The translations under genes and the position numbers were made by a program. From Gammaproteobacteria bacterium (GTDB taxonomy: Bacteria > Pseudomonadota > Gammaproteobacteria > GCA-001735895), in the NCBI GenBank assembly GCA_024638385.1, contig JAHEKJ010000001.1, positions 23,838-87,837 on the forward strand: a DNA stretch of 64,000 nt, in the 5' to 3' direction. Below the pieces are notes generated by a model. The model was not told the origin of the DNA, made no database searches, and worked only from the letters and a program-made list of their open reading frames with translations. Positions 1-64,000 of the stretch are shown here, one piece after another; within the stretch, counting starts at the first letter, position 1, and each line of letters begins with the position of its first letter.

Positions 1-571
1 CGGTTAACAGGATGTCGAGCGTGCAGGTGCCGTGCTGCTTCAGGTCCTGGCGCAGGAAGTCGAGCGCGTCGGCGGCCTCGCGAAAATGCGTGTACTCGAT
101 GTTATTGCGATCGAGAATCGACGTCGTGATCGCGGTCGAGGTTGCGCTCTTGTCGACGTAGAGCACCTTGACCGGGAACTCGTTGTAGCTGCCGAGGTAG
201 TTGAGAATGAAGTCGACCAGCGACTTGTGGCCCTCGGCCTTGTCGAAGTAGGCGGTCACGGCGTCGGTACCTTCCATGTCGGCGCCGATCACGCGCGTAT
301 CGGTGTCGCCCGAGACGACGAAGATCGCGGTGTGCTTGTTCTTCGGCGACTTGCGAATTTCCTCGATCAGCGCGTAGCCGTCGGTGTCGGGCAGCGAAAT
401 GCCGGTGGTGATGATTTCGAATTCGAAGCGCCTGACCGCGGTCAGCGCCTCCTTGCCGTTGCCGCAGGCGATGATGTCGAGATCCGGTGCACGATTGGTC
501 AATTCCTTGAACAGGATGGTGCGCGCCGAGTCCGACGAATCGATCAGTAACAGACGACGTTTGCGTGCCAT
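1..571 (-). CDS. Tandem receiver-domain (PleD-like) protein with degenerate phospho-site; runs off the window start
   Basis: Manual translation from ATG at 571 (absent from ORF track): MARKRRLLLIDSSDSARTIL...IIACGNGKEAL...FEIITTGISLPDTDGYALIEEIRK...AIFVVSG...YFDK, then a second REC start VKVLYVDKSATS...DILLT. Confidence 0.75.
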   Translation of the reverse strand, partial: MARKRRLLLIDSSDSARTILFKELTNRAPDLDIIACGNGKEALTAVRRFEFEIITTGISLPDTDGYALIEEIRKSPKNKHTAIFVVSGDTDTRVIGADMEGTDAVTAYFDKAEGHKSLVDFILNYLGSYNEFPVKVLYVDKSATSTAITTSILDRNNIEYTHFREAADALDFLRQDLKQHGTCTLDILLT

Positions 572-581
572 GGCTTCGAGT

Positions 582-1541
582 TCAGGTCGGTTCGATTCGT
601 CTCAGGTGCCGGGCGACCGCGATCCAGGACCCGGCCAGCCCTAGCAGGGTACTCGATGATATCAGAAAGACGAAATCGTTCAGCGAAAATGTAACCAGGT
701 TCAGCTCGGACTGGTAGAGCAGGTTCAGCCGCTCGAGCGGCCCGGAAATCGCGAGGTAGCCGAGTTCGACGATCAGCCATGAAACGATGCCGCCGAACAG
801 GCCATACCAGACGCCGCCGTAGAGAAACGGCCGGCGGATGAAGGCGTCGGTCGCGCCGATCAGCTTGGTCACGATGATTTCCTGGTAGCGGTTCTGGATA
901 TCGAGCCGGATCGTGTTGCCGATGATCAGCAACACCGCGCAGGCAAACAGCACCGTGACGATGAAGACACCGCGCCGGGCGATCTCGAGGATCGTATACA
1001 GGCGTTCCAGCCACTCGGTGTCGAGCTTGGCGATGTCGACCTCGGGAATCGCCTCGAGGCGGCCGAGCAGGTTGCGCACGGCGAAGGTATCGGCCTCGGC
1101 GAGCGGCTCGACGACGATCGTGTGGGGCAGCGGATTGCGCGACAGCGTGTCGATACTCTTGCCGAAGCCCGACTGCTCGCGGAATTCCTCGAGCGACCGG
1201 TCGCGCGAAATGAATTGCGTCGCCGCGACCTCGTCCATCGCGGCGATTTCCCGTTCGAGCGCGCGCGCGCGTTGCTCGTCGAGGTCGAGATCGAGGAACA
1301 GGCTGATCTGCGAGCTCGAGCGCAGGTCGCCGGACATCGCGTCGATATTCTTGACGAACAGGTAAAATCCGCCCGGCAGCGACAGCGTGATGCCGATCAC
1401 GGCGACGGTCATGATCGTCGTCGTCGGCGCCTGGTAGATCTTGCCGAGGCTGAACACCAGCGATTGCACGTGGTGCAGCAGGTAAGCCGACAGGCGGATG
1501 GCGACCGGTGGCCGCCGGCGGCGCAGGTTACTCGTAGCCAT
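582..1541 (-). CDS. ftsX: Cell division permease FtsX
   Basis: NPLP motif, IGNTIRLDI..R..EI.V.KLIGAT..FIRRPFLY.G; follows ftsE. Confidence 0.96.
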   Translation of the reverse strand: MATSNLRRRRPPVAIRLSAYLLHHVQSLVFSLGKIYQAPTTTIMTVAVIGITLSLPGGFYLFVKNIDAMSGDLRSSSQISLFLDLDLDEQRARALEREIAAMDEVAATQFISRDRSLEEFREQSGFGKSIDTLSRNPLPHTIVVEPLAEADTFAVRNLLGRLEAIPEVDIAKLDTEWLERLYTILEIARRGVFIVTVLFACAVLLIIGNTIRLDIQNRYQEIIVTKLIGATDAFIRRPFLYGGVWYGLFGGIVSWLIVELGYLAISGPLERLNLLYQSELNLVTFSLNDFVFLISSSTLLGLAGSWIAVARHLRRIEPT

Positions 1542-2226
1542 GCCGGATTTCCTGCTGGCCGTGGTCGAGATCGTTCAGAATCAGTTCGCCGCGGTTCAGC
1601 GTCAGCCGCGGCTTGTCGAGCTCGTCGATCAGGCCGAGGTCGTGACTCGCGACCAGCACGGTCACGCCGACGCGGTTGAAATCGACGAAGATCTGCATGA
1701 TCTCGCGCGACAGCACGGGGTCGAGGTTGCCGGTGGGCTCGTCGGCGAGCAGCAGCATCGGCTTGTGCACGACCGCGCGGGCGATGCCGACGCGCTGCTG
1801 TTCGCCGCCGGAGAGCGTGATCGGCATCGATTTTTCCTTATGCAGCAGGCCGACCTTGTCGAGCGCCGCGCGCGTGCGCTTGGCGATCTCGTGGCGACGA
1901 AAGCCCTGGATCAGCAGCGGCAAGGCGACATTGTCGAACACCGGCCGGTCGAACAGCAGTTGATGGTCCTGGAAGATGATGCCGATATTGCGCCGGATAT
2001 GCGGAATCCGGTTGTGCGACACGTTGTTGAGATTGATCCGGTTGAGCAGGGCCTGGCCGCGGGTCGGCTTTTCGATCAGCGCGACGATCTTCAGCAGCGT
2101 GCTCTTGCCGGCGCCCGAATGCCCGGTCAGGAACGCCATCTGACCGTCGGCGAGATTCAGCGACACGTTCGACAGCGCCTCGTAGCCGCCCTCGAAACGC
2201 TTGGTGACGTTATGAAATTCGATCAT
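1528..2226 (-). CDS. ftsE: Cell division ATP-binding protein FtsE
   Basis: [11 protein letters not shown], Walker [29 protein letters not shown]; start reassigned to ATG 2226. Confidence 0.96.
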
Positions 2227-2239
2227 AGAAAGGGGCGCA

Positions 2240-3205
2240 TCAATCGTCTGCGAGCAGAGCCTCGACAAAAGCCTGGTGTTCGAAGGGCCGCAGGTCGGCG
2301 GCGGTTTCGCCGACGCCGATGAAGCGAATCGGCGTCGCCAGCTGTTCGGCGACCGCGAAGATCATGCCGCCCCTGGCGGTGCCGTCGAGCTTGGTCAGCA
2401 CGATGCCGCTGATGCCGATCGACTGCTTGAACTGGCTCGCCTGCGCGAGCGCGTTCTGCCCGGTGCCGGCGTCGAGTACGAGCAGGGTCTCGTGCGGCGC
2501 GTCCGGGTCGAGCTTCGCCAGCACGCGCTTGATCTTGGCGAGTTCGTCCATCAGGTTCGCCTGGGTGTGCAGGCGGCCGGCGGTGTCGGCGATCAGCACG
2601 TCGATGCCGCGCGCCTGCGCCGACTGCAGCGCGTCGAAAATCACCGACGCCGAATCGGCGCCCTGGCCCTGGCGGATCACCGGCACGCCGAGGCGCTCGC
2701 CCCAGGTTTCGAGCTGCTCGACCGCCGCCGCGCGAAAGGTATCGCCGGCGGCGAGCATGACCTTGAGGCCGTCGTCGCGGAAGCGCTGCGCGAGCTTGCC
2801 GACGGTCGTCGTCTTGCCGGCGCCGTTGACGCCGACCATCAGGATCACGAACGGCCGGCGCGTGCGATCGATGACCAGCGGTTCGGCGCAGGGCGCGAGA
2901 ATTTCGGCCATGGTCGCGCCGAGCGCGTCGATCAGGCCGTCGCCGTCGCCGAGTTCGCGCCGCGCGACGCGCTCGGTCAGGCGCGCGGTGATGCGCGCGG
3001 TAGCGTCGACGCCGACGTCGGCCAGCAGCAGCCGGTCCTCGAGCTGCTCGCGTAACTCGTCATCGATCTGCTTCTTGCCGAGCAGCATATCGGCGAGCCC
3101 CGACGACAGGTTGGCGCGGGTTTTCGCGAGCCGCTGGCGCAGTGACGCGAACAACCCGGCGGGCGCCTGCGCCGCTTCCCGGGGGGGAGATTTGAATCCA
3201 AACAT
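2240..3205 (-). CDS. ftsY: SRP receptor FtsY (short, no long acidic N-domain)
   Basis: GVNGAGKTTT, DTFRAAA, DTAGRL, TKLDGTARGG. Confidence 0.96.
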   Translation of the reverse strand: MFGFKSPPREAAQAPAGLFASLRQRLAKTRANLSSGLADMLLGKKQIDDELREQLEDRLLLADVGVDATARITARLTERVARRELGDGDGLIDALGATMAEILAPCAEPLVIDRTRRPFVILMVGVNGAGKTTTVGKLAQRFRDDGLKVMLAAGDTFRAAAVEQLETWGERLGVPVIRQGQGADSASVIFDALQSAQARGIDVLIADTAGRLHTQANLMDELAKIKRVLAKLDPDAPHETLLVLDAGTGQNALAQASQFKQSIGISGIVLTKLDGTARGGMIFAVAEQLATPIRFIGVGETAADLRPFEHQAFVEALLADD

Positions 3206-3273
3206 CGTTTCTCGTGGGTCACCGATTTCAGGCACAATATGCTATCAGAAAGGCACTCGTCTGTACCCAAAGC

Positions 3274-3840
3274 TTGGCTAAATCGGAAATCAGAATCATC
3301 GGCGGCCGCTGGCGCGGGCGCAAACTGCCGGTCGCCGACGTGGCCGGCCTGCGGCCGACCCCGGATCGCGTTCGCGAGACGCTGTTCAACTGGCTGTCGG
3401 CGGATTGTCGCGGCGCGCACGTGCTCGATTGCTTCGCCGGCAGCGGCGCGCTCGGTTTCGAGGCGGCCTCGCGCGGGGCGCGCCGGGTCGTGCTGCTCGA
3501 GCGCGAGCGCCGCGCGCTCGACGGCCTGTTCGTCCAGGCCGCGCGCCTCGGCGACGATACGATCGAAATCGTCGCCGGCGACGCGCTCGCATCGCTGCCC
3601 CGGCTCGGCGGCAGTTTCGACCTCGCTTTCATCGACCCGCCCTACGACCAGGGCTCGCTGCGCGCGCGATCCTTCGCGCGTCTCGAAGACGCCGGGCTGC
3701 TCGCCGACGGCGCGCGGATCTACTTCGAGTGGCCGCGCGGCGAGGCTTTCGAGCTGCCGTCGGCGAAGCTCGGCTGGCTCAAGCGCAAGCGGGCCGGGCA
3801 GGTCAACTACGCTATAGCCGAATGGCGCTCGACTGGTTAA
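3274..3840 (+). CDS. rsmD: 16S rRNA m2G966 methyltransferase
   Basis: IRIIGGRWRGRKL, LRPTPDRVRETLFNWL, LDCFAGSGALG, DPPY; probable TTG start. Confidence 0.94.
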   Translation: MAKSEIRIIGGRWRGRKLPVADVAGLRPTPDRVRETLFNWLSADCRGAHVLDCFAGSGALGFEAASRGARRVVLLERERRALDGLFVQAARLGDDTIEIVAGDALASLPRLGGSFDLAFIDPPYDQGSLRARSFARLEDAGLLADGARIYFEWPRGEAFELPSAKLGWLKRKRAGQVNYAIAEWRSTG

Positions 3841-3886
3841 ACTCTGACGTTTGCGACCCGATCGAGACGACGATACGAGGCCCTGC

Positions 3887-4375
3887 ATGACCGCAATCGC
3901 GATTTATCCCGGAACCTTCGATCCGGTGACCCGGGGGCACATCGATATCTGCGAGCGCGCGCTCAAGATGTTCGACCGGGTCGTGATCGGCGTCGCCGAC
4001 AGCCCCGCCAAGCAGCCGTTCTTCAATCTCGACGAACGCTACGACATGCTCAAGACGGTGTTCGCCGAAAACGGCCGGATCGCGATCAAGCCGTTTTCCG
4101 GGTTGCTGATCGACTTCGCGCGCGATAGCGGCGCCGCCGTGATCCTGCGCGGCCTGCGCGCGATTTCCGATTTCGAATACGAGGTCCAGCTCGCCGGTAT
4201 GAACCGCTCGCTCGCGCCCGAGATCGAGACCGTGTTCCTGACCGCGGCGCAGCGTTACGCGTTCGTCTCGTCGAGCCTGGTGCGCGAGATCGCGCGCCTC
4301 GACGGCGACGTCTCCGATTTCCTGCACCCGGAAGTGCTCAAGCGCCTGACCGCCAAGCTCAAGGCCAGCAAATAG
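3887..4375 (+). CDS. coaD: Phosphopantetheine adenylyltransferase
   Basis: YPGTFDPVTRGH, RGLRAISDFEYE, SSSLVREIA. Confidence 0.97.
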   Translation: MTAIAIYPGTFDPVTRGHIDICERALKMFDRVVIGVADSPAKQPFFNLDERYDMLKTVFAENGRIAIKPFSGLLIDFARDSGAAVILRGLRAISDFEYEVQLAGMNRSLAPEIETVFLTAAQRYAFVSSSLVREIARLDGDVSDFLHPEVLKRLTAKLKASK

Positions 4376-4645
<270 letters not shown>

Positions 4646-4646
4646 C

Positions 4647-6329
4647 GTGACACGCCGCGACGGCATTGCCCTGCGATTCTCCGGCGGCCTGTTGCTGTGC
4701 CTGTTGCTACTCGCGGTCCCGGCGCGGGCGGCGCAGTTCGCGGTCGCGTCGGCGCATCCGCTGGCGACCGGGGCCGGTATCGAGATCCTGCGCGACGGCG
4801 GTAACGCCTTCGATGCCGCGATTGCGGTAACCGCGGTGCTGGCCGTGGTCGAGCCCTACTCGTCGGGTCTCGGCGGTGGTGGTTTCTACCTGTTGCACGA
4901 CGCCACGCGCGACCGCCAGGTCATGCTCGACGCGCGCGAGCGCGCGCCGCTGCGCGGGCATCGCGACATGTACCTCGACGCGCAGGGCGAGGTCGTCAGC
5001 GACTGGTCGATGAACGGCGCGCTGGCGGCGGGTATTCCCGGAATTCCGGCGGCCTTCGAACACCTCGCGCGGCACTACGGCAAGTTTCCGCTCGAGCGCT
5101 CGCTGGCGCGCGCGATCGAGCACGCCGACGACGGCTTCGAGATCGAGGATTACTACCGGCGTATGGCCGGCTTTCGCCACGAAGTGCTCAAACGCTATCG
5201 CTCGACCCGCGCGATTTTCCTGCGCGACGGCGAACTGCCGCCGAGCGGCACGGTGATCCGGCAACCCGATCTCGCCGCTACCCTGCGCGCGATCGCGCGC
5301 GACGGTCGCGACGGCTTTTATCGCGGACCGGTCGCGGCGAAGCTGGTCGACGCGGTCCGGGCCAACGGCGGCATCTGGACACTGCAGGACCTCAACCAGT
5401 ACCAGGTCGTCGAGCGCGAGCCGGTGCGCTTCCGCTACCGTAACGCCGACATCGTCGCCGCGAGCCTGCCTTCGTCGGGCGGCGTCGTGCTCGCCGAGAT
5501 CTTCAACATGCTCGACGAGCTCGGTCATCACAAGGCCGGCAAGGTCGAGCGCGTGCACCAGCTGGTCGAGGCGATGCGGCGCGCCTACCGCGATCGCGCC
5601 GAGTATCTCGGCGACACCGATTACGTCGACGTGCCGGTGGACTTGCTGACGAGCCGCGCGCACGCGCGCTCGTTGCTGCGCAACTACTCGGCCACGCGCG
5701 CCACCCCGAGCACCGAGCTGCGCGCGATCGCCGCCGCGAGCGGCGGGTCCGACACGACGCATTTCTCGATCGTCGACGCCGTCGGCAACCGCGTCGCGGC
5801 GACGCTGTCGATCAACTATCCGTTCGGATCGGGACTCGTCGCCGATGGCACCGGCGTGTTGCTCAACGACGAGATGGACGACTTCTCGGCGAGCCCCGGC
5901 GTGCCCAACGCCTACGGCCTGCTCGGCAGCGACGCCAACGCGATCGAGCCGGGCAAGCGCATGCTGTCGAGCATGACGCCGGCCTTCGTGCGCACGCCGG
6001 CGCGCACGCTGGTCTCGGGCACGCCCGGCGGCAGCCGCATCATCACGATGCAGTTGCTGGCGATGCTCGAGTTCCTGCGCGGCGCCGATGCGGCGACGAT
6101 CGTCGCGCGGCCGCGCTTTCACCACCAGTACTTTCCCGACGCGATCAGCCACGAGGACAACGCCTTCGAGCAGGCCATGATCGACGCGCTCGAAAAGCTC
6201 GGCCACGAACTCAAACCCATGTCGTACCGTTACGGCAATATGCACGCGATTGTCATCGACAACGCCAGCGGCCGTCTCGACGCGGCATCGGATCCGCGCG
6301 TGATCGGCGCGGCGGCGGTCGCCGAGTAG
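4647..6329 (+). CDS. ggt: Gamma-glutamyltransferase
   Basis: Signal peptide, GGNAFDAA, SGLGGGGF, autocleavage TTHFSIVD, LNDEMDDF, PGKRMLSSM, GTPGGSRI. Confidence 0.95.
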   Translation: MTRRDGIALRFSGGLLLCLLLLAVPARAAQFAVASAHPLATGAGIEILRDGGNAFDAAIAVTAVLAVVEPYSSGLGGGGFYLLHDATRDRQVMLDARERAPLRGHRDMYLDAQGEVVSDWSMNGALAAGIPGIPAAFEHLARHYGKFPLERSLARAIEHADDGFEIEDYYRRMAGFRHEVLKRYRSTRAIFLRDGELPPSGTVIRQPDLAATLRAIARDGRDGFYRGPVAAKLVDAVRANGGIWTLQDLNQYQVVEREPVRFRYRNADIVAASLPSSGGVVLAEIFNMLDELGHHKAGKVERVHQLVEAMRRAYRDRAEYLGDTDYVDVPVDLLTSRAHARSLLRNYSATRATPSTELRAIAAASGGSDTTHFSIVDAVGNRVAATLSINYPFGSGLVADGTGVLLNDEMDDFSASPGVPNAYGLLGSDANAIEPGKRMLSSMTPAFVRTPARTLVSGTPGGSRIITMQLLAMLEFLRGADAATIVARPRFHHQYFPDAISHEDNAFEQAMIDALEKLGHELKPMSYRYGNMHAIVIDNASGRLDAASDPRVIGAAAVAE

Positions 6330-6335
6330 CCTGTC

Positions 6336-7100
6336 TCAGTCGGCGTAGCCCGGCATTTGCCGGTCGAGCACGCGCTTCATCGCGGCGAAGAAGAGGTCGT
6401 CTCGCCGGTCCTTGTGGCGATCGTTGGGGTCGCGGGTCTGCACCCGTCGGATGACGTCGTCGGCGATCGGCGCGAGCCGCTGGCCGGTACTCATCGCGCG
6501 GATCTGCGCGCGGCAGACGCGCTCGAGCAGGTACAACCTCCGGTAGGCACGAGCGATCGTGTCGTCCGCGACCAGCACGCCGTGATTTTTCAGGAACATG
6601 ACGTCTTTGTCGCCGAGCAGCGCGGCGAGTCGCTCGCCTTCTTCGAGCGAATCGGCGGTGCCCCGGTAGTCGTCGTCGTAGGCGATGCGCCCGGCGAAGA
6701 ATGCCGAGGTCTGGCAGGCCGGGATCAGGCGGTTGTCGTCTAGCATGTTGAGCGCGAGCGCCCAGTTCTGGTGGGTATGGAAGACGACGCGGCGGCCGGA
6801 GATCCGGTGCAGGGGGGCGTGGATGCATTGCGCCGACAATTCGACGACGCCGTCGCCGTCGAGCGTTTCGCCGGCCTCGTCGAATACCATCAGGTCACTG
6901 GCGCGGGCTTCCGACCAGTGCAGGCCGAACGGCAGAACCAGGTAGCGGTCTTCGTGCCCCGGCACGGTCACGGTGAAATGATTGTCGATCCCCTCCTCGA
7001 GCTCGTGATAAACCGCGAGCCGCAAGGCCGCGGCGAGATCGATCCGCGCCTGGGCGACCGGATCGAGATTGCTGTCGATGGCGTGAATGGACATGCTCAC
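6336..7100 (-). CDS. Class II aldolase/adducin family protein
   Basis: RIDLAAA, NHFT, IHAPLH, VFHTH, LKNHG metal-binding histidines. Confidence 0.88.
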   Translation of the reverse strand: MSMSIHAIDSNLDPVAQARIDLAAALRLAVYHELEEGIDNHFTVTVPGHEDRYLVLPFGLHWSEARASDLMVFDEAGETLDGDGVVELSAQCIHAPLHRISGRRVVFHTHQNWALALNMLDDNRLIPACQTSAFFAGRIAYDDDYRGTADSLEEGERLAALLGDKDVMFLKNHGVLVADDTIARAYRRLYLLERVCRAQIRAMSTGQRLAPIADDVIRRVQTRDPNDRHKDRRDDLFFAAMKRVLDRQMPGYAD

Positions 7101-7107
7101 TCTCCAG

Positions 7108-7193
7108 ATTCGGGGGACATTTTACCTGACTACCTCAACTATGCACCACTTTGAGGCGGAATTAGGGTAGTCAGGTAAACTGTCCCCCTAATT
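7108..7193. repeat. Palindromic REP/MITE-like element, copy 1
   Basis: Arms gggggacattttacctgactacc / ggtagtcaggtaaactgtccccc (1 mismatch) around an AACTATGCACCA core; homologous to 27657-27743. Confidence 0.85.
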
Positions 7194-7194
7194 G

Positions 7195-8004
7195 TCAGGT
7201 CTGGCAGGCGGGGCAGTAGTAGGTGGCGCGCTGGCCGATGACGGCCTGGCGGACCGGGGCGCCGCAGGCCGGGCAGGCGCCGGTATTGCCGTACACCTTG
7301 AGTTCGTTGCGGAAGTAGCCCGGCTTGCCGTCGGCCCGGGTGAAGTCCCTGAGCGTCGTGCCGCCGTGCGCGATCGCGTCGCTGAGCACGGCGCGCACCG
7401 CGTCGACCAGCCGCGCCGCGCGCGGTTTACTGATGCGCCCGGCCGCGCGCCCGGGACGGATGCCGGCGAGGTAGAGCGCTTCGCTGGCGTAGATATTGCC
7501 GACGCCGACGACGACGTGGCTGTTCATCAACAGGTTCTTGATCGCGACCTTGCGCCCGCGGCAGCGCCGGTAGAGATAGCCGGCGTCGAATTCGTCGCCG
7601 AGCGGTTCGGGGCCGAGGCTCGCGAGCAGCGGATGCGCCAGCGGATCTTCGGCGCTGTAAAGCAATGCGCCGAAGCGTCGCGGATCGCGGAATTTCAGCG
7701 CCTGGCCATCGTCGAGCTCGATCTCGACGTGCTCGTGCGGCGCCGGCGGCGTGCCGCGCGGCAAAATCCGCAGGCTGCCGGACATGCCGAGATGCCAGAT
7801 CAGGTGGCCGCGATCGAGTTCGAGCAGCAGGTACTTGCCGCGGCGCGCGACCGCGACGATCTCGCGCCCGGCGAGATTCGCGATCTCGGGGCTGACTGGC
7901 CAGCGCAGGCGGGTATCGCGCAGGATCAGGTCGGCGATGCGCCGGCCCCGCAGGTGTGGCTCGATACCGCGCCGCGTGGTTTCGACTTCAGGCAACTCCG
8001 GCAT
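7195..8004 (-). CDS. mutM: Formamidopyrimidine-DNA glycosylase
   Basis: MPELPEVET, RRGKYLL, HLGMSG, DPRRFG, GVGNIYASE, C-terminal zinc finger CPAC...CPACQ. Confidence 0.97.
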   Translation of the reverse strand: MPELPEVETTRRGIEPHLRGRRIADLILRDTRLRWPVSPEIANLAGREIVAVARRGKYLLLELDRGHLIWHLGMSGSLRILPRGTPPAPHEHVEIELDDGQALKFRDPRRFGALLYSAEDPLAHPLLASLGPEPLGDEFDAGYLYRRCRGRKVAIKNLLMNSHVVVGVGNIYASEALYLAGIRPGRAAGRISKPRAARLVDAVRAVLSDAIAHGGTTLRDFTRADGKPGYFRNELKVYGNTGACPACGAPVRQAVIGQRATYYCPACQT

Positions 8005-8005
8005 G

Positions 8006-8794
8006 TCAGCGCTCGAGAAAAACCCAGGCCCAGCCGAGTCCGACCATCCAGGCCTCGGTCTCGGAGACCAGCGGGCTGTCCTCGATCTCGCTGTCGCGCA
8101 GGCTGTCGTAGCGCAAAAAGCCGCCGACCCAGTATTCGCCGATTCGCCGGCTCCAGGTGAACTCGCTGCGCAGTCCGCTGTAGCCGCCATCGGCGTCGTA
8201 GGCGGGGCGTCCCGCGATGGCGTCGGCGGGTGCGACCGAGTAAAAATACTCGTGGTGCTCCTCGCTCGAGTAGACCGGACCGAAGTTGAAACGCAGCTTC
8301 CACTCGCCCAGCGCGCGCGCCGGCTTGCGCCACGATAAGCGCGGCTGGAACACGCGGCCGATACTTTCGAGTTCGCCGTCGATCGTATAGGCGAAGCGCA
8401 GCGGCAGGTCGAGCCACCAGGCGCTGTCGTCGAACTCGTAGAACCGGTAGTTCAGCGACGGTCCGATCTCGATGATCGCGTCGAGTTCGTCCATGCCGGC
8501 GCGTTCCGGCGTATCCTCGTCGACCGGCAACGACAGGTTGCCGCTGATCGCGATCAGCAGGTCGGAGCGGTCGAGCAAAATGCCCTGTACGCCATCGTCG
8601 ACTCGCAGCCGGTCGCTACGGTACTTCAGATAGGGAGCGACGATCAGGTACGACGAGTCGCCGCGGGAGCCGCGATAGTCGGAGGCTTCGAGCCCGACCA
8701 GGCCGACGCCGAGCTCGAGCCGCGGCAATGCGGCTTCGTCGGCGGTCGCGCTAGCGGCGGCGAACAGCAGCGCGAGGCTAGCCGGTATTTTCAT
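8006..8794 (-). CDS. MipA/OmpV-family outer membrane beta-barrel
   Basis: Signal peptide MKIPASLALLFAAASATA, DYRGS, R.GM.ELD..IEIGP, aromatic alternating C-terminal strand. Confidence 0.75.
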   Translation of the reverse strand: MKIPASLALLFAAASATADEAALPRLELGVGLVGLEASDYRGSRGDSSYLIVAPYLKYRSDRLRVDDGVQGILLDRSDLLIAISGNLSLPVDEDTPERAGMDELDAIIEIGPSLNYRFYEFDDSAWWLDLPLRFAYTIDGELESIGRVFQPRLSWRKPARALGEWKLRFNFGPVYSSEEHHEYFYSVAPADAIAGRPAYDADGGYSGLRSEFTWSRRIGEYWVGGFLRYDSLRDSEIEDSPLVSETEAWMVGLGWAWVFLER

Positions 8795-9626
8795 CGGTGC
8801 GCGGCGCGAGCAGGCGATAATAGGCGTCGCCCGGGAAATGGTACTGTAACCCGATGGCGGGATTCGCGATGACGATCTCGGGCTCGATCGACATGACGAA
8901 GAACTCGTGCCGGCGACCGTCGGCAAGCCGTGCCTCGACCTTGTGTTTCGGCGTCGCCGATGCGGTGTAGCGCTGGACCCGCGACGCCTCGAGACCCTGC
9001 CAGTTGTCGACCAGTGATTCGAGCGCGGTAGCGTCCGCCACGCCTTCACCCTGCCAGCGGCCGTCGTCGCCGCGGGCGATTTCGGCCATCGGCAGTTTCA
9101 GCGCGTCGAGCGCCAGGCTACGCGGCAGCAGGCGGCGATCGACCAGGCCAACGAGTCCCTGGGCGATGAACGGCAGGTGGGCGTCGGGCAACAGGTAGAC
9201 CGTCGAGTCGATCATGACGTAGCGGCGCTGGCCGATGTTGTTGGTTGCGCCGAACAGGACCGAGGTATCGTCGAGCCGCAGGATCGCGCGCGGAAAGTCG
9301 AGGCCGATGTCCGCCGCGTCGATTTCGTCGGCCGGCAGCCGCGACTCGGTGGACGCGTTGGCGACGTCGAGCAGACGCTCGACGTTGATGGCGTTGGCCG
9401 GCCAGTTCACCGGCGCTTCCAGCGTCCAGCCGGAGCCGGTACGCGCGAGCGCCAGCGATTCGTCGGCGATCTGGATTTCAATGCGGTTGACGTCGGCCGC
9501 GCGCAGCGTCGTCACGCGCTCGCTCTTGTCGCGCCCGGTTTGCACGTCGAAGCGATTGCCGACGTAGGTAAACAGCACGATCAGCACGATCAGCACGTAG
9601 TTGATGATCCAGCGCCGCGACAGCAT
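8778..9626 (-). CDS. DUF4340-like membrane-anchored periplasmic protein
   Basis: N-terminal TM, W.LEAPV.WPA, GLD.P, FG..N..G.RRYV; usual position after GldG-like gene. Confidence 0.7.
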   Translation of the reverse strand: MLSRRWIINYVLIVLIVLFTYVGNRFDVQTGRDKSERVTTLRAADVNRIEIQIADESLALARTGSGWTLEAPVNWPANAINVERLLDVANASTESRLPADEIDAADIGLDFPRAILRLDDTSVLFGATNNIGQRRYVMIDSTVYLLPDAHLPFIAQGLVGLVDRRLLPRSLALDALKLPMAEIARGDDGRWQGEGVADATALESLVDNWQGLEASRVQRYTASATPKHKVEARLADGRRHEFFVMSIEPEIVIANPAIGLQYHFPGDAYYRLLAPRTDENTG

Positions 9627-10990
9627 CAGCGTTTGCGCCGTTTGAGCCAGATACGCAGGCCGCTGCCGACGAGCGCGAGCGGCAGCACGAACAGGAAGCC
9701 GAGCGCGATCAGCAACTGCTGCGTCGGCGTCAGGTCGAGTCGCGTGTCCGGCGCCGGCCGCGGGCTGATCGCGATCAGGCTGTCGTCGTGACTCAGCCAG
9801 TTGACCAGGTTGAGCCCGATCTCGAGATTGCTGCCGTTGCCGAGGTAGCGGTTGGACAGGAAATCCGCATCGCCGACGACGGCCACGCGCTGCTCGTGCG
9901 GCGTGTCGTCCGCGTCTGCCCGGCTGCGCGAAAGCGTCAGGCCGACGGTCAACGGGCCGGCCGACTCGTCGTCGTCGTCGCCGCGGCGGATCTCGCCGCG
10001 CAGCTCGCCGGTCTCGTTCCAGCTGCGGCGGTCGGTTTGCAGGAAGGCCTGCGACAGCCATTGACCGTCGCCGTAGGACTCGAGCGCCTGCGCTTCGGGA
10101 AACAGCGACAGGCTCGCCAGGCCGCGCGTGACCGGGTGCTGCGGATACTCGCCGATCAGCGCGAAGTCGATCCGGTCGAGCCCCATCAACTGGCTGTTCG
10201 GATCGACGATCACGCCCGGCAGCGAACCGATCTCGAGCGCATCGAAGAGCACGTCGAGACCGTCGCCGGCCTGCCCGGGATCGGCCAGCCACAGCAGGTT
10301 GCCGCCGCCTTCGATGTGGCCGCGCAGCAGCTCGACTTCGCCCGGCAGCAGCGGGATCCGCGGGCTTGCGAGCACCAGCACGCTGGTGTTGTCCGGGATC
10401 TCGGCCTGCTGCATCAGGTTCAGGCTCTCGATCCGGAAACCGCGATTGGCGAGCTGGCTCGCGAACTGGCTCAGATCGTGGTTGGCCTCGCGGTACGGAT
10501 GGCGCTCGCCGTGGCCTTCGATGAACACGAGCCAGCGCTCGCCCTGGCGCAGCAGGCGCTGGATCGCGCTGCTGACGGTTGCCTCGCTGACCCGCGTCAC
10601 CTTTTCCACGCGCCCCTGGTAGCGCAGCAGCACCTCGCCGTCGTAGCGAACGTCGTGCTCGCGCAACATTTCCGGAACCAGGTCGGGATTCAGGCTGCGG
10701 TATTCGATCTTCGGCTGGAGTCGCGCGTAGCGCTCGAACAGGGCCTCCAGCAGGGGTTTGCTCTCGTTGATCGGCGACACGAACAGGACGATTTCGAGCG
10801 GGTGCTCGATCGCGGCGACCAGGCGCTCCGTTTCCTGCGACAGGCTGTTGCGCTGGTTCGCACTCAGGTCGAACACCAGCGAGTAGCGCTCGCTCATCCA
10901 GGCGAGTACGCCGAGCAGCGCGACGAACAGCACGACGAACACGCCGGACTGGATCCGGTACTGCCAGCGGCTGCGGCGATCGACCTTCAC
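9626..10990 (-). CDS. GldG-family ABC auxiliary protein
   Basis: N- and C-terminal TMs, DLSAN.RNSLS, F.EGHGE, VAVVGDADFLSN; GTG start overlapping upstream stop. Confidence 0.85.
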   Translation of the reverse strand: MKVDRRSRWQYRIQSGVFVVLFVALLGVLAWMSERYSLVFDLSANQRNSLSQETERLVAAIEHPLEIVLFVSPINESKPLLEALFERYARLQPKIEYRSLNPDLVPEMLREHDVRYDGEVLLRYQGRVEKVTRVSEATVSSAIQRLLRQGERWLVFIEGHGERHPYREANHDLSQFASQLANRGFRIESLNLMQQAEIPDNTSVLVLASPRIPLLPGEVELLRGHIEGGGNLLWLADPGQAGDGLDVLFDALEIGSLPGVIVDPNSQLMGLDRIDFALIGEYPQHPVTRGLASLSLFPEAQALESYGDGQWLSQAFLQTDRRSWNETGELRGEIRRGDDDDESAGPLTVGLTLSRSRADADDTPHEQRVAVVGDADFLSNRYLGNGSNLEIGLNLVNWLSHDDSLIAISPRPAPDTRLDLTPTQQLLIALGFLFVLPLALVGSGLRIWLKRRKR

Positions 10991-11736
10991 AGCAGGCGAT
11001 CGCGATCGAGCTGGCGGATTGTCAGGCCGACGAAGGCCACGATCAGCAACAGGTAGTAGGCGACGTCGCCGGTATCGAACGCGCCCTCGAGCATCGCCTG
11101 GTGGTGTTGCAGCAGCGACAGGTAGGCGACGACCGACTGGCCGTTGTCGAGCGTCGCGCCGATCCAGTCGAAGATCCACAGCATCAGCAACGCGCCGAAG
11201 GTCGATACCGCGGCGATCGTCTGGTTTTCGGTCAGGCTCGACAGGTAGAGGCCGATCGCGGCGAAGGCCGCGAGCAGCAGCAGCAAGCCGAGGCCGATCG
11301 ACAGCAGCTTGCCGGTATCCGGATTCGTACCGAGATAGAGCGACAGCGGCATCAGCATCAGCATGCCGACGAGGATCGCGACGAAGCCCAGCAGGCCCAG
11401 GTACTTGCCGAGCACGATCTCGCTCATCGACAGCGGCGCCGACACCAGCAGGCTGAGCGTCCGGTTGCGCTTTTCCTCGGCCAGGGTTCGCATCGTGATC
11501 AGCGGCATGATCATCAGCAGGACGACCGCCGCGACCTGCATCAGCGGTGTCACGACAATGTCGGTCACGCCGGGGGTGTTTTCGAGCTGCAGCAGTTGCG
11601 GCTGTAACAGGAAGTAATTGTCGAGGTTGGCGAGAAACATGTAGCCGAGGATGACCTGGACGACGGCCAGTATGACCCACGCCAGCGGCGACAGGAACAG
11701 CGCGCCGAACTCTCGCCTGGCGATGATCCAGATCAT
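10987..11736 (-). CDS. GldF-like ABC-2 permease
   Basis: IARREF..LF.SPLAW, TMR.LAEEKR..TL.LL, IVLGKYLG, SSLTENQ. Confidence 0.88.
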   Translation of the reverse strand: MIWIIARREFGALFLSPLAWVILAVVQVILGYMFLANLDNYFLLQPQLLQLENTPGVTDIVVTPLMQVAAVVLLMIMPLITMRTLAEEKRNRTLSLLVSAPLSMSEIVLGKYLGLLGFVAILVGMLMLMPLSLYLGTNPDTGKLLSIGLGLLLLLAAFAAIGLYLSSLTENQTIAAVSTFGALLMLWIFDWIGATLDNGQSVVAYLSLLQHHQAMLEGAFDTGDVAYYLLLIVAFVGLTIRQLDRDRLL

Positions 11737-12665
11737 GCCTCGGCCACCGCCTCGTCGCGGGTCAGCTCGATGAACAGGTCCTCGAGCGACTGCTGCTCCG
11801 GCACGAGCTCATAGAGTCCCCAGTCGGCCCGCACCGCGGCCTCGGTCAGAAACTCGGGATTCGAGTCCGGCGCGAGGTAGACCCGGAAGCGACCGGCTTC
11901 GAGCGCCTCGACCTGGTCGACGCCGGGCAACTCGGCCAGCGCCGCGGTCGCCGGCGGTCGCCGCAGCGCGATGCGGGCGATCACTTCGCAGCCATGCTGC
12001 AGCGTATCGATCGGCGCGTTGAAAATCAGTTTGCCGTCGCGAATGATCTGTACCCGGTCGCAGATGGCCTGGACCTCGGACAGGATATGGGTCGACAGGA
12101 TTACGCTCCGCTCGCTGCCGAGGTTTCCGATCAGCTCGCGGATCTCGCGAATCTGGATAGGATCGAGGCCGACCGTCGGCTCGTCGAGAATGACGACCGG
12201 CGGGTCGTGAATGATCGCCTGGGCGATGCCGACGCGCTGCTGAAACCCCTTCGACAGGTTGCCGATCAGCCGCGCGCCGACCTCCTCGAGACCGCATTGT
12301 CGCTTGACGCGCTCGCGCGCCGTGGCGATCTCGGCGCGCGCGATCCGGTGCAGGCGCGCGCAGTAGGTCAGAAACTCGTCGACGCTGGCGTCGCGATACA
12401 CCGGCGGGTGCTCGGGCAGGTAGCCGAGCCGGGATTTGGCGGCGCGCGGCGCGTCGAGGATATCGTAGCCGGCGATGCTGACTTCACCCTCGGTCGGCGC
12501 GAGGTTGCCGCTGATGATTTGCATGGTCGTCGACTTGCCGGCTCCGTTGGGGCCGAGAAAACCCAGCACCTCGCCGGCTTCGAGAGTAAAGCTCAAGTGA
12601 CTGATCGCGCGGTGGTTCTGGTAATAGCGGGTCAGGTTTTCGACCCGCACGAGAGCTGCTGTCAT
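11733..12665 (-). CDS. GldA-like ABC ATP-binding protein
   Basis: GPNGAGKST, LSKGFQQRVGIAQA, ILDEPTVGLDP, STHILSEV. Confidence 0.92.
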   Translation of the reverse strand: MTAALVRVENLTRYYQNHRAISHLSFTLEAGEVLGFLGPNGAGKSTTMQIISGNLAPTEGEVSIAGYDILDAPRAAKSRLGYLPEHPPVYRDASVDEFLTYCARLHRIARAEIATARERVKRQCGLEEVGARLIGNLSKGFQQRVGIAQAIIHDPPVVILDEPTVGLDPIQIREIRELIGNLGSERSVILSTHILSEVQAICDRVQIIRDGKLIFNAPIDTLQHGCEVIARIALRRPPATAALAELPGVDQVEALEAGRFRVYLAPDSNPEFLTEAAVRADWGLYELVPEQQSLEDLFIELTRDEAVAEA

Positions 12666-12748
12666 GGATTGACCGACCTTGGACTGGCGCTAATCATACC
12701 TGACTGGAAGCGAGATGAAAGGCCCGTCGAACGCCCCCGGGCGGGCAC

Positions 12749-12774
12749 AAAAAAACCGGCGGTGGCCGGTTTTT
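12749..12774 (-). terminator. Intrinsic terminator after rpmG (possibly bidirectional)
   Basis: aaaaaaaccggc-ggtg-gccggttttt hairpin with flanking A/T tracts. Confidence 0.8.
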
Positions 12775-12797
12775 CAGCGGGCTGGCGCAGGCTTCGC

Positions 12798-12953
12798 CTA
12801 CTTGATTTTGGCTTCCTTGTACTCGACGTGCTTGCGCACGACCGGGTCGTACTTTTTGAACTTCAGCTTATCGGGCGTATTTTTCTTGTTTTTCGAGGTG
12901 GTGTAATAGTGGCCGGTACCCGCCGTCGAAACCAGTTTTATCAGATCGCGCAT
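12798..12953 (-). CDS. rpmG: 50S ribosomal protein L33
   Basis: Manual translation [51 protein letters not shown] (below ORF-track cutoff). Confidence 0.97.
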
Positions 12954-12963
12954 GATTGACCTC

Positions 12964-13200
12964 CTAGCATTTGATGCCGCGCTCGCGCAGGTCGGCGACG
13001 ACGGCGTCGATACCGTTCTTGTCGATGATGCGCATGCCCTTGGCTGAGACGCGCAGCTTGACCCAGCGATTCTCGGACTCGACCCAGAAGCGGTGCGTGT
13101 GCAGGTTCGGCAGAAAGCGCCGGCGCGTCTTGTTGTGCGCGTGCGAGACGTTGTTTCCGGTGACGGGTTTCTTGCCCGTTACCTGGCAGACCCGGGACAT
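12964..13200 (-). CDS. rpmB: 50S ribosomal protein L28
   Basis: [29 protein letters not shown]. Confidence 0.98.
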
Positions 13201-13376
13201 GCAGACTCCGTTGGCTGGCAGATTGATCAGAGGGCGCGAACTCTACCAGAAGCCCTGTCGCGATTCAACCCGTCCCGCAGCTAAAATCCTTCCAGTTTTC
13301 AGCCATTTGGCGATTTCATTTGTGCCGTCCAGCGGCTAAGATTGCCGCCTGCAATCAGTAACCGGGAATCCGCGCG

Positions 13377-13736
13377 ATGGATATCGTTTTCATTCACGAC
13401 CTGCAAATCGAAACCGTCATCGGCATCTACGACTGGGAGCGCAAGATTCGCCAGACCGTCAGCCTCGATCTCGAGATGGCGAGCGACGTAGCGAAAGCCG
13501 CGGCCAACGACGATATCGACGACGCGCTCTCCTACAAGAGCGTCGCCAAGCGGCTGATCGAATTCGTCGAGCGTAGCGAATACGAGCTCGTCGAAACGCT
13601 TGCCGAGCAGGTTTGCCGCATCGTTCGCGACGAATTCGGCGTCCCGTGGGTCAGGCTGACGCTGCACAAGCCCGGCGCGGTGCGCGGCTCGAAATCGGTC
13701 GGCGTCGTTATCGAGCGCGGCGAAAAGCCGGCCTGA
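13377..13736 (+). CDS. folB: Dihydroneopterin aldolase
   Basis: MDIVFI..L.IETVIGIYDWER, LVETLAE, KPGAV, VGVVIER. Confidence 0.96.
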   Translation: MDIVFIHDLQIETVIGIYDWERKIRQTVSLDLEMASDVAKAAANDDIDDALSYKSVAKRLIEFVERSEYELVETLAEQVCRIVRDEFGVPWVRLTLHKPGAVRGSKSVGVVIERGEKPA

Positions 13737-13738
13737 CG

Positions 13739-14227
13739 ATGCGCGTCTTCGTCGGACTCGGCAGCAACCTGGAGCGCGAGCGGATGATCGCCGCGGCCGT
13801 CGCCGCGCTGCGCGCCGAGTTCGGCGGGGTCGAGCTGTCGCCGTTCTACGATTGCGACTCCGTCGGCTTCGACGGCAGCAATTTTTTGAACGGCGTCGCG
13901 GCGTTTGCCAGCGAGCGCGAGGCCGAAGACCTGGTCGCGATCTTCCACCGGATCGAGGATCGGCTCGGTCGCGATCGCAGCCTCCCGAAGTTCGCCAGCC
14001 GGCCGATCGACCTCGATCTGCTGCTCTGGGGCGACGCGATCGTCGAGCGCCCGGGGCTGCGCGTGCCGCGGCCGGAGATTCTCGAGTTCGCGTTCGTGCT
14101 CAGGCCGCTGGCCGATCTGGCGCCCGATCTCGTCCATCCCGAGACCGGCGAAACCCTGGCCGCACTGTGGCAACGCATGGCCCCGACCGCCCCCCGCCTG
14201 ACCCCGTATCCCCTCGAACTGGACTAG
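13739..14227 (+). CDS. folK: Hydroxymethyldihydropterin pyrophosphokinase
   Basis: VFVGLGSNL, FLNGV, IE..LGR.R, R.IDLDLL, FVLRPLADL. Confidence 0.93.
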   Translation: MRVFVGLGSNLERERMIAAAVAALRAEFGGVELSPFYDCDSVGFDGSNFLNGVAAFASEREAEDLVAIFHRIEDRLGRDRSLPKFASRPIDLDLLLWGDAIVERPGLRVPRPEILEFAFVLRPLADLAPDLVHPETGETLAALWQRMAPTAPRLTPYPLELD

Positions 14228-14320
14228 CAGTTGCCATGCGGGAGAAGGCAGTTGCGCCCGATAAGCGGAGTCAGGTGAGATTGGATATACCCGAACCTGT
14301 CACTGTGATCATGACGCCGC

Positions 14321-14466
14321 GTCATTGCGAGGAGCGCACGGTCCCGAAAATATGCAGGTCATTGCGAGGAGGCGCAGCCGACGAAGCAACCTCTCGGATC
14401 TTGCCCGAACTCCGGAGATTGCTTCGACCCACAGGACCTAACAGCTGCTTCGCAGCTCGCAATGTC
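14321..14466. repeat. GTCATTGCGAG-type nested palindromic intergenic element
   Basis: gtcattgcgagga twice (14321, 14358), closing arm ctcgcaatgtc (14456-14466), inner arms cgaagcaacctc / gagattgcttcg. Confidence 0.75.
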
Positions 14467-14498
14467 GGGAGCCCGGGGTAAGTTAAGTCCTGTTCGAA

Positions 14499-15557
14499 TC
14501 AGGAGAGGATTTTTTCGAGGACGGCGATCAGCGCGTCGCAGTCGGCGTCGCTGCCGATCGAGATCCGCAGGTAATCGTCGATCCGCGGCTGATCGAAATG
14601 GCGCACGAGGATTCCGGCGGATCGCAGCCCGGTGTAGATCTCGCCGGCGGCCGCGCTGGCGTGGCGCGCGAACAGGAAGTTGGCGTGCGACGGGCAGACC
14701 TCGAAGCCGAGCCGCGCGAGTTCGCCGGCGAGACGTTCGCGGCTTGCGACGATGCGCTCGCGGCAGGCCCGAAAATAGGCCTCGTCGCCGATTGCGGCGA
14801 CCCCGGCGGCGCAGGCGATGCGGTCGATCGGATAGGAATTGAACGAATTCTTGACCCGCTGCAGGCCCTCGATCAGCTGCGCCTGGCCGAGCGCGTAGCC
14901 GAGGCGCAGGCCGGCGAGGCTGCGCGATTTCGAAAACGTGCGCACCACCAGCAGGTTGTCGAATTCGCCGATCAGGCCAACCGCCGAGTCGGCGCCGAAA
15001 TCGACGTAGGCTTCGTCGACGATCACGGCGACGTCGCGCTGCGCGGCTAGCAGGCGGCGTAGTGCGTCGAGACCGAGGGCGATGCCGGTCGGAGCGTTCG
15101 GATTCGGCAACACGACCCCGCCGCAGGGTTCGCAGAAGGCGTCGACGTCGACCCGCAGCCTGGAGTCGAGCGCGATCGCCTCGAAAGCGATCCGGTAGAG
15201 TGCGCAGTAAACCGGGTAAAAACTGTAGCTGATGTCCGGGAAGCGGATCGGCGCCGGTTTCTGCAACAGCCCGAGAAAAGCGTGCGCGAGGACTTCGTCC
15301 GAGCCGTTACCGACGAACACCTCGTCGCGATCGACGCCGTGATAGTCGGCGAGCGCGGCGACGAGCTCGCGGCTCTCCGGGTCCGGGTAACGCCGCAACT
15401 CGTCGGCGGCGAAGCCATGGACGATTTCGGCGACCGCGGGCGACGGCGGGTAGGGGCTCTCGTTGGTGTTGAGCTTGATGAAGCTCGTATCCTGCGGCTG
15501 TTCGCCCGGGACGTAGGGTTCGAGCCCGGCGACCAGTTCACTCCAGTATCGACTCAT
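14499..15557 (-). CDS. hisC: Histidinol-phosphate aminotransferase
   Basis: YVPGEQP, KLNTNESPY, GNGSDE, DEAYVDF, RTFSKSRSLAGLRLG. Confidence 0.95.
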   Translation of the reverse strand: MSRYWSELVAGLEPYVPGEQPQDTSFIKLNTNESPYPPSPAVAEIVHGFAADELRRYPDPESRELVAALADYHGVDRDEVFVGNGSDEVLAHAFLGLLQKPAPIRFPDISYSFYPVYCALYRIAFEAIALDSRLRVDVDAFCEPCGGVVLPNPNAPTGIALGLDALRRLLAAQRDVAVIVDEAYVDFGADSAVGLIGEFDNLLVVRTFSKSRSLAGLRLGYALGQAQLIEGLQRVKNSFNSYPIDRIACAAGVAAIGDEAYFRACRERIVASRERLAGELARLGFEVCPSHANFLFARHASAAAGEIYTGLRSAGILVRHFDQPRIDDYLRISIGSDADCDALIAVLEKILS

Positions 15558-15566
15558 TTGCGTTCC

Positions 15567-16307
15567 TCAGCGCAGCAGGCGGCCGCCATCGACGTTGACG
15601 ATCTCGCCGGTGACGTAATCGTTGGTCGCGAGGAACAGCGCGGTTTGCGCGATGTTGGCGGGCTTGCCGATGCGTTTCAGCGGGACCTGGCGGAGCAGCG
15701 CCTCGCGCGTGTCGTCGCCATAATCGTCGTCACCCTCGGGCCACAGGATCGCGCCGGGAGCGATGCCGTTGACCCGCACCTCCGGCGCGAGCTCGAGCGC
15801 GAGCGCCTTGACCAGCATCCGGTTGGCCGCCTTGGCGCTGGCGTAGACGCTGTGCCGGTTCAGCGGCCGCTCGGCATAGATGTCGAGCAGGTTGACGATC
15901 GACCCGCCAGCCCGTTTCAGGTCGGGGTAGCAAGCCTGCGCGAGGAACAGCGGCGCGCGGTAGTTGCTCGCGACCAGGTCGTTCCATGCTGCGGCGTCGA
16001 TTTTGCCGAACGGGGTCGGGTAGAACGCCGAGGCGTTGTTGACGAGGATGTCGAGGCCGTCGAACGCGGCGCTGGCTTCGCGCGCGAGCCGGTCGTACGC
16101 GGCGTCGTCGGCGAGGTCGGCGGCGAGCGCCACGGCGCTGGCGTCGCGCTGCCGGTTGAGCTCGGCAACCAGCGCTTCGGCGGCGTCAGCCGAGCGCCGG
16201 TAGTGGATAATGAGATTTGCCCCGTTTTGATGTAGAGTGCGGGCGATCTCCGCGCCGAGGCGATTCGCCGCGCCGGTAACCAGCGCGGCTTTTGCGGTCA
16301 ATAACAT
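15567..16307 (-). CDS. Pteridine reductase (FolM/PTR1-like SDR)
   Basis: TGAANRLG, IHYRRS, LVNNASAFYPTP, YASAK, VNGIAPG. Confidence 0.88.
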   Translation of the reverse strand: MLLTAKAALVTGAANRLGAEIARTLHQNGANLIIHYRRSADAAEALVAELNRQRDASAVALAADLADDAAYDRLAREASAAFDGLDILVNNASAFYPTPFGKIDAAAWNDLVASNYRAPLFLAQACYPDLKRAGGSIVNLLDIYAERPLNRHSVYASAKAANRMLVKALALELAPEVRVNGIAPGAILWPEGDDDYGDDTREALLRQVPLKRIGKPANIAQTALFLATNDYVTGEIVNVDGGRLLR

Positions 16308-16378
16308 CAGCCAGATCGAAGCGAGCAAAATGTCATCATATCATCCTCGAGAGCGGACGCCAGTTCGCGCCATGGCCG

Positions 16379-17563
16379 ATGAATCCGGCGCGCGGGGATG
16401 ATCCGGGCGGCGCCGCGCTGCCGCCGCCGGAGCCCGCCGCGATCGAGCACAGCGAGCGCCTCCGGCGGCGCATAGGGGAGGCCATCGATGCCGCCGGCGG
16501 CGTCATCCGTTTCGATCGCTATCTGCAAATGGCGCTTTATGAACCCGGTCTCGGCTACTATTCGGCCGGGCTCGCCAAGCTCGGCGCGGCCGGCGATTTC
16601 GTCACCGCGCCGGAAATCTCGCCACTGTTCGGCGACTGTCTGGCGCGCCAGCTCGACGACCTGATCGCGCAGGGTTGCGCGCCGCAAGTGCTCGAGTTCG
16701 GCGCCGGCAGCGGGGCCTTGTGCGCGCAGCTGCTGGCCGCGTTGCCGATGCTCGAGCGCTACCTGATTCTCGAAGTCAGCGCCGACCTGCGCGCGCGCCA
16801 GCAGGCGCAGCTGCGCGCGACGCTCGACGCCGACGCCTTCGCCCGGGTCGAATGGCTCGATCGTCTGCCGGACGGTTTCGACGGCCTGGTCGTCGCCAAC
16901 GAGGTGCTCGACGCGATGCCGGTGCGGCTCGCCGAAAAACAGGACGCCTGGCTCGAACTCGGCGTGGCCTGCCGCGACGGTGAGCTCGGCTGGCAGGCGG
17001 TCGCGCCGGACGCGCCGCTGGATGCGGCGATCGGGTCGGTCGAGCGCGCCGCGGGTGAACTGCCCGCGCCCTACCGCACCGAGTTCAACCTGAACCTGGC
17101 GCCGTGGCTGCGCGCGCTCGCCGACGCGTGCCGGCGCGCGGTCGTGCTGATCGTCGACTACGGCTACGAGCGCGCCGAGTATTACGATCCGGCGCGTCAC
17201 CGCGGCACGCTCGTCTGCCACTACCGGCATCGCGTGCACGACGACCCCTTGTGGTATCCGGGACTGCAGGACATTTCCGCATTCGTCGATTTCGACGCCG
17301 TCGCCGACGCCGCCGAGGACTGCGGATTCACGCCGATCGGCCTCGTCACGCAGGCGCGTTTTCTGCTCGCCAACGGCTTGCTCGAAGCCGCCGCGCGTCG
17401 CCACGCCGGGGCCGCGGCGACGCGCGCCCGGGTCGAACTGGCGCAGCAGGTCAAGACGCTGACGCTGCCGCAGGAGATGGGCGAGAAATTCAAGGTGCTG
17501 GGGCTCGCGCTTGGCGTCGATGTCGGTGTGCCGGCGCTCGCGCGGGTCGGCCGCGATGGATAA
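16379..17563 (+). CDS. MidA/NDUFAF7-family SAM-dependent methyltransferase
   Basis: ALYEPGLGYY, GDFVTAPEISPLFG, LEFGAGSG, ANEVLDAMP, DYG, PGLQDISA.VDF, EMGEKFKV; start uncertain. Confidence 0.9.
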   Translation: MNPARGDDPGGAALPPPEPAAIEHSERLRRRIGEAIDAAGGVIRFDRYLQMALYEPGLGYYSAGLAKLGAAGDFVTAPEISPLFGDCLARQLDDLIAQGCAPQVLEFGAGSGALCAQLLAALPMLERYLILEVSADLRARQQAQLRATLDADAFARVEWLDRLPDGFDGLVVANEVLDAMPVRLAEKQDAWLELGVACRDGELGWQAVAPDAPLDAAIGSVERAAGELPAPYRTEFNLNLAPWLRALADACRRAVVLIVDYGYERAEYYDPARHRGTLVCHYRHRVHDDPLWYPGLQDISAFVDFDAVADAAEDCGFTPIGLVTQARFLLANGLLEAAARRHAGAAATRARVELAQQVKTLTLPQEMGEKFKVLGLALGVDVGVPALARVGRDG

Positions 17564-18353
17564 CCTGCACATCCTGGTACTGGCCTTCGTGCAGGGTCTG
17601 ACCGAGTTTCTGCCGATCTCGAGCTCGGCCCACCTGATCCTGGTGCCGAGTTTTCTCGGTTGGCCCGATCAGGGCCTGGTGTTCGACGTCGCCGCTCACG
17701 TCGGCTCGCTGGTCGCGGTCGTGTTCTACTTTCGCCGCGAGGTCGCGACCATGCTCGTCGCCTGGTTGCGCAGCCTCGGCGGCGGCGGCGCGAGCCGCGA
17801 CAGCCGCCTCGCCTGGTGGGTCATCGTCGGCACGCTGCCGGTGATAGTCGTCGGCTACGTGGTCGATGGCCCGATCGAAGATTCGCTGCGCGCGCCCTGG
17901 ATAATCGCCAGCGCGTCGATCGGTTTCGGTTTGCTGCTATGGTTTGCGGACGCGACCGGCGCGCGCGCTCGCGACGAGCACTCGCTGCGCCTGCGCGACG
18001 TCGTCATCATCGGCTGTTTCCAGGTGCTGGCATTGATTCCGGGCACTTCGCGCGCCGGCATCACGATTGCGAGCGGCCTGCTGCTCGGGATGACGCGGCA
18101 GGCGTCGGCGCGCTTCTCGTTCCTGCTGGCGATGCCGGTGATCTTCGCCAGCGGCGTACTGCAAACCGAGCGAATGCTGACCGAGGTCAGCCCGATCGGC
18201 TGGGTCGATCTGGCGCTCGGCGCGGCTTTGTCGGCGCTCGCCGCGGGTCTGTGCATCCATTACTTTCTGCGCCTCGTCGAGCGTCTCGGCATGCTGCCGT
18301 TCGTCGTCTATCGCGTGCTGCTCGGTGTCCTGATCTTCGTGCTTGTCGCGTGA
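17556..18353 (+). CDS. uppP: Undecaprenyl-diphosphate phosphatase
   Basis: QGLTEFLPISSSAHL, ALIPGTSRAG.TI, ARFSFLL. Confidence 0.96.
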   Translation: MDNLHILVLAFVQGLTEFLPISSSAHLILVPSFLGWPDQGLVFDVAAHVGSLVAVVFYFRREVATMLVAWLRSLGGGGASRDSRLAWWVIVGTLPVIVVGYVVDGPIEDSLRAPWIIASASIGFGLLLWFADATGARARDEHSLRLRDVVIIGCFQVLALIPGTSRAGITIASGLLLGMTRQASARFSFLLAMPVIFASGVLQTERMLTEVSPIGWVDLALGAALSALAAGLCIHYFLRLVERLGMLPFVVYRVLLGVLIFVLVA

Positions 18354-18766
18354 AGGCGCAACCCGCGCCGGTCGCCGCGACGCAGCCTCGTTTGCGGCTG
18401 GCCGCTTTCTGGTATGCCGTCGGCGCGGGCCTGCTGCTCGCGGTCGCGGCGTTGTCGCTGATGCCGCTGCCCGACGTCGGCGTCGGCGACAAGCTGTCGC
18501 ACGTCGCGACCTATTTCGTGCTGGCGGGATATTTCAGCGTGCTCGCGCGGCGTCGGCGGTCGCTGCTGTCGGTGGCCCTCGGCATGATGGCCTACGGCGC
18601 GCTGATCGAGATCGCGCAGGGCCTCACCGGCTACCGACATGCCGAATGGGGCGACCTGCTGGCCAACGCCGCCGGCACCTTCGCCGGCCTGCTGCTGCAT
18701 TTCACGCCGCTCGCGCGCGTGCTCGAGTGGATCGACTCAGGACTGGCCCGGATCGTCTCGCAGTAG
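18350..18766 (+). CDS. VanZ-family membrane protein
   Basis: DKLSH...Y, GALIEIAQG...R.AEWGDLLAN..G; GTG start overlapping uppP stop. Confidence 0.85.
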   Translation: MKAQPAPVAATQPRLRLAAFWYAVGAGLLLAVAALSLMPLPDVGVGDKLSHVATYFVLAGYFSVLARRRRSLLSVALGMMAYGALIEIAQGLTGYRHAEWGDLLANAAGTFAGLLLHFTPLARVLEWIDSGLARIVSQ

Positions 18767-19981
18767 CGCCTTTTCGCGCTTGATCAGCGCGAGCCGCTCG
18801 CGGCGAATCGCGTCGCCGAGCGCCTTGCCTTCGAGCCCGCGATCGCGCAGCGATGCGTGGTCGGCTTCGCGCAGGCGCGCGGCGAGGCGGGCGAAGTAAT
18901 CGGCCTGCGGGTAGTCGCGATTCTCGAAGCCGGTGCGCCCGCGCACGTCGGCGAGGCAGGCGTCGAGCATTTTCCGGAAGCGCTCGGGCTTGCGCAGGCA
19001 GTCGGCGCGCAACAGCACCTCGAGCAACGTTTGCGGGCGCAGCTCGAAGGCGCGGTGCACGAGGGTGTGAAACTCGGTCGTGATCAGCGCGAGTTCGCGG
19101 TGCGCGCGCGGCACCCGCCAGCGCCGGCAGAATGCGGCGACGAGGTCCTTGCCACGCGCTTCGTGGCCGCGATGGCCCGGCAGGATGTCGGCCGGCGTCG
19201 TCGCCTTGCCGAGATCGTGCATCAACACCGCGAAGCGGGTCTCGTTGTCGAAGCCGAGCAGCGCGCTCTGCTTGAGCGCCATCATCAGGTGTACGCCGGT
19301 GTCGACTTCGGGGTGGTATCTGGCGGTTTGCGGCACGCCGTAGAGCGCGTCGATTTCCGGAAACAGGCGCACGAGCACACCGCAGTCGCGCAGAGTCGTG
19401 AAAAACACGTCGGGGTCGGGTTCGTCGAGCGCGCGCGACAGTTCCTGCCAGACGCGTTCCGGCACCAGCGCCTCGAGTTCGCCCGATTCACCGATTTGCC
19501 GGATCAGTTCGCGGGTTTCGTCGGCCACGCGAAACCCGAACCGGTGCAGCCGCGCGGCAAAACGGGCGACGCGCAGGACCCGCACCGGGTCCTCGACGAA
19601 GGCCGGCGAGACGTGGCGCAGCAGGCGCGCGTCGAGGTCGCGCCGGCCGCCGTAGGGATCGATGATTTCGCCGTCCTCGGTCTCGGCCATCGCGTTGATC
19701 GTCAGGTCGCGGCGCTGCAGGTCCTGCTCGATCGTGGTCGCCGGATCGAAGCTGACCTCGAATCCGCGGTAGCCCGGGCCGGTCTTGCGTTCGCTGCGTG
19801 CGAGCGCGTACTCCTGCTTGCTCTCGGGGTGCAGAAAGACCGGGAAATCCTTGCCGATCGACTTGAAGCCGGCGGCCGCCATCTCGTCGACGGTGGCGCC
19901 GGTGACGACCCAGTCGATGTCCTGTACGGTAAGGCCGAGCAGGCGGTCGCGAACGCAACCGCCGACGCGGTATGCCTTCAT
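18737..19981 (-). CDS. cca: Multifunctional CCA tRNA nucleotidyltransferase (with HD domain)
   Basis: Y.VGGCVRD.LLG, D.DWVV, YALAR.ERK, DL.RRDLTINA, EDP.RVLR.ARF, HPEVDTG.H, HDLGK. Confidence 0.96.
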   Translation of the reverse strand: MKAYRVGGCVRDRLLGLTVQDIDWVVTGATVDEMAAAGFKSIGKDFPVFLHPESKQEYALARSERKTGPGYRGFEVSFDPATTIEQDLQRRDLTINAMAETEDGEIIDPYGGRRDLDARLLRHVSPAFVEDPVRVLRVARFAARLHRFGFRVADETRELIRQIGESGELEALVPERVWQELSRALDEPDPDVFFTTLRDCGVLVRLFPEIDALYGVPQTARYHPEVDTGVHLMMALKQSALLGFDNETRFAVLMHDLGKATTPADILPGHRGHEARGKDLVAAFCRRWRVPRAHRELALITTEFHTLVHRAFELRPQTLLEVLLRADCLRKPERFRKMLDACLADVRGRTGFENRDYPQADYFARLAARLREADHASLRDRGLEGKALGDAIRRERLALIKREKALLRDDPGQS

Positions 19982-20937
19982 GCAGAATCCTCGGGCGGCA
20001 GGTTCTTGCGCAGGCGGTCGTAGTGCGACTTGTTGCCGTGCATCACGGCGAGACCGCGAATGTGCTGGCGCAGGCTGGTCGGGCACAGGCGGCTGCCGTC
20101 GGGGCAGACGTTGTCGGTTTGCAGCGAGCGGTAATTGTCGAGCGTGAACAGCTTGCCCGGCAGGTTTTGCAAAACCAGCGCCTGCAACTTCGACAGGCCC
20201 TTGCCCAGCGGCACGACGCGCACCGGCAGATCGAGCGTTTCGATGATCAACTCGATGATCTGCCGCAGCGTGAAGACTTCGGGCCCGCAGACCGGGAAGC
20301 GTTTCGAGTAGCTGTCGCGATCGTCGATTACCTCGACGATGCGCGCGACCAGGTCGCCGACGTATACCGGCGCGAGCTTGCTGTCGGCGCAGGCGAGCGG
20401 AAACAGGCCGACGTAAATGCGCAGAATGCCGGCGAAACGGTTGACGAAACTGTCTTCCTTGCCGAACACGACCGACGGCTGGAAGCTGGTCACGTGCAGG
20501 CCGCGCTGGCCGAGCGTATGCAGCAGGTTCTCGCCTTCGCCCTTGGTGCGCAGATACAGGCTGGAACCGGTTGCCTGGTCGGCGCCGAGCGCGCTCAGGT
20601 GCAGCAGCCGGTCGATGCCGGTCGCGTTGCAGGCTTCGACCAGGAGCTTTACGAAATCGACATGGAAACGGCGGAAATCGCCCTTGCGGCGTTCGTGCAG
20701 TATCCCGATCAGGTTGATCACGACGTGCTGGCCGGCGCACAGTCGCTGCAGGTTCTCGGGGTCGATCACGTTCGCTTCGAGCAGGCGGATGTTCGGATGC
20801 ACCAGCAGCGCGCGGTTGCGGTGCGGGCGGCGGCTCGGTACGGTTACTCGCCAGCCGCGGTTGGCGAGCCCGTAGGCGAGGCGCCTGCCGATAAACCCGC
20901 TGCCGCCGACCAGCAGGATGTTTCGAGGTTCTTTCAC
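19978..20937 (-). CDS. Complex I NDUFA9-like NAD-dependent epimerase family protein
   Basis: GGSGFIG, VINLIGILHE, H.SALGA, S.YLRTK..GE, PSVVFG.ED. Confidence 0.88.
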   Translation of the reverse strand: MKEPRNILLVGGSGFIGRRLAYGLANRGWRVTVPSRRPHRNRALLVHPNIRLLEANVIDPENLQRLCAGQHVVINLIGILHERRKGDFRRFHVDFVKLLVEACNATGIDRLLHLSALGADQATGSSLYLRTKGEGENLLHTLGQRGLHVTSFQPSVVFGKEDSFVNRFAGILRIYVGLFPLACADSKLAPVYVGDLVARIVEVIDDRDSYSKRFPVCGPEVFTLRQIIELIIETLDLPVRVVPLGKGLSKLQALVLQNLPGKLFTLDNYRSLQTDNVCPDGSRLCPTSLRQHIRGLAVMHGNKSHYDRLRKNLPPEDSA

Positions 20938-22223
20938 ACCGCTTTCTGTTTACCTTGCGAGTGTCGCGGCGGACCCTTGCGGCGACGCGGCCGCGACGAT
21001 TTTTTACCGTCCCTCGGTCGAATCCGATTGCCTTTCATCTTGATCGGACGTTTCGGCTTCACCAGCAAGTCCTCGGTGATCGGCGCGGTCGGGATCGACT
21101 GTCCGGTGTACTCCTCGATATCGATCAGGTTCATCGCGTAGTTTTCGCAGGCGAAGCTGACCGCGGCGCCCGATTTGCCGGCGCGCGCGGTGCGGCCGAT
21201 CCGGTGCACGTAATCCTCGCCGAGCTCGGGTAAATCATAGTTGAAAACGTGGCTGACGTCGGGGATGTGCAGACCGCGTGACGCGACGTCGGTCGCCACC
21301 AGGATCGAGTACTCGCCGTCGTGGAATTTTTTCAGCAAGGATTCGCGCTTGTTCTGGTGGATGTCGCCGGAGATGATCGCCGCGGCGAGGTCGTTGCCCT
21401 GCAGGTATTCCCAGATGCGGATGGTCGCGTACTTGGTGTTGGCGAAGATTATGGCGCGCGACGGTTCGAGGCTTTTGATCAGGCCGAGCAGCAACGGGAT
21501 CTTTTCGTGGTTGGCCGGGTGGTAAACGGTTTGTTCGATGCGGTCGACCGCCGGGGTGTCGGCATCTATCGTGATCAGCTCGGCCTCGTTCATGTGCTCG
21601 TAGGCGAGTTCCATGACCTTTTGCGCCATCGTCGCCGACCACAGCATGTTGATGCGCTCCACAGGCGGCGGCAGGCGGCGCAGCATGTAGCGCACGTCGG
21701 CGATGAATCCCATGTCGAACATGCGGTCGGCCTCGTCGAGCACCATCGCCTCGATCGCCGTGAAATTGAACAGCTTTTGCTTGAAGAAATCGATCAGTCG
21801 GCCCGGCGTGCCGATCAGGATATCGACCGGTTCGTCGAACTGCCGCTTCTGCTGCTCGTAGGCCTTGCCGCCGTAGCAAATCGCGAGCTTGAGCGGCAGG
21901 TCGGCCAGCAGGCGGTCGGCGTCCTTGTGGATCTGGATCGCGAGTTCGCGCGTCGGCGCGAGGATCAGCGTGCGCGGCCGGCCCCGCTCGGTTTCGCGTT
22001 CGGACTGCAGCAGGCGCTGGGCGCAGGCCAGCAGGAACGCGAGCGTCTTGCCGGTGCCGGTCTGCGCCTGGCCGGCGACGTCGTGGCCGGCCAGCAGGCG
22101 CGGCAGCGCCTGGGCCTGGATCGGGGTGCAGTATTCGAAGTCGAGCCGATCGAGCGCGGCCTTGAGGCGAGGATCGAGGGGTAAGGAGCCGAAGGGCTGC
22201 TCGGTCAGATGTTGTTGAGCCAT
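20934..22223 (-). CDS. rhlB: DEAD-box RNA helicase RhlB
   Basis: CTPIQ, AQTGTGKT, PTRELA.Q, LDEADRMFD, HRIGRTAR; divergent from trxA-rho. Confidence 0.9.
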   Translation of the reverse strand: MAQQHLTEQPFGSLPLDPRLKAALDRLDFEYCTPIQAQALPRLLAGHDVAGQAQTGTGKTLAFLLACAQRLLQSERETERGRPRTLILAPTRELAIQIHKDADRLLADLPLKLAICYGGKAYEQQKRQFDEPVDILIGTPGRLIDFFKQKLFNFTAIEAMVLDEADRMFDMGFIADVRYMLRRLPPPVERINMLWSATMAQKVMELAYEHMNEAELITIDADTPAVDRIEQTVYHPANHEKIPLLLGLIKSLEPSRAIIFANTKYATIRIWEYLQGNDLAAAIISGDIHQNKRESLLKKFHDGEYSILVATDVASRGLHIPDVSHVFNYDLPELGEDYVHRIGRTARAGKSGAAVSFACENYAMNLIDIEEYTGQSIPTAPITEDLLVKPKRPIKMKGNRIRPRDGKKSSRPRRRKGPPRHSQGKQKAV

Positions 22224-22372
22224 AGGCGGGTGGAATTTGTCTGCAGGTGTGCGTAATCGGACTATGGTAGCAAATTGCTTGCAAACCTGCGCAGGCATTT
22301 GATTTATCATTGAAACGTCCCCATCTGGGGTTGGATAAAGGCCGAATCCTTACCCGTTTGTGCAAAAATTCG

Positions 22373-22406
22373 CATTATTGACAGTTAATAATGATGCGTC
22401 TAAATT
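22373..22406 (+). promoter_or_regulatory. Sigma70 promoter of trxA with overlapping palindrome
   Basis: TTGACA (22378-83), 17 bp, TAAATT (22401-06); near-perfect inverted repeat cattattgac-a-gttaataatg. Confidence 0.6.
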
Positions 22407-22446
22407 GTCGGTCTGTTTGACTGAGCCTAAGTAGCCGGAGAACTCC

Positions 22447-22773
22447 GTGAGCGAAAAAATTGTGTACTTGTCCGACGATACCTTCGAAGCCGACGTGCTG
22501 CAGTCGGAGCGTCCCGTGCTGGTCGACTACTGGGCCGAGTGGTGCGGTCCGTGCAAGATGATCGCGCCGATTCTCGAGGAGATCGCGGAAGAGTACGATG
22601 GTCGGCTTACGGTGGCCAAGCTCAACATCGACGACAACGCCGACACGCCGCCGAAGTACGGGATCCGCGGGATCCCGACGCTGATGCTGTTCAAGGACGG
22701 TGCAGTCGAGGCCACCAAGGTCGGCGCGCTCTCCAAATCACAATTGACCGCATTTCTCGACAGCAATATCTAG
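22447..22773 (+). CDS. trxA: Thioredoxin 1
   Basis: [22 protein letters not shown]. Confidence 0.98.
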
Positions 22774-22957
22774 GCCCGAATCGATTAGGCAAAAAGGGTC
22801 GTCGGCGAGGTAGACGACCCCGGATTCGTGTGCTAACCTCGATGTAATCGTTGCCGGATTCCCCTCGGCAATCTCCTGTTAAAACGAAAATTCCAGACCG
22901 TACCCGCAGACTGTCCGACGTCTTGTTCACCCAACCCTGCATTAGGGCTCCCCGATA

Positions 22958-24214
22958 ATGAATCTGAATGATCTGAAGCAAAACACCGTTCCCGAATTGA
23001 TCGACACCTTGAAGGATATGGGGGGCGACCACTCGGCGCGAATGCGCCGCCAGGACATCATCTTCAGCATCTTGAAGGCGCAGGCCAAGAAGGGCGAAGA
23101 CATCTTCAGCGAGGGCGTGCTGGAAATCCTGCAGGACGGCTTCGGTTTCCTGCGCTCGGCCGACAGCTCTTACCTCGCCGGGCCCGACGATATCTACGTG
23201 TCGCCGAGCCAGATCCGGCGCTTCAACCTGCGCACCGGGGATACGATCAGCGGCAAGATCCGCCCGCCGAAGGACAACGAGCGTTATTTCGCGCTGCTCA
23301 AGGTCGACGAAATCAACTTCGACCTGCCGGAGAACGTCAAGCACAAGGTCCTGTTCGAAAACCTGACGCCGCTGCACCCCAATGAACGGCTCGAACTCGA
23401 ACGCGGCAACGGCAGCACCGAGGACATCACCGCGCGTATCATCGACCTGGTGTCGCCGATCGGCAAGGGCCAGCGCGGCCTGGTCGTGTCGCCGCCGAAG
23501 GCCGGTAAGACCCTGATGCTGCAAAACATCGCGCAGAGTATCGCCAGCAACCACCCCGAGTGCTACCTGATCGTGCTGCTGATCGACGAGCGGCCGGAAG
23601 AGGTCACCGAGATGGAGCGCATGGTCAAGGGCGAGGTCGTCGCGTCGACCTTCGACGAGCCGGCCAGCCGCCACGTGCAGGTCGCCGAGATGGTCATCGA
23701 GAAGGCCAAGCGCCTGGTCGAGCACAAGCGCGACGTCGTCATCCTGCTCGACTCGATCACGCGCCTCGCGCGCGCCTACAACACGACGATCCCGTCGTCG
23801 GGCAAGGTTCTGACCGGCGGCGTCGATGCGCACGCGCTGCACCGGCCGAAGCGTTTCTTCGGCGCCGCGCGCAACATCGAGGAGGGCGGCAGCCTGACGA
23901 TTCTCGCGACCGCGCTGGTCGAGACCGGTTCGAAGATGGACGAGGTCATCTACGAGGAATTCAAGGGCACCGGCAACATGGAAATCCACCTCGATCGCCG
24001 CATCGCCGAGAAGCGCGTGTTCCCGGCGATCAACATCAACCGCTCCGGCACCCGCCGCGAGGAGCTCCTGCTCGACCAGGAAGAGCTGCAAAAGGTCTGG
24101 ATCCTGCGCAAGTTCCTGCATTCGATGGACGAGATCGAAGCGATGGAGTTCGTCCTCGGCCGCATGCAGTCGAGCAAGACCAACCTCGAATTCTTCGACC
24201 AGATGAAGAAGTAG
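22958..24214 (+). CDS. rho: Transcription termination factor Rho
   Basis: [47 protein letters not shown]. Confidence 0.99.
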
Positions 24215-24316
24215 GCGGGGCCGTCGTCCCGCCGTCGCCGGCAACGTCGACTACAGAATTATCCCGCCGCGCCGGCATTCGGTTAATTCCGAATCCCTCG
24301 CTTCCGTATCGCGCAT

Positions 24317-24350
24317 AAAAAACCGGCACCCTCGCTCCCGGGGATGCCGG
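24317..24350 (-). terminator. Intrinsic terminator of the GNPH-repeat gene
   Basis: Minus strand ccggcatccccgggagcgagggtgccgg followed by tttttt, about 20 nt after the stop. Confidence 0.7.
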
Positions 24351-24370
24351 AACCCTGAAACAAACTGCGA

Positions 24371-24661
24371 CTAGTTCGAGCTCGCTACCGTCAGCGGCGC
24401 GATTTCGAAGCCGGCGTGCGGGTTGGCCTGCGTCTTCGCGACGCGCAAGACCTTGAACTCGATGCCTTCGTGAGGGTTGCCGCGGTAGCGTTCGACATAA
24501 CGCGTGGTCGTCGTAGTCGCGTCGAGGTGCGGATTGCCCTGGAAGCGCGCGACCTGGGCCGTGGCTTCAGTCGGATCCAGGTGCGGATTGCCTTGCGCCA
24601 ATGCCTGGCCGGTGGTCAGGGTGACGACTGCTGCGATTGTGATCAGGTTTGCGATTTTCAT
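24371..24661 (-). CDS. Small secreted protein with four GNPH-type repeats, unknown function
   Basis: AGAGGAG RBS, Sec signal MKIANLITIAAVVTLTTGQALA, repeats QGNPH/QGNPH/RGNPH/QANPH at 18-19 aa period, own terminator. Confidence 0.85.
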   Translation of the reverse strand: MKIANLITIAAVVTLTTGQALAQGNPHLDPTEATAQVARFQGNPHLDATTTTTRYVERYRGNPHEGIEFKVLRVAKTQANPHAGFEIAPLTVASSN

Positions 24662-24932
24662 GGTTTGCTCCTCTTTGCCTGTTCGGGTGCGTTTCGTAGC
24701 GCTTCGATGTCGATCGAATTTCCGGCTGCGATGACGCGGTCCATTCGAGCAGATAGCGTCGGAAAAATGATCGCCGCGCGGCGATGCTCTCGCGACTTTT
24801 TTACGACGAAAATATCGAGAGCAAAAAAAACTATAAATATCAGCGATTTACTGCTGAGGTTGCCGGCGCCGCGATTTTCTTGGGGGGCGCAGTGGGTATA
24901 TACTGGCGCCAGCGACGGGAAACCCGAACATC

Positions 24933-27125
24933 ATGGAGCAGCGTTTACCTGCGATCGAGGATTTGACCGACACCACCTGGGTGATTGCGGGCTGGTCGGT
25001 TCACCCCGCAACGCTGCGGATCGACAACGGTGACCGGAACGTCAAACTCGAGCCCAAGGTCATGGCGGTGCTCGAGTATCTTCTGCAACACCCGGGCCAG
25101 GTCGTCAGCCGGCAAGACCTCGAGGCAGCCGTCTGGACCGGCACCGTGGTCGGTTACGACGCGATCAGCAACGCGATCATCAAGCTGCGCAAGGCCTTCG
25201 GCGACGATGCGCAGAACCCGCAGGTAATCGAAACCATTCCCAAGGCCGGCTATCGCCTGATCGCGCCGGTGGATCGCCCGACCAGGGACGATCCGGAAAC
25301 TCCGCGCGAGGAACCGGGGCCGGCGGCCGGCGACATGGTCGGGGGCCAGCCCGCGGCGACCGAAGCGCAACCTTCCACATCCCGAAACCGGCTTGCCGCG
25401 GCGATACTACTGCCGGCGGCTTTACTGGGGCTGGTCGCACTGGTCTGGTTCGAGCCCTGGGCGCCCGAAGTCGAGGCCGCCGTACCGGAGCGCATGGCTT
25501 ATACGCTGCCGGACAAGCCGTCGATCGCGGTGCTGCCATTCGTCAATATCAGCGCCGATCCCGCGCAGGAATACTTCGTCGACGGCATGACCGAGGATCT
25601 GATCACCGACCTGTCGAAGCTATCGGGGCTGTTCGTCGTCGCGCGCAACTCGGTCTTCACCTACAAGGGCAGGGCGGTCAAGATCGGCCGCGTCGCCGAG
25701 GAACTCGGCGTGCGCTACGTGCTAGAGGGTAGCGTGCGCCGCGTCGGTGACGACGTGCGCATCAACGCGCAGCTCATCGACGCGTTGAGCGGCGGCCACG
25801 TCTGGGCCGAGCGTTACGATGGTGAATTGGGAGACATTTTTACGCTGCAAGATCAGATTACTCGCAACATAGTGAGCGAACTTGCCTCGAGTCTCGATAT
25901 CGACGAGGGTTTGGCTGCGCTTGCTCCGCCGTTGGTCAATGCCGAGGCCTACGATCTTTATCTGAAAGGCTGGGGATACTATCGCGCCGGCAGTCCCGAG
26001 GATTACGGCAAGGCGGTGGATCTCTATCAACGCGCCCTGGATATCGACCCGGACTTCGCGCGCGCCCGCGCGGCGCTGGCCGCGGTTCTGGTGGATATGC
26101 ATCAGAAACGCTGGTGGCAGGAGAGCCTGGGTATTATCGAATACGATTCCTTCGAGCGCGCTCGACAGGCACTGAAACGGTCGCGAGAGTTGCCGACGGC
26201 GTTGACTCACCAGGCCGCCTCCGAATGGTACGCCTTCTATGACGGTAGCTCGAAGCGAGCGCTCGAAGAAGCCGAGCAGGCGATCGAAAACAATCCGAAC
26301 GATCCGGCGGGGCACCTGGCAATGGCTTATGCGCTGCTCAAGGACGGTCGGGCAGTCGAGGCCGAAAGGCCGATGCGCACGGCGATGCGGCTCGATCCGC
26401 ACTATCCGCCGAAATTTCTTTATCGCCTCGGGCAGATCCAGTTTCATCTCAAACGATATGACTCGGCGGTCGAGTCGCTGGAACAAGCGATCGCGCGCAA
26501 CCCGAACGACGACTGGATGCTGCTGTACCTGGCGGCCAGCTACGGCAAACTGGAGCAGAAGGAGAAGGGTCTCGAAGCGCTCGCGCGCGCCAACGAACTA
26601 CGCGCGAAACAGGGCTGGGGGCCGGTTACCCAACTCGCAATATCTCATCAGTATTTCGGCTGGCGAGGCGATCTCCGTGAATTGAAGGATGGCTTGCGAG
26701 CGATCGACACGCCGTCCGGCGGCGAGTGGTACCGCCTGATTTCGCAACAAACAGACTTCGAACCACCACGCGTCGACGGGGCGACGACCATCGACATGCG
26801 CGAAGCCCGGGCCATGCAGGAACGCGGCGTTTTGTTTATCGACACCAGCTTAAAATGGATCCAGGAGCGGATTCCGGGTTCCGTTTTTCTCGAACTCTGG
26901 AAAGGAGAAGGATACCGGTTCAATGAAAACGCATTGCGCCAGTACGCCGACTTCGATGACGAAATCGTAATTTATAGTTCGAGTGGGCAAGACCGGCGTG
27001 TTGGCAGAGAAGCAGCGATGGGAGCGGCCATTGCAATAGCGGGGGGATTCAAAAATATTTTCTACTTTCCGGGAGGGCTGGATGCCTGGAAAGAGGCCGG
27101 TTACCCGGTTGAGCGCCCCGAATAA
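24933..27125 (+). CDS. Membrane-anchored ToxR/CadC-like regulator: winged helix - TM - TolB-N-like - TPR - rhodanese-like
   Basis: LEPKVMAVL..L..HPGQVVSRQDL...VW, I.KLRKAFGD...IETIPKAGYRL; TM AAILLPAALLGLVALVWF; SIAVLPFVNIS, DGMTEDLITDLS, YVLEGSVRR; TPR helices; C-terminal RIPGS...YFPGGLDAWKEAGYPV. Confidence 0.88.
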   Translation: MEQRLPAIEDLTDTTWVIAGWSVHPATLRIDNGDRNVKLEPKVMAVLEYLLQHPGQVVSRQDLEAAVWTGTVVGYDAISNAIIKLRKAFGDDAQNPQVIETIPKAGYRLIAPVDRPTRDDPETPREEPGPAAGDMVGGQPAATEAQPSTSRNRLAAAILLPAALLGLVALVWFEPWAPEVEAAVPERMAYTLPDKPSIAVLPFVNISADPAQEYFVDGMTEDLITDLSKLSGLFVVARNSVFTYKGRAVKIGRVAEELGVRYVLEGSVRRVGDDVRINAQLIDALSGGHVWAERYDGELGDIFTLQDQITRNIVSELASSLDIDEGLAALAPPLVNAEAYDLYLKGWGYYRAGSPEDYGKAVDLYQRALDIDPDFARARAALAAVLVDMHQKRWWQESLGIIEYDSFERARQALKRSRELPTALTHQAASEWYAFYDGSSKRALEEAEQAIENNPNDPAGHLAMAYALLKDGRAVEAERPMRTAMRLDPHYPPKFLYRLGQIQFHLKRYDSAVESLEQAIARNPNDDWMLLYLAASYGKLEQKEKGLEALARANELRAKQGWGPVTQLAISHQYFGWRGDLRELKDGLRAIDTPSGGEWYRLISQQTDFEPPRVDGATTIDMREARAMQERGVLFIDTSLKWIQERIPGSVFLELWKGEGYRFNENALRQYADFDDEIVIYSSSGQDRRVGREAAMGAAIAIAGGFKNIFYFPGGLDAWKEAGYPVERPE

Positions 27126-27152
27126 TCGAATGAGTTTCACGCGGTTGTTGCA

Positions 27153-27662
27153 GTGACCCGGGTTCGATCCTTCGCGCCGGTGATCGGTATCGAACCGTGC
27201 ATCGTCATTCTCGGCAGCATGCCCGGCGTCGCGTCGCTCGAAGCGGTGCAGTACTATGCGCATCCGCGCAACGCGTTCTGGCCGATCATGGGCGAGCTGT
27301 TCGGCATCGACCCGGCTGCCGACTACGATTCCCGCATCCGCCAGATGCAGGCCCTGCCGCTGATCCTGTGGGACTCGCTGCAAGCTTGCCACCGGCCCGG
27401 CAGTCTCGATTCAAACATAGACCACGCCAGCGCCGTGGCTAACGACTTCCCGTGGCTATTGCGCGAATTCCCGGACATCCGCGCCATCTGCTGTAACGGC
27501 GCAACTTCGGAGAAATACTTTCGCAAGTTGACGCTGCCGCTATTGCCGCAACCGCCCCGTTTCGAACTTGTCCGGATGCCGTCGACCAGCCCCGCCAACG
27601 CCGGCATGAACTTCGAACAAAAACTCGCCGCCTGGCGCCGCCTCCTCGACTACATTAATTAG
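27153..27662 (+). CDS. DNA-deoxyinosine (hypoxanthine) glycosylase, UDG superfamily
   Basis: ILGSMPG..SL...QYYAHPRNAFW, GSLDS.I, NG, MPSTSPAN. Confidence 0.88.
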   Translation: MTRVRSFAPVIGIEPCIVILGSMPGVASLEAVQYYAHPRNAFWPIMGELFGIDPAADYDSRIRQMQALPLILWDSLQACHRPGSLDSNIDHASAVANDFPWLLREFPDIRAICCNGATSEKYFRKLTLPLLPQPPRFELVRMPSTSPANAGMNFEQKLAAWRRLLDYIN

Positions 27663-27743
27663 GGGGACAGTTTACCTGATTACCGTAATTTCGCCCCGTT
27701 TTGGTGCATAGTTAGGGTAATCAGGTAAACTGTCCCCCTAATT
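27657..27743. repeat. Palindromic REP/MITE-like element, copy 2
   Basis: Perfect 28-bp arms aattagggggacagtttacctgattacc / ggtaatcaggtaaactgtccccctaatt around a TGGTGCATAGTT core. Confidence 0.88.
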
Positions 27744-28672
27744 CAGGTGCGCAGGAGTTGGCGGCGGATGTGCGCCATCGGCGCGGCGTCGTCGTAGATC
27801 ACGCGATTGCCGTCGTAGGTCACACCGAGCTGGCGCCAGAGCGCGTCGAGGTCGACCGGGTACGGGTCGGCCTTCATTTTCTGATACAGCGGCACCAGCA
27901 CGTCGACGCCGGTCGCGCGGTCGCCGGCTTCGAAGACTTCCATCGCGCTCGCGCTCGCGTGCATCGACAGGCCGGCGTCGAGCACGCCGCGCAGCGCGTC
28001 GCGCAGGCTCTTGTCGTTGTCGGTCAGCCGGCGGATCTCGACGTCGGCGAGCAGGCAGAAGATCGCGCCGCCCCAGTAGGTCCGGCCCCAGGTCGGCGTG
28101 CGGTCGAGCCCGCGATCGCCGCTCTGCGGCAAGCCCTGCGGCATGCGCTCGATGAAATTGCGCCAGATGAAATCCTCGCTAAGATACTCGCGCTGCGCGC
28201 GGGCGATCGATTCGACGTAGGTCGCGAGCCCCTCGAGTAGCCAGCGATGCGCGTAGGGCACATCTGCCATCGCGAGGTGCACCATTTCGTGCACCAGAAT
28301 CCAGTCGCGGCGCAGCATTTCTGGCGTTACGTTCTCGCCGACAACGATGCGTAGCCTCGGTTTCGAGCCGCCGAAAGCCTGGCCGAAGCGGACCGCGCGG
28401 CCGCCGCTGACCTGCAGATCGATGTCGACCGTGCGCACCGGGAAGCGGCCGTAATACTGGATCACGGTCTCGGTGGAATAGACGACCCAGTCGAGCAGGA
28501 TGTCGCGCTTCTCGCGCAGCACGCGGTCCCTGATTCGTACCTCGATGCGGCTGCCGCCGAGCTCCATGGCATAGCGGTCGTCGTCGATCGCCTCGATAGC
28601 GGGCGCGGCGGAAAGCGAACTGACGGGCAACAGGCTGCAGAGCGCGAGCAGCAGGGAAGGAAGACGCAACAC
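27743..28672 (-). CDS. Secreted gluzincin-like metallopeptidase (putative)
   Basis: Signal peptide; LVHEMVH followed by WLLEGLATY (HExxH...E pattern). Confidence 0.7.
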   Translation of the reverse strand: MLRLPSLLLALCSLLPVSSLSAAPAIEAIDDDRYAMELGGSRIEVRIRDRVLREKRDILLDWVVYSTETVIQYYGRFPVRTVDIDLQVSGGRAVRFGQAFGGSKPRLRIVVGENVTPEMLRRDWILVHEMVHLAMADVPYAHRWLLEGLATYVESIARAQREYLSEDFIWRNFIERMPQGLPQSGDRGLDRTPTWGRTYWGGAIFCLLADVEIRRLTDNDKSLRDALRGVLDAGLSMHASASAMEVFEAGDRATGVDVLVPLYQKMKADPYPVDLDALWRQLGVTYDGNRVIYDDAAPMAHIRRQLLRT

Positions 28673-28728
28673 AACGGTCCTTTTTTATCGAGGACTTATC
28701 GGGTCAGACTGCCGGCGGCCGCGAAGGT

Positions 28729-29142
28729 TCATTCGCCCGGCTCCTGCGCGACGTGCGGCGCGACGAGACCGGCGTCGTACCACGGGGCCCGGTCGCGCCA
28801 GAAGATGTTGTCGTCCGGTGCGCGCCCGGGATCGTCGGCGAGGCTGCCGGCCGGCACGATCAGGCGGCCGCTCTTGAGGCTCGTGTACGGCACCAGCGAG
28901 CCGCAATGGCGACAGAAGCACTTCGAGATCATGTCGGGCTCGTCGGGCGTGAAACGCTGGACCAGGTCTTCGCCGGCGAGCCAGCGCAGCCGGTCCGGCG
29001 CGGTGAACAGGTTGGCCGCGTGCGCCGAGCCGGTCGAACGACGACATTGGCTGCAGTGGCACAGGTGAAATCGGTCGAACGGGCCGCTGACCTCGTACTG
29101 CACGCGGCCGCACAGGCAGCCGCCGCGGAGTGGTTTGCTCAT
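28729..29142 (-). CDS. GFA/CENP-V family zinc protein
   Basis: GGCLCGRV.Y, CHCSQCRR.TGS, FCRHCGS. Confidence 0.92.
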   Translation of the reverse strand: MSKPLRGGCLCGRVQYEVSGPFDRFHLCHCSQCRRSTGSAHAANLFTAPDRLRWLAGEDLVQRFTPDEPDMISKCFCRHCGSLVPYTSLKSGRLIVPAGSLADDPGRAPDDNIFWRDRAPWYDAGLVAPHVAQEPGE

Positions 29143-29151
29143 GCCGGCACC

Positions 29152-30309
29152 TCAGTCGGTTTGCGTCGCGATCAGCCGCGCGACGACGTCCTCGAAATGA
29201 CGCTCGTGCAGGTTGGCGAAGGCGAAGCGGATGAATGACTCCTGCTCGGGCCCGAAGTAGGAGCCCGGCAGGCTGACGATTTCCTGATCCTCGATCAGGC
29301 GTTTGACGACTTGCCGGGCGGGCGCGTCGAACGGATGCTCGATATAGGCGAAATAGGCGCCGGCGCTGACCACGCGGTAGCGCAGGTCGGGGTGGGCAAA
29401 GGCCTCACGCAGCGCCACCGCGCGGCGCGTGAGTTCGTCGGCTTTTTCGAGTTTCCACGCGTCGAGGTGGCGCAGGCCGTAGAGCGCGCCGAGCTGGCCG
29501 GCGTGCGGCGCGCAAATCGCGGTGCAATCCTGCACCTTCTTCAACTGTTCGAGCAACGCCTGACTCGCGCCGACCGCGCCGGTGCGGAACCCGGTCAGGC
29601 TGAAGACCTTGGAGAAGCTGTAAAGGTGCACGAGCGTGTCGCGCCAGTCGGGATCGGCGAAAAGATTGTGAGGAATCACCTCGATGTCGATGAAATCGCG
29701 ATAGGTCTCGTCGGTGATCAGCGCGATGCCGTGCTCGCGCGCCAGCGCGAAGAATTCGCCGATGCGCTCGGCGGTATAGATTGCGCCGCTCGGGTTGTTC
29801 GGCGTGACCAGCAGGATCGCGCGCGTGCGCTCGTTGATCAGGCCGCGCGCCTCGGCGGGGTCGGGCATCGCGGTCTCGGCGTCGAACGACAGATAGCGCG
29901 GCACGATCCCCCGGGTCGACAACCACATCTGGTGATTGAAATAGCACGGCAGCGGCACGATGACCTCGTCGCCGGCCGCGCACAGCGTATCGATGACCGA
30001 GCAGAAGGCCTGGTTGCAGCCGGCCGTGATCAGGATATCGTCGGCGTCGACCGTGCCCTGGTAGCGCTCGCTGATGTTGGCCGCGAGCGCTTCGCGCAGC
30101 GGCGCGATGCCGCGGATGTCGGTGTAGGTCGCGCCCTCGCCGGCCTTGATCGCGTCGCCGAGATAGTCGCGCAAATCTTGTGGCGGCAGGTGTGCCGGCA
30201 CCGCCTGGCACAGGTCGAGCAGGCGATCCGAATCCGGGTTTCGAACCCAGGACCAGGCCTCGGCGATCGGCGCGGCGGCGCAATCGAGCACGTTGGGATT
30301 GAATTTCAT
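29152..30309 (-). CDS. Class I/II PLP-dependent aminotransferase
   Basis: TAGCNQAF, VTPNNPSG, DETYRDF, SFSKVFSLTGFR.G, RFAFAN; start reassigned to MKFNP. Confidence 0.9.
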   Translation of the reverse strand: MKFNPNVLDCAAAPIAEAWSWVRNPDSDRLLDLCQAVPAHLPPQDLRDYLGDAIKAGEGATYTDIRGIAPLREALAANISERYQGTVDADDILITAGCNQAFCSVIDTLCAAGDEVIVPLPCYFNHQMWLSTRGIVPRYLSFDAETAMPDPAEARGLINERTRAILLVTPNNPSGAIYTAERIGEFFALAREHGIALITDETYRDFIDIEVIPHNLFADPDWRDTLVHLYSFSKVFSLTGFRTGAVGASQALLEQLKKVQDCTAICAPHAGQLGALYGLRHLDAWKLEKADELTRRAVALREAFAHPDLRYRVVSAGAYFAYIEHPFDAPARQVVKRLIEDQEIVSLPGSYFGPEQESFIRFAFANLHERHFEDVVARLIATQTD

Positions 30310-30414
30310 GGCATCGGCCCGCGAGTTTTGTCCGATGGTAGAGAAAACCGGCGCTGCTGACCAGTGTTCGCCGCTATGCGATAATCCGGAGCGTTTCTCA
30401 CCAAGGAATTCGAC

Positions 30415-30855
30415 ATGAAATACCTGCATACGATGGTGCGCGTGCACGATCTCGACGAATCGCTGGCCTTTTACCGAGATCTGCTCGGCCTCGTCGAGGT
30501 CGATCGCCACGAAGACCGCGACGGGGAGTACACGCTGGTCTATCTCGCCGCGCCGGAAGATCTCGACGTGGTCGAGACCGAGCGCGCGCCGATCCTCGAG
30601 CTGACCTACAACTGGGACGGCGAGGTCTACCAGGGCGGGCGCAATTTCGGCCACCTCGCGTTTGCCGTCGACGACGTCTACGAAATGTGCCAGAAAGCAA
30701 TGGACGCCGGGATCACGATCAACGTACCGCCGCGCGACGGCCACATGGCGTTTTTCCGCTCGCCGGACAAGATTTCGATCGAGCTGCTGCAAAAGGGCGA
30801 GCCGCTGCCGCCGGCGGAACCCTGGAAATCGATGCCGACGACCGGCGAATGGTAG
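30415..30855 (+). CDS. gloA: Lactoylglutathione lyase (glyoxalase I / VOC)
   Basis: [46 protein letters not shown]. Confidence 0.88.
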
Positions 30856-31631
30856 CCGTCGAGCGCTATCTCGACGGCCGCGTCGCGATCGTCACCGGCG
30901 GCCTGACCGGCATCGGCAAGGCGATCGCGCGGGCGCTGGCCGAGCGCGGCGCGACCGTCGCGGTCGGCGGCCGCCGGCGGCTCGACGCGGCGATCGCCGA
31001 ACTCGAGGCCGCGAGCGACCGGATTGTTTACTACCCGCTCGACGTCGCCGACCTCGCCAGCGTCGAGGCCTTCGTCGATACCGTCGCGCAGGCCCACGGG
31101 CCGGCCGACATTCTCGTCAATTCGGCCGGCATTTCGACTCATCAATACGTTTGCGGGCACGACGTCGAAGCCTGGCTCGACGTCATCGATATCAACCTGT
31201 CAGGCCCGTTCCGGATGATCCGCGCGTGCCTGCCGCAGATGATCGAGCGCCGCTGGGGGCGCATCATCAACATCGGCTCGACCGCGGCGCGCGTCGCGGT
31301 CGCCGATCACGCCGCCTACTGCGCATCGAAGTCGGGGCTGTTGGGCCTGAACCGCGCGGTCGCGCTCGAGGGCGCGCCGCACGGCGTCAGCTCGGTCGTG
31401 ATCAGCCCGACCTGGGTGCAAACCGAGATGATGGCCGAGAGCATGGAAATCCAGGCACGCAACGCCGGGCGCAGCGTCGACGACGAGATTGCCGACATCG
31501 TCGCGCAACAACCGCAGAAACGCCTGGTGCAGCCGCACGAACTCGGCGCGCTCGCGGCCTTCCTGTGTCGCGACGAGGCGCTCGGCATCACGATGGAAGA
31601 CATCCAGCTCAACGCCGGCGCCCTGTGGTAA
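30849..31631 (+). CDS. Short-chain dehydrogenase/reductase
   Basis: [27 protein letters not shown]. Confidence 0.9.
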
Positions 31632-31636
31632 CCGCG

Positions 31637-32080
31637 ATGGCGCTGCTTGATTTCGACGCCGGTTATTTCAGCCTCCCCAGCCCGTGGCGCGGGTTCGATC
31701 GCTGGCTCAACCGCTTCCGCCATCGGCGAGCGGTGCGAATCAACGCGCACGACGTCGAGTTGCGCTGGACCACGCGCGCCGATCGCTCGCTGCGCGCAAG
31801 GCGCGAACCGCTCGTGGTCGAGTTGCAGCTGTATTTTTCCTGCGTCGTGCAGAAGCGGGTGCTGTTTCATGCCGATTATGCGGGCGCCAGCGTCGAGGTT
31901 ATGCCGGGTCTGAAAATCGCGTTTCATCCGCTCGCTTCGGCGGCCTGCGAACCGGTCGAGTTCGCGGCCAGCCATCCGCCGGGCCGGGATTTGAGCGACG
32001 GTAAGGCGGCGCGCATGGTGCCGCGACGAGTGGATATCGACTTTCGCAACGAAGCCTGGGAAGGGCAATTTTACTACTGA
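31637..32080 (+). CDS. Hypothetical protein ([14 protein letters not shown] motif)
   Basis: Non-shadow composition [11 protein letters not shown]...[19 protein letters not shown]...WEGQFYY; starts 5 nt after the SDR stop. Confidence 0.7.
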
Positions 32081-32114
32081 CCCCGGCAAGCCTCGGTCCG
32101 GTCTTGCGACGCGG

Positions 32115-32128
32115 TTGATTCAGATCAA
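32115..32128. promoter_or_regulatory. FNR/Anr/Dnr-type box
   Basis: Exact TTGAT-tcag-ATCAA in an AT-rich intergenic region. Confidence 0.75.
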
Positions 32129-32134
32129 TTCAGC

Positions 32135-32156
32135 TATATTAATAAGCGCTAATATA
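32135..32156. promoter_or_regulatory. Palindromic operator upstream of the DUF2892 gene
   Basis: TATATTA-ataagcgc-TAATATA perfect 7-bp inverted repeat. Confidence 0.6.
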
Positions 32157-32192
32157 GGTTTTGTTCGTAAACCGTTTCCCGGGAGATTAACG

Positions 32193-32396
32193 ATGAGTAT
32201 CGATCGACTGGTCATGTTGTTCGCCGGCAGCATGATTTTACTGAGCCTGGCGCTATCGCAGCTGCACCACGTTTACTGGCTGTTCGTAACCGCTTTCGTC
32301 GGCGCCAACCTGGTGCAGGCTTCTTTCACCGGGTTCTGCCCGCTGGCGAAGATTCTCAAGGCCGTCGGTTCCAAGCCGGGCGCCGCTTTCTCGTAG
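32193..32396 (+). CDS. DUF2892 (YgaP-like) small membrane protein
   Basis: GGAG RBS; [12 protein letters not shown]...[20 protein letters not shown]. Confidence 0.88.
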
Positions 32397-32444
32397 CGTC
32401 GAAATCGACCGGGGCGCCGTGCTCGCCAGACGGTGCCACGGTAC

Positions 32445-33371
32445 TTACAGGGATTCGACGTATTCCTCCATCCTCCGGCGCAGCCCGGCGTCGGGCAGGC
32501 GGCCGCGGTTGGCGCCCATGTTGTCGACCATGTGCTTGAGCTTCGACGTCGCCGGGATCACGCAGGTGACCGTCGGGTGCGCGGCGAGGTACTTTAGAAA
32601 GAACTGACCCCAGCTCGCGCAATCGAACTCGGCCGCCCATTCGGGCAGCGGCTTGCCGCGCACGCTGCGAAACAGGCTGCCGCGCTGGTAGGGGCGGTTG
32701 ATCAGCGTCGCGATACCGCGCTCGGCGGCGATCGGCAGCAGGCGTTGCTCCGCGTCGCGGTCGATTATGTTGTAGCTGAACTGGACGAAATCGAGCGGTT
32801 GCTCGAGCAGGATTCGCTCGAGTTCGCGATGATAACGCCCGTGCGAGGTCGTGATGCCGATGTAGCGGATGCGGCCCTGTTGCTTCCAGGCGCGCAGCGT
32901 TTCGAGATGCACCTGCCAGTCGCGCAGGTTGTGAATCTGCATCAGGTCGATGCGTTCGACTCCCATGCGTTCGCGCGAGCGCTGCATCTGGCGAACGCCG
33001 CTGTCGCGGCCATTGGTCCAGACCTTGGTCGCGGTAAACAGGCCGCGCCGGTCGTCGATGCGCGCGAGTAGTTTGCCGATCACGGTTTCGGCGCTGCCGT
33101 ACATCGGCGACGAGTCGATCAGCTGGCCGCCACCGGCGAAGAATGCGCGCATCACCTCGAGCAGCGGTGCGAGCCCGTCGTCCGTAGGTTCGACCTCGAA
33201 TGTGCGCGACGAGCCCATGCCGATGACCGCGATCCGCTCGCCGCTCGCCGGAATGGTCTTTCTGATCACGCCATCGGCCATCGCACCGGCCGGCCACAGC
33301 GCCAGCATCGACGCGGCGCCGGTGGCCTGCAGGAAACGACGCCGCGATACGACTTGCCGTTCGTTCGTCAT
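32445..33371 (-). CDS. Aldo/keto reductase with twin-arginine signal peptide
   Basis: SRRRFLQ Tat motif and AMA cleavage site; IGMGS, IDSSPMYG, ATKVW, QIHNL, RYIGIT, IPATSK..H..DN. Confidence 0.9.
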   Translation of the reverse strand: MTNERQVVSRRRFLQATGAASMLALWPAGAMADGVIRKTIPASGERIAVIGMGSSRTFEVEPTDDGLAPLLEVMRAFFAGGGQLIDSSPMYGSAETVIGKLLARIDDRRGLFTATKVWTNGRDSGVRQMQRSRERMGVERIDLMQIHNLRDWQVHLETLRAWKQQGRIRYIGITTSHGRYHRELERILLEQPLDFVQFSYNIIDRDAEQRLLPIAAERGIATLINRPYQRGSLFRSVRGKPLPEWAAEFDCASWGQFFLKYLAAHPTVTCVIPATSKLKHMVDNMGANRGRLPDAGLRRRMEEYVESL

Positions 33372-34666
33372 GTAGTTACTCCCTCGGTCGCCGCTTCGGG
33401 CAAGCTTGCACGATCGCGGTCGAACCGTCTGCCTAGAAAGATACCGACCCCCATCCACAACGCCGCGATCGCCGCGGCGACCGCCGCGAGCGCGCCGAGG
33501 CCGAGGCCGACGCCCTGCGCGAGCGCGGTGTAGACCCAGCTCGCGAAGACGTCCCCGCCACGGTAGACGACGATGTCGATCACCGGCTTGGTCTTGAAGC
33601 GGGTTTCACGGCCGACCGCGGTAAACAGCATTTCGCGACCGGGTTTGGTCACCGCGTAGTTGCCGGCGCGACGAATGATCTGCAGCGCAACGAGCAAGCC
33701 GACTCCCGGCGCGATCGCGACGGTTAGCCACCCGACGACGAGCAATGCCGGGACCAGCGCGAGCGTGACCGCGAGCCCGAGGCGGGTCGCGATGCGCCCG
33801 GTTGCGAACAGCGCGGTCAGGATTGCGAGCGTATTGACCGCGAGATCCATGCCGCCCCAGTAGCGCGTGCGCGCCGCGCGATCGAACTCGGCGAGGACGT
33901 TTTTCAGCTCGAAATAGACGAAGGTGCTCATCAGCGTATAGAGCAGGATGAACAACGCGATCGCGAGCAGGAAGCGATGGCCGAGCAAATCGATGAAACC
34001 GTCGACGAAGCGTCCGCCGATCGGGCCCCCGTCGTCGCCGCCGTGCCGACCGGCCGCCGCCGAATCGCGTTCGAGGTAGAAGATCAGCGGCAGGATCAGG
34101 CACAGCATCACCGCCGCCAGCAGCAGCAGGTTGTAGACGCCGAGCCGCTCGCCGAACAAAAGCGGCACCGTCGGGCCGAGCACCGCGCCGATGCTGGCGC
34201 CGGCGCCGATCGGCGCGAACAGGCGCCGCGACTGTTCGCTCGAAAAGCGCTCGGCCATAAAACTCCAGAAGACCGACACGTGAAACAGCGCGAAGAAGCT
34301 GACCCAGACGTAGAACGCCTGGTCGAGCAAGCGCGTGTCGGTGAGAACCCGCGTGCCGGCATAGAACAGGACGAAGGTCGCGGCGAAGAAAACATAGACG
34401 CCGGGGACCAGGCGGCGCGGCGCGCTGCGCGTGACGACCGCGCCGTAGATCAGAACGGCGCCCGCGCTGATGAAAAAATTGAGCGTCCACAGCCAGCTCA
34501 GTTCGGCGTCGCTCCAGTCGCTCGCCATCGCGTCGCGCACCGGGCGCAGCACGTAGTAGGCCGCCATCAGGATGAAGACGAAGGCGAAGGAAGCGGCGAA
34601 CGCGGGCAGCTCGCGGGTCTCGACCTTGATCAGCTTGCCGATGAGTCGGGTCAGGGAATGCGCCAT
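33368..34666 (-). CDS. NTT/TLC-like (nucleotide translocase-related) MFS transporter
   Basis: About 12 hydrophobic segments; YYVLRPVRDAM, FYVWVS.F.LF..SVFWSFM, RLF..I..G, YAVTKPGREMLF, K.K.VID.VVYRGGD. Confidence 0.82.
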   Translation of the reverse strand: MAHSLTRLIGKLIKVETRELPAFAASFAFVFILMAAYYVLRPVRDAMASDWSDAELSWLWTLNFFISAGAVLIYGAVVTRSAPRRLVPGVYVFFAATFVLFYAGTRVLTDTRLLDQAFYVWVSFFALFHVSVFWSFMAERFSSEQSRRLFAPIGAGASIGAVLGPTVPLLFGERLGVYNLLLLAAVMLCLILPLIFYLERDSAAAGRHGGDDGGPIGGRFVDGFIDLLGHRFLLAIALFILLYTLMSTFVYFELKNVLAEFDRAARTRYWGGMDLAVNTLAILTALFATGRIATRLGLAVTLALVPALLVVGWLTVAIAPGVGLLVALQIIRRAGNYAVTKPGREMLFTAVGRETRFKTKPVIDIVVYRGGDVFASWVYTALAQGVGLGLGALAAVAAAIAALWMGVGIFLGRRFDRDRASLPEAATEGVTT

Positions 34667-34719
34667 GCAGATTCGTCGTCCTTTAGCATCGACAAGTATA
34701 CCCGAAGTCGCCGCGGTCG

Positions 34720-34992
34720 ATGGAATTCGCGAATCGTCGGGCGCGGATCGCCGAACGCCAGGCCCTGGCCGACGAGGGCCTGACGCGCGTACTGGACGCA
34801 CTCGGGCAGTTACCGCTGCGTCAGCAGCAGGCATTTCTGCTGCGCGCCTGGCAGGAACAGAGCACCCGCGAAACCGCCTTCGCGCTCGCCATTTCCGAAA
34901 ATAGCGTCAAGACGCACTATGCCCGGGCGCTCGCCCGCTTGCGCGAACTGCTGGGAGATGAACCACCGGGAGACCGACATGAGCAACGATGA
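34720..34992 (+). pseudogene. ECF sigma factor remnant (region 4 only)
   Basis: [18 protein letters not shown]...[24 protein letters not shown]; no room for region 2 before the divergent gene start at 34666. Confidence 0.75.
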
Positions 34993-35320
34993 GCATTTCG
35001 ACAAGCGCCTGCGTGAAACCCTGAACCGGCAAACGCTCGACCGGCAAACCCGCGATGCCCTGCAGGCCGCGCGCCTGGCGGCCCTCGATGGCCGACGTCC
35101 GGACCGGGCCCGCCACTGGATTCCTAAGTCCGCGTTTGCGGCGATCACGGTCGCGTCGCTGCTGCTGGTGCTCGGCGCCTGGCTTTAACCGCAATTGCGC
35201 GAGCCCGGATTACCGCGAGTCGAGGTCGACGACCTGGTCGTGATCACCGACGAAGACGAGCTGGAATTGTTCGAGGAACTGGAGTTTTACGCCTGGTTCG
35301 AGCAGGAGCAGCCGGTTTAG
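34979..35320 (+). pseudogene. Anti-sigma-like (DUF3619-like) membrane protein with internal TAA at 35186-35188
   Basis: [15 protein letters not shown]...LQAARLAAL...TM...AWL*PQLREPG...DELELFEELEFYAWFEQEQPV* in one frame. Confidence 0.75.
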
Positions 35321-35391
35321 GGGCTGCTCCGTTTGATGTCGGCGGCGGGTCGAACGACAATACCCGCGTCATTATTGCCGAGCGACCCTTC

Positions 35392-36219
35392 ATGCCCGAA
35401 GGCCCCGAAATCAGACGTGCGGCGGACGAGGTAGGCGTTGCCCTGGTCGGGCGCAAGACCACCGTGGTCGAGTTCGCGTTCCAGCACCTGCGTCGCTTCG
35501 AGGGCCGGTTGCGCGGGCGGCGGGTGGTCGGCGTCGAGTCGCGCGGCAAGGCGATCCTGACCCGTTTCGACAACGGCTGGGTAATCTACAGCCACAACCA
35601 GCTCTACGGTCGCTGGTTCGTCGGCGCCGCCGACGCGTCGCCGACAACCGGCCGCCAGCTGCGGCTCGCGATTCGCAACCGGCGCGGCAGCGCGCTGCTC
35701 TACAGCGCTTCCGAGATCGACGTGTTGCGCGCCGAGGCGCTCGAGGCGCACCCGTTCCTGGCCCGCATGGGACCGGATCTGCTGACCGATCGCCCCGGCG
35801 TCGAGGGCGTGCTCGAGCGGCTCGAGGCGCCGGAGTACCGGGGGCGGATGCTTGCCGGACTGCTGCTCGACCAGGGCTTCGTCGCCGGGCTCGGTAATTA
35901 TCTGCGCGCCGAAATCCTGACCCGCGCGCGCCTGCACCCGGCGCTGAAACCCGCGCAGTGCAATCGCCGCGAGCTGCGCCGGCTGGCGCGCGCCATCGTC
36001 GAACTCACCGAGCGTTCCTACCGCACCGGCGGCATCGTCAATCCGCCATCGCTGGTCAAGAAACTCGAGGCGCAGGGATTGCAGACTCGCGAGCAGCATC
36101 GTTTCAATACCTACGGCCGCGCCGGCGAGGCCTGTCATTTTTGCGGCGCCGAAATCGAGTGCTCGAACGCGGGCGGCCGCAAGATGTATTTTTGCCCTGG
36201 CTGCCAGCCGTCGCGCTGA
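35392..36219 (+). CDS. nei: Endonuclease VIII
   Basis: MPEGPEIRRAAD, SRGKAIL, YSHNQLYG.W, LYSASEI, LLDQ.FVAGLGNYLRAEIL, zinc finger CHFC...CPGCQ. Confidence 0.92.
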   Translation: MPEGPEIRRAADEVGVALVGRKTTVVEFAFQHLRRFEGRLRGRRVVGVESRGKAILTRFDNGWVIYSHNQLYGRWFVGAADASPTTGRQLRLAIRNRRGSALLYSASEIDVLRAEALEAHPFLARMGPDLLTDRPGVEGVLERLEAPEYRGRMLAGLLLDQGFVAGLGNYLRAEILTRARLHPALKPAQCNRRELRRLARAIVELTERSYRTGGIVNPPSLVKKLEAQGLQTREQHRFNTYGRAGEACHFCGAEIECSNAGGRKMYFCPGCQPSR

Positions 36220-36336
36220 GTCGCGGGCCAGACCACACGACGGGCCGGATTTGCCGCGATAAAAATTTTCGCGATCCGGCCGTGGGTTATGGCATCATGT
36301 CTCGATATCGCCATTGGCCCGAGGGGGAATCGTATC

Positions 36337-36834
36337 GTGTCGGTCAACGAGAGAATCGTCGCCGATTTCGTCGAGAACGGAATCGAGTTCGTCACCACCG
36401 TGCCGTGCAAGCAGCTTGCCGGCGTCATCGAGCAGGTCGATGCGAGCGACCGCATCCATCACGTGCCGTGCAACAAGGAAGACGAGGGCATGGGCCTGTG
36501 CGCCGGCGCGTTCATGGGCGGGCAGCGCGCCGCGATCATCATGCAGAACACCGCGATCGGGGTCACGATCAACACGCTCGCGACGCTGATCCAGTATTAC
36601 CACATCCCGCTGCCGATGCTGATCAGCTACCGCGGCGAGCTCGGCGAAAAGGTCGCCTGCCAGGTCGAGATGGCGCTGCACACCAAGGCCCTGCTCGATC
36701 GGTTGTTGATCCCGACTTACCATTTTCATCGGCCCGGCGACGCCGACGAGCTCGACGCGATTCTGAAGCACTGCTTCATGAGCAAAAAGCCGGCCGCGAT
36801 CCTGACCGACGCCAGCTTCTGGCAGGGGGCCTGA
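36337..36834 (+). CDS. comD: Sulfopyruvate decarboxylase alpha subunit
   Basis: TVPCKQL, KEDEGMGLCAGA.MGG, MQNTAIG..IN.L..L, LISYRGE.GE...CQ. Confidence 0.8.
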   Translation: MSVNERIVADFVENGIEFVTTVPCKQLAGVIEQVDASDRIHHVPCNKEDEGMGLCAGAFMGGQRAAIIMQNTAIGVTINTLATLIQYYHIPLPMLISYRGELGEKVACQVEMALHTKALLDRLLIPTYHFHRPGDADELDAILKHCFMSKKPAAILTDASFWQGA

Positions 36835-36835
36835 G

Positions 36836-37402
36836 ATGATTCGCAGTGACGTGCTGAAAACCCTGATTCCGCTGATTTCCGACCGGCTCGTGGTCTGCAA
36901 CATCGGCCTGCCGAGCCAGGAACTGCATCTGCTCGACGACCAGCCGAGCAATTTTTACATGCTCGGCACGATGGGGCTGGCGTCGTCGATCGGCCTCGGT
37001 CTCGCGCTGGCCCAGCGCGAGACCGTCATCGCGATCGACGGCGACGGTTCGGTGCTGACCAACCTCGGCACGCTGCCGACGATCGCCAACAACGTCGCAG
37101 ACAACTACATCCTGCTGATCGTCGACAACGGCAGCTACGGCTCGACCGGCGATCAACCGACCTATGCCGGCAAGAAAACCTCGCTGGCGGAGGTCGCGCG
37201 CGCCTGCGGTTGCGACAACGTGATCGAGTGCCAGGCCGAGGAGTGCGCCGACGCGATGCGCGATGCCCTCGACGCCGGGCGCATGACGATCATCGTCTGC
37301 AAATGCGAGTCGGGGAACATCCCGGTGCCGGTCATCGACCTGGACCCGGTCGTGATTCGCGAGCGTTTCATGACCGAGGTGCGCCGGCGCAACCCGGACT
37401 GA
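36836..37402 (+). CDS. comE: Sulfopyruvate decarboxylase beta subunit (TPP-binding)
   Basis: CNIG.PSQEL, NFYMLG.MGLASSIGLGLA, GDGS...DNGSYGSTGDQ. Confidence 0.8.
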   Translation: MIRSDVLKTLIPLISDRLVVCNIGLPSQELHLLDDQPSNFYMLGTMGLASSIGLGLALAQRETVIAIDGDGSVLTNLGTLPTIANNVADNYILLIVDNGSYGSTGDQPTYAGKKTSLAEVARACGCDNVIECQAEECADAMRDALDAGRMTIIVCKCESGNIPVPVIDLDPVVIRERFMTEVRRRNPD

Positions 37403-37413
37403 GTCGGCAGGGA

Positions 37414-38007
37414 TCAATCGTCCGGCAGCATCGCCTCGAGCGGTATATCTTCGGTAATCTGCTCGAGGCCGGGCGCGCATTCCGGCCAACCGTGGCCCCA
37501 GCGCCACGGCAGGCCGGTGCACGGTCCGCCGCCGAGGCGCACCGCGCGAAACATCATTTCGGCGACGATATCGAAGGCGTCGAGCACCTCGCGCGGCGAC
37601 AGCCCCAGTTTTTCTGCCAGCCGGTCCTGCTCGATGACGCCGGTGCGCAGCACGCAGGCGCGCAGCTCGCGGTCGGCGGCGAGCCTTTTCTCGAATCCGC
37701 CTTCGGCCTCGCCGCGCCAGTAGTGGCGATCGTGCTCGACGCAGCATTGCTCCCACGGCGGCAGATCGCCGGCGGTGTGCGCGAAGTCCGGCGAAATCCC
37801 GGCGAGGAATTGCCAGGCCGCGGACAGCCCGCCGCTGCAGCCGTCGCTGCGGAAACGGTCGATCACGATTCCGGGTTTCGATTGCACGGCCGCGAGCCGG
37901 CGCATTTGCTCCCGCTCGAGCAGCGCTACCGGTTCGGGTAAAACCTCGGCCCGAACGGTCTCCGTGAACAAGACCAGAATCAGACCGACTCCGATTAAGG
38001 TTTTCAT
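37414..38007 (-). CDS. Secreted Cys-rich protein with phospholipase A2-like CCxxHD motif
   Basis: Signal peptide MKTLIGVGLILVLFTETVRA; FRSDGCSGG, WEQCCVEHDRHYWRG, R..AD.EL..CV, AVR.GG, WRWG.GW. Confidence 0.65.
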   Translation of the reverse strand: MKTLIGVGLILVLFTETVRAEVLPEPVALLEREQMRRLAAVQSKPGIVIDRFRSDGCSGGLSAAWQFLAGISPDFAHTAGDLPPWEQCCVEHDRHYWRGEAEGGFEKRLAADRELRACVLRTGVIEQDRLAEKLGLSPREVLDAFDIVAEMMFRAVRLGGGPCTGLPWRWGHGWPECAPGLEQITEDIPLEAMLPDD

Positions 38008-38072
38008 GCGGTGCAAGTTAAGCGGGCGGCCGGTCGAATTCAAGTCGGGTGCGGCAATTCGCTCGGCGCAAT

Positions 38073-38117
38073 AAAAAAGGCCAGGCAGGGGAATTTGGGG
38101 GGTTCCGCTGCCTGGCC
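38073..38117 (-). terminator. Intrinsic terminator downstream of nrdB
   Basis: Minus strand ggccaggcag...ctgcctggcc stem followed by tttttt. Confidence 0.75.
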
Positions 38118-38178
38118 CAAGGTTACAACCGAAGAGCGCGTGTAACACTAATTCGGTCGGCCTTTACACTTCTCTGGC

Positions 38179-38204
38179 CGTCATCCCGGCGAAGGCCGGG
38201 ATCT
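38179..38204. repeat. GTCATCCCGGC-GAAG-GCCGGGATC hairpin (half of a REP-like element)
   Basis: atcccggc-gaag-gccgggat hairpin preceded by GTC, sharing the GTCAT start of the 14.3 kb element. Confidence 0.55.
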
Positions 38205-38247
38205 CGTATTGATGCCTCGTTTTCGGATACACCGAATCGAAGCTCGT

Positions 38248-39411
38248 CTAGTCCCAGTTCAGCGCGCCGCCGGTCTGATACTCGGTGACGCGGGTTTCGA
38301 AAAAGTTCTTTTCCTTTTTCAGGTTGGCCTGTTCGTCGAGCCACGGCAGGGCGTTCTCGGCGCCCGGGAACGGAATCGCGTGATGCAGCTTGTTGGCGCG
38401 GCGATTGGCGATGAAGCGGAACTGGGCCAGGTGGTCCTTCGCGCTGTAGCCGAGGATCGGGTCGGGCAGCAGAAAGTTCGCGTACTGCTGTTCGGCGGCC
38501 TCGGCTTCGTCCCACATCTGCTGGATGACCTTCGGATCGAGCTTGATGTTTTCTTCCTGCACGATCTGGTTGCAAACGCGGATGCCGAAGGACGCGTGCA
38601 GCACCTCGTCGCGCATGATGTACTGCAGCTGCTCGGCCGTGCCCTTCATCAGGCCGCGGCGCTGCAGCGCGAAGATCGGGCTGAAGCCGTTGTAGAACCA
38701 GGTGCCCTCGAACACGCCGGCGAAGAAGGTGTAGGCGAGGACGAAGTTTTCGAGCTCGTCGCGGTCGTTCAGATCGATATCGGGACGCAGCACCGAATCG
38801 AGGCGCTCGTTGCACATCTGGATCTTGTGGTAGATCTCGGGCACGACGCGGTAACGATTGTAGATTTCGCCCTGGTCGAGACCGATGGTCTCGATGCAGT
38901 GCTGGTAGGTCCAGGTGTGCATCGCTTCCTCGTAGACCTGGCGCGCCTGGTAGATCTGCAGTTCGGGCGCCGACATCTTTTCCATCACCGCGAGACCGAT
39001 GTTGCGCATCGCGAGAATGTCCGAGGTCGTCAGGTACGACAGCACGTTCTCGTAGACGTGGCGCTCCTCGAGCGTCAGCTTGTGCAGGTAGTCGTGCACG
39101 TCCTGCGTCATATTGATGTCGAGCGGCGTCCAGTGGTTGCGGTTGGCGTTGAGGAAATATTCCCAGGCCCACGGGTACTTGAACGGCGCGAGCTGATTGA
39201 TGTCGGTCAGGCCGTTGACGACGCGCTTGTCTTCCGGGTTGATCGGTTTGGCTGACCTGGGCATTTCCACGGGCTCGGCGACCTTGTCGACGCGCGCTTC
39301 GGCGACCGGTGGCGGCACCACGGCCGGCGCCGGATTCGTCACCGGAGTTTCGAGCGCCGGTTCCGGGGTCCGTGGCGCTTGCGGGGTCAGGGGTTCATCC
39401 CAGTTCAGCAT
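38248..39411 (-). CDS. nrdB: Class Ia ribonucleotide reductase beta subunit
   Basis: PFKYPWAW, TTSD, EEAMHTWTY (radical Tyr), EG.WFY.GF, RDE.LH, NFFETRVTEYQ. Confidence 0.96.
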   Translation of the reverse strand: MLNWDEPLTPQAPRTPEPALETPVTNPAPAVVPPPVAEARVDKVAEPVEMPRSAKPINPEDKRVVNGLTDINQLAPFKYPWAWEYFLNANRNHWTPLDINMTQDVHDYLHKLTLEERHVYENVLSYLTTSDILAMRNIGLAVMEKMSAPELQIYQARQVYEEAMHTWTYQHCIETIGLDQGEIYNRYRVVPEIYHKIQMCNERLDSVLRPDIDLNDRDELENFVLAYTFFAGVFEGTWFYNGFSPIFALQRRGLMKGTAEQLQYIMRDEVLHASFGIRVCNQIVQEENIKLDPKVIQQMWDEAEAAEQQYANFLLPDPILGYSAKDHLAQFRFIANRRANKLHHAIPFPGAENALPWLDEQANLKKEKNFFETRVTEYQTGGALNWD

Positions 39412-39443
39412 CTGCTATCTCCTTCCACTTATTCAACAGCACG

Positions 39444-42296
39444 TTATTGACAGGCTTCGCAATCCGGGTCGAGGATCGAACAAACCTTGGCCTCGGGCTC
39501 GGGTTCGACCTGCGGTTCCGGGGTCGAGGTCTTTTCGACCGCGGTCGCACCGAGCGACCGCAGGTAGTATGTCGTCTTGAGGCCGCGCACCCAGGCCAGC
39601 TTGTACAAGTTGTCGAGCTTCTTGCCCGACGGCTCGGCCATGTACAGGTTCAGCGACTGGCCCTGGTCGATCCACTTCTGCCGCCGCGAGGCGGCCTCGA
39701 CCAGCCAGCGCGAATCAATCTCGAACGCGGTCGCGTAGATCGCCTTGAGGTCATCCGGCACGCGGTCGATGTGCTGCACGCTGCCGTCGTAATACTTGAG
39801 GTCGTTGACCATGACCTCGTCCCACAGGCCCTGCGCCTTCAGGTCGTCGACGAGGTAGGGATTGACGACGGTGAACTCGCCCGACAGGTTCGACTTGACG
39901 AACAGGTTCTGGTAGATCGGTTCGATCGACTGGCTGACGCCGCAAATGTTCGAAATCGTCGCGGTCGGCGCGATCGCCATCGTGTTCGAGTTGCGCATGC
40001 CGATACTCGTGACGCGCTGACGCAGGCTGTCCCAGTTCATGCGGCTGCTCGTATCCTGCTGCAGATAGTCACCGCGCGCGTCGCGCAGTTTTTCGATCGA
40101 GTCGATCGGCAGGATGCCCTGGCTCCACAGCGAACCCTGGAAGCTCGAGTAGGGACCGCGCTCGTCGGCGAGCTGGGTCGACGCCTGGATCGCGTAATAG
40201 CTGACCGCCTCCATCGATTCGTCGGCGAACTCGATCGCGGCCTCGGAGCTGTACGGGATGTGCTGCTTGTAGAGCGCATCCTGGAAGCCCATGATGCCGA
40301 GCCCGACCGGGCGGTGGCGCAGGTTCGAAGTGCGCGCCTGCGGCACGCTGTAGTAGTTGTAATCGATGACGTTGTCGAGCATCCGCATCGCGGTATTGAT
40401 CGTGCGCTCGAGCTTTTCCAGATTCAGGCCGTTTGCGTCGACGTGCGCGGCGAGATTGACCGAGCCGAGGTTGCAGACCGCGATCTCGGTGTCCGACGTG
40501 TTCAGCGTGATCTCGGTGCACAGATTCGACGAGTGCACTACGCCGACGTGCTGTTGCGGCGAGCGCAGGTTGCACGGATCCTTGAAGGTCATCCACGGGT
40601 GGCCGGTCTCGAACAGCATGCCGAGCATCTTGCGCCACAGGTCGACCGCCGCGATGCGGCGGAAGTTCTTGATTTCGCCGCGATCGGCCTTGGCCTCGTA
40701 GGCGACGTAGGCGGCCTCGAATTCGTTGCCCACCAGGTCGTGCAGTTCCGGGACCTCGCACGGCGAGAACAGCGTCCACGGGCCTTCCTCGGCGACGCGC
40801 TTCATGAACAGGTCCGGGATCCAGTTGGCGGTGTTCATGTCGTGCGTGCGCCGGCGCTCCTCGCCGGTGTTCTTGCGCAGGTCGAGGAAATCCTCGATGT
40901 CGAGGTGCCAGGTCTCGAGGTAGGCGCACATCGCGCCCTTGCGCTTACCGCCCTGGTTGACCGCGACCGCGGTGTCGTTGGCGACCTTCATGAACGGCAC
41001 GACGCCCTGCGACTTGCCGTTGGTGCCCTTGATGTGCGAGCCCATGCCGCGCACCCGGGTCCAGTCGTTGCCGAGGCCGCCGGCGAACTTCGACAGCATC
41101 GCGTCGTCCTTGATCGCGCTGAAGATGCCGTCGAGATCGTCGGGCACGGTCGTCAGATAACAGCTCGACAGCTGCGGGCGCAGCGTGCCCGAATTGAACA
41201 GCGTCGGCGTACTGCTCATGAAATCGAACGACGACAGCAGGTTGTAGAATTCGATCGCGCGCTCCTCGCGCTGCACCTCGTTGATCGCTAGCCCCATCGC
41301 GACGCGCATGAAGAAGGCCTGCGGCAATTCGAAACGCGTGTCGTGGTAATGGATGAAATAACGGTCGTAGAGCGTCTGCAGGCCGAGGTAGGTAAAATTC
41401 AGATCGCGCTCGGGTTTCAGCGCCTGGCCGAGGTAATCGAGGTCGAACTTGAGCAACTCTCGGTCGAGCAGCTCGAGATCGGCCGCGCGTTTGACGTAAT
41501 TACCGAAGTATTCACCGTAGCGCTCGGCCATTTCGGCGTAGGTCGCATTCGGCGCGCCGTCGCCGAGAAAGGCCAGCGATTCGGAGCGCAATTCGTCGAG
41601 CAACAGGCGCGCGGCGACGCAGGAATACTCGGGCTCGCGGTCGATCAGGCCGCGCGCGCTCATGACCACGGTCGGGCTGACGTCGTTGAACGGCACGCCG
41701 TCGAACAGGTTTTTGAGGGTTTCGAAGTAGACCTTGTCGGCGCTGACGTGCTCGAGTCCGCTGCAGGCCTCGTCGATGATGATTCGCAGGCGCGCGATGT
41801 CGAGCGGCGCGATGCTGCCGTCGGGCATCTTGACGGACAGGTCGATCGGCTCGTCCTCGGCGCTGGCCTCGTTGTTTTCGGCCTTGTCCTGCGCGCGCGC
41901 GTGCGAACGTTCTTCGCGGTAGAGCACGTAGGCGCGCGCGATCTTCTGTTCGCCGTTGCGCATCAGCGCGAGTTCGACCTGGTCCTGTATATCCTCGATG
42001 TGAAAGGTGCCGCCCTCGGGCATGCGCCGGGTCAGCGCGCCGACGACGAGGTCGGTCAGCTTGGCGACGGTTTCGTGGACCCTCGACGAGGCCGCGGCCT
42101 GCCCGCCCTCGACCGCGAGAAACGCCTTGGTCATCGCGATCGCGATCTTTTCCTTGTCGAAGCTGGTCAGCTTGCCGTTGCGGCGAACGACGTTGTACTT
42201 GTTGCCGAGCGCGCGGGCATTATCGTCTTTGATGGCTTCGACCGGCTTGGTCGGTGCGGCGGCGGTTTCGGTTAAAGGTGACTCGATGTTCTGCAT
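39444..42296 (-). CDS. nrdA: Class Ia ribonucleotide reductase alpha subunit with two ATP-cones
   Basis: VVRRNG...FDKEKI and VKMPDG cones, TPTLFNSG, SSCYL, SNLCTEI, APTATIS, KTTYYLR, C-terminal CSI.DP.CEACQ. Confidence 0.97.
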   Translation of the reverse strand: MQNIESPLTETAAAPTKPVEAIKDDNARALGNKYNVVRRNGKLTSFDKEKIAIAMTKAFLAVEGGQAAASSRVHETVAKLTDLVVGALTRRMPEGGTFHIEDIQDQVELALMRNGEQKIARAYVLYREERSHARAQDKAENNEASAEDEPIDLSVKMPDGSIAPLDIARLRIIIDEACSGLEHVSADKVYFETLKNLFDGVPFNDVSPTVVMSARGLIDREPEYSCVAARLLLDELRSESLAFLGDGAPNATYAEMAERYGEYFGNYVKRAADLELLDRELLKFDLDYLGQALKPERDLNFTYLGLQTLYDRYFIHYHDTRFELPQAFFMRVAMGLAINEVQREERAIEFYNLLSSFDFMSSTPTLFNSGTLRPQLSSCYLTTVPDDLDGIFSAIKDDAMLSKFAGGLGNDWTRVRGMGSHIKGTNGKSQGVVPFMKVANDTAVAVNQGGKRKGAMCAYLETWHLDIEDFLDLRKNTGEERRRTHDMNTANWIPDLFMKRVAEEGPWTLFSPCEVPELHDLVGNEFEAAYVAYEAKADRGEIKNFRRIAAVDLWRKMLGMLFETGHPWMTFKDPCNLRSPQQHVGVVHSSNLCTEITLNTSDTEIAVCNLGSVNLAAHVDANGLNLEKLERTINTAMRMLDNVIDYNYYSVPQARTSNLRHRPVGLGIMGFQDALYKQHIPYSSEAAIEFADESMEAVSYYAIQASTQLADERGPYSSFQGSLWSQGILPIDSIEKLRDARGDYLQQDTSSRMNWDSLRQRVTSIGMRNSNTMAIAPTATISNICGVSQSIEPIYQNLFVKSNLSGEFTVVNPYLVDDLKAQGLWDEVMVNDLKYYDGSVQHIDRVPDDLKAIYATAFEIDSRWLVEAASRRQKWIDQGQSLNLYMAEPSGKKLDNLYKLAWVRGLKTTYYLRSLGATAVEKTSTPEPQVEPEPEAKVCSILDPDCEACQ

Positions 42297-42485
42297 TGAA
42301 TAAAGCCCGTTCCGTGTTTTCCTCGAATGCCCGGAACTGGATCCGGGTTTGCTACCACTGGCGGTCTGCTTCCTGTCGACAGTTAAAGTGATTTTTAACT
42401 ATCGGGATCAAGTACCTGTACTTTTTGGGGTTTGGAAATAACCTGCCAGCTTTTAATGTTCGTTTATGAGTATAACCAAACAAAT

Positions 42486-42533
42486 ACACAATATAGTGTG
42501 TTTTACGCCAAGGTCAAGTACATTATATTGTGT
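42486..42533. promoter_or_regulatory. Tandem NrdR boxes
   Basis: acacaatatagtgtgt (42486-42501) and gtacattatattgtgt (42518-42533) match acaCwAtATaTwGtgt and start 32 bp apart, upstream of nrdA. Confidence 0.85.
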
Positions 42534-42562
42534 ATGGATCTGTGGAGAGGGCGGGAATAAGC

Positions 42563-42571
42563 TGTGGATAA
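42563..42571. promoter_or_regulatory. DnaA box upstream of nrdAB
   Basis: TGTGGATAA, the exact reverse complement of TTATCCACA. Confidence 0.65.
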
Positions 42572-42935
42572 GTCACCCGTTCCGACGCCCGGCGGCGGCG
42601 TGCAAGGCTTTGCGCCGCAGTTCCGGCACGGTCGCCGAACGGGTATTAAATTTTGTGATTCAACGGCATGTTTCATAGAAAAAATTTATTCTCTCGGTCG
42701 ACGGCGGGATCGACCAGCCGAATCGCGATAACGGCGTCGATCCCGGCGGCGGCAAGATCGAAATCGCCGTCATCGACGCGTCACGCCGGAGCGAGTACCG
42801 ACGGCCGATCACGACCCCGGCCCGGGGGACTGGCGCCGGCGCCTGACATGCGAAGGTCCTAAAGGACTGCGCCGCGCGGCCGAACTAGTGGAACGGGGAA
42901 ACCCGTCCCCGTCATCGCACGCAATCCGAGGACTC

Positions 42936-43823
42936 ATGGCCAGTGTCAATCCGATAAACCTCGACGAGCTCGCCGGTACCGCCGGTCTCGAGTCGCTGGT
43001 GCGCCAGGTCGACAAGCTCGTCAGCCTGCCCGGCATTTACTACCGGCTCGAGGAGGCGATCGTCGATCCGGCGACGCGTACCGACGATATCGCCGAACTG
43101 CTGCGCAGCGATCCCGACCTGTGCGCGCGCATGCTGCGCGTAGCCAACAGCGCGTTCTACAGTTTCCACACCCGGATCGAGACGATCGAGCGCGCCGTCA
43201 GTACGATCGGGCTGCGCCAGATCCGCGAACTGGTGCTGATTACGTCGGTGGTCAAGGCCTTCGAAGGCATTCCGCCGGGCCTCGTCAACATGACGACCTT
43301 CTGGGAGCACAGCATCGCGGTTGCGGTCATGGCGCGCGCGCTCGGCGAGCAGGCGCGGATCCCGAGCGCCGAGTCGTTCTACATTCCCGGCTTGCTGCAC
43401 GACATCGGGCGCCTGGCGATGTACGTGAAGATGCCCGGACTGATGCACGACCTGCTGCTGCAGCGCCAGGTCCAGGGGCAGAGCATGTTCATGCTGGAAC
43501 GGCAGCTACTCGGCTATACCCACGCCGACATCGGCGAGCGCCTGCTCGAGTCGTGGAAGGTGCCGGAGTCGATCACCGCGCCGGTCGGCAGCCACCACGA
43601 TCCCGGCGCAAACGGGGAATACGCGCCGGCGGCCAGCGCGATCCACGTCGCCGACGCCTGGGTCAATACCAACCGGCTCGGCAGCACCGGCAGCTGTTAC
43701 CTGCTGGAACTCGACCACGACGCGCTCGCGTCGCTGGGCCTCGACGCCGAGAACCTGCACCAGATCGGCCTCGCGGCCGGCCAGCAGACCCAGGAAGTCC
43801 TGCGCCAGTTCCTGAGCCATTGA
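42936..43823 (+). CDS. HDOD domain protein
   Basis: LVSLP, DP.L.AR.LRVANSAFY, TIERAV..IG, FWEHS, GLLHDIGRL, LG.THADIG..LL..W..P, HH. Confidence 0.92.
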   Translation: MASVNPINLDELAGTAGLESLVRQVDKLVSLPGIYYRLEEAIVDPATRTDDIAELLRSDPDLCARMLRVANSAFYSFHTRIETIERAVSTIGLRQIRELVLITSVVKAFEGIPPGLVNMTTFWEHSIAVAVMARALGEQARIPSAESFYIPGLLHDIGRLAMYVKMPGLMHDLLLQRQVQGQSMFMLERQLLGYTHADIGERLLESWKVPESITAPVGSHHDPGANGEYAPAASAIHVADAWVNTNRLGSTGSCYLLELDHDALASLGLDAENLHQIGLAAGQQTQEVLRQFLSH

Positions 43824-43838
43824 GCGCCGCCTGCCCCG

Positions 43839-45188
43839 TCAGCCGAGCACCAGCGTCGCCATGCCGAGAAAAGCGACGATGCCGACGACGTCGGTTATCG
43901 TCGTCAGGACCACCCCGCCGGCGATCGCCGGGTCGATGCCGAGCTGGCGCAGAAGCAGCGGCAACACCGCGCCGGCGAGCGCGCCGGCAATCAGGTTGAC
44001 GATCAGCGCGAAGGCGATGACCGCGCCGATCGCGTAGTTGCCGAACCACGCGATCGACAGGGTTGCGACGACCACGGCCCAGAGCAGACCGTTGAGCAAT
44101 CCGACCGAAACCTCCTTGTTGATCAGAGAACGGTAGTTCGAGCTGCCGAGCTGGCCGAGCGCGAGTCCGCGAATCGCGATGGTCAGGGTCTGCGAGCCGG
44201 CAATGCCGCCCATGCTCGGCACGATCGTGATCAGGATCGCGAGCGCGACCACCTGGTCGAGAATATCTTCGAAAAACCCGATGACCCAGGCGGCGAGAAA
44301 CGCGGTCAACAGATTGATGCCGAGCCAGATACCGCGCCGGCGGCTGGTCACGAGCACCGGCGAGAACATGTCTTCTTCCTCCGACAGGCCGGCCATGCCC
44401 ATGATCGAGTGATCGCCCTCGTCGCGGATAACGTCGACCACGTCGTCGACGGTAATCCGCCCGATCACCTTGTGCTCTTCGTCGACCACCGGCGCGCTGA
44501 CTAGGTCGTCCTGCTCGAATTCGCGCGCGACTTCGGTGGCCGACATGTGCGCGCTCATCGCGTCGACCTCGACGCGCATCAGGTCCCGCACCAGGGCCTC
44601 GGGATCGTTGGTCAGCAAGTCGTTCAGCGTCAGCACGCCGAGATAATGATCGTGCCGGTCGGTGACGAACAGCTGGTCGGTATGGTTGGGCAGGTCGCCG
44701 CGGATGCGCAGATAGCGCAACACCACGTCGAGAGTCACGTCGGCGCGGATCGTGACCTGGTCGATGTTCATCAGGCCGCCGGCGGTGTCCTCGCTGTACG
44801 ACAGTACCGACTCGAGCCGTTCGCGCTTGTGCGAATCGAGCGTGTGCAGTGTCTTGACCAGCTTGTCGGTCGGCAACGCGAGGATGATGTCGGCCTGGTC
44901 GTCGACATCGGCCATGGTTTCGACGATCGCGGCGATTTCCTCGGGTTCGAGATCCTTCAGGCGCGCGTCGCTGACGTCGTCCTGGGTTTCGAGCAGCACC
45001 GCGCCGAGTTCGCCCGGCTCGATCATGGGCCACAGGGTCTCGCGCTGTTGCGGCGGCAGCGAGTCGAGCAGCAAGGCGATTTCGGCGGCCGACAGGTCGC
45101 TCAGGATCTTGCTGATTTCGGTGGTGTCGGCCTGGTCGAGGGCGAGCGAGATATCCTGCCGTAGCTGTTCGGTTTCTTCCTCGGCCAT
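43839..45188 (-). CDS. mgtE: Magnesium transporter MgtE
   Basis: YSEDTAGGLM, CBS pair, GRITVDDVVDV, MGGIAGSQ, DPA.AGG..LTTITDV.G. Confidence 0.95.
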   Translation of the reverse strand: MAEEETEQLRQDISLALDQADTTEISKILSDLSAAEIALLLDSLPPQQRETLWPMIEPGELGAVLLETQDDVSDARLKDLEPEEIAAIVETMADVDDQADIILALPTDKLVKTLHTLDSHKRERLESVLSYSEDTAGGLMNIDQVTIRADVTLDVVLRYLRIRGDLPNHTDQLFVTDRHDHYLGVLTLNDLLTNDPEALVRDLMRVEVDAMSAHMSATEVAREFEQDDLVSAPVVDEEHKVIGRITVDDVVDVIRDEGDHSIMGMAGLSEEEDMFSPVLVTSRRRGIWLGINLLTAFLAAWVIGFFEDILDQVVALAILITIVPSMGGIAGSQTLTIAIRGLALGQLGSSNYRSLINKEVSVGLLNGLLWAVVVATLSIAWFGNYAIGAVIAFALIVNLIAGALAGAVLPLLLRQLGIDPAIAGGVVLTTITDVVGIVAFLGMATLVLG

Positions 45189-45194
45189 CGGGGC

Positions 45195-45464
45195 CTATTC
45201 GCTCTCGCCGAAGCGGTCGTTGATCAGTTCGACGATCGCGTCGCGGCAGGCCTGCTCGTCGGCGCCGTCGATCTCGAGCTCGAGTTCGACGCCCTTGCTC
45301 GCGGCGAGCATCATCACGCCCATGATGCTCTTGGCGTTGACCCGGTTGTCCTTCTTGCTGAGATAGACCTCGCTTTCGAACCGGCTCGCGCAATTGACCA
45401 GCTTGGACGCGGCGCGCGCGTGCAGGCCCAGCTTGTTGATGATCTTGATCTTCTCGGCAATCAT
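45195..45464 (-). CDS. HPr/NPr phosphocarrier
   Basis: NKLGLHARAA, VNAKSIMGVMML. Confidence 0.94.
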   Translation of the reverse strand: MIAEKIKIINKLGLHARAASKLVNCASRFESEVYLSKKDNRVNAKSIMGVMMLAASKGVELELEIDGADEQACRDAIVELINDRFGESE

Positions 45465-46318
45465 TCGAGGTCCCGGTGCCGAATCGAAAGCTTACCACGG
45501 TCCGGCGTCAATTCGCGGGCGATTCGTTCGGCCAGATAGACCGAGCGATGCTTGCCGCCGGTGCAGCCGATCGAAACGGTCATGTAGCTGCGATTTTCCT
45601 TTTCGAAGCGCGGGATCCACTGGCGCAGAAAGCTCGTGATCGAGGCGTACATGGCCTCGACTTCGGGATAGTTCTCGAGGTAGTCGACGACCTCGGCGTC
45701 GCGGCCGGTCTGCGCGCGCAGTTGTTTCTCCCAGTGCGGGTTGGGCAGGCAGCGGACGTCGAAAACGAAATCGGTGTCGCCCGGCACGCCGTTCTTGTAG
45801 CCGAAGGACTGGATCAGCAAGCCCATCTCGGCGCCGGTGTGCGACAACAGCCGCTCGATGATGAGCTGGCGCAGCTCGTGAACGTTCAGGTCGGTCGAGT
45901 CGAGCGCGAGGTCGGCGTTGGCGTGGATGTCCTCGAGCAGCTTGCGCTCGGCGCGGATCGCGTCGGCCAGCGGCAAGCCCTGTCGCGACAGCGGATGTTT
46001 GCGCCGCGTTTCGCTGAAGCGCTTGAGCAGGCGCGAATCGTCGCAGGTCAGGAACAGCACCCGGAGGTCGAGCGGATGCGCCGCGAGACGCCTGAGAATG
46101 TCGTCGAAACGCTCGGGTCCGTCGAGTCCGCTGCGCGCATCGATCGAAATGGCGAGCGCGTCGTAGGGCGGGGGCTTCTCTTCGATCATGCCGTCGACCA
46201 GCTCGGGCAGCATCTTCAGCGGCAGGTTGTCGATGCAATAGTAGCCCGCGTCCTCGAGCGTGTGCAGCGCGACGGTCTTACCGGAGCCGGACAGGCCGCT
46301 GACGATGACCAGTTTCAT
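45461..46318 (-). CDS. rapZ: RNase adapter RapZ
   Basis: SGLSGSGKT, CIDNLP, RFSETRRKHPL, SFGYK.G.P, FDVRCLPNPHW, GCTGG.HRSV. Confidence 0.95.
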   Translation of the reverse strand: MKLVIVSGLSGSGKTVALHTLEDAGYYCIDNLPLKMLPELVDGMIEEKPPPYDALAISIDARSGLDGPERFDDILRRLAAHPLDLRVLFLTCDDSRLLKRFSETRRKHPLSRQGLPLADAIRAERKLLEDIHANADLALDSTDLNVHELRQLIIERLLSHTGAEMGLLIQSFGYKNGVPGDTDFVFDVRCLPNPHWEKQLRAQTGRDAEVVDYLENYPEVEAMYASITSFLRQWIPRFEKENRSYMTVSIGCTGGKHRSVYLAERIARELTPDRGKLSIRHRDLE

Positions 46319-46353
46319 TCCGGTTCACGCCTGGCGATTCGGCCGCACGCCGG

Positions 46354-46806
46354 TCAGTCCTCGGCGTCGGCGATGATGCGCGCGACTTCCTCGCGGCTAC
46401 CCGCTTCGCGCACGGCCGCGCACAGTTCGGCATCGGAAAACAGGCGCGCCAGCGACGACAGGATCATCAGGTGCTCCTCGGTCGCTTCCTCGGGAATGAT
46501 GATCGTGAAAACGAGATCGACCGGTTGATCGTCGGGGGCCTCGAAGTTGACCGGCTCGCGCAGGCGAAAAAAGCACGCCAGCGTCTGCTCGAGATCGGCC
46601 ATGCGCGCGTGCGGCACGGCGAAGCCCTGGCCGAGGCCGGTGCTGCCGAGGCGCTCGCGGTTGAGCAGGTTGCCGTAGATCGTGGATTCCGGCAGTTGCG
46701 TCTGGTCGGCGGCGATGTTGGCGATCAGTTCGAGCAGCTTTTTCTTGCTGCTGGCCTCGGTATCGAGAAATATTCGCTGCGGGGACAGGAGTGCCGAAAT
46801 GGTCAT
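46354..46806 (-). CDS. ptsN: PTS EIIA(Ntr)
   Basis: SKKK.LE, RERLGSTGLG.G.A.PH, F.APD.QPVDL; in rpoN cluster. Confidence 0.9.
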   Translation of the reverse strand: MTISALLSPQRIFLDTEASSKKKLLELIANIAADQTQLPESTIYGNLLNRERLGSTGLGQGFAVPHARMADLEQTLACFFRLREPVNFEAPDDQPVDLVFTIIIPEEATEEHLMILSSLARLFSDAELCAAVREAGSREEVARIIADAED

Positions 46807-46899
46807 TGCGCGGGGTTGCAGGGGGCGGTTTGGCTTGGTGTTGCGCGCATCTTATGCCAATTCCCGGAGTATTCAAGTGCAATGGGTCGCGAAGCGGCG

Positions 46900-46927
46900 A
46901 AAAAAAGGGGGGAGCAAGCTCCCCCCG
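46900..46927 (-). terminator. Intrinsic terminator after hpf
   Basis: A-tract then ggggggagc-aa-gctcccccc hairpin (T-tract on minus strand). Confidence 0.75.
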
Positions 46928-46934
46928 GATTCGG

Positions 46935-47255
46935 TTAATGGGCCAGCTCGGCGGCGGACCCCTTGAGGCGGTGACTCTTGAGTTTTTCCTTGTACTTCTT
47001 GCCCTGGCGGTCGAGCTTGTCGACGAGACCGTCGATCGCGGCGTACATGTCTTCCTGGACGTCGTCGGCGTAGAAATTGCTGCCGCTGACGTGGAGCGTG
47101 GCCTCGGCCTTGTGCCGGAGTTTCTCCACGGTCAGAACGATGTGAATGTCCAGCGCCTTGTCGAAATGCCGGTCCAGGCGCGCGACTTTCTCGTTGACGT
47201 AGTTGCGTATGGACTGGGTGATATCGACGTGATGACCGCTCAAACTGACTTGCAT
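46935..47255 (-). CDS. hpf: Ribosome hibernation promoting factor (short HPF)
   Basis: SGHHVDIT, L.RHFD, VEK..HKAEATLH, DMYAAID.L.DKL.RQ. Confidence 0.93.
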   Translation of the reverse strand: MQVSLSGHHVDITQSIRNYVNEKVARLDRHFDKALDIHIVLTVEKLRHKAEATLHVSGSNFYADDVQEDMYAAIDGLVDKLDRQGKKYKEKLKSHRLKGSAAELAH

Positions 47256-47305
47256 CGGTAACCTCCTCGGCTATGTGATCCGCATCGCTGCGAATCGTTT
47301 GTGTC

Positions 47306-48796
47306 TCAGAAGAGACGTTTACGCTCATTGGACGGGGGTATGTTCAGCGCTTCCCGGTACTTGGCGACGGTTCTGCGGGCGACGTTGATCCCCTGTTCTC
47401 CCAATAAGATTGCTATCTTGTTATCGCTCAGCGGCTTTTCGGGCTTTTCCGCGGCCACGAACTTCTTGATGATCGCACGGATCGCGGTGGCGGAGCATTC
47501 GCCGCCATCGGCGGTGCTGACGTGGCTGGAAAAGAAGTATTTAAACTCGAGTATACCACGCGGCGTATGCATGTATTTTAGTGTGGTCACGCGCGAGATC
47601 GTCGATTCGTGCATTTCCAGATGCTCGGCGATGTCGCGCAGCACCATCGGCTGCATCGCCTCCTCGCCGTACTCGAAAAACGCATGCTGACGATCGACGA
47701 TCGCGCGCGCGACGCGCAGCAGCGTGTCGTTGCGGCTCTGCAGGCTCTTGATGAACCAGCGCGCTTCCTGCAAATGATCCTTCAGATAGGTGTTGTCCTG
47801 GCTGCTGTCGCTGCGCTTGATCAGGCTCGCATACTGGTCGTTGACGCGCAGGCGTGGCGCGTTGTCCGGGTTGATGTTGACCACCCAGCGCCCGGCCTGC
47901 TTGCTGACGAACACGTCGGGGACGATGTACTCGGCATGGTTCTGGCTGATGCTGTGCCCGGGATGCGGGTTGGTGGTCTGGATCAGCTTGATGATTTCGG
48001 CCAGCTCCGCGTCGCTCGCCTGCAGGCGGCGTTTCAGTAACGCGACGTCGTTGCCGGCGAGGTGCTCCAGGTACTTGTCGACCAGTACCCGCGCCTTCGC
48101 CAGGTGCGGCGTGTCGGGGCTGTACTGGCCCAGCTGGATCAGCATGCATTCGGCCGGGCTCGACGCGGCGACACCGACCGGGTCGAAGCGCTGCACCAGG
48201 TGCAGCACGGCCTCGATCTCGTCGAGCTCGAGCGCGTCGAACTGCTGCAGGAGGCCTTCGAAGATGTCGTCGATAGGTTGCGTCAGGTAGCCGCTGTCGT
48301 CGATCGAATCGATGATCGCGAGGCCGATCGCGTAATCCATTTCGGACAGGTGCGCGCAGTCGAGTTGCCAGATCAGGTGGCTCTTGAGCGTATCTTCGGC
48401 GCCCGCCTGGTTTTCGAACGGATCGCGATCGTCGCGGATCGACGCCGACGCGCTCGAGGTCGCGCCCTGGTAGTCGTAGATGTGATCCCAGCGCGCGTCG
48501 ATCTCGAGTTCGTCCGGCAGTTGTTGTTCGGCGCGATTTTCGTTGACCGTGTTGGCCGGCAGCTTGAGGTCGGTCTGGTCTTCGCCGCCCCCGCCGGACT
48601 CGCTTTTCTCGTCGGCGTCGAACAGCGTGATTTCGCCGAAGCTGTCCTCTTGCTCGAGCAGCGGGTTGGCTTCCAGGGTGGCCTGGATTTCGGTTTGCAG
48701 TTCGAGCGAGGACAGTTGCAGTAACTTGATCGCCTGCTGTAACTGGGGCGTCATTGTCAGGCTTTGCCCAATGCGCAGTTGCAGGCTTTGTTTCAT
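47306..48796 (-). CDS. rpoN: RNA polymerase sigma-54
   Basis: MTPQLQQAIKLLQL, MHESTISRVT, RpoN box ARRTVAKYRE. Confidence 0.98.
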   Translation of the reverse strand: MKQSLQLRIGQSLTMTPQLQQAIKLLQLSSLELQTEIQATLEANPLLEQEDSFGEITLFDADEKSESGGGGEDQTDLKLPANTVNENRAEQQLPDELEIDARWDHIYDYQGATSSASASIRDDRDPFENQAGAEDTLKSHLIWQLDCAHLSEMDYAIGLAIIDSIDDSGYLTQPIDDIFEGLLQQFDALELDEIEAVLHLVQRFDPVGVAASSPAECMLIQLGQYSPDTPHLAKARVLVDKYLEHLAGNDVALLKRRLQASDAELAEIIKLIQTTNPHPGHSISQNHAEYIVPDVFVSKQAGRWVVNINPDNAPRLRVNDQYASLIKRSDSSQDNTYLKDHLQEARWFIKSLQSRNDTLLRVARAIVDRQHAFFEYGEEAMQPMVLRDIAEHLEMHESTISRVTTLKYMHTPRGILEFKYFFSSHVSTADGGECSATAIRAIIKKFVAAEKPEKPLSDNKIAILLGEQGINVARRTVAKYREALNIPPSNERKRLF

Positions 48797-48872
48797 AGGC
48801 GGTGTCGTTCCTTATTAGTCGTTCCTTATTATGAGATTCTACCGGGGTGAATTCGATCTCATATGGAATCTT

Positions 48873-49607
48873 TTATAGCTTAAAATCGTCGCCCAAGTAA
48901 ATCTTTCTCACGATTTCGTCCTCGAGGATGCGGACGGGATCGCCGGCCGCCAGTACCCGGCCTTCGCCCATAACGTAAGCCCGATCGCAGATGCGCAGCG
49001 TCTCGCGGACATTGTGGTCGGTGATCAGCACGCCGATGCCGCGTGCGGCGAGCTGGCGGATGATCGACTGGATGTCGATGACCGAAATCGGGTCGACGCC
49101 GGCAAAGGGTTCGTCGAGTAATATGAAATCGGGGTCGTTGGCCAGCGCGCGCGCGATCTCGACGCGGCGGCGTTCGCCGCCCGAAAGTGAAATGCCCTCG
49201 GTTTCGCGCAGGTGTTCGACCTGGAAGTCCTCGAGCAGGTGCTCGAGTTCGTCGAAGCGCGCGGCGGCATCGAGATCGCCCCGCAACTGCAGGATTGCGA
49301 GGATGTTCTGCTCAACCGTCAGATTGCGAAACACCGAGGCTTCCTGCGGCAGGTAGCCGATACCGAGGCGGGCACGGGCATGCATCGGCAAGTGACCGAT
49401 CGGTTCCCGGTTGAGCCGAATATCGCCGGCGTCGTTGTCGATCAGGCCGACGATCATGTAGAAACAGGTCGTCTTGCCGGCGCCGTTCGGGCCCAGCAGG
49501 CCGACGATTTCACCGCTGTCGACCGAAAGCGAGACCGACTTGACGATTTCGCGGTTGCGGTAGGACTTGGCCAGGTCGGTGGCCGCGAGCGTGTTGGTCG
49601 CGGACAC
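48873..49607 (-). CDS. lptB: LPS export ATP-binding protein
   Basis: [52 protein letters not shown]. Confidence 0.97.
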
Positions 49608-49610
49608 GGA

Positions 49611-50096
49611 CTAGTTGCTGCCCGGTTGAATCAGCATCTTGACCCGTTTATCCGGGTCCGAACTGCCGGCCTGAATGCTGTTGTTGTCGGTGTTGATGCG
49701 GATTCGCTCGCTCTCGATCGTGTCGCCGGCGTGGTCGAAGCGGGCTTCGCCGATGAGCTCGAGCAGCGATTCGGATTCGGTGTAGTTGATCCGCTGCGCC
49801 TGGCCCAGCATCTCGCGCTGCTGATCGTCGAGCTGGCGCAACCGCGCCGGACTGCCGGTCATTTCCATCAGCGTCAGCTCGCGGCGCTCGTTGAAATGGA
49901 TGACCAGCCGGTCGGAGCGGATCCGGAGGCTGCCCTGGACGAGGCTCACGTTGCCCTCGTAGATGCTGAGATTTTCGTCGTCGCGCACCTCGAGGCGGTC
50001 GGCCTCGACCTCGATCGGCTGGTCGCGGTCGCCAGAAAGCCCCAGCGCGGAGGCCGGCAGCAACAGGCACAGCAGCAAGCTAGCCCTGATCGTCAT
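49611..50096 (-). CDS. lptA: LPS transport periplasmic protein
   Basis: Signal peptide, D..QPIEVEAD, Y.GNV...QG, G.PA; between lptC and lptB. Confidence 0.9.
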   Translation of the reverse strand: MTIRASLLLCLLLPASALGLSGDRDQPIEVEADRLEVRDDENLSIYEGNVSLVQGSLRIRSDRLVIHFNERRELTLMEMTGSPARLRQLDDQQREMLGQAQRINYTESESLLELIGEARFDHAGDTIESERIRINTDNNSIQAGSSDPDKRVKMLIQPGSN

Positions 50097-50640
50097 CGCG
50101 ATAAACGGCCCGGGTTTTGTCGAGGCGGTAGACGCCGGCCTCGAGATCGAACTCGGCGCTGTCGGCGCGGATCTCGGCGTCGTCGCTGACGAGGACCACG
50201 CTGCCGACGACGCTCAGCCGATCGAGGTCGGGTTCGAAGCGGGCGCTGTCGCTCTCGAGCCGCAGCGGGCGCGCCCCGAGCCTGCGCATCACGACCTGCT
50301 GCTCGAGGTCGAGCCGGTTGTCGCGGTGCCGGAATTCGCCGCGGTTCGCGTCGACCTGCCAGCGATCGCCATCGCGATAGATTTCCAGCGCCGGTTGCTC
50401 GATGTCGCTGGTGTCGGTCAGGCGCCGGTGTTCGAGCCTGCGGCTGCGGAATTCGTAGTCGAGCTTGCCGCGCTCGTTCATCGCGCGAAGGTGCAATCCG
50501 GTCAGAAAGTAGTCGATATCGTCGGGGACGACGAGTTCGGCGCGTTCGATGCGCTCGCGCAGCCGCGACTCGTAGAACCAGCCGATCAGCACCGCGGCGA
50601 GGCCGAGCAGGACGATGAAGATCAGAGCCCGCGATTTCAT
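50080..50640 (-). CDS. lptC: LPS export protein LptC
   Basis: N-terminal TM (MKSRALIFIVLL), DYF, G.L.Y...S..L.H, W.V.A..G; synteny. Confidence 0.82.
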   Translation of the reverse strand: MKSRALIFIVLLGLAAVLIGWFYESRLRERIERAELVVPDDIDYFLTGLHLRAMNERGKLDYEFRSRRLEHRRLTDTSDIEQPALEIYRDGDRWQVDANRGEFRHRDNRLDLEQQVVMRRLGARPLRLESDSARFEPDLDRLSVVGSVVLVSDDAEIRADSAEFDLEAGVYRLDKTRAVYRDDDQG

Positions 50641-51164
50641 TCGAGATAACCGTTTTGCCGCGCTTCGAGCAGTCCCTGCGCCTGCAGCAGGAAGTCGCTG
50701 ACCTCGCGCACCGCGCCGTGCCCGCCGAGCGCGGTCGTGACCCAGTCGCAGTGTTGCTTGACGAAGCTGTGCGCGTTTTGCACCGCGATCGCGAAGCCGA
50801 CGCGACGCATGACCGGCAGGTCGGGCAGGTCGTCGCCGACATAGGCGACCTGCTCGGGTGCGAGGCCGGTGTCGGCGAGCAGGCGCTCGAAAGCCGGCAG
50901 CTTGTCGCGCGAGCCCTGGTAAATATGACGCACGCCGAGGTCGCGCATCCGGTGTTCGACGATGCCGGATTCGCGGCCGGTAATGACGGCCACCTCCAGG
51001 CCGCAATCGAGCAGCAGACGCACGCCGTGGCCATCGAGCGAGTTGAAGGTCTTGTACTCCTCGCCGCGATTGTCGAAGGTCAGGCCACCGTCGGTCAGCA
51101 CGCCGTCGACGTCGAGAATCACGAGGCGCACCTGGCGCGCCTTGGCGCTGATCGCTGTCGTCAT
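50637..51164 (-). CDS. kdsC: KDO 8-phosphate phosphatase
   Basis: LDVDGVLTDG, F...DGHG, ITGR, YVGDDLPD, GG.GAVRE. Confidence 0.95.
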   Translation of the reverse strand: MTTAISAKARQVRLVILDVDGVLTDGGLTFDNRGEEYKTFNSLDGHGVRLLLDCGLEVAVITGRESGIVEHRMRDLGVRHIYQGSRDKLPAFERLLADTGLAPEQVAYVGDDLPDLPVMRRVGFAIAVQNAHSFVKQHCDWVTTALGGHGAVREVSDFLLQAQGLLEARQNGYLE

Positions 51165-51173
51165 ACCGGGCTC

Positions 51174-52148
51174 CTAAACCACACCCGCGCGTAATAAATC
51201 ATGCATGTTTAACGCACCCTGAACGCGCCGTTCGGAATCGACCACCATCAGCGCATTGATCTTGCGGTCGTGCATCAACTTGAGCGCTTCGCTGGCGATG
51301 CGCTCGGCCTCGATCGTCACGCAGTTCGCGGTCATGAAGTCGGACACCGGCGCGGTTTTAATATCCGGCATTTTCTCGAAGGTCCGGCGCAGGTCGCCGT
51401 CGGTATAGATGCCGATCAGGCGGCCGCTGTCGCGGTCGACGACCCCGGCCATGCCGAGACCCTTGGCGGTCATTTCGGTCAGCGTATCGTTTAGCGTGGT
51501 GTCGCCGCTGACCAGCGGAATCCGGTCGCCGGTATGCATGATGTCGCTGACGCGCAGCAACAGGCGCCGGCCGAGATGGCCGCCGGGATGCGACAGCGCG
51601 AAATCTTCCTCGGTGAAGCCGCGCGCCTCGAGGACCGCGATCGCGAGCGCGTCGCCCATCGCCAGGCTCGCGGTGGTGCTCGAGGTCGGCGCGAGACCGA
51701 GCGGGCAGGCTTCGCGCGCGACGCTGACGTCGAGGTGGATGTCGGCGCTGCGCGCCAGCGTCGACGCCGGCTTGCCGGTCAGCGCGATCAGCGGGATGCC
51801 GAGCCGTTTCAACAGCGGCAGCAACAGCGTGATTTCGCTGGTCTCGCCGGAATTGGACAGTGCGATGACGGTGTCGTCGGCGGTGATCATGCCGAGGTCG
51901 CCGTGGCTGGCTTCGCCGGGGTGCATGAAGAACGCGGGGGTGCCGGTGCTCGCGAGCGTCGCCGCGATCTTGTTGCCGATGTGGCCGGATTTGCCCATGC
52001 CGGTCACGACGATGCGACCGCGGCATTCGAGGATCAGTTCGCAGGCGTCGTGGAAGCGCTGGTCGAGTCGACCCGACAGGGCCGAGACGGCTTCGGCTTC
52101 GGTCTGCAATACGGCGAGGCCCAGCTCGATAAAAGCGTGTTTGCTCAT
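51174..52148 (-). CDS. kdsD: Arabinose 5-phosphate isomerase
   Basis: GMGKSGHIG.KIAAT.ASTGTP, HPGEASHGDLG, EACP.GLAPTSST, CBS pair; start MSKHAF. Confidence 0.96.
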   Translation of the reverse strand: MSKHAFIELGLAVLQTEAEAVSALSGRLDQRFHDACELILECRGRIVVTGMGKSGHIGNKIAATLASTGTPAFFMHPGEASHGDLGMITADDTVIALSNSGETSEITLLLPLLKRLGIPLIALTGKPASTLARSADIHLDVSVAREACPLGLAPTSSTTASLAMGDALAIAVLEARGFTEEDFALSHPGGHLGRRLLLRVSDIMHTGDRIPLVSGDTTLNDTLTEMTAKGLGMAGVVDRDSGRLIGIYTDGDLRRTFEKMPDIKTAPVSDFMTANCVTIEAERIASEALKLMHDRKINALMVVDSERRVQGALNMHDLLRAGVV

Positions 52149-52150
52149 GG

Positions 52151-53143
52151 TTATCCCGCGGCGACCGAATAATACAAAGATAGCTGGTAAATGACAAAAG
52201 CGGAAAACAGCACGATGCCCTTGCCGCGGCCGAGGAATCGCGGCAGCGCGCCCGGGAACCGCGCCATCAGCACCAGCAACAGCGTCAACCCGACGACCAC
52301 CGGCAGGTCGCGCGACAGCGCCGACGGGTCGATCGTGAAACGTGTCATCGACGCCGGCAGGCCGATGACCGCGAGCGAGTTGAACAGGTTCGAACCGATG
52401 ACGTTGCCGATGGCGACGTCGGGTACCGACTTCCTGAGGCTCGTGATCGACGCGGCGAGTTCGGGCAGGCTGGTGCCGAGCGCGACGATGGTCAGGCCGA
52501 TGATCAATTCGCTGACGCCGTACGCGTAGGCGATGTTGGACGCACCCCAGACCAGCAGCTTGGAACTGCCGACCAGCACGATCAGGCCGATCAACAACCA
52601 GCCGATTGCCACCGGCATCGTCATTTTGGCGACGTCCTCGTCGTCGTCGATCAGCGCGAGGGTATCCTGGTCGTACTTCGCGTAATCGCGGGCATAGCGG
52701 CGGTGTTGCTGCACGAGGTAGTACAGCATCGTTGCGAGCAGCGCGAGCATGGCGATTCCGTCGACCGGGCCGAGGCGCAGATCGTAGAGACAGATGCACA
52801 TGACCGCGGTGGCGAGCAGCAGCAGCGGAAACTCGGTCTTGAGCAGGCGACCCTCGATCGGGATCGGCACCAGAATCGCGGTGACGCCGAGGATCAGCGC
52901 GATGTTGGCGATGTTGGAGCCGAGCGCGTTGCCGATCGCGATGTCGGGCGTATCCTCGAGCACGGCGATAACCGACACGCCGATCTCGGGCGCCGAGGTG
53001 CCGAAGCCGACGACGATAATGCCGATGATCAGCGTCGACACGCCGAGCAGTCGAGCGACCGCGGCGGCGGCGTCGACGAAGCGGTCGGCGCTCCAGATCA
53101 GCAAGCACAGACCGGCGACGACGGCGGCGACGAACAGCGGCAT
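52151..53143 (-). CDS. Calcium/sodium antiporter (YrbG family)
   Basis: Two alpha repeats GTSAPE...GN..GSNIAN and GTSLPE...GNVIGSNLFN. Confidence 0.93.
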   Translation of the reverse strand: MPLFVAAVVAGLCLLIWSADRFVDAAAAVARLLGVSTLIIGIIVVGFGTSAPEIGVSVIAVLEDTPDIAIGNALGSNIANIALILGVTAILVPIPIEGRLLKTEFPLLLLATAVMCICLYDLRLGPVDGIAMLALLATMLYYLVQQHRRYARDYAKYDQDTLALIDDDEDVAKMTMPVAIGWLLIGLIVLVGSSKLLVWGASNIAYAYGVSELIIGLTIVALGTSLPELAASITSLRKSVPDVAIGNVIGSNLFNSLAVIGLPASMTRFTIDPSALSRDLPVVVGLTLLLVLMARFPGALPRFLGRGKGIVLFSAFVIYQLSLYYSVAAG

Positions 53144-53162
53144 TGGCGTTATCGGCCGAGGT

Positions 53163-53690
53163 CTAGAAGTTGTCGGTCGACGTGAACAGGCCGACGCGCA
53201 GATCGCGGGCACTGTAGATTTCGCGGCCGTCGACCAGCATCGATGCGTCGCCGATACCCATCACGAGCTTGCGCATGATCACGCGTTTCATATCGATATG
53301 GTAGGTCACGAGCTTCGCGTCGGGCAGCACCTGGCCGAAATACTTGACCTCGCCGGCGCCGAGCGCGCGGCCGTGACCCGGGCCACCCTTCCAGCCGAGA
53401 AAAAATCCGATCAATTGCCACATCGCGTCGAGGCCGAGACAGCCGGGCATGACCGGGTCGGTCTCGAAATGGCATTTGAAGAACCAAAGATCGGGATTGA
53501 CGTCGAGTTCGGCGACGATCTGGCCCTTTTCGTAGCGGCCGCCGTGCTCGTCGATTTCGATGATGCGATCGAACATCAGCATCGGCGGCAGCGGCAGCAG
53601 CGCGTTGCCCGGGCCGAACAATTCGCCCTTGCCGCACTGGATGAGTTCCTCGTAGCTGAAACTGTGCTGGTCGGTCAGCGATCTCGACAT
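53163..53690 (-). CDS. fabA: 3-hydroxyacyl-ACP dehydratase/isomerase
   Basis: [44 protein letters not shown]. Confidence 0.97.
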
Positions 53691-53886
53691 AAGCTGGATA
53701 ATCGGATGGACTCGCAGCGAACACTAACGATTCTGCCCTGAATTTGCCAGTAAAAATAATGGAATAGCCGCACAAGCCGGCGACGGCGTTCCCTTGGCCG
53801 CACAGACCCGCTAGACTGCGCGGATTCCGCGCTGGCCGCAGGCCGAGTCAGCGTCCGTTCAGCATCTCGAGGGATTATTCGTCGCC

Positions 53887-55254
53887 ATGAACATTCCATA
53901 CTTGAGGCTAGTCGCGCTCGCCGCGCTGCTTTGCGGTGGCGCCGCGGTCAGGGCGCAGGAGCCATTGTCGATCGAGCGGGCGATCGAGCTGGCGCTCGCG
54001 CAGGATCCGCGCATCGACGAGAAACGCGCCTTCGTTCGCCAGGCCGAGGGCCTGCTGCAGGAGGCCGAGGGCGCCGAGGGATTGCGCTACTCGGTAGACA
54101 GCTTTCTGGCGCTGGCCAACGGCGTCGACGGCGGTTTTTTCGAAGACGGCGCCAACGCCTGCAGCGGCAACTGCGAACCGCGCGACGATCTTTACGACTT
54201 TGACGACGGCCTGTCGTTGTGGGGCGGACTGACGTTCAGCATCGTCAAGCCGCTGGCGACTTTCGGCCGCCTCGAGAACTACCAGGAGGCGGCGCAGAAT
54301 AACATCCGCGTCAAGCAGCAGGACGTGACCCTGCAGCGCGACGAGGTCGGGTTGCAGGTGGTCAAGGCATACTACGGATATCTCGCGGCACGCGACAGCC
54401 GCCTGCTGCTCGAGGATACGCGCGGCAGGCTCGAGGCCTCGCTCGACCTGGTTGAAACCTGGCTCGAAGAGGGCTCCGGCAACGTAACCCAGTCGGACAA
54501 GTTCGCGCTGCAATCCGGCCTCGGCCTGATCGGCAACTTTCACGCCGAAGCCACCGCGCTCGAGCGCATCGCGATGGCCGGGCTCAACCTGCTGACCGGT
54601 CGCGACGGCTTCATCGACCTGGCCGAGCGCCGCCTGCGGCCGCTGCCGCTGCCCGAGGAATCGCTCGACGAATGGATCGAGCTCGCGCTCGCCAATCGCG
54701 CCGAGTTCAAACAGGTCGAGGCGGGACTCGCCGCGCGGCGCGCGCTGGTCGAGGCCAGGCGCGCCGACGAAAAACCGATCGTCTTCGCCGGCGTCGCCGG
54801 CTCGCTCGCCTATGCGCCGGAGCGCGAGCGGCTCGACAACCCGCACGTCTACGACCCGTTCAATCACGTCGCGATGTCGCCGCTGCTCGGGTTGCGCTGG
54901 CAATGGGAGCAGGGCGCGCACCCGGCGCGCGTGGCGCAGGCCCAGGCCGAGCTCGACGCGCTGGTGGAAAAGGCGTCCTTCGCCCGCATGGGCATTCCGT
55001 TCCAGGTACGCGAACAGTACTTTCGGTTGCAGGGGAAGCACGAGGCCATCCGCTCGATGCGCGAAAGTTCGCTAGCCGCGCGGCGCTGGATGATCGCGTC
55101 CTACTCCGATTTCGAAGCCGGCCTCGAAGAGGCCGACGACGTCATCAACGCGCTGCAGGTCTACGTGCTGGCCTACGCCGAATACCTGCGCGCGGTCAAC
55201 GATTTCAACAACCACGTGTATCAACTCAGAAGCGTAAGCGGGGTGTTTCAGTGA
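53887..55254 (+). CDS. TolC-family outer membrane protein
   Basis: Signal peptide, LSIERAIELAL, two OEP-like helical repeats (V.KAYYGYL; VREQYF). Confidence 0.8.
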   Translation: MNIPYLRLVALAALLCGGAAVRAQEPLSIERAIELALAQDPRIDEKRAFVRQAEGLLQEAEGAEGLRYSVDSFLALANGVDGGFFEDGANACSGNCEPRDDLYDFDDGLSLWGGLTFSIVKPLATFGRLENYQEAAQNNIRVKQQDVTLQRDEVGLQVVKAYYGYLAARDSRLLLEDTRGRLEASLDLVETWLEEGSGNVTQSDKFALQSGLGLIGNFHAEATALERIAMAGLNLLTGRDGFIDLAERRLRPLPLPEESLDEWIELALANRAEFKQVEAGLAARRALVEARRADEKPIVFAGVAGSLAYAPERERLDNPHVYDPFNHVAMSPLLGLRWQWEQGAHPARVAQAQAELDALVEKASFARMGIPFQVREQYFRLQGKHEAIRSMRESSLAARRWMIASYSDFEAGLEEADDVINALQVYVLAYAEYLRAVNDFNNHVYQLRSVSGVFQ

Positions 55255-55841
55255 GAATATTGAGCGTATGGATACTGGGTCTGTGGTTGCTGCCGGCGAT
55301 TGCCGCCACCGGACCCGAGCAGTTGATCCGCGAAACATCGGACCGGGTGCTGGCGGAAATCAAGACCAACGCCGAGGATTACCGCGGCGACCCGTCGCGG
55401 CTTTACCGCCTGGTCGACGAGGTCGTGTTGCCGCATTTCGATTTCGACGCGATGACCGATCTCGCCCTCGGTAGTTTCAAGGACCAGGTCAGCGCCGCGC
55501 AGAAGCCGGCTATCGTCAACGAGTTTCGCGCGCTGCTGGTGCGCACCTACAGCTCGGCCCTGCTCGAATACACCGATCAGAAGCTGACTTATTTGCCGAC
55601 CGAGGGCAGCGAGGCCGACGGCAAGGTCACGGTGCGCTCCGAAATCGAACAGGCCGGCGGCTTCCCGATCCCGATCCACTACACTCTGCGCCGCGGCGAC
55701 GATGGCTGGAAAGTCTTCGACATCAGCGTCGACAACGTCAGCCTGGTCACCAATTACCGCTCGAGTTTCGCTCGCGCGATCAAGAAGAACGGCGTCGACG
55801 GCCTGATCGAAACGCTGCGCGAGCGCAACCAGGACCAGTGA
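55251..55841 (+). CDS. MlaC/Ttg2D-like periplasmic lipid-binding protein
   Basis: GTG start overlapping TolC stop; LP.FDF..M...ALG, F..LLVRTYS.AL, WKVFDI.VD.VSLVTNYRSSF. Confidence 0.88.
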   Translation: MRILSVWILGLWLLPAIAATGPEQLIRETSDRVLAEIKTNAEDYRGDPSRLYRLVDEVVLPHFDFDAMTDLALGSFKDQVSAAQKPAIVNEFRALLVRTYSSALLEYTDQKLTYLPTEGSEADGKVTVRSEIEQAGGFPIPIHYTLRRGDDGWKVFDISVDNVSLVTNYRSSFARAIKKNGVDGLIETLRERNQDQ

Positions 55842-55962
55842 CCCGCTACTTCGACGTGCGTGCCCGGCCCCATTCGGCACGAGTCCGACGCCTTGCGGCG
55901 TCGGACGGTGAAATAGTTTACAGGCCGGGCAAAGCCCTACACTCCGGGCGGGCTTCTGCTAG

Positions 55963-57252
<1,290 letters not shown>

Positions 57253-57274
57253 AGCGCCGAGCGTTTCGCCAGCC

Positions 57275-57907
57275 ATGCCCGAACCGCTGACCATCGCGCT
57301 CGCCAAGGGCCGGATTCTCGACGAAACCCTGCCGCTGCTGGCGCGTGCGGGTATCGAGCCGGCGGACGACCTGGCCAGCAGCCGCAGGCTCGTCATCGCG
57401 ACCAACCGTGACGACGTCCGCCTGGTGCTGATCCGTTCGGCCGACGTGCCGACCTACGTGCAGTACGGCGCGGCCGACCTCGGCGTGGCCGGCAAGGACG
57501 TACTCGCCGAGCACGGCGGCAACGGGCTCTACGAGCGCGTCGATCTGAAGATCGCGCCGTGCCGCATGATGACCGCCGGCATCGACGGCCGGCCGTTGCC
57601 GCGGCATCGGTTACGAGTCGCGACCAAGTATCCGCGTATTACCGAGCGCTTCTTCCACCGGCAGGGCAGGCAGGTCGAACTGATCAAGCTTTACGGTTCG
57701 ATGGAACTCGCGCCGATGGTCGGGCTCGCCGATCTCATCGTCGACCTGGTCGACACCGGCAATACGCTCAAGGCCAACGGCCTCGCGCCGCTCGAGCACA
57801 TCATGGACGTCAGCACGCGCCTGATCATCAACCGCGCCGCGCAGAAGATGAAACACCGCGCGATCACCGCGCTGGTCGAGCGCGTCGAAGCGGCGGTGGC
57901 GGGCTGA
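57275..57907 (+). CDS. hisG: ATP phosphoribosyltransferase, short form
   Basis: [49 protein letters not shown]; 210 aa. Confidence 0.96.
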
Positions 57908-57908
57908 C

Positions 57909-59216
57909 GTGCAAATCAGGCGACTCGACAGCCGCGCCGCGGGCTTCGACCGCGATCTCGACGCGCTGCTTGCGTGGCAGCCCGACGCCGCGGACGACGT
58001 GCTCGCACGCGTCAACGATATCCTCGCCGCGGTGCGCGCGCGCGGCGACGCGGCGCTGCTCGAGCTGACCGCGCGCTTCGACGAGATCGAGGCGAAGTCG
58101 GTTGCCGAGCTGGAAATGCCGGCCGAGCGGCTCGCCCGGGCGCACGCTTCGATCGATGCCGAAGCGCGCGACGCGCTTGAGCTGGCGGCCGCGCGAATCC
58201 GCGCCTACGCCGAAAGACAAAAACTCGAAAGCTGGCGCTACATCGAGGCCGACGGCACGCTGCTCGGCCAGCAGGTCAGTCCGCTCGACCGGGTCGGGCT
58301 GTACGTCCCGGGCGGCAAGGCGGCTTACCCGTCGTCGGTGTTGATGAACGCGATTCCGGCGGTCGTCGCCGGCGTGCCCGAGCTGATCATGGTCGTGCCG
58401 ACGCCGCGCGGCGCGGTCGACGAGCTGGTGCTCGCCGCGGCGCAGATTGCCGGGGTGCACCGCGTATTCACGATCGGCGGCGCGCAGGCGGTCGCGGCGC
58501 TCGCCTACGGCACCGAAACCGTGCCCGCGGTCGACAAGATCGTCGGTCCGGGCAATATCTACGTCGCGACCGCCAAGCGGCTGGTGTACGGCACCGTCGG
58601 CATCGACATGGTCGCCGGGCCGTCCGAAATCCTCGTCATCTGCGACGGCAAGACCGATCCCGACTGGATCGCGATGGACCTGTTCTCGCAGGCCGAGCAC
58701 GACGAGGATGCGCAGGCGATTCTGTTGTCGCCGGACGGCGACTTTCTCGACCGCGTCGAGGCCAGCATCGCCCGCCTGCTCGAGGCGATGCCGCGGCGCG
58801 CGATCATCGAGCAGTCGCTCGGCGCGCGCGGCGCGCTGGTCGAGGTCGCCGATCTCGACGAGGCGGCCGAGATCGCCAATCGGATCGCGCCCGAGCATCT
58901 CGAGCTTTCGCTCGACGACGCCGAGAATTTCGCGCGCTCGATTCGTCACGCCGGCGCGATCTTTCTCGGCCGCCATACCGCCGAGGCGATCGGCGATTAC
59001 TGCGCCGGTCCCAACCACGTGTTGCCGACGTCGCGCACCGCGCGCTTCTCGTCGCCGCTCGGGGTCTACGATTTCCAGAAGCGAACCAGCCTGATCGGCT
59101 GTTCGCCCGCCGGCGCCGATGCGCTTGGCCGCGTCGCGTCGACGCTGGCGCAAGGCGAAGGTCTCGTCGCGCACGCGCGCTCGGCGGAGTTCCGCGTCGA
59201 CAAGACCGGGTCCTAG
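57909..59216 (+). CDS. hisD: Histidinol dehydrogenase
   Basis: [53 protein letters not shown]. Confidence 0.98.
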
Positions 59217-59295
59217 CCCCGGCCGGCCGCGCGTCAGGCCGTCGCACGCGGCGGTTTCGGGTTCACCCTCTCCACGCAAAAAATTCTGCGACGGC

Positions 59296-59324
59296 TTGCA
59301 GTTTTTAATATTTGGGAATATAAT
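59296..59324 (+). promoter_or_regulatory. Sigma70 promoter of the DUF5666/DUF6502 operon
   Basis: TTGCAG (59296-59301), 17 bp spacer, TATAAT (59319-59324). Confidence 0.7.
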
Positions 59325-59333
59325 CCCAAATAT
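59308..59333. promoter_or_regulatory. Operator 1, TGGGA-N6-TCCCA
   Basis: ATATTTGGGA-atataa-TCCCAAATAT, perfect 10-bp arms overlapping the -10 box. Confidence 0.75.
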
Positions 59334-59394
59334 AGCAATCTAGTCCGCCGCAAATCCACAATTTCGGTGGTTTTTTAAAGACTTTTCAAAGTTG

Positions 59395-59410
59395 TGGGAA
59401 TAGAATCCCA
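59395..59410. promoter_or_regulatory. Operator 2, TGGGA-N6-TCCCA
   Basis: TGGGA-atagaa-TCCCA, 15/16 identical to the operator 1 core, abutting the AAGGAG RBS. Confidence 0.7.
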
Positions 59411-59421
59411 AAGGAGAGACA

Positions 59422-60834
59422 ATGCCAGTATTCAGCAAGAGCAGAATTGCCACCGCCGTGATCCTTTTTAGCGCCATTGCCCTGACCGCCGGATGCGGCG
59501 GCTCGTCGGACGACGACGATTCGACCGAAACCTCGGTCGTCAGCCGCGGCGTGATTACCGGGTTCGGCAGCGTCTACGTCAACGGCCGGCGCTACGCGAC
59601 CGACGCCGCGAGTTTTCGCGTCGACGACACCGTCGGCAGTGAGACCGACCTGCGCGTCGGCATGATCGCGACGGTGCGCGGCTACTCGGATGACGGCGGG
59701 CGCTCGTGGCGCGCGCGGCGGGTCAGCTACGATAACGAACTCAAGGGCCCGGTCAGCAGCATCACGCCCGACCTGGCCGACCCGACGCGCAAGACCCTGA
59801 TCGTGCTGGGGCAAAGGGTGCTAATCAATAGCAAGACCCGATTCGACGACGACCACGACCTTACTTTCGACAGTCTCGCGGTCGGCGACGTGCTCGAGAT
59901 AGACGGTTACCATGGCCCCGACGGATTGGTCGCGACCTACGTCGAGAAACAGGAAGATGATTCCGAGTTCGAGATCAAGGGCCGCATTGAGAAACTCATC
60001 GGGGACCGGTTCGAAATTCGCGGCTTGCCGGTCGTGTTCGACTCGACGACGGATCTCGACGGCATCAAGGCGGTTGTCGAGGGGCTCTACGTCGAGGTCG
60101 AGGGCCGTCTCGATTCGCTCGGCACGACGCTGCTCGCGCAATCGATCGAGCGTGAAGACGACGACTTCGACGATGCCGACGAACTCGAGATCGAGGGCAT
60201 GATCATGGAATTCGATAGGTCGACGAAAATCTTCAAGATTGGCGAGCAGCGCGTCGACGCCGCCACCGCCGAGCTGATGCCGGCGTCGCTGGAGCTTGCC
60301 GACGGCCTGATCGTAGAGGTCGAGGGTCATCTCGTCGGCGGTGTGCTGATCGCCGAGGAGGTCAAGCAGCGCGGCAAGAAGATCGAGATCGACGCGCCGC
60401 TGGCGGCGGTCGGCGACGATACCGTCACCTTCACCTTCAACGGGATCGATATCGTCGCCCGCGTCGGCGCCGGCACCGAGCTCGAGGACGATACCGGCAA
60501 CCCGGTATTCTCGCTGGCGGATTTCGCGCCCGGCGACTTCGTCGAATTCGAGGCCTTCGCCGACGGTTCGGGCGTACTCAACGCGGTCGAAATCGAGCGC
60601 GAGGCGCCGGACGAGATTGCGATCGAGGCGCCGGTCGAGGCCTTAGATCGCGATAATCGGGCGGTGACCCTGCTCGGTGTCGAATTCGACCTGTCGGCGG
60701 CCCGGTTCGAGAATGCCGCCGATGTCGAAATCTCGGCCGGGGCTTTTTTCGACGCGCTCGACATCGGCGTGTTCATCGAAATCGAGGATGCCGATCGCAA
60801 CGGCGTTTTCGACAAGGCCGAACTCGAGGACTAA
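59422..60834 (+). CDS. DUF5666-like repeat lipoprotein
   Basis: Lipobox-like TAG-C followed by GGSS; G.ITGFGSVYVNG; L.VGM; about six repeats of L..G..VEVEG; very acidic. Confidence 0.82.
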   Translation: MPVFSKSRIATAVILFSAIALTAGCGGSSDDDDSTETSVVSRGVITGFGSVYVNGRRYATDAASFRVDDTVGSETDLRVGMIATVRGYSDDGGRSWRARRVSYDNELKGPVSSITPDLADPTRKTLIVLGQRVLINSKTRFDDDHDLTFDSLAVGDVLEIDGYHGPDGLVATYVEKQEDDSEFEIKGRIEKLIGDRFEIRGLPVVFDSTTDLDGIKAVVEGLYVEVEGRLDSLGTTLLAQSIEREDDDFDDADELEIEGMIMEFDRSTKIFKIGEQRVDAATAELMPASLELADGLIVEVEGHLVGGVLIAEEVKQRGKKIEIDAPLAAVGDDTVTFTFNGIDIVARVGAGTELEDDTGNPVFSLADFAPGDFVEFEAFADGSGVLNAVEIEREAPDEIAIEAPVEALDRDNRAVTLLGVEFDLSAARFENAADVEISAGAFFDALDIGVFIEIEDADRNGVFDKAELED

Positions 60835-60842
60835 CCCTGACA

Positions 60843-60873
60843 CGAACCCGCGGCGCATCGGGCCGCGGGTTCG
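60843..60873 (+). other. Intergenic GC-rich stem-loop within the operon
   Basis: cgaacccgcggc-gcatcgg-gccgcgggttcg, 12-bp perfect stem, no U-tract on plus strand. Confidence 0.6.
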
Positions 60874-60886
60874 AAAACGGAGATTT

Positions 60887-61687
60887 ATGCAGCAAACGCT
60901 TCGTCAAAGCCTGCGCAAGATACTGATGGCGCTGATCCGCACGCTGCTGCGTAACGGCATGTCCTACGGCGAGTTCGACCAGATCGCGCGCAAGTCCTTC
61001 GTCGACGTCGCGTTTCGCGACCTCAAGCCGGCGCGCAAGAAGCAGACCGTGTCCAACGTCGCGATCCTGACCGGGCTCAACCGCAAGGAAGTCAAGAAAC
61101 TGCACGAGCTTGATGCCGGTCAGGACGACGGCAAGAGCCAGCAATACAATCGGGCCGTGAGGGTCATCGGCGGCTGGCTAAACGATCCGCGGTTCCTGCG
61201 CAAGGACGGCAATCCGCGCGATCTCGATTACGAGGGCGAGGATTCCTTCGGCGAGCTGGTGCGCCGGTACAGCGGCGACATGCCGGTAGCGGCAATGCAG
61301 AAGGTGCTGGCCAGTTCGGGCAATATCAGTTTCATCGACGGCAACAAGGTTCGCCTGCTGAGCCATGCCTACCTGCCGGCCGACGACCCCGACGAAAAAA
61401 TCGCGATCCTCGGCAACGATACCGGCCAGCTGATCGAGACCATCGAATTCAACCTGACCGCGGCCGAGGAAGACCTGCGCTTTCAGCGCAAGGCGTCCAA
61501 CCCGCAGATCGACCCCGACGCGGTCCCCGAAATCAAGCGGTTTTTACGGCGCAAGGGGCAGGCCTTCCTCGAAGAGGTCGACCTGTACCTGAGCCAGCAC
61601 GAATCGCGCGACGACTCCGGCGTCGACGTCAGCGTCAGCGTCTTCTATCACGAGTCGGACGACACAGACCAGGAACCACAGGAATGA
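60887..61687 (+). CDS. DUF6502-like protein with N-terminal helix-turn-helix
   Basis: GGAG RBS; L.R.LLR.G.SY.EF....R..FVDVA, TVSNVAILTGLNRKEVKKL, VIGGW..DP.F, SF.ELVR.YS.D. Confidence 0.8.
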   Translation: MQQTLRQSLRKILMALIRTLLRNGMSYGEFDQIARKSFVDVAFRDLKPARKKQTVSNVAILTGLNRKEVKKLHELDAGQDDGKSQQYNRAVRVIGGWLNDPRFLRKDGNPRDLDYEGEDSFGELVRRYSGDMPVAAMQKVLASSGNISFIDGNKVRLLSHAYLPADDPDEKIAILGNDTGQLIETIEFNLTAAEEDLRFQRKASNPQIDPDAVPEIKRFLRRKGQAFLEEVDLYLSQHESRDDSGVDVSVSVFYHESDDTDQEPQE

Positions 61688-63197
61688 AACACCAGCGAAG
61701 GAATCCGATCAGGATATCGACCACCCTCGGCGCGGCGCTGCTCGCCAGCACGCTGCTGAGCTCCTGCGGCAGCGGCGGCAGCGCCGCGGTCGCGATCATC
61801 AACGCCGGCATCGGCGGCACCGGCATCGTCTTCGGTACGATCACCGGTTTCGGCAGCGTCTGGGTCAACGGACGGCGCTTCGAGATCGACGGCAGCGAAA
61901 TCATCGTCGACGGCGAATTGAAGACTCAGGACGAACTCAAAATCGGCATGGTCGTCCGGCTCGACGTCGACACCGAAAACGGGATGTTCGGCGGCACCGC
62001 GGCCAGGGTCGTGTTTGACGACGCGATCCAGGGCCCGCTCAACGGTGCACCGATCCCGGTCGTCGGCTCGGGCGGCAGCGCCAAGCGGTTCAAGATCCTA
62101 GAGCAGTACGTCACTATCGACGCGAACCGGACGCTCTTTAACGGCACCGACTTCGGCTTCGCAACGATCGCCGATGACGATGTCGTCGAGGTCAGCGGCT
62201 TTCGCACCGCGCCTGACGAAATCGTCGCAACCTACGTCCGCAAGGTCGACCTCCCGCCGACGGCCTCAATCGAGGTCGAATTTCGCGGAACGATCCAGTC
62301 CTTGATGGTCGACAATTTCAAAATTAATGGCGTGACTGTCAATTTAGATACCGTGATAGAAATCGACGTCGACGGCGGACAGCTCGAGGAGGGGATGTTG
62401 GTCGAGGTCGAGGGCTTCTTCGTGTCAGATACTGAGGTGGACGCGCTCAAGATCGAGGCGGAAGACGAAGACTTCGGCGAAGCCGTCGACGAGATCAGCC
62501 TGCAGGGTATCGTCTCGGGGTACAGCCCCACCGGCGCCGGGTTGAACGAACCATTCTTCATCAATGGCCAGCTGGTCGACGCGAGCGGGGCCGAGCGCGA
62601 ACCGGAGAACATCGAAAGCCTGATGCAGAACGGCCTCGAAGTCGAGGTCGAGGGCGAAATCGTCAATGGAATCCTGATCGCCGAGGAACTCGAGTTGCGC
62701 GACGGCGATACCGAGGTGCGCGCGACCGTGTTCAGCAAGGACCCGAGCGGCAGCTTCGTCGTCGAGTTTCCCGTCGGCAAGCTCACGATCACCACCAACG
62801 GGATCACGGTGTTCGAGGACGAATCGGAAACGCCGATACCAGGCTACTCGTTTCAGGACCTCGCCATCGGTCACTTCGTCGAGGTCGAGGGAGTCGAAGT
62901 CGAGGGAGTCGGGAGCAAAGATACTTTGAGTGCACAAGTCGTCAAGCGTCGCAAGCCGAACGATCTCAAGCTGCAGGGCGTGGTCGATGAGATCGATTCA
63001 ACGGCTTTATCGATCACGATTCTCGACCTTACCTACCCGATGGATTCAGATGCGATATACGAAGAGAACCCGACGATGACGGCTACCGAGTTTTTCGATC
63101 CGGGATACCTGATGGTCGGCGATATTGTCGAGCTGGAGGACAACCATTCCGAGAGTGATCCCGCCGACGGCTTCGCCGACGCGGCTGAGACCGACGA

Positions 63198-63201
<4 letters not shown>
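61684..63201 (+). CDS. DUF5666-like repeat lipoprotein 2
   Basis: ATGA overlap; lipobox LSS-C; GIGGTG..FGTITGFGSVWVNG; repeated G..VEVEG; acidic. Confidence 0.82.

Positions 63202-64000
<799 letters not shown>

Follow-up and report, generated by a model that had tools for sequence, protein, structure and literature searches.

A small repeat-protein gene and a regulator gene stand head-to-head

The window analyzed here is a stretch of 64,000 nucleotides from a gammaproteobacterial genome, in which a small gene on the reverse strand and a large gene on the forward strand face away from each other across 271 bp. The small gene encodes a pre-protein with repeated G-N-P-H motifs (GNPH gene and GNPH protein), the large one a regulator with a winged helix-turn-helix (wHTH) domain. 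Beside the GNPH gene lies rho (22958-24214; Pfam Rho_RNA_bind, E 3.2e-34) and the regulator has a UDG-family gene as its other neighbor. The features of the locus are as follows, with their basis in brackets.

24316-24350, reverse strand: terminator-like hairpin (24323-24350) with U-run (24316-24321), between the GNPH gene and the convergent rho (folding energy compared with shuffles)
24371-24661, reverse strand: GNPH-repeat pre-protein gene, 96 aa (ORF, ATG start)
24596-24661, reverse strand: signal peptide, residues 1-22 (inspection: K2, hydrophobic core, A-L-A followed by Q23)
24662-24932, no strand: divergent control region, 271 bp, with blocks conserved among GNPH loci (7-locus alignment)
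24694-24748, no strand: conserved box ending TTGCAG (24726-24748) with inverted partner CTGCAA (24694-24699), 30-90 bp 5' of the GNPH gene; candidate promoter/operator (7-locus alignment)
24791-24818, no strand: central conserved block, TCG words about 11-12 bp apart with A/T runs between; candidate wHTH binding site (7-locus alignment)
24899-24907, forward strand: TATACTG box, -10-like, about 26 bp 5' of the regulator ATG; candidate regulator promoter (7-locus alignment)
24933-27125, forward strand: CadC/ToxR-class membrane-bound one-component regulator gene, 730 aa (ORF, Pfam, NCBIfam, fold search)
25035-25259, forward strand: wHTH DNA-binding domain, residues 35-109, predicted cytoplasmic (Pfam PF00486 Trans_reg_C, E 1.6e-16)
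25383-25448, forward strand: single transmembrane (TM) helix, residues about 151-172 (hydropathy and AF2 helix 151-172)
25500-26609, forward strand: predicted periplasmic sensor, an α/β subdomain (about 190-320, "TolB_N-like") and a helical TPR array (about 337-559) (fold matches, Pfam TPR, AF2)
26805-27098, forward strand: rhodanese-like domain, residues 625-722, lacking the catalytic cysteine (Pfam PF00581, 30.9 bits, cut-off 22.2)

An earlier reading made from the DNA letters (the sequence-only reading) had described a signal-peptide repeat protein of 96 aa with its own RBS, its position next to rho and the 271-bp divergent intergenic region, and we find all three. The RBS is GAGGAG, a few bases 5' of the ATG, and GAGGA is retained there in seven of seven aligned loci. 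That reading had also given the GNPH gene its own terminator, which holds in part: the hairpin and its U-run are present, but a folding energy of -22.8 kcal/mol is unremarkable (z = -1.57; matched by 18 of 200 shuffles). A simple scan missed the hairpin, whose inner bulge and loop are probably at odds with the scan pattern.

The GNPH protein belongs to a rare family of exported repeat proteins

By inspection, the pre-protein is predicted to be cleaved after A-L-A22, and aligned homologues display the same signal-peptide layout, ending directly before QGNPH. The GNPH protein is not a lipoprotein, as its signal peptide contains no cysteine. The predicted mature form (residues 23-96) begins with QGNPH and carries GNPH at residues 24-27, 42-45 and 61-64 and ANPH at 79-82, giving four [GA]NPH motifs spaced by 18-19 residues. 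Across 20 aligned homologues the G, N and P of the motif are invariant and the H is nearly so. The shortest arrangement is seen in the 41-aa homologue P0021, a signal peptide with a single repeat that would yield an 18-aa product. AF2 modeling of the GNPH protein resulted in no confident fold (pLDDT 51.1, pTM 0.21).

Homologues are scarce, with 14 among 5.77 billion clusters, and nearly all come from a single uncultured genus or from related metagenome contigs. The GNPH protein was matched by neither Pfam nor NCBIfam models. In the ESM Atlas its recognition value fell below the useful range, the nearest clusters were unnamed and PcoE, at 0.85, stayed under the threshold for a lead. The 2224-aa protein P0019, with 16 short matches, was set aside as a chance motif match, as it carries 'YDGNPHEP' in the long repeats of a giant surface protein. 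The literature search returned no paper with 'GNPH motif' and none on the pair of GNPH gene and wHTH regulator. This is in accordance with the sequence-only reading, which did not recognize the pair as a known system, and comparison at the sequence level identifies the GNPH protein as a new, undescribed and extremely rare family.

The motif differs from known autocleaving motifs. GDPH is G-D-P-H in a VWD domain, with Asp-Pro cleavage, and NPTH is N-P-T-H, for which autocleavage is found in another fold (FlhB/YscU); here the motif is G-N-P-H and stands in a short repeat without a VWD or FlhB/YscU domain. As mutation of GDPH to GNPH blocks cleavage in the VWD domain, as described in the text of PMC10880436, we ruled out the GDPH analogy as support for self-cleavage of the GNPH protein.

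The regulator combines a wHTH domain with a CadC-like sensor

The regulator starts with an OmpR/PhoB-type wHTH domain, as is found in ToxR/CadC-like regulators. This domain matches the DNA-binding domains of CadC (5ju7, E 1.5e-14) and ToxR (E 1.8e-10), with Foldseek TMt values of 0.83-0.86 against the two (CadC 0.85). The sole hydropathy peak above 1.6 comes from 19-residue windows starting at 152-159, and the predicted TM helix is flanked by basic residues before and acidic residues after. The need of the wHTH domain to reach DNA implies an N-in topology. Pfam returned no Response_reg match in the 730 residues. The predicted topology, a single TM helix between DNA-binding domain and sensor with no receiver domain, is that of ToxR/CadC-like regulators.

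The AF2 model of the regulator has a mean pLDDT of 86.6, and several Pfam TPR families match between about residues 355 and 560. The best fold matches of the sensor are all to the CadC periplasmic domain (3LY8, 3LY9, 3LYA and 3LY7), with E-values of 2.8e-10 to 1.3e-9 and TMt of 0.59-0.61 over 325-333 columns; 3LY8 aligns at E 2.8e-10 with TMt 0.59 over 333 columns at 15% identity. The segment that the sequence-only reading had called TolB-N-like has no significant Pfam match (FlgO, E 0.066, did not reach the cut-off), and the fold search identifies it as the α/β subdomain of a CadC-type periplasmic domain. The remainder of the architecture then proposed, namely wHTH, one TM helix, TPR and rhodanese-like domain, stands. 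The rhodanese-like domain lacks the catalytic cysteine of the active-site loop that characterizes rhodanese sulfurtransferases, because the whole protein is free of cysteine. The corresponding column is variable and holds Cys in one of the 41 aligned homologues that have the domain.

The NCBIfam CadC model (NF007540) matches residues 15-422 (E 2.8e-26) with 92.5 bits against an equivalog cut-off of 400 bits, thus the protein is not CadC proper. TIGR04510 scores 52.3 bits against a cut-off that is likewise 400 bits. Overall, domain matches and fold models identify the 730-aa protein as a ToxR/CadC-type membrane regulator, the type to which it had been assigned before.

A similar ectodomain occurs on receptor-type class III adenylate cyclases, which resemble NCBIfam TIGR04510 and are named 'TolB-like protein/adenylate cyclase' by JGI. 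Their TM/TolB_N-like/TPR(/rhodanese) part is 43-46% identical to the regulator over residues about 140-727, whereas the output domain of the regulator is a wHTH. The cyclase L022 matches Pfam Guanylate_cyc, TPR and Rhodanese, and many of the best 120 regulator homologues carry PF00211. In the genome of the window there are nine further matches at E <= 1e-5, and the five that were read at their start begin like class III cyclases. No GNPH match was found in the genomes of the five cyclase forms with 43-46% identity (G006, G055, G020, G004 and G060), all of which belong to the genus. The main text of a survey of transmembrane regulators (PMC10269533) makes no mention of TPR, TolB or rhodanese.

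The gene pair is conserved across several genomic contexts

Co-location of the GNPH gene with a wHTH gene, suggested as a check by the sequence-only reading, was borne out. We counted adjacency from GNPH genes, a count outside which most of the roughly 40 full-length regulator homologues fall, and took a locus as informative if its sequence includes the 5' end of a GNPH gene together with about 400 nt or more upstream. A wHTH gene starts head-to-head with the GNPH gene in all eight such loci (the window, G021 (L002/L003), L004, L005, L006, L007, L011 and L012); five further loci are too short and two are remnants. The small gene adjoins rho in the window, L007, L010, L011 and L013, and different neighbors are found in G021, L012/L014 and L015. 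Within the pairs, small proteins can be as little as 39-42% identical and regulators 32-35%. Such recurrence at the sequence level indicates that the pairing is not due to chance.

Equal longest-contig sizes hint at co-location for P0012 and P0038 (16873), P0004 and P0057 (13435) and P0008 and P0033 (4121). In a quick tree of the regulator, GNPH linkage is known for 4 of 37 rows, and L003, L012, L030 and L047 sit on long branches. Five other wHTH paralogues of the genus (L029, L030, L049, L050 and L057) stand head-to-head with a different family of small signal-peptide proteins.

Several loci display decay or reduction. In L014 the regulator lacks its front part, the intergenic region is gone and half of the small gene is lost; G058 retains only a stop-interrupted remnant of the small gene with no regulator adjoining. 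In L011 the GNPH gene is intact and the regulator is internally deleted and frame-shifted, with 251 aa left, which shows that the small gene is able to survive for at least a short time beside an incomplete regulator. G043, G065 and G068 have the syntenic locus with rho but no GNPH gene, nor any remnant of one. Up to the stop codon, the regulators of G043 and G068 span 326 and 310 aa and lack TPR and rhodanese parts, and the regulator reading frame of G065 has 339 aa. Finally, no TM segment is seen in the regulator that stands beside the GNPH gene in L012 (top 19-residue hydropathy 1.05 versus 2.0-2.8 in the others). The TPR part of this regulator would thus lie in the cytoplasm, although the small protein of the locus retains its signal peptide. 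The rhodanese-like domain is missing from the GNPH-linked regulators of L012 and L003.

The intergenic region contains conserved blocks

Alignment of the intergenic region from seven loci gave a mean column identity of 67%, with small proteins that are 49-58% identical, and several of the blocks are partly retained in the distant loci L012 and L003. Both of these loci contain a block related to 24791-24818, where the regulator may bind through its wHTH domain. The TTGCAG-ending box is most divergent in the window among the seven aligned copies and was not found in syntenic loci lacking the GNPH gene. Counted by hand from the alignments, TTGCAG and CTGCAA are 26 nt apart in L007 and 36 nt apart in L012. 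A sigma-54 reading of this box was ruled out by eye, as the GG and GC elements are too close.

The TATACTG core is invariant in all seven loci. The same box precedes the short regulators in G043 and G068, where the GNPH gene is missing and the other boxes are gone; its survival there fits separate promoters or operators for the regulator and the GNPH gene. A sigma-70 scan gave no promoter-like site within 24662-24932, the only such site lying outside the intergenic region, and Rfam returned no match at E <= 1 for 24200-25000.

A regulator with its own target gene is the favored explanation

With somewhat more confidence than doubt, we explain the locus as a transmembrane one-component regulator of the CadC/ToxR class and, transcribed away from it, the gene that it controls. 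That the neighboring gene is the target had been proposed in the sequence-only reading, and such a relation fits the conserved intergenic blocks. The adjacency in independent contexts, the joint decay in L014 and G058 and the same design with another small-protein family in five paralogues also speak for it. Against it stand the empty sigma-70 scan of the intergenic region, the divergence of the TTGCAG-ending box in the window and the intact GNPH gene beside a broken regulator in L011. The wHTH domain would stay in the cytoplasm, the protein would cross the membrane once and the CadC-like sensor, composed of α/β subdomain, TPR array and inactive rhodanese-like domain, would face the periplasm. 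Upon an envelope or periplasmic cue the regulator would bind the conserved blocks of the 271-bp region, switch transcription of the GNPH gene and probably tune its own promoter. The GNPH product would be exported by Sec and cut after Ala22, and the mature protein, about 74 aa long and predicted to have little fixed structure, may be a small periplasmic effector. Its composition invites the guess that function resides in the four GNPH turns with their histidines, most likely in a response to pH or metal.

E. coli CadC, the activator of cadBA, resembles the regulator in its wHTH subtype, its single TM helix, the fold of its periplasmic domain, built from an α/β subdomain and a helical bundle, and an adjoining gene as likely target. 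In contrast to CadC, the regulator has a longer TPR array and an extra rhodanese-like domain, and its neighbor is not cadBA but the divergent gene of a small exported protein. CadC has a periplasmic disulfide (PMC3096576); this bond is impossible in the cysteine-free regulator.

The sequence-only reading had gone further and proposed that the GNPH protein, once exported, or peptides derived from it could be both the target and the ligand of the regulator, bound by the periplasmic TPR array. TPR grooves usually bind extended peptides. Both partners are predicted to be periplasmic in the TM-bearing forms, the GNPH protein has no confident fold and P0021 would supply a single-repeat peptide. CadC itself is reported to be inhibited by cadaverine, which its target operon produces; this would be a precedent. 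The absence of the GNPH gene from the three genomes with short regulators or frames is also in favor, although this co-absence may be one event. Against a ligand role speak the TM-less L012 regulator with its cytoplasmic TPR part, the like ectodomain on cyclases in five genomes without a GNPH match, and the partners in L012 and L003 that lack the rhodanese-like domain. Complex prediction of residues 186-730 (ectodomain; 43 aligned rows) and residues 23-96 of the GNPH protein (mature form; 20 aligned rows) scored 0.00 in two runs without controls and is evidence neither way. The parallel drawn earlier to RRNPP receptors of Firmicutes (Rap, NprR, PlcR and PrgX) amounts to analogy. These receptors also combine a TPR array with a DNA-binding domain and have a small exported peptide precursor encoded beside them; however, they are cytoplasmic, with an XRE-type HTH (or phosphatase), and their processed peptide is re-imported, whereas the regulator of the window has an OmpR/CadC-type wHTH that a TM helix separates from the TPR part, which is predicted to be periplasmic. 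No RRNPP protein emerged from the Pfam, NCBIfam and structure/fold searches, by sequence or by fold. We consider the ligand role unlikely, and the GNPH protein as the regulator's signal is unsupported. A self-contained periplasmic autoinduction loop in a Gram-negative bacterium, in which the repeats of a Sec-exported GNPH precursor, whole or as peptides of ~18 aa, are read by the TPR ectodomain of the neighboring regulator, with GNPH-type and YxQ..LFSP-type pairs as receptor/pro-peptide cassettes, is more doubtful still.

The GNPH protein could instead be an accessory periplasmic partner that stabilizes the regulator or gates it, in the manner of ToxS with ToxR or VtrC with VtrA, and not a regulated effector. 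Membrane-bound wHTH regulators are often paired with a small periplasmic partner encoded adjacent, which belongs to a fast-evolving, unannotated family as the GNPH protein does (described in the text of PMC9214523). The strict adjacency of the two genes and the joint absence of GNPH gene and TPR part in three genomes agree with such a role. The partners described in that text for ToxRS, VtrAC and PsaEF differ in build, though: they are co-transcribed, often from overlapping ORFs, membrane-tethered and lipocalin-like, and those of ToxR and VtrA form ligand-binding heterodimers. The GNPH gene is encoded on the other strand at a distance of 271 bp and has a control region of its own, and its repeat-built product has a signal peptide that looks cleavable, is probably soluble after cleavage and lacks a predicted fold; the TM-less L012 regulator adds to the difficulty. 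A partner of this kind is improbable to our minds. Least probable is that the genes are without functional link and neighbors merely by descent within one lineage. That the GNPH family is nearly confined to a single uncultured genus, with related metagenome contigs, would suit common descent, as would the rho synteny shared by five loci, but the pair recurs in at least three other neighborhoods at 32-42% protein identity, the intergenic blocks are conserved across those neighborhoods and the remnants show both genes decaying together.

Implications

ToxR/CadC-class transmembrane one-component regulators are understood from few enteric examples. The regulator of the window points to a large and poorly studied branch with wHTH or cyclase output, a CadC-like, TPR-extended sensor and often an inactive rhodanese, which is found repeatedly head-to-head with genes for very small exported proteins of unrelated, unannotated families, the GNPH family being one. 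Feedback of the small protein on the sensor, if it occurs, would represent a form of peptide signaling new to Gram-negative bacteria, a reading that the evidence does not favor. A new family of periplasmic proteins, marked by an invariant G-N-P-H motif, could be defined from the pair, and the compact cassette of two genes and a 271-bp control region could reveal what such sensors detect.

The divergent pair and the regulator

The GNPH gene, which encodes a repeat protein, and the neighbouring regulator gene diverge from start codons that lie 271 bp apart in the window. The sequence-only reading had described both accurately.

Features of the divergent pair
24316-24350, minus strand: hairpin and U-run between the end of the GNPH gene and convergent rho
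24371-24661, minus strand: GNPH ORF, ATG start, 96 codons
24933-27125, plus strand: regulator gene, 730 aa
Regulator residues 35-109: Trans_reg_C winged helix (wHTH; Pfam)
Regulator residues about 152-177: sole hydrophobic segment (hydropathy)
Regulator residues about 355-560: TPR families (Pfam)
Regulator residues 625-722: rhodanese-like domain (Pfam)

The GNPH gene has a GAGGAG ribosome-binding site, and the hairpin 3' of it has an unexceptional folding energy (z -1.57). By inspection only, the N-terminus of the small protein resembles a signal peptide ending at A-L-A22. GNPH motifs follow at residues 24-27, 42-45 and 61-64, with ANPH at 79-82. AF2 gave no confident fold (pLDDT 51.1). From composition alone, our guess is that the motif forms a turn presenting a pH- or metal-sensitive histidine; an analogy with GDPH self-cleavage fails on published mutagenesis.

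The DNA-binding domain of the regulator is closest by sequence to CadC (E 1.5e-14) and ToxR. Its AF2 model is confident (pLDDT 86.6), and the top PDB fold matches are four CadC periplasmic-domain entries (E 2.8e-10 to 1.3e-9; TMt about 0.6 over about 330 aligned columns). As the CadC periplasmic domain is the best fold match, the part read as TolB-N-like plus TPR is a sensor of CadC type whose helical array is longer. Sequence and model together place the regulator in the CadC class. It is distinct from CadC proper, scoring 92.5 bits against the 400-bit cut-off of the CadC model, with no cadBA neighbour and no cysteine anywhere. The rhodanese-like domain thus lacks the catalytic cysteine, and its active-site loop is variable among regulator homologues.

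The wider regulator family is very large: of 8000 candidates scored, 6727 proteins reach E <= 1e-20. Full-length wHTH forms make up about 40 of the top 120 homologues; in many others an adenylate cyclase domain takes the place of the wHTH. Other genomes of the genus hold up to 18 matches (G046), indicating a strongly expanded sensor family. The window's own genome has 9 further matches on 8 contigs (noted were C193, C223, C80, C214, C70, C15 and C134); five were read at the start, where they resemble class III adenylate cyclases, and the one on C223 has a wHTH.

A rare family of repeat proteins

On sequence evidence, the GNPH protein represents a genuine, new and very rare family. It matches no model in Pfam or NCBIfam. 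Homologues number 14 among 5.77 billion protein clusters. Searched with a profile, 1.84 billion representatives contained 15 matches, of which 2 are giant proteins matching in short repeats and 2 are forms of 41 aa. Scanning one genome per species across 185,579 species for the pattern added a single locus. Among reference genomes, matches occur in 2 of 41 relatives and in 3 of 79 family members, a figure that includes the genome of the window and one remnant.

In a 20-sequence alignment G, N and P are invariant in all four motifs and H nearly so, the linkers being variable; QGNPH starts the predicted mature protein in every aligned homologue. One homologue and one locus have a fifth repeat. 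In the minimal homologue, P0021 (41 aa), a signal peptide precedes one GNPH repeat that runs straight into the conserved C-terminal tail; the mature product is predicted to be 18 aa.

Conservation, decay and loss of the pair

We collected 15 distinct GNPH loci, of which 8 were informative (the 5' end of the GNPH gene plus at least about 400 nt upstream), 5 were too short to tell and 2 were remnants. Co-location of the two genes, put forward earlier as a check on the pairing, was borne out, with a divergent wHTH gene start in 8/8 informative loci. Synteny with rho is common to five loci. The neighbours differ at G021, L012/L014 and L015, and identity to the window proteins drops there to 39-42% for the small protein and 32-35% for the regulator. 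In the window, a GFA-family (PF04828) gene is found three genes from the regulator (28729-29142, minus strand); such a gene directly adjoins the regulator in the unrelated context of L012 (3601-4017, minus strand) and L014 (2258-2674, minus strand), which may be coincidence. Also nearby, at 27743-28672 (minus strand), is a gene whose 309-aa product has an N-terminus resembling a signal peptide and contains HEMVH, by eye a zinc-protease-like motif, and matches no Pfam family; the gene's position is kept in genomes G043 and G068.

Two copies of the GNPH gene are decayed. In L014 (2748-3439) a deletion took half of the GNPH gene along with the intergenic region and the regulator front, and the remaining half is now joined to a C-terminal regulator portion of L012 type. 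The second decayed copy is a remnant at L018:1441-1644 with an in-frame TGA within the third motif; the GNPH remnant in genome G058 is C-terminal and stop-interrupted and has no regulator beside it. At L011 the GNPH gene is intact and the adjoining regulator (226-981, minus strand) is internally deleted and frame-shifted, residues 1-161 and 646-730 matching in different frames; contig L010 carries the same small protein.

At the rho locus of G043, G065 and G068 neither a GNPH gene nor a remnant was found, and a short wHTH gene directly follows rho (syntenic loci L054, L055, L056, L058 and L059; G043:C9, G068:C30 and G065:C122). The gene order read in G043 and G068 is that of the window: rho, regulator, UDG-family gene, secreted protein of ~300 aa, GFA gene, aminotransferase. 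Their regulators, of 326 and 310 aa, comprise a wHTH, a TM helix and an alpha/beta subdomain, with no TPR or rhodanese part; the G065 frame is 339 aa.

The shared intergenic DNA

Conserved blocks occur in the intergenic DNA of seven loci, and several recur in distant pairs. They comprise a central block of TCG words spaced about 11-12 bp apart, a box ending TTGCAG, whose inverted partner CTGCAA lies 26-36 nt downstream, and a TATACTG box immediately ahead of the regulator gene. The window copy of the TTGCAG box (24726-24748) is the furthest from consensus when set against the six other aligned loci. At syntenic loci lacking the GNPH gene only the TATACTG box remains, making it a candidate for the regulator's own promoter, separable from putative GNPH-specific elements.

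Target or ligand

The sequence-only reading cast the GNPH protein, or its peptides, as both target and ligand of the neighbouring receptor. In three genomes the syntenic locus lacks both the GNPH gene and the TPR part, which speaks for a connection of that part with the small protein, although it may reflect a single event. Against this, the GNPH-linked L012 regulator lacks a TM segment (highest 19-residue hydropathy 1.05 vs 2.0-2.8 in the others), yet its small partner retains a signal peptide, and in five genomes of the genus without a GNPH match, cyclase domains are attached to an ectodomain of the same type (43-46% identity). Both observations argue against an obligatory pairing of receptor and ligand in the periplasm, and feedback of the small protein on the sensor, though possible, is not favoured and rather unlikely.

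Partners at related loci bear on the same question. The upstream regions of 13 other wHTH-paralogue loci were read; 5 of these loci are head-to-head with another small signal-peptide protein (about 95-120 aa, motif YxQ..LFSP...GRIMIYDG; no Pfam match in the three tested), each facing a wHTH-TM-TolB_N-like-TPR paralogue in the same genus.

Genes of the YxQ..LFSP type
L029:3552-3857, plus strand
L030:989-1312, minus strand
L049:1063-1350, minus strand
L050:417-779, plus strand
L057:417-779, plus strand

One further locus faces a secreted ankyrin protein and another a lipoprotein-like PEGA protein. Since the partner varies and the layout is constant, a regulator with an adjacent target fits better than a dedicated ligand. 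A ToxS-like accessory role for the GNPH protein seems improbable, and the absence of any functional link between the two genes more improbable still; some probability is assigned to no named reading.

The most likely reading, which we hold at somewhat better than even, is that a CadC/ToxR-class one-component regulator controls its divergent GNPH neighbour. The conserved sites in the shared region would be the route of this control, and the product would be a new periplasmic His-motif repeat protein. The pair would offer a compact cassette for learning which cues the sensors of this large class respond to.
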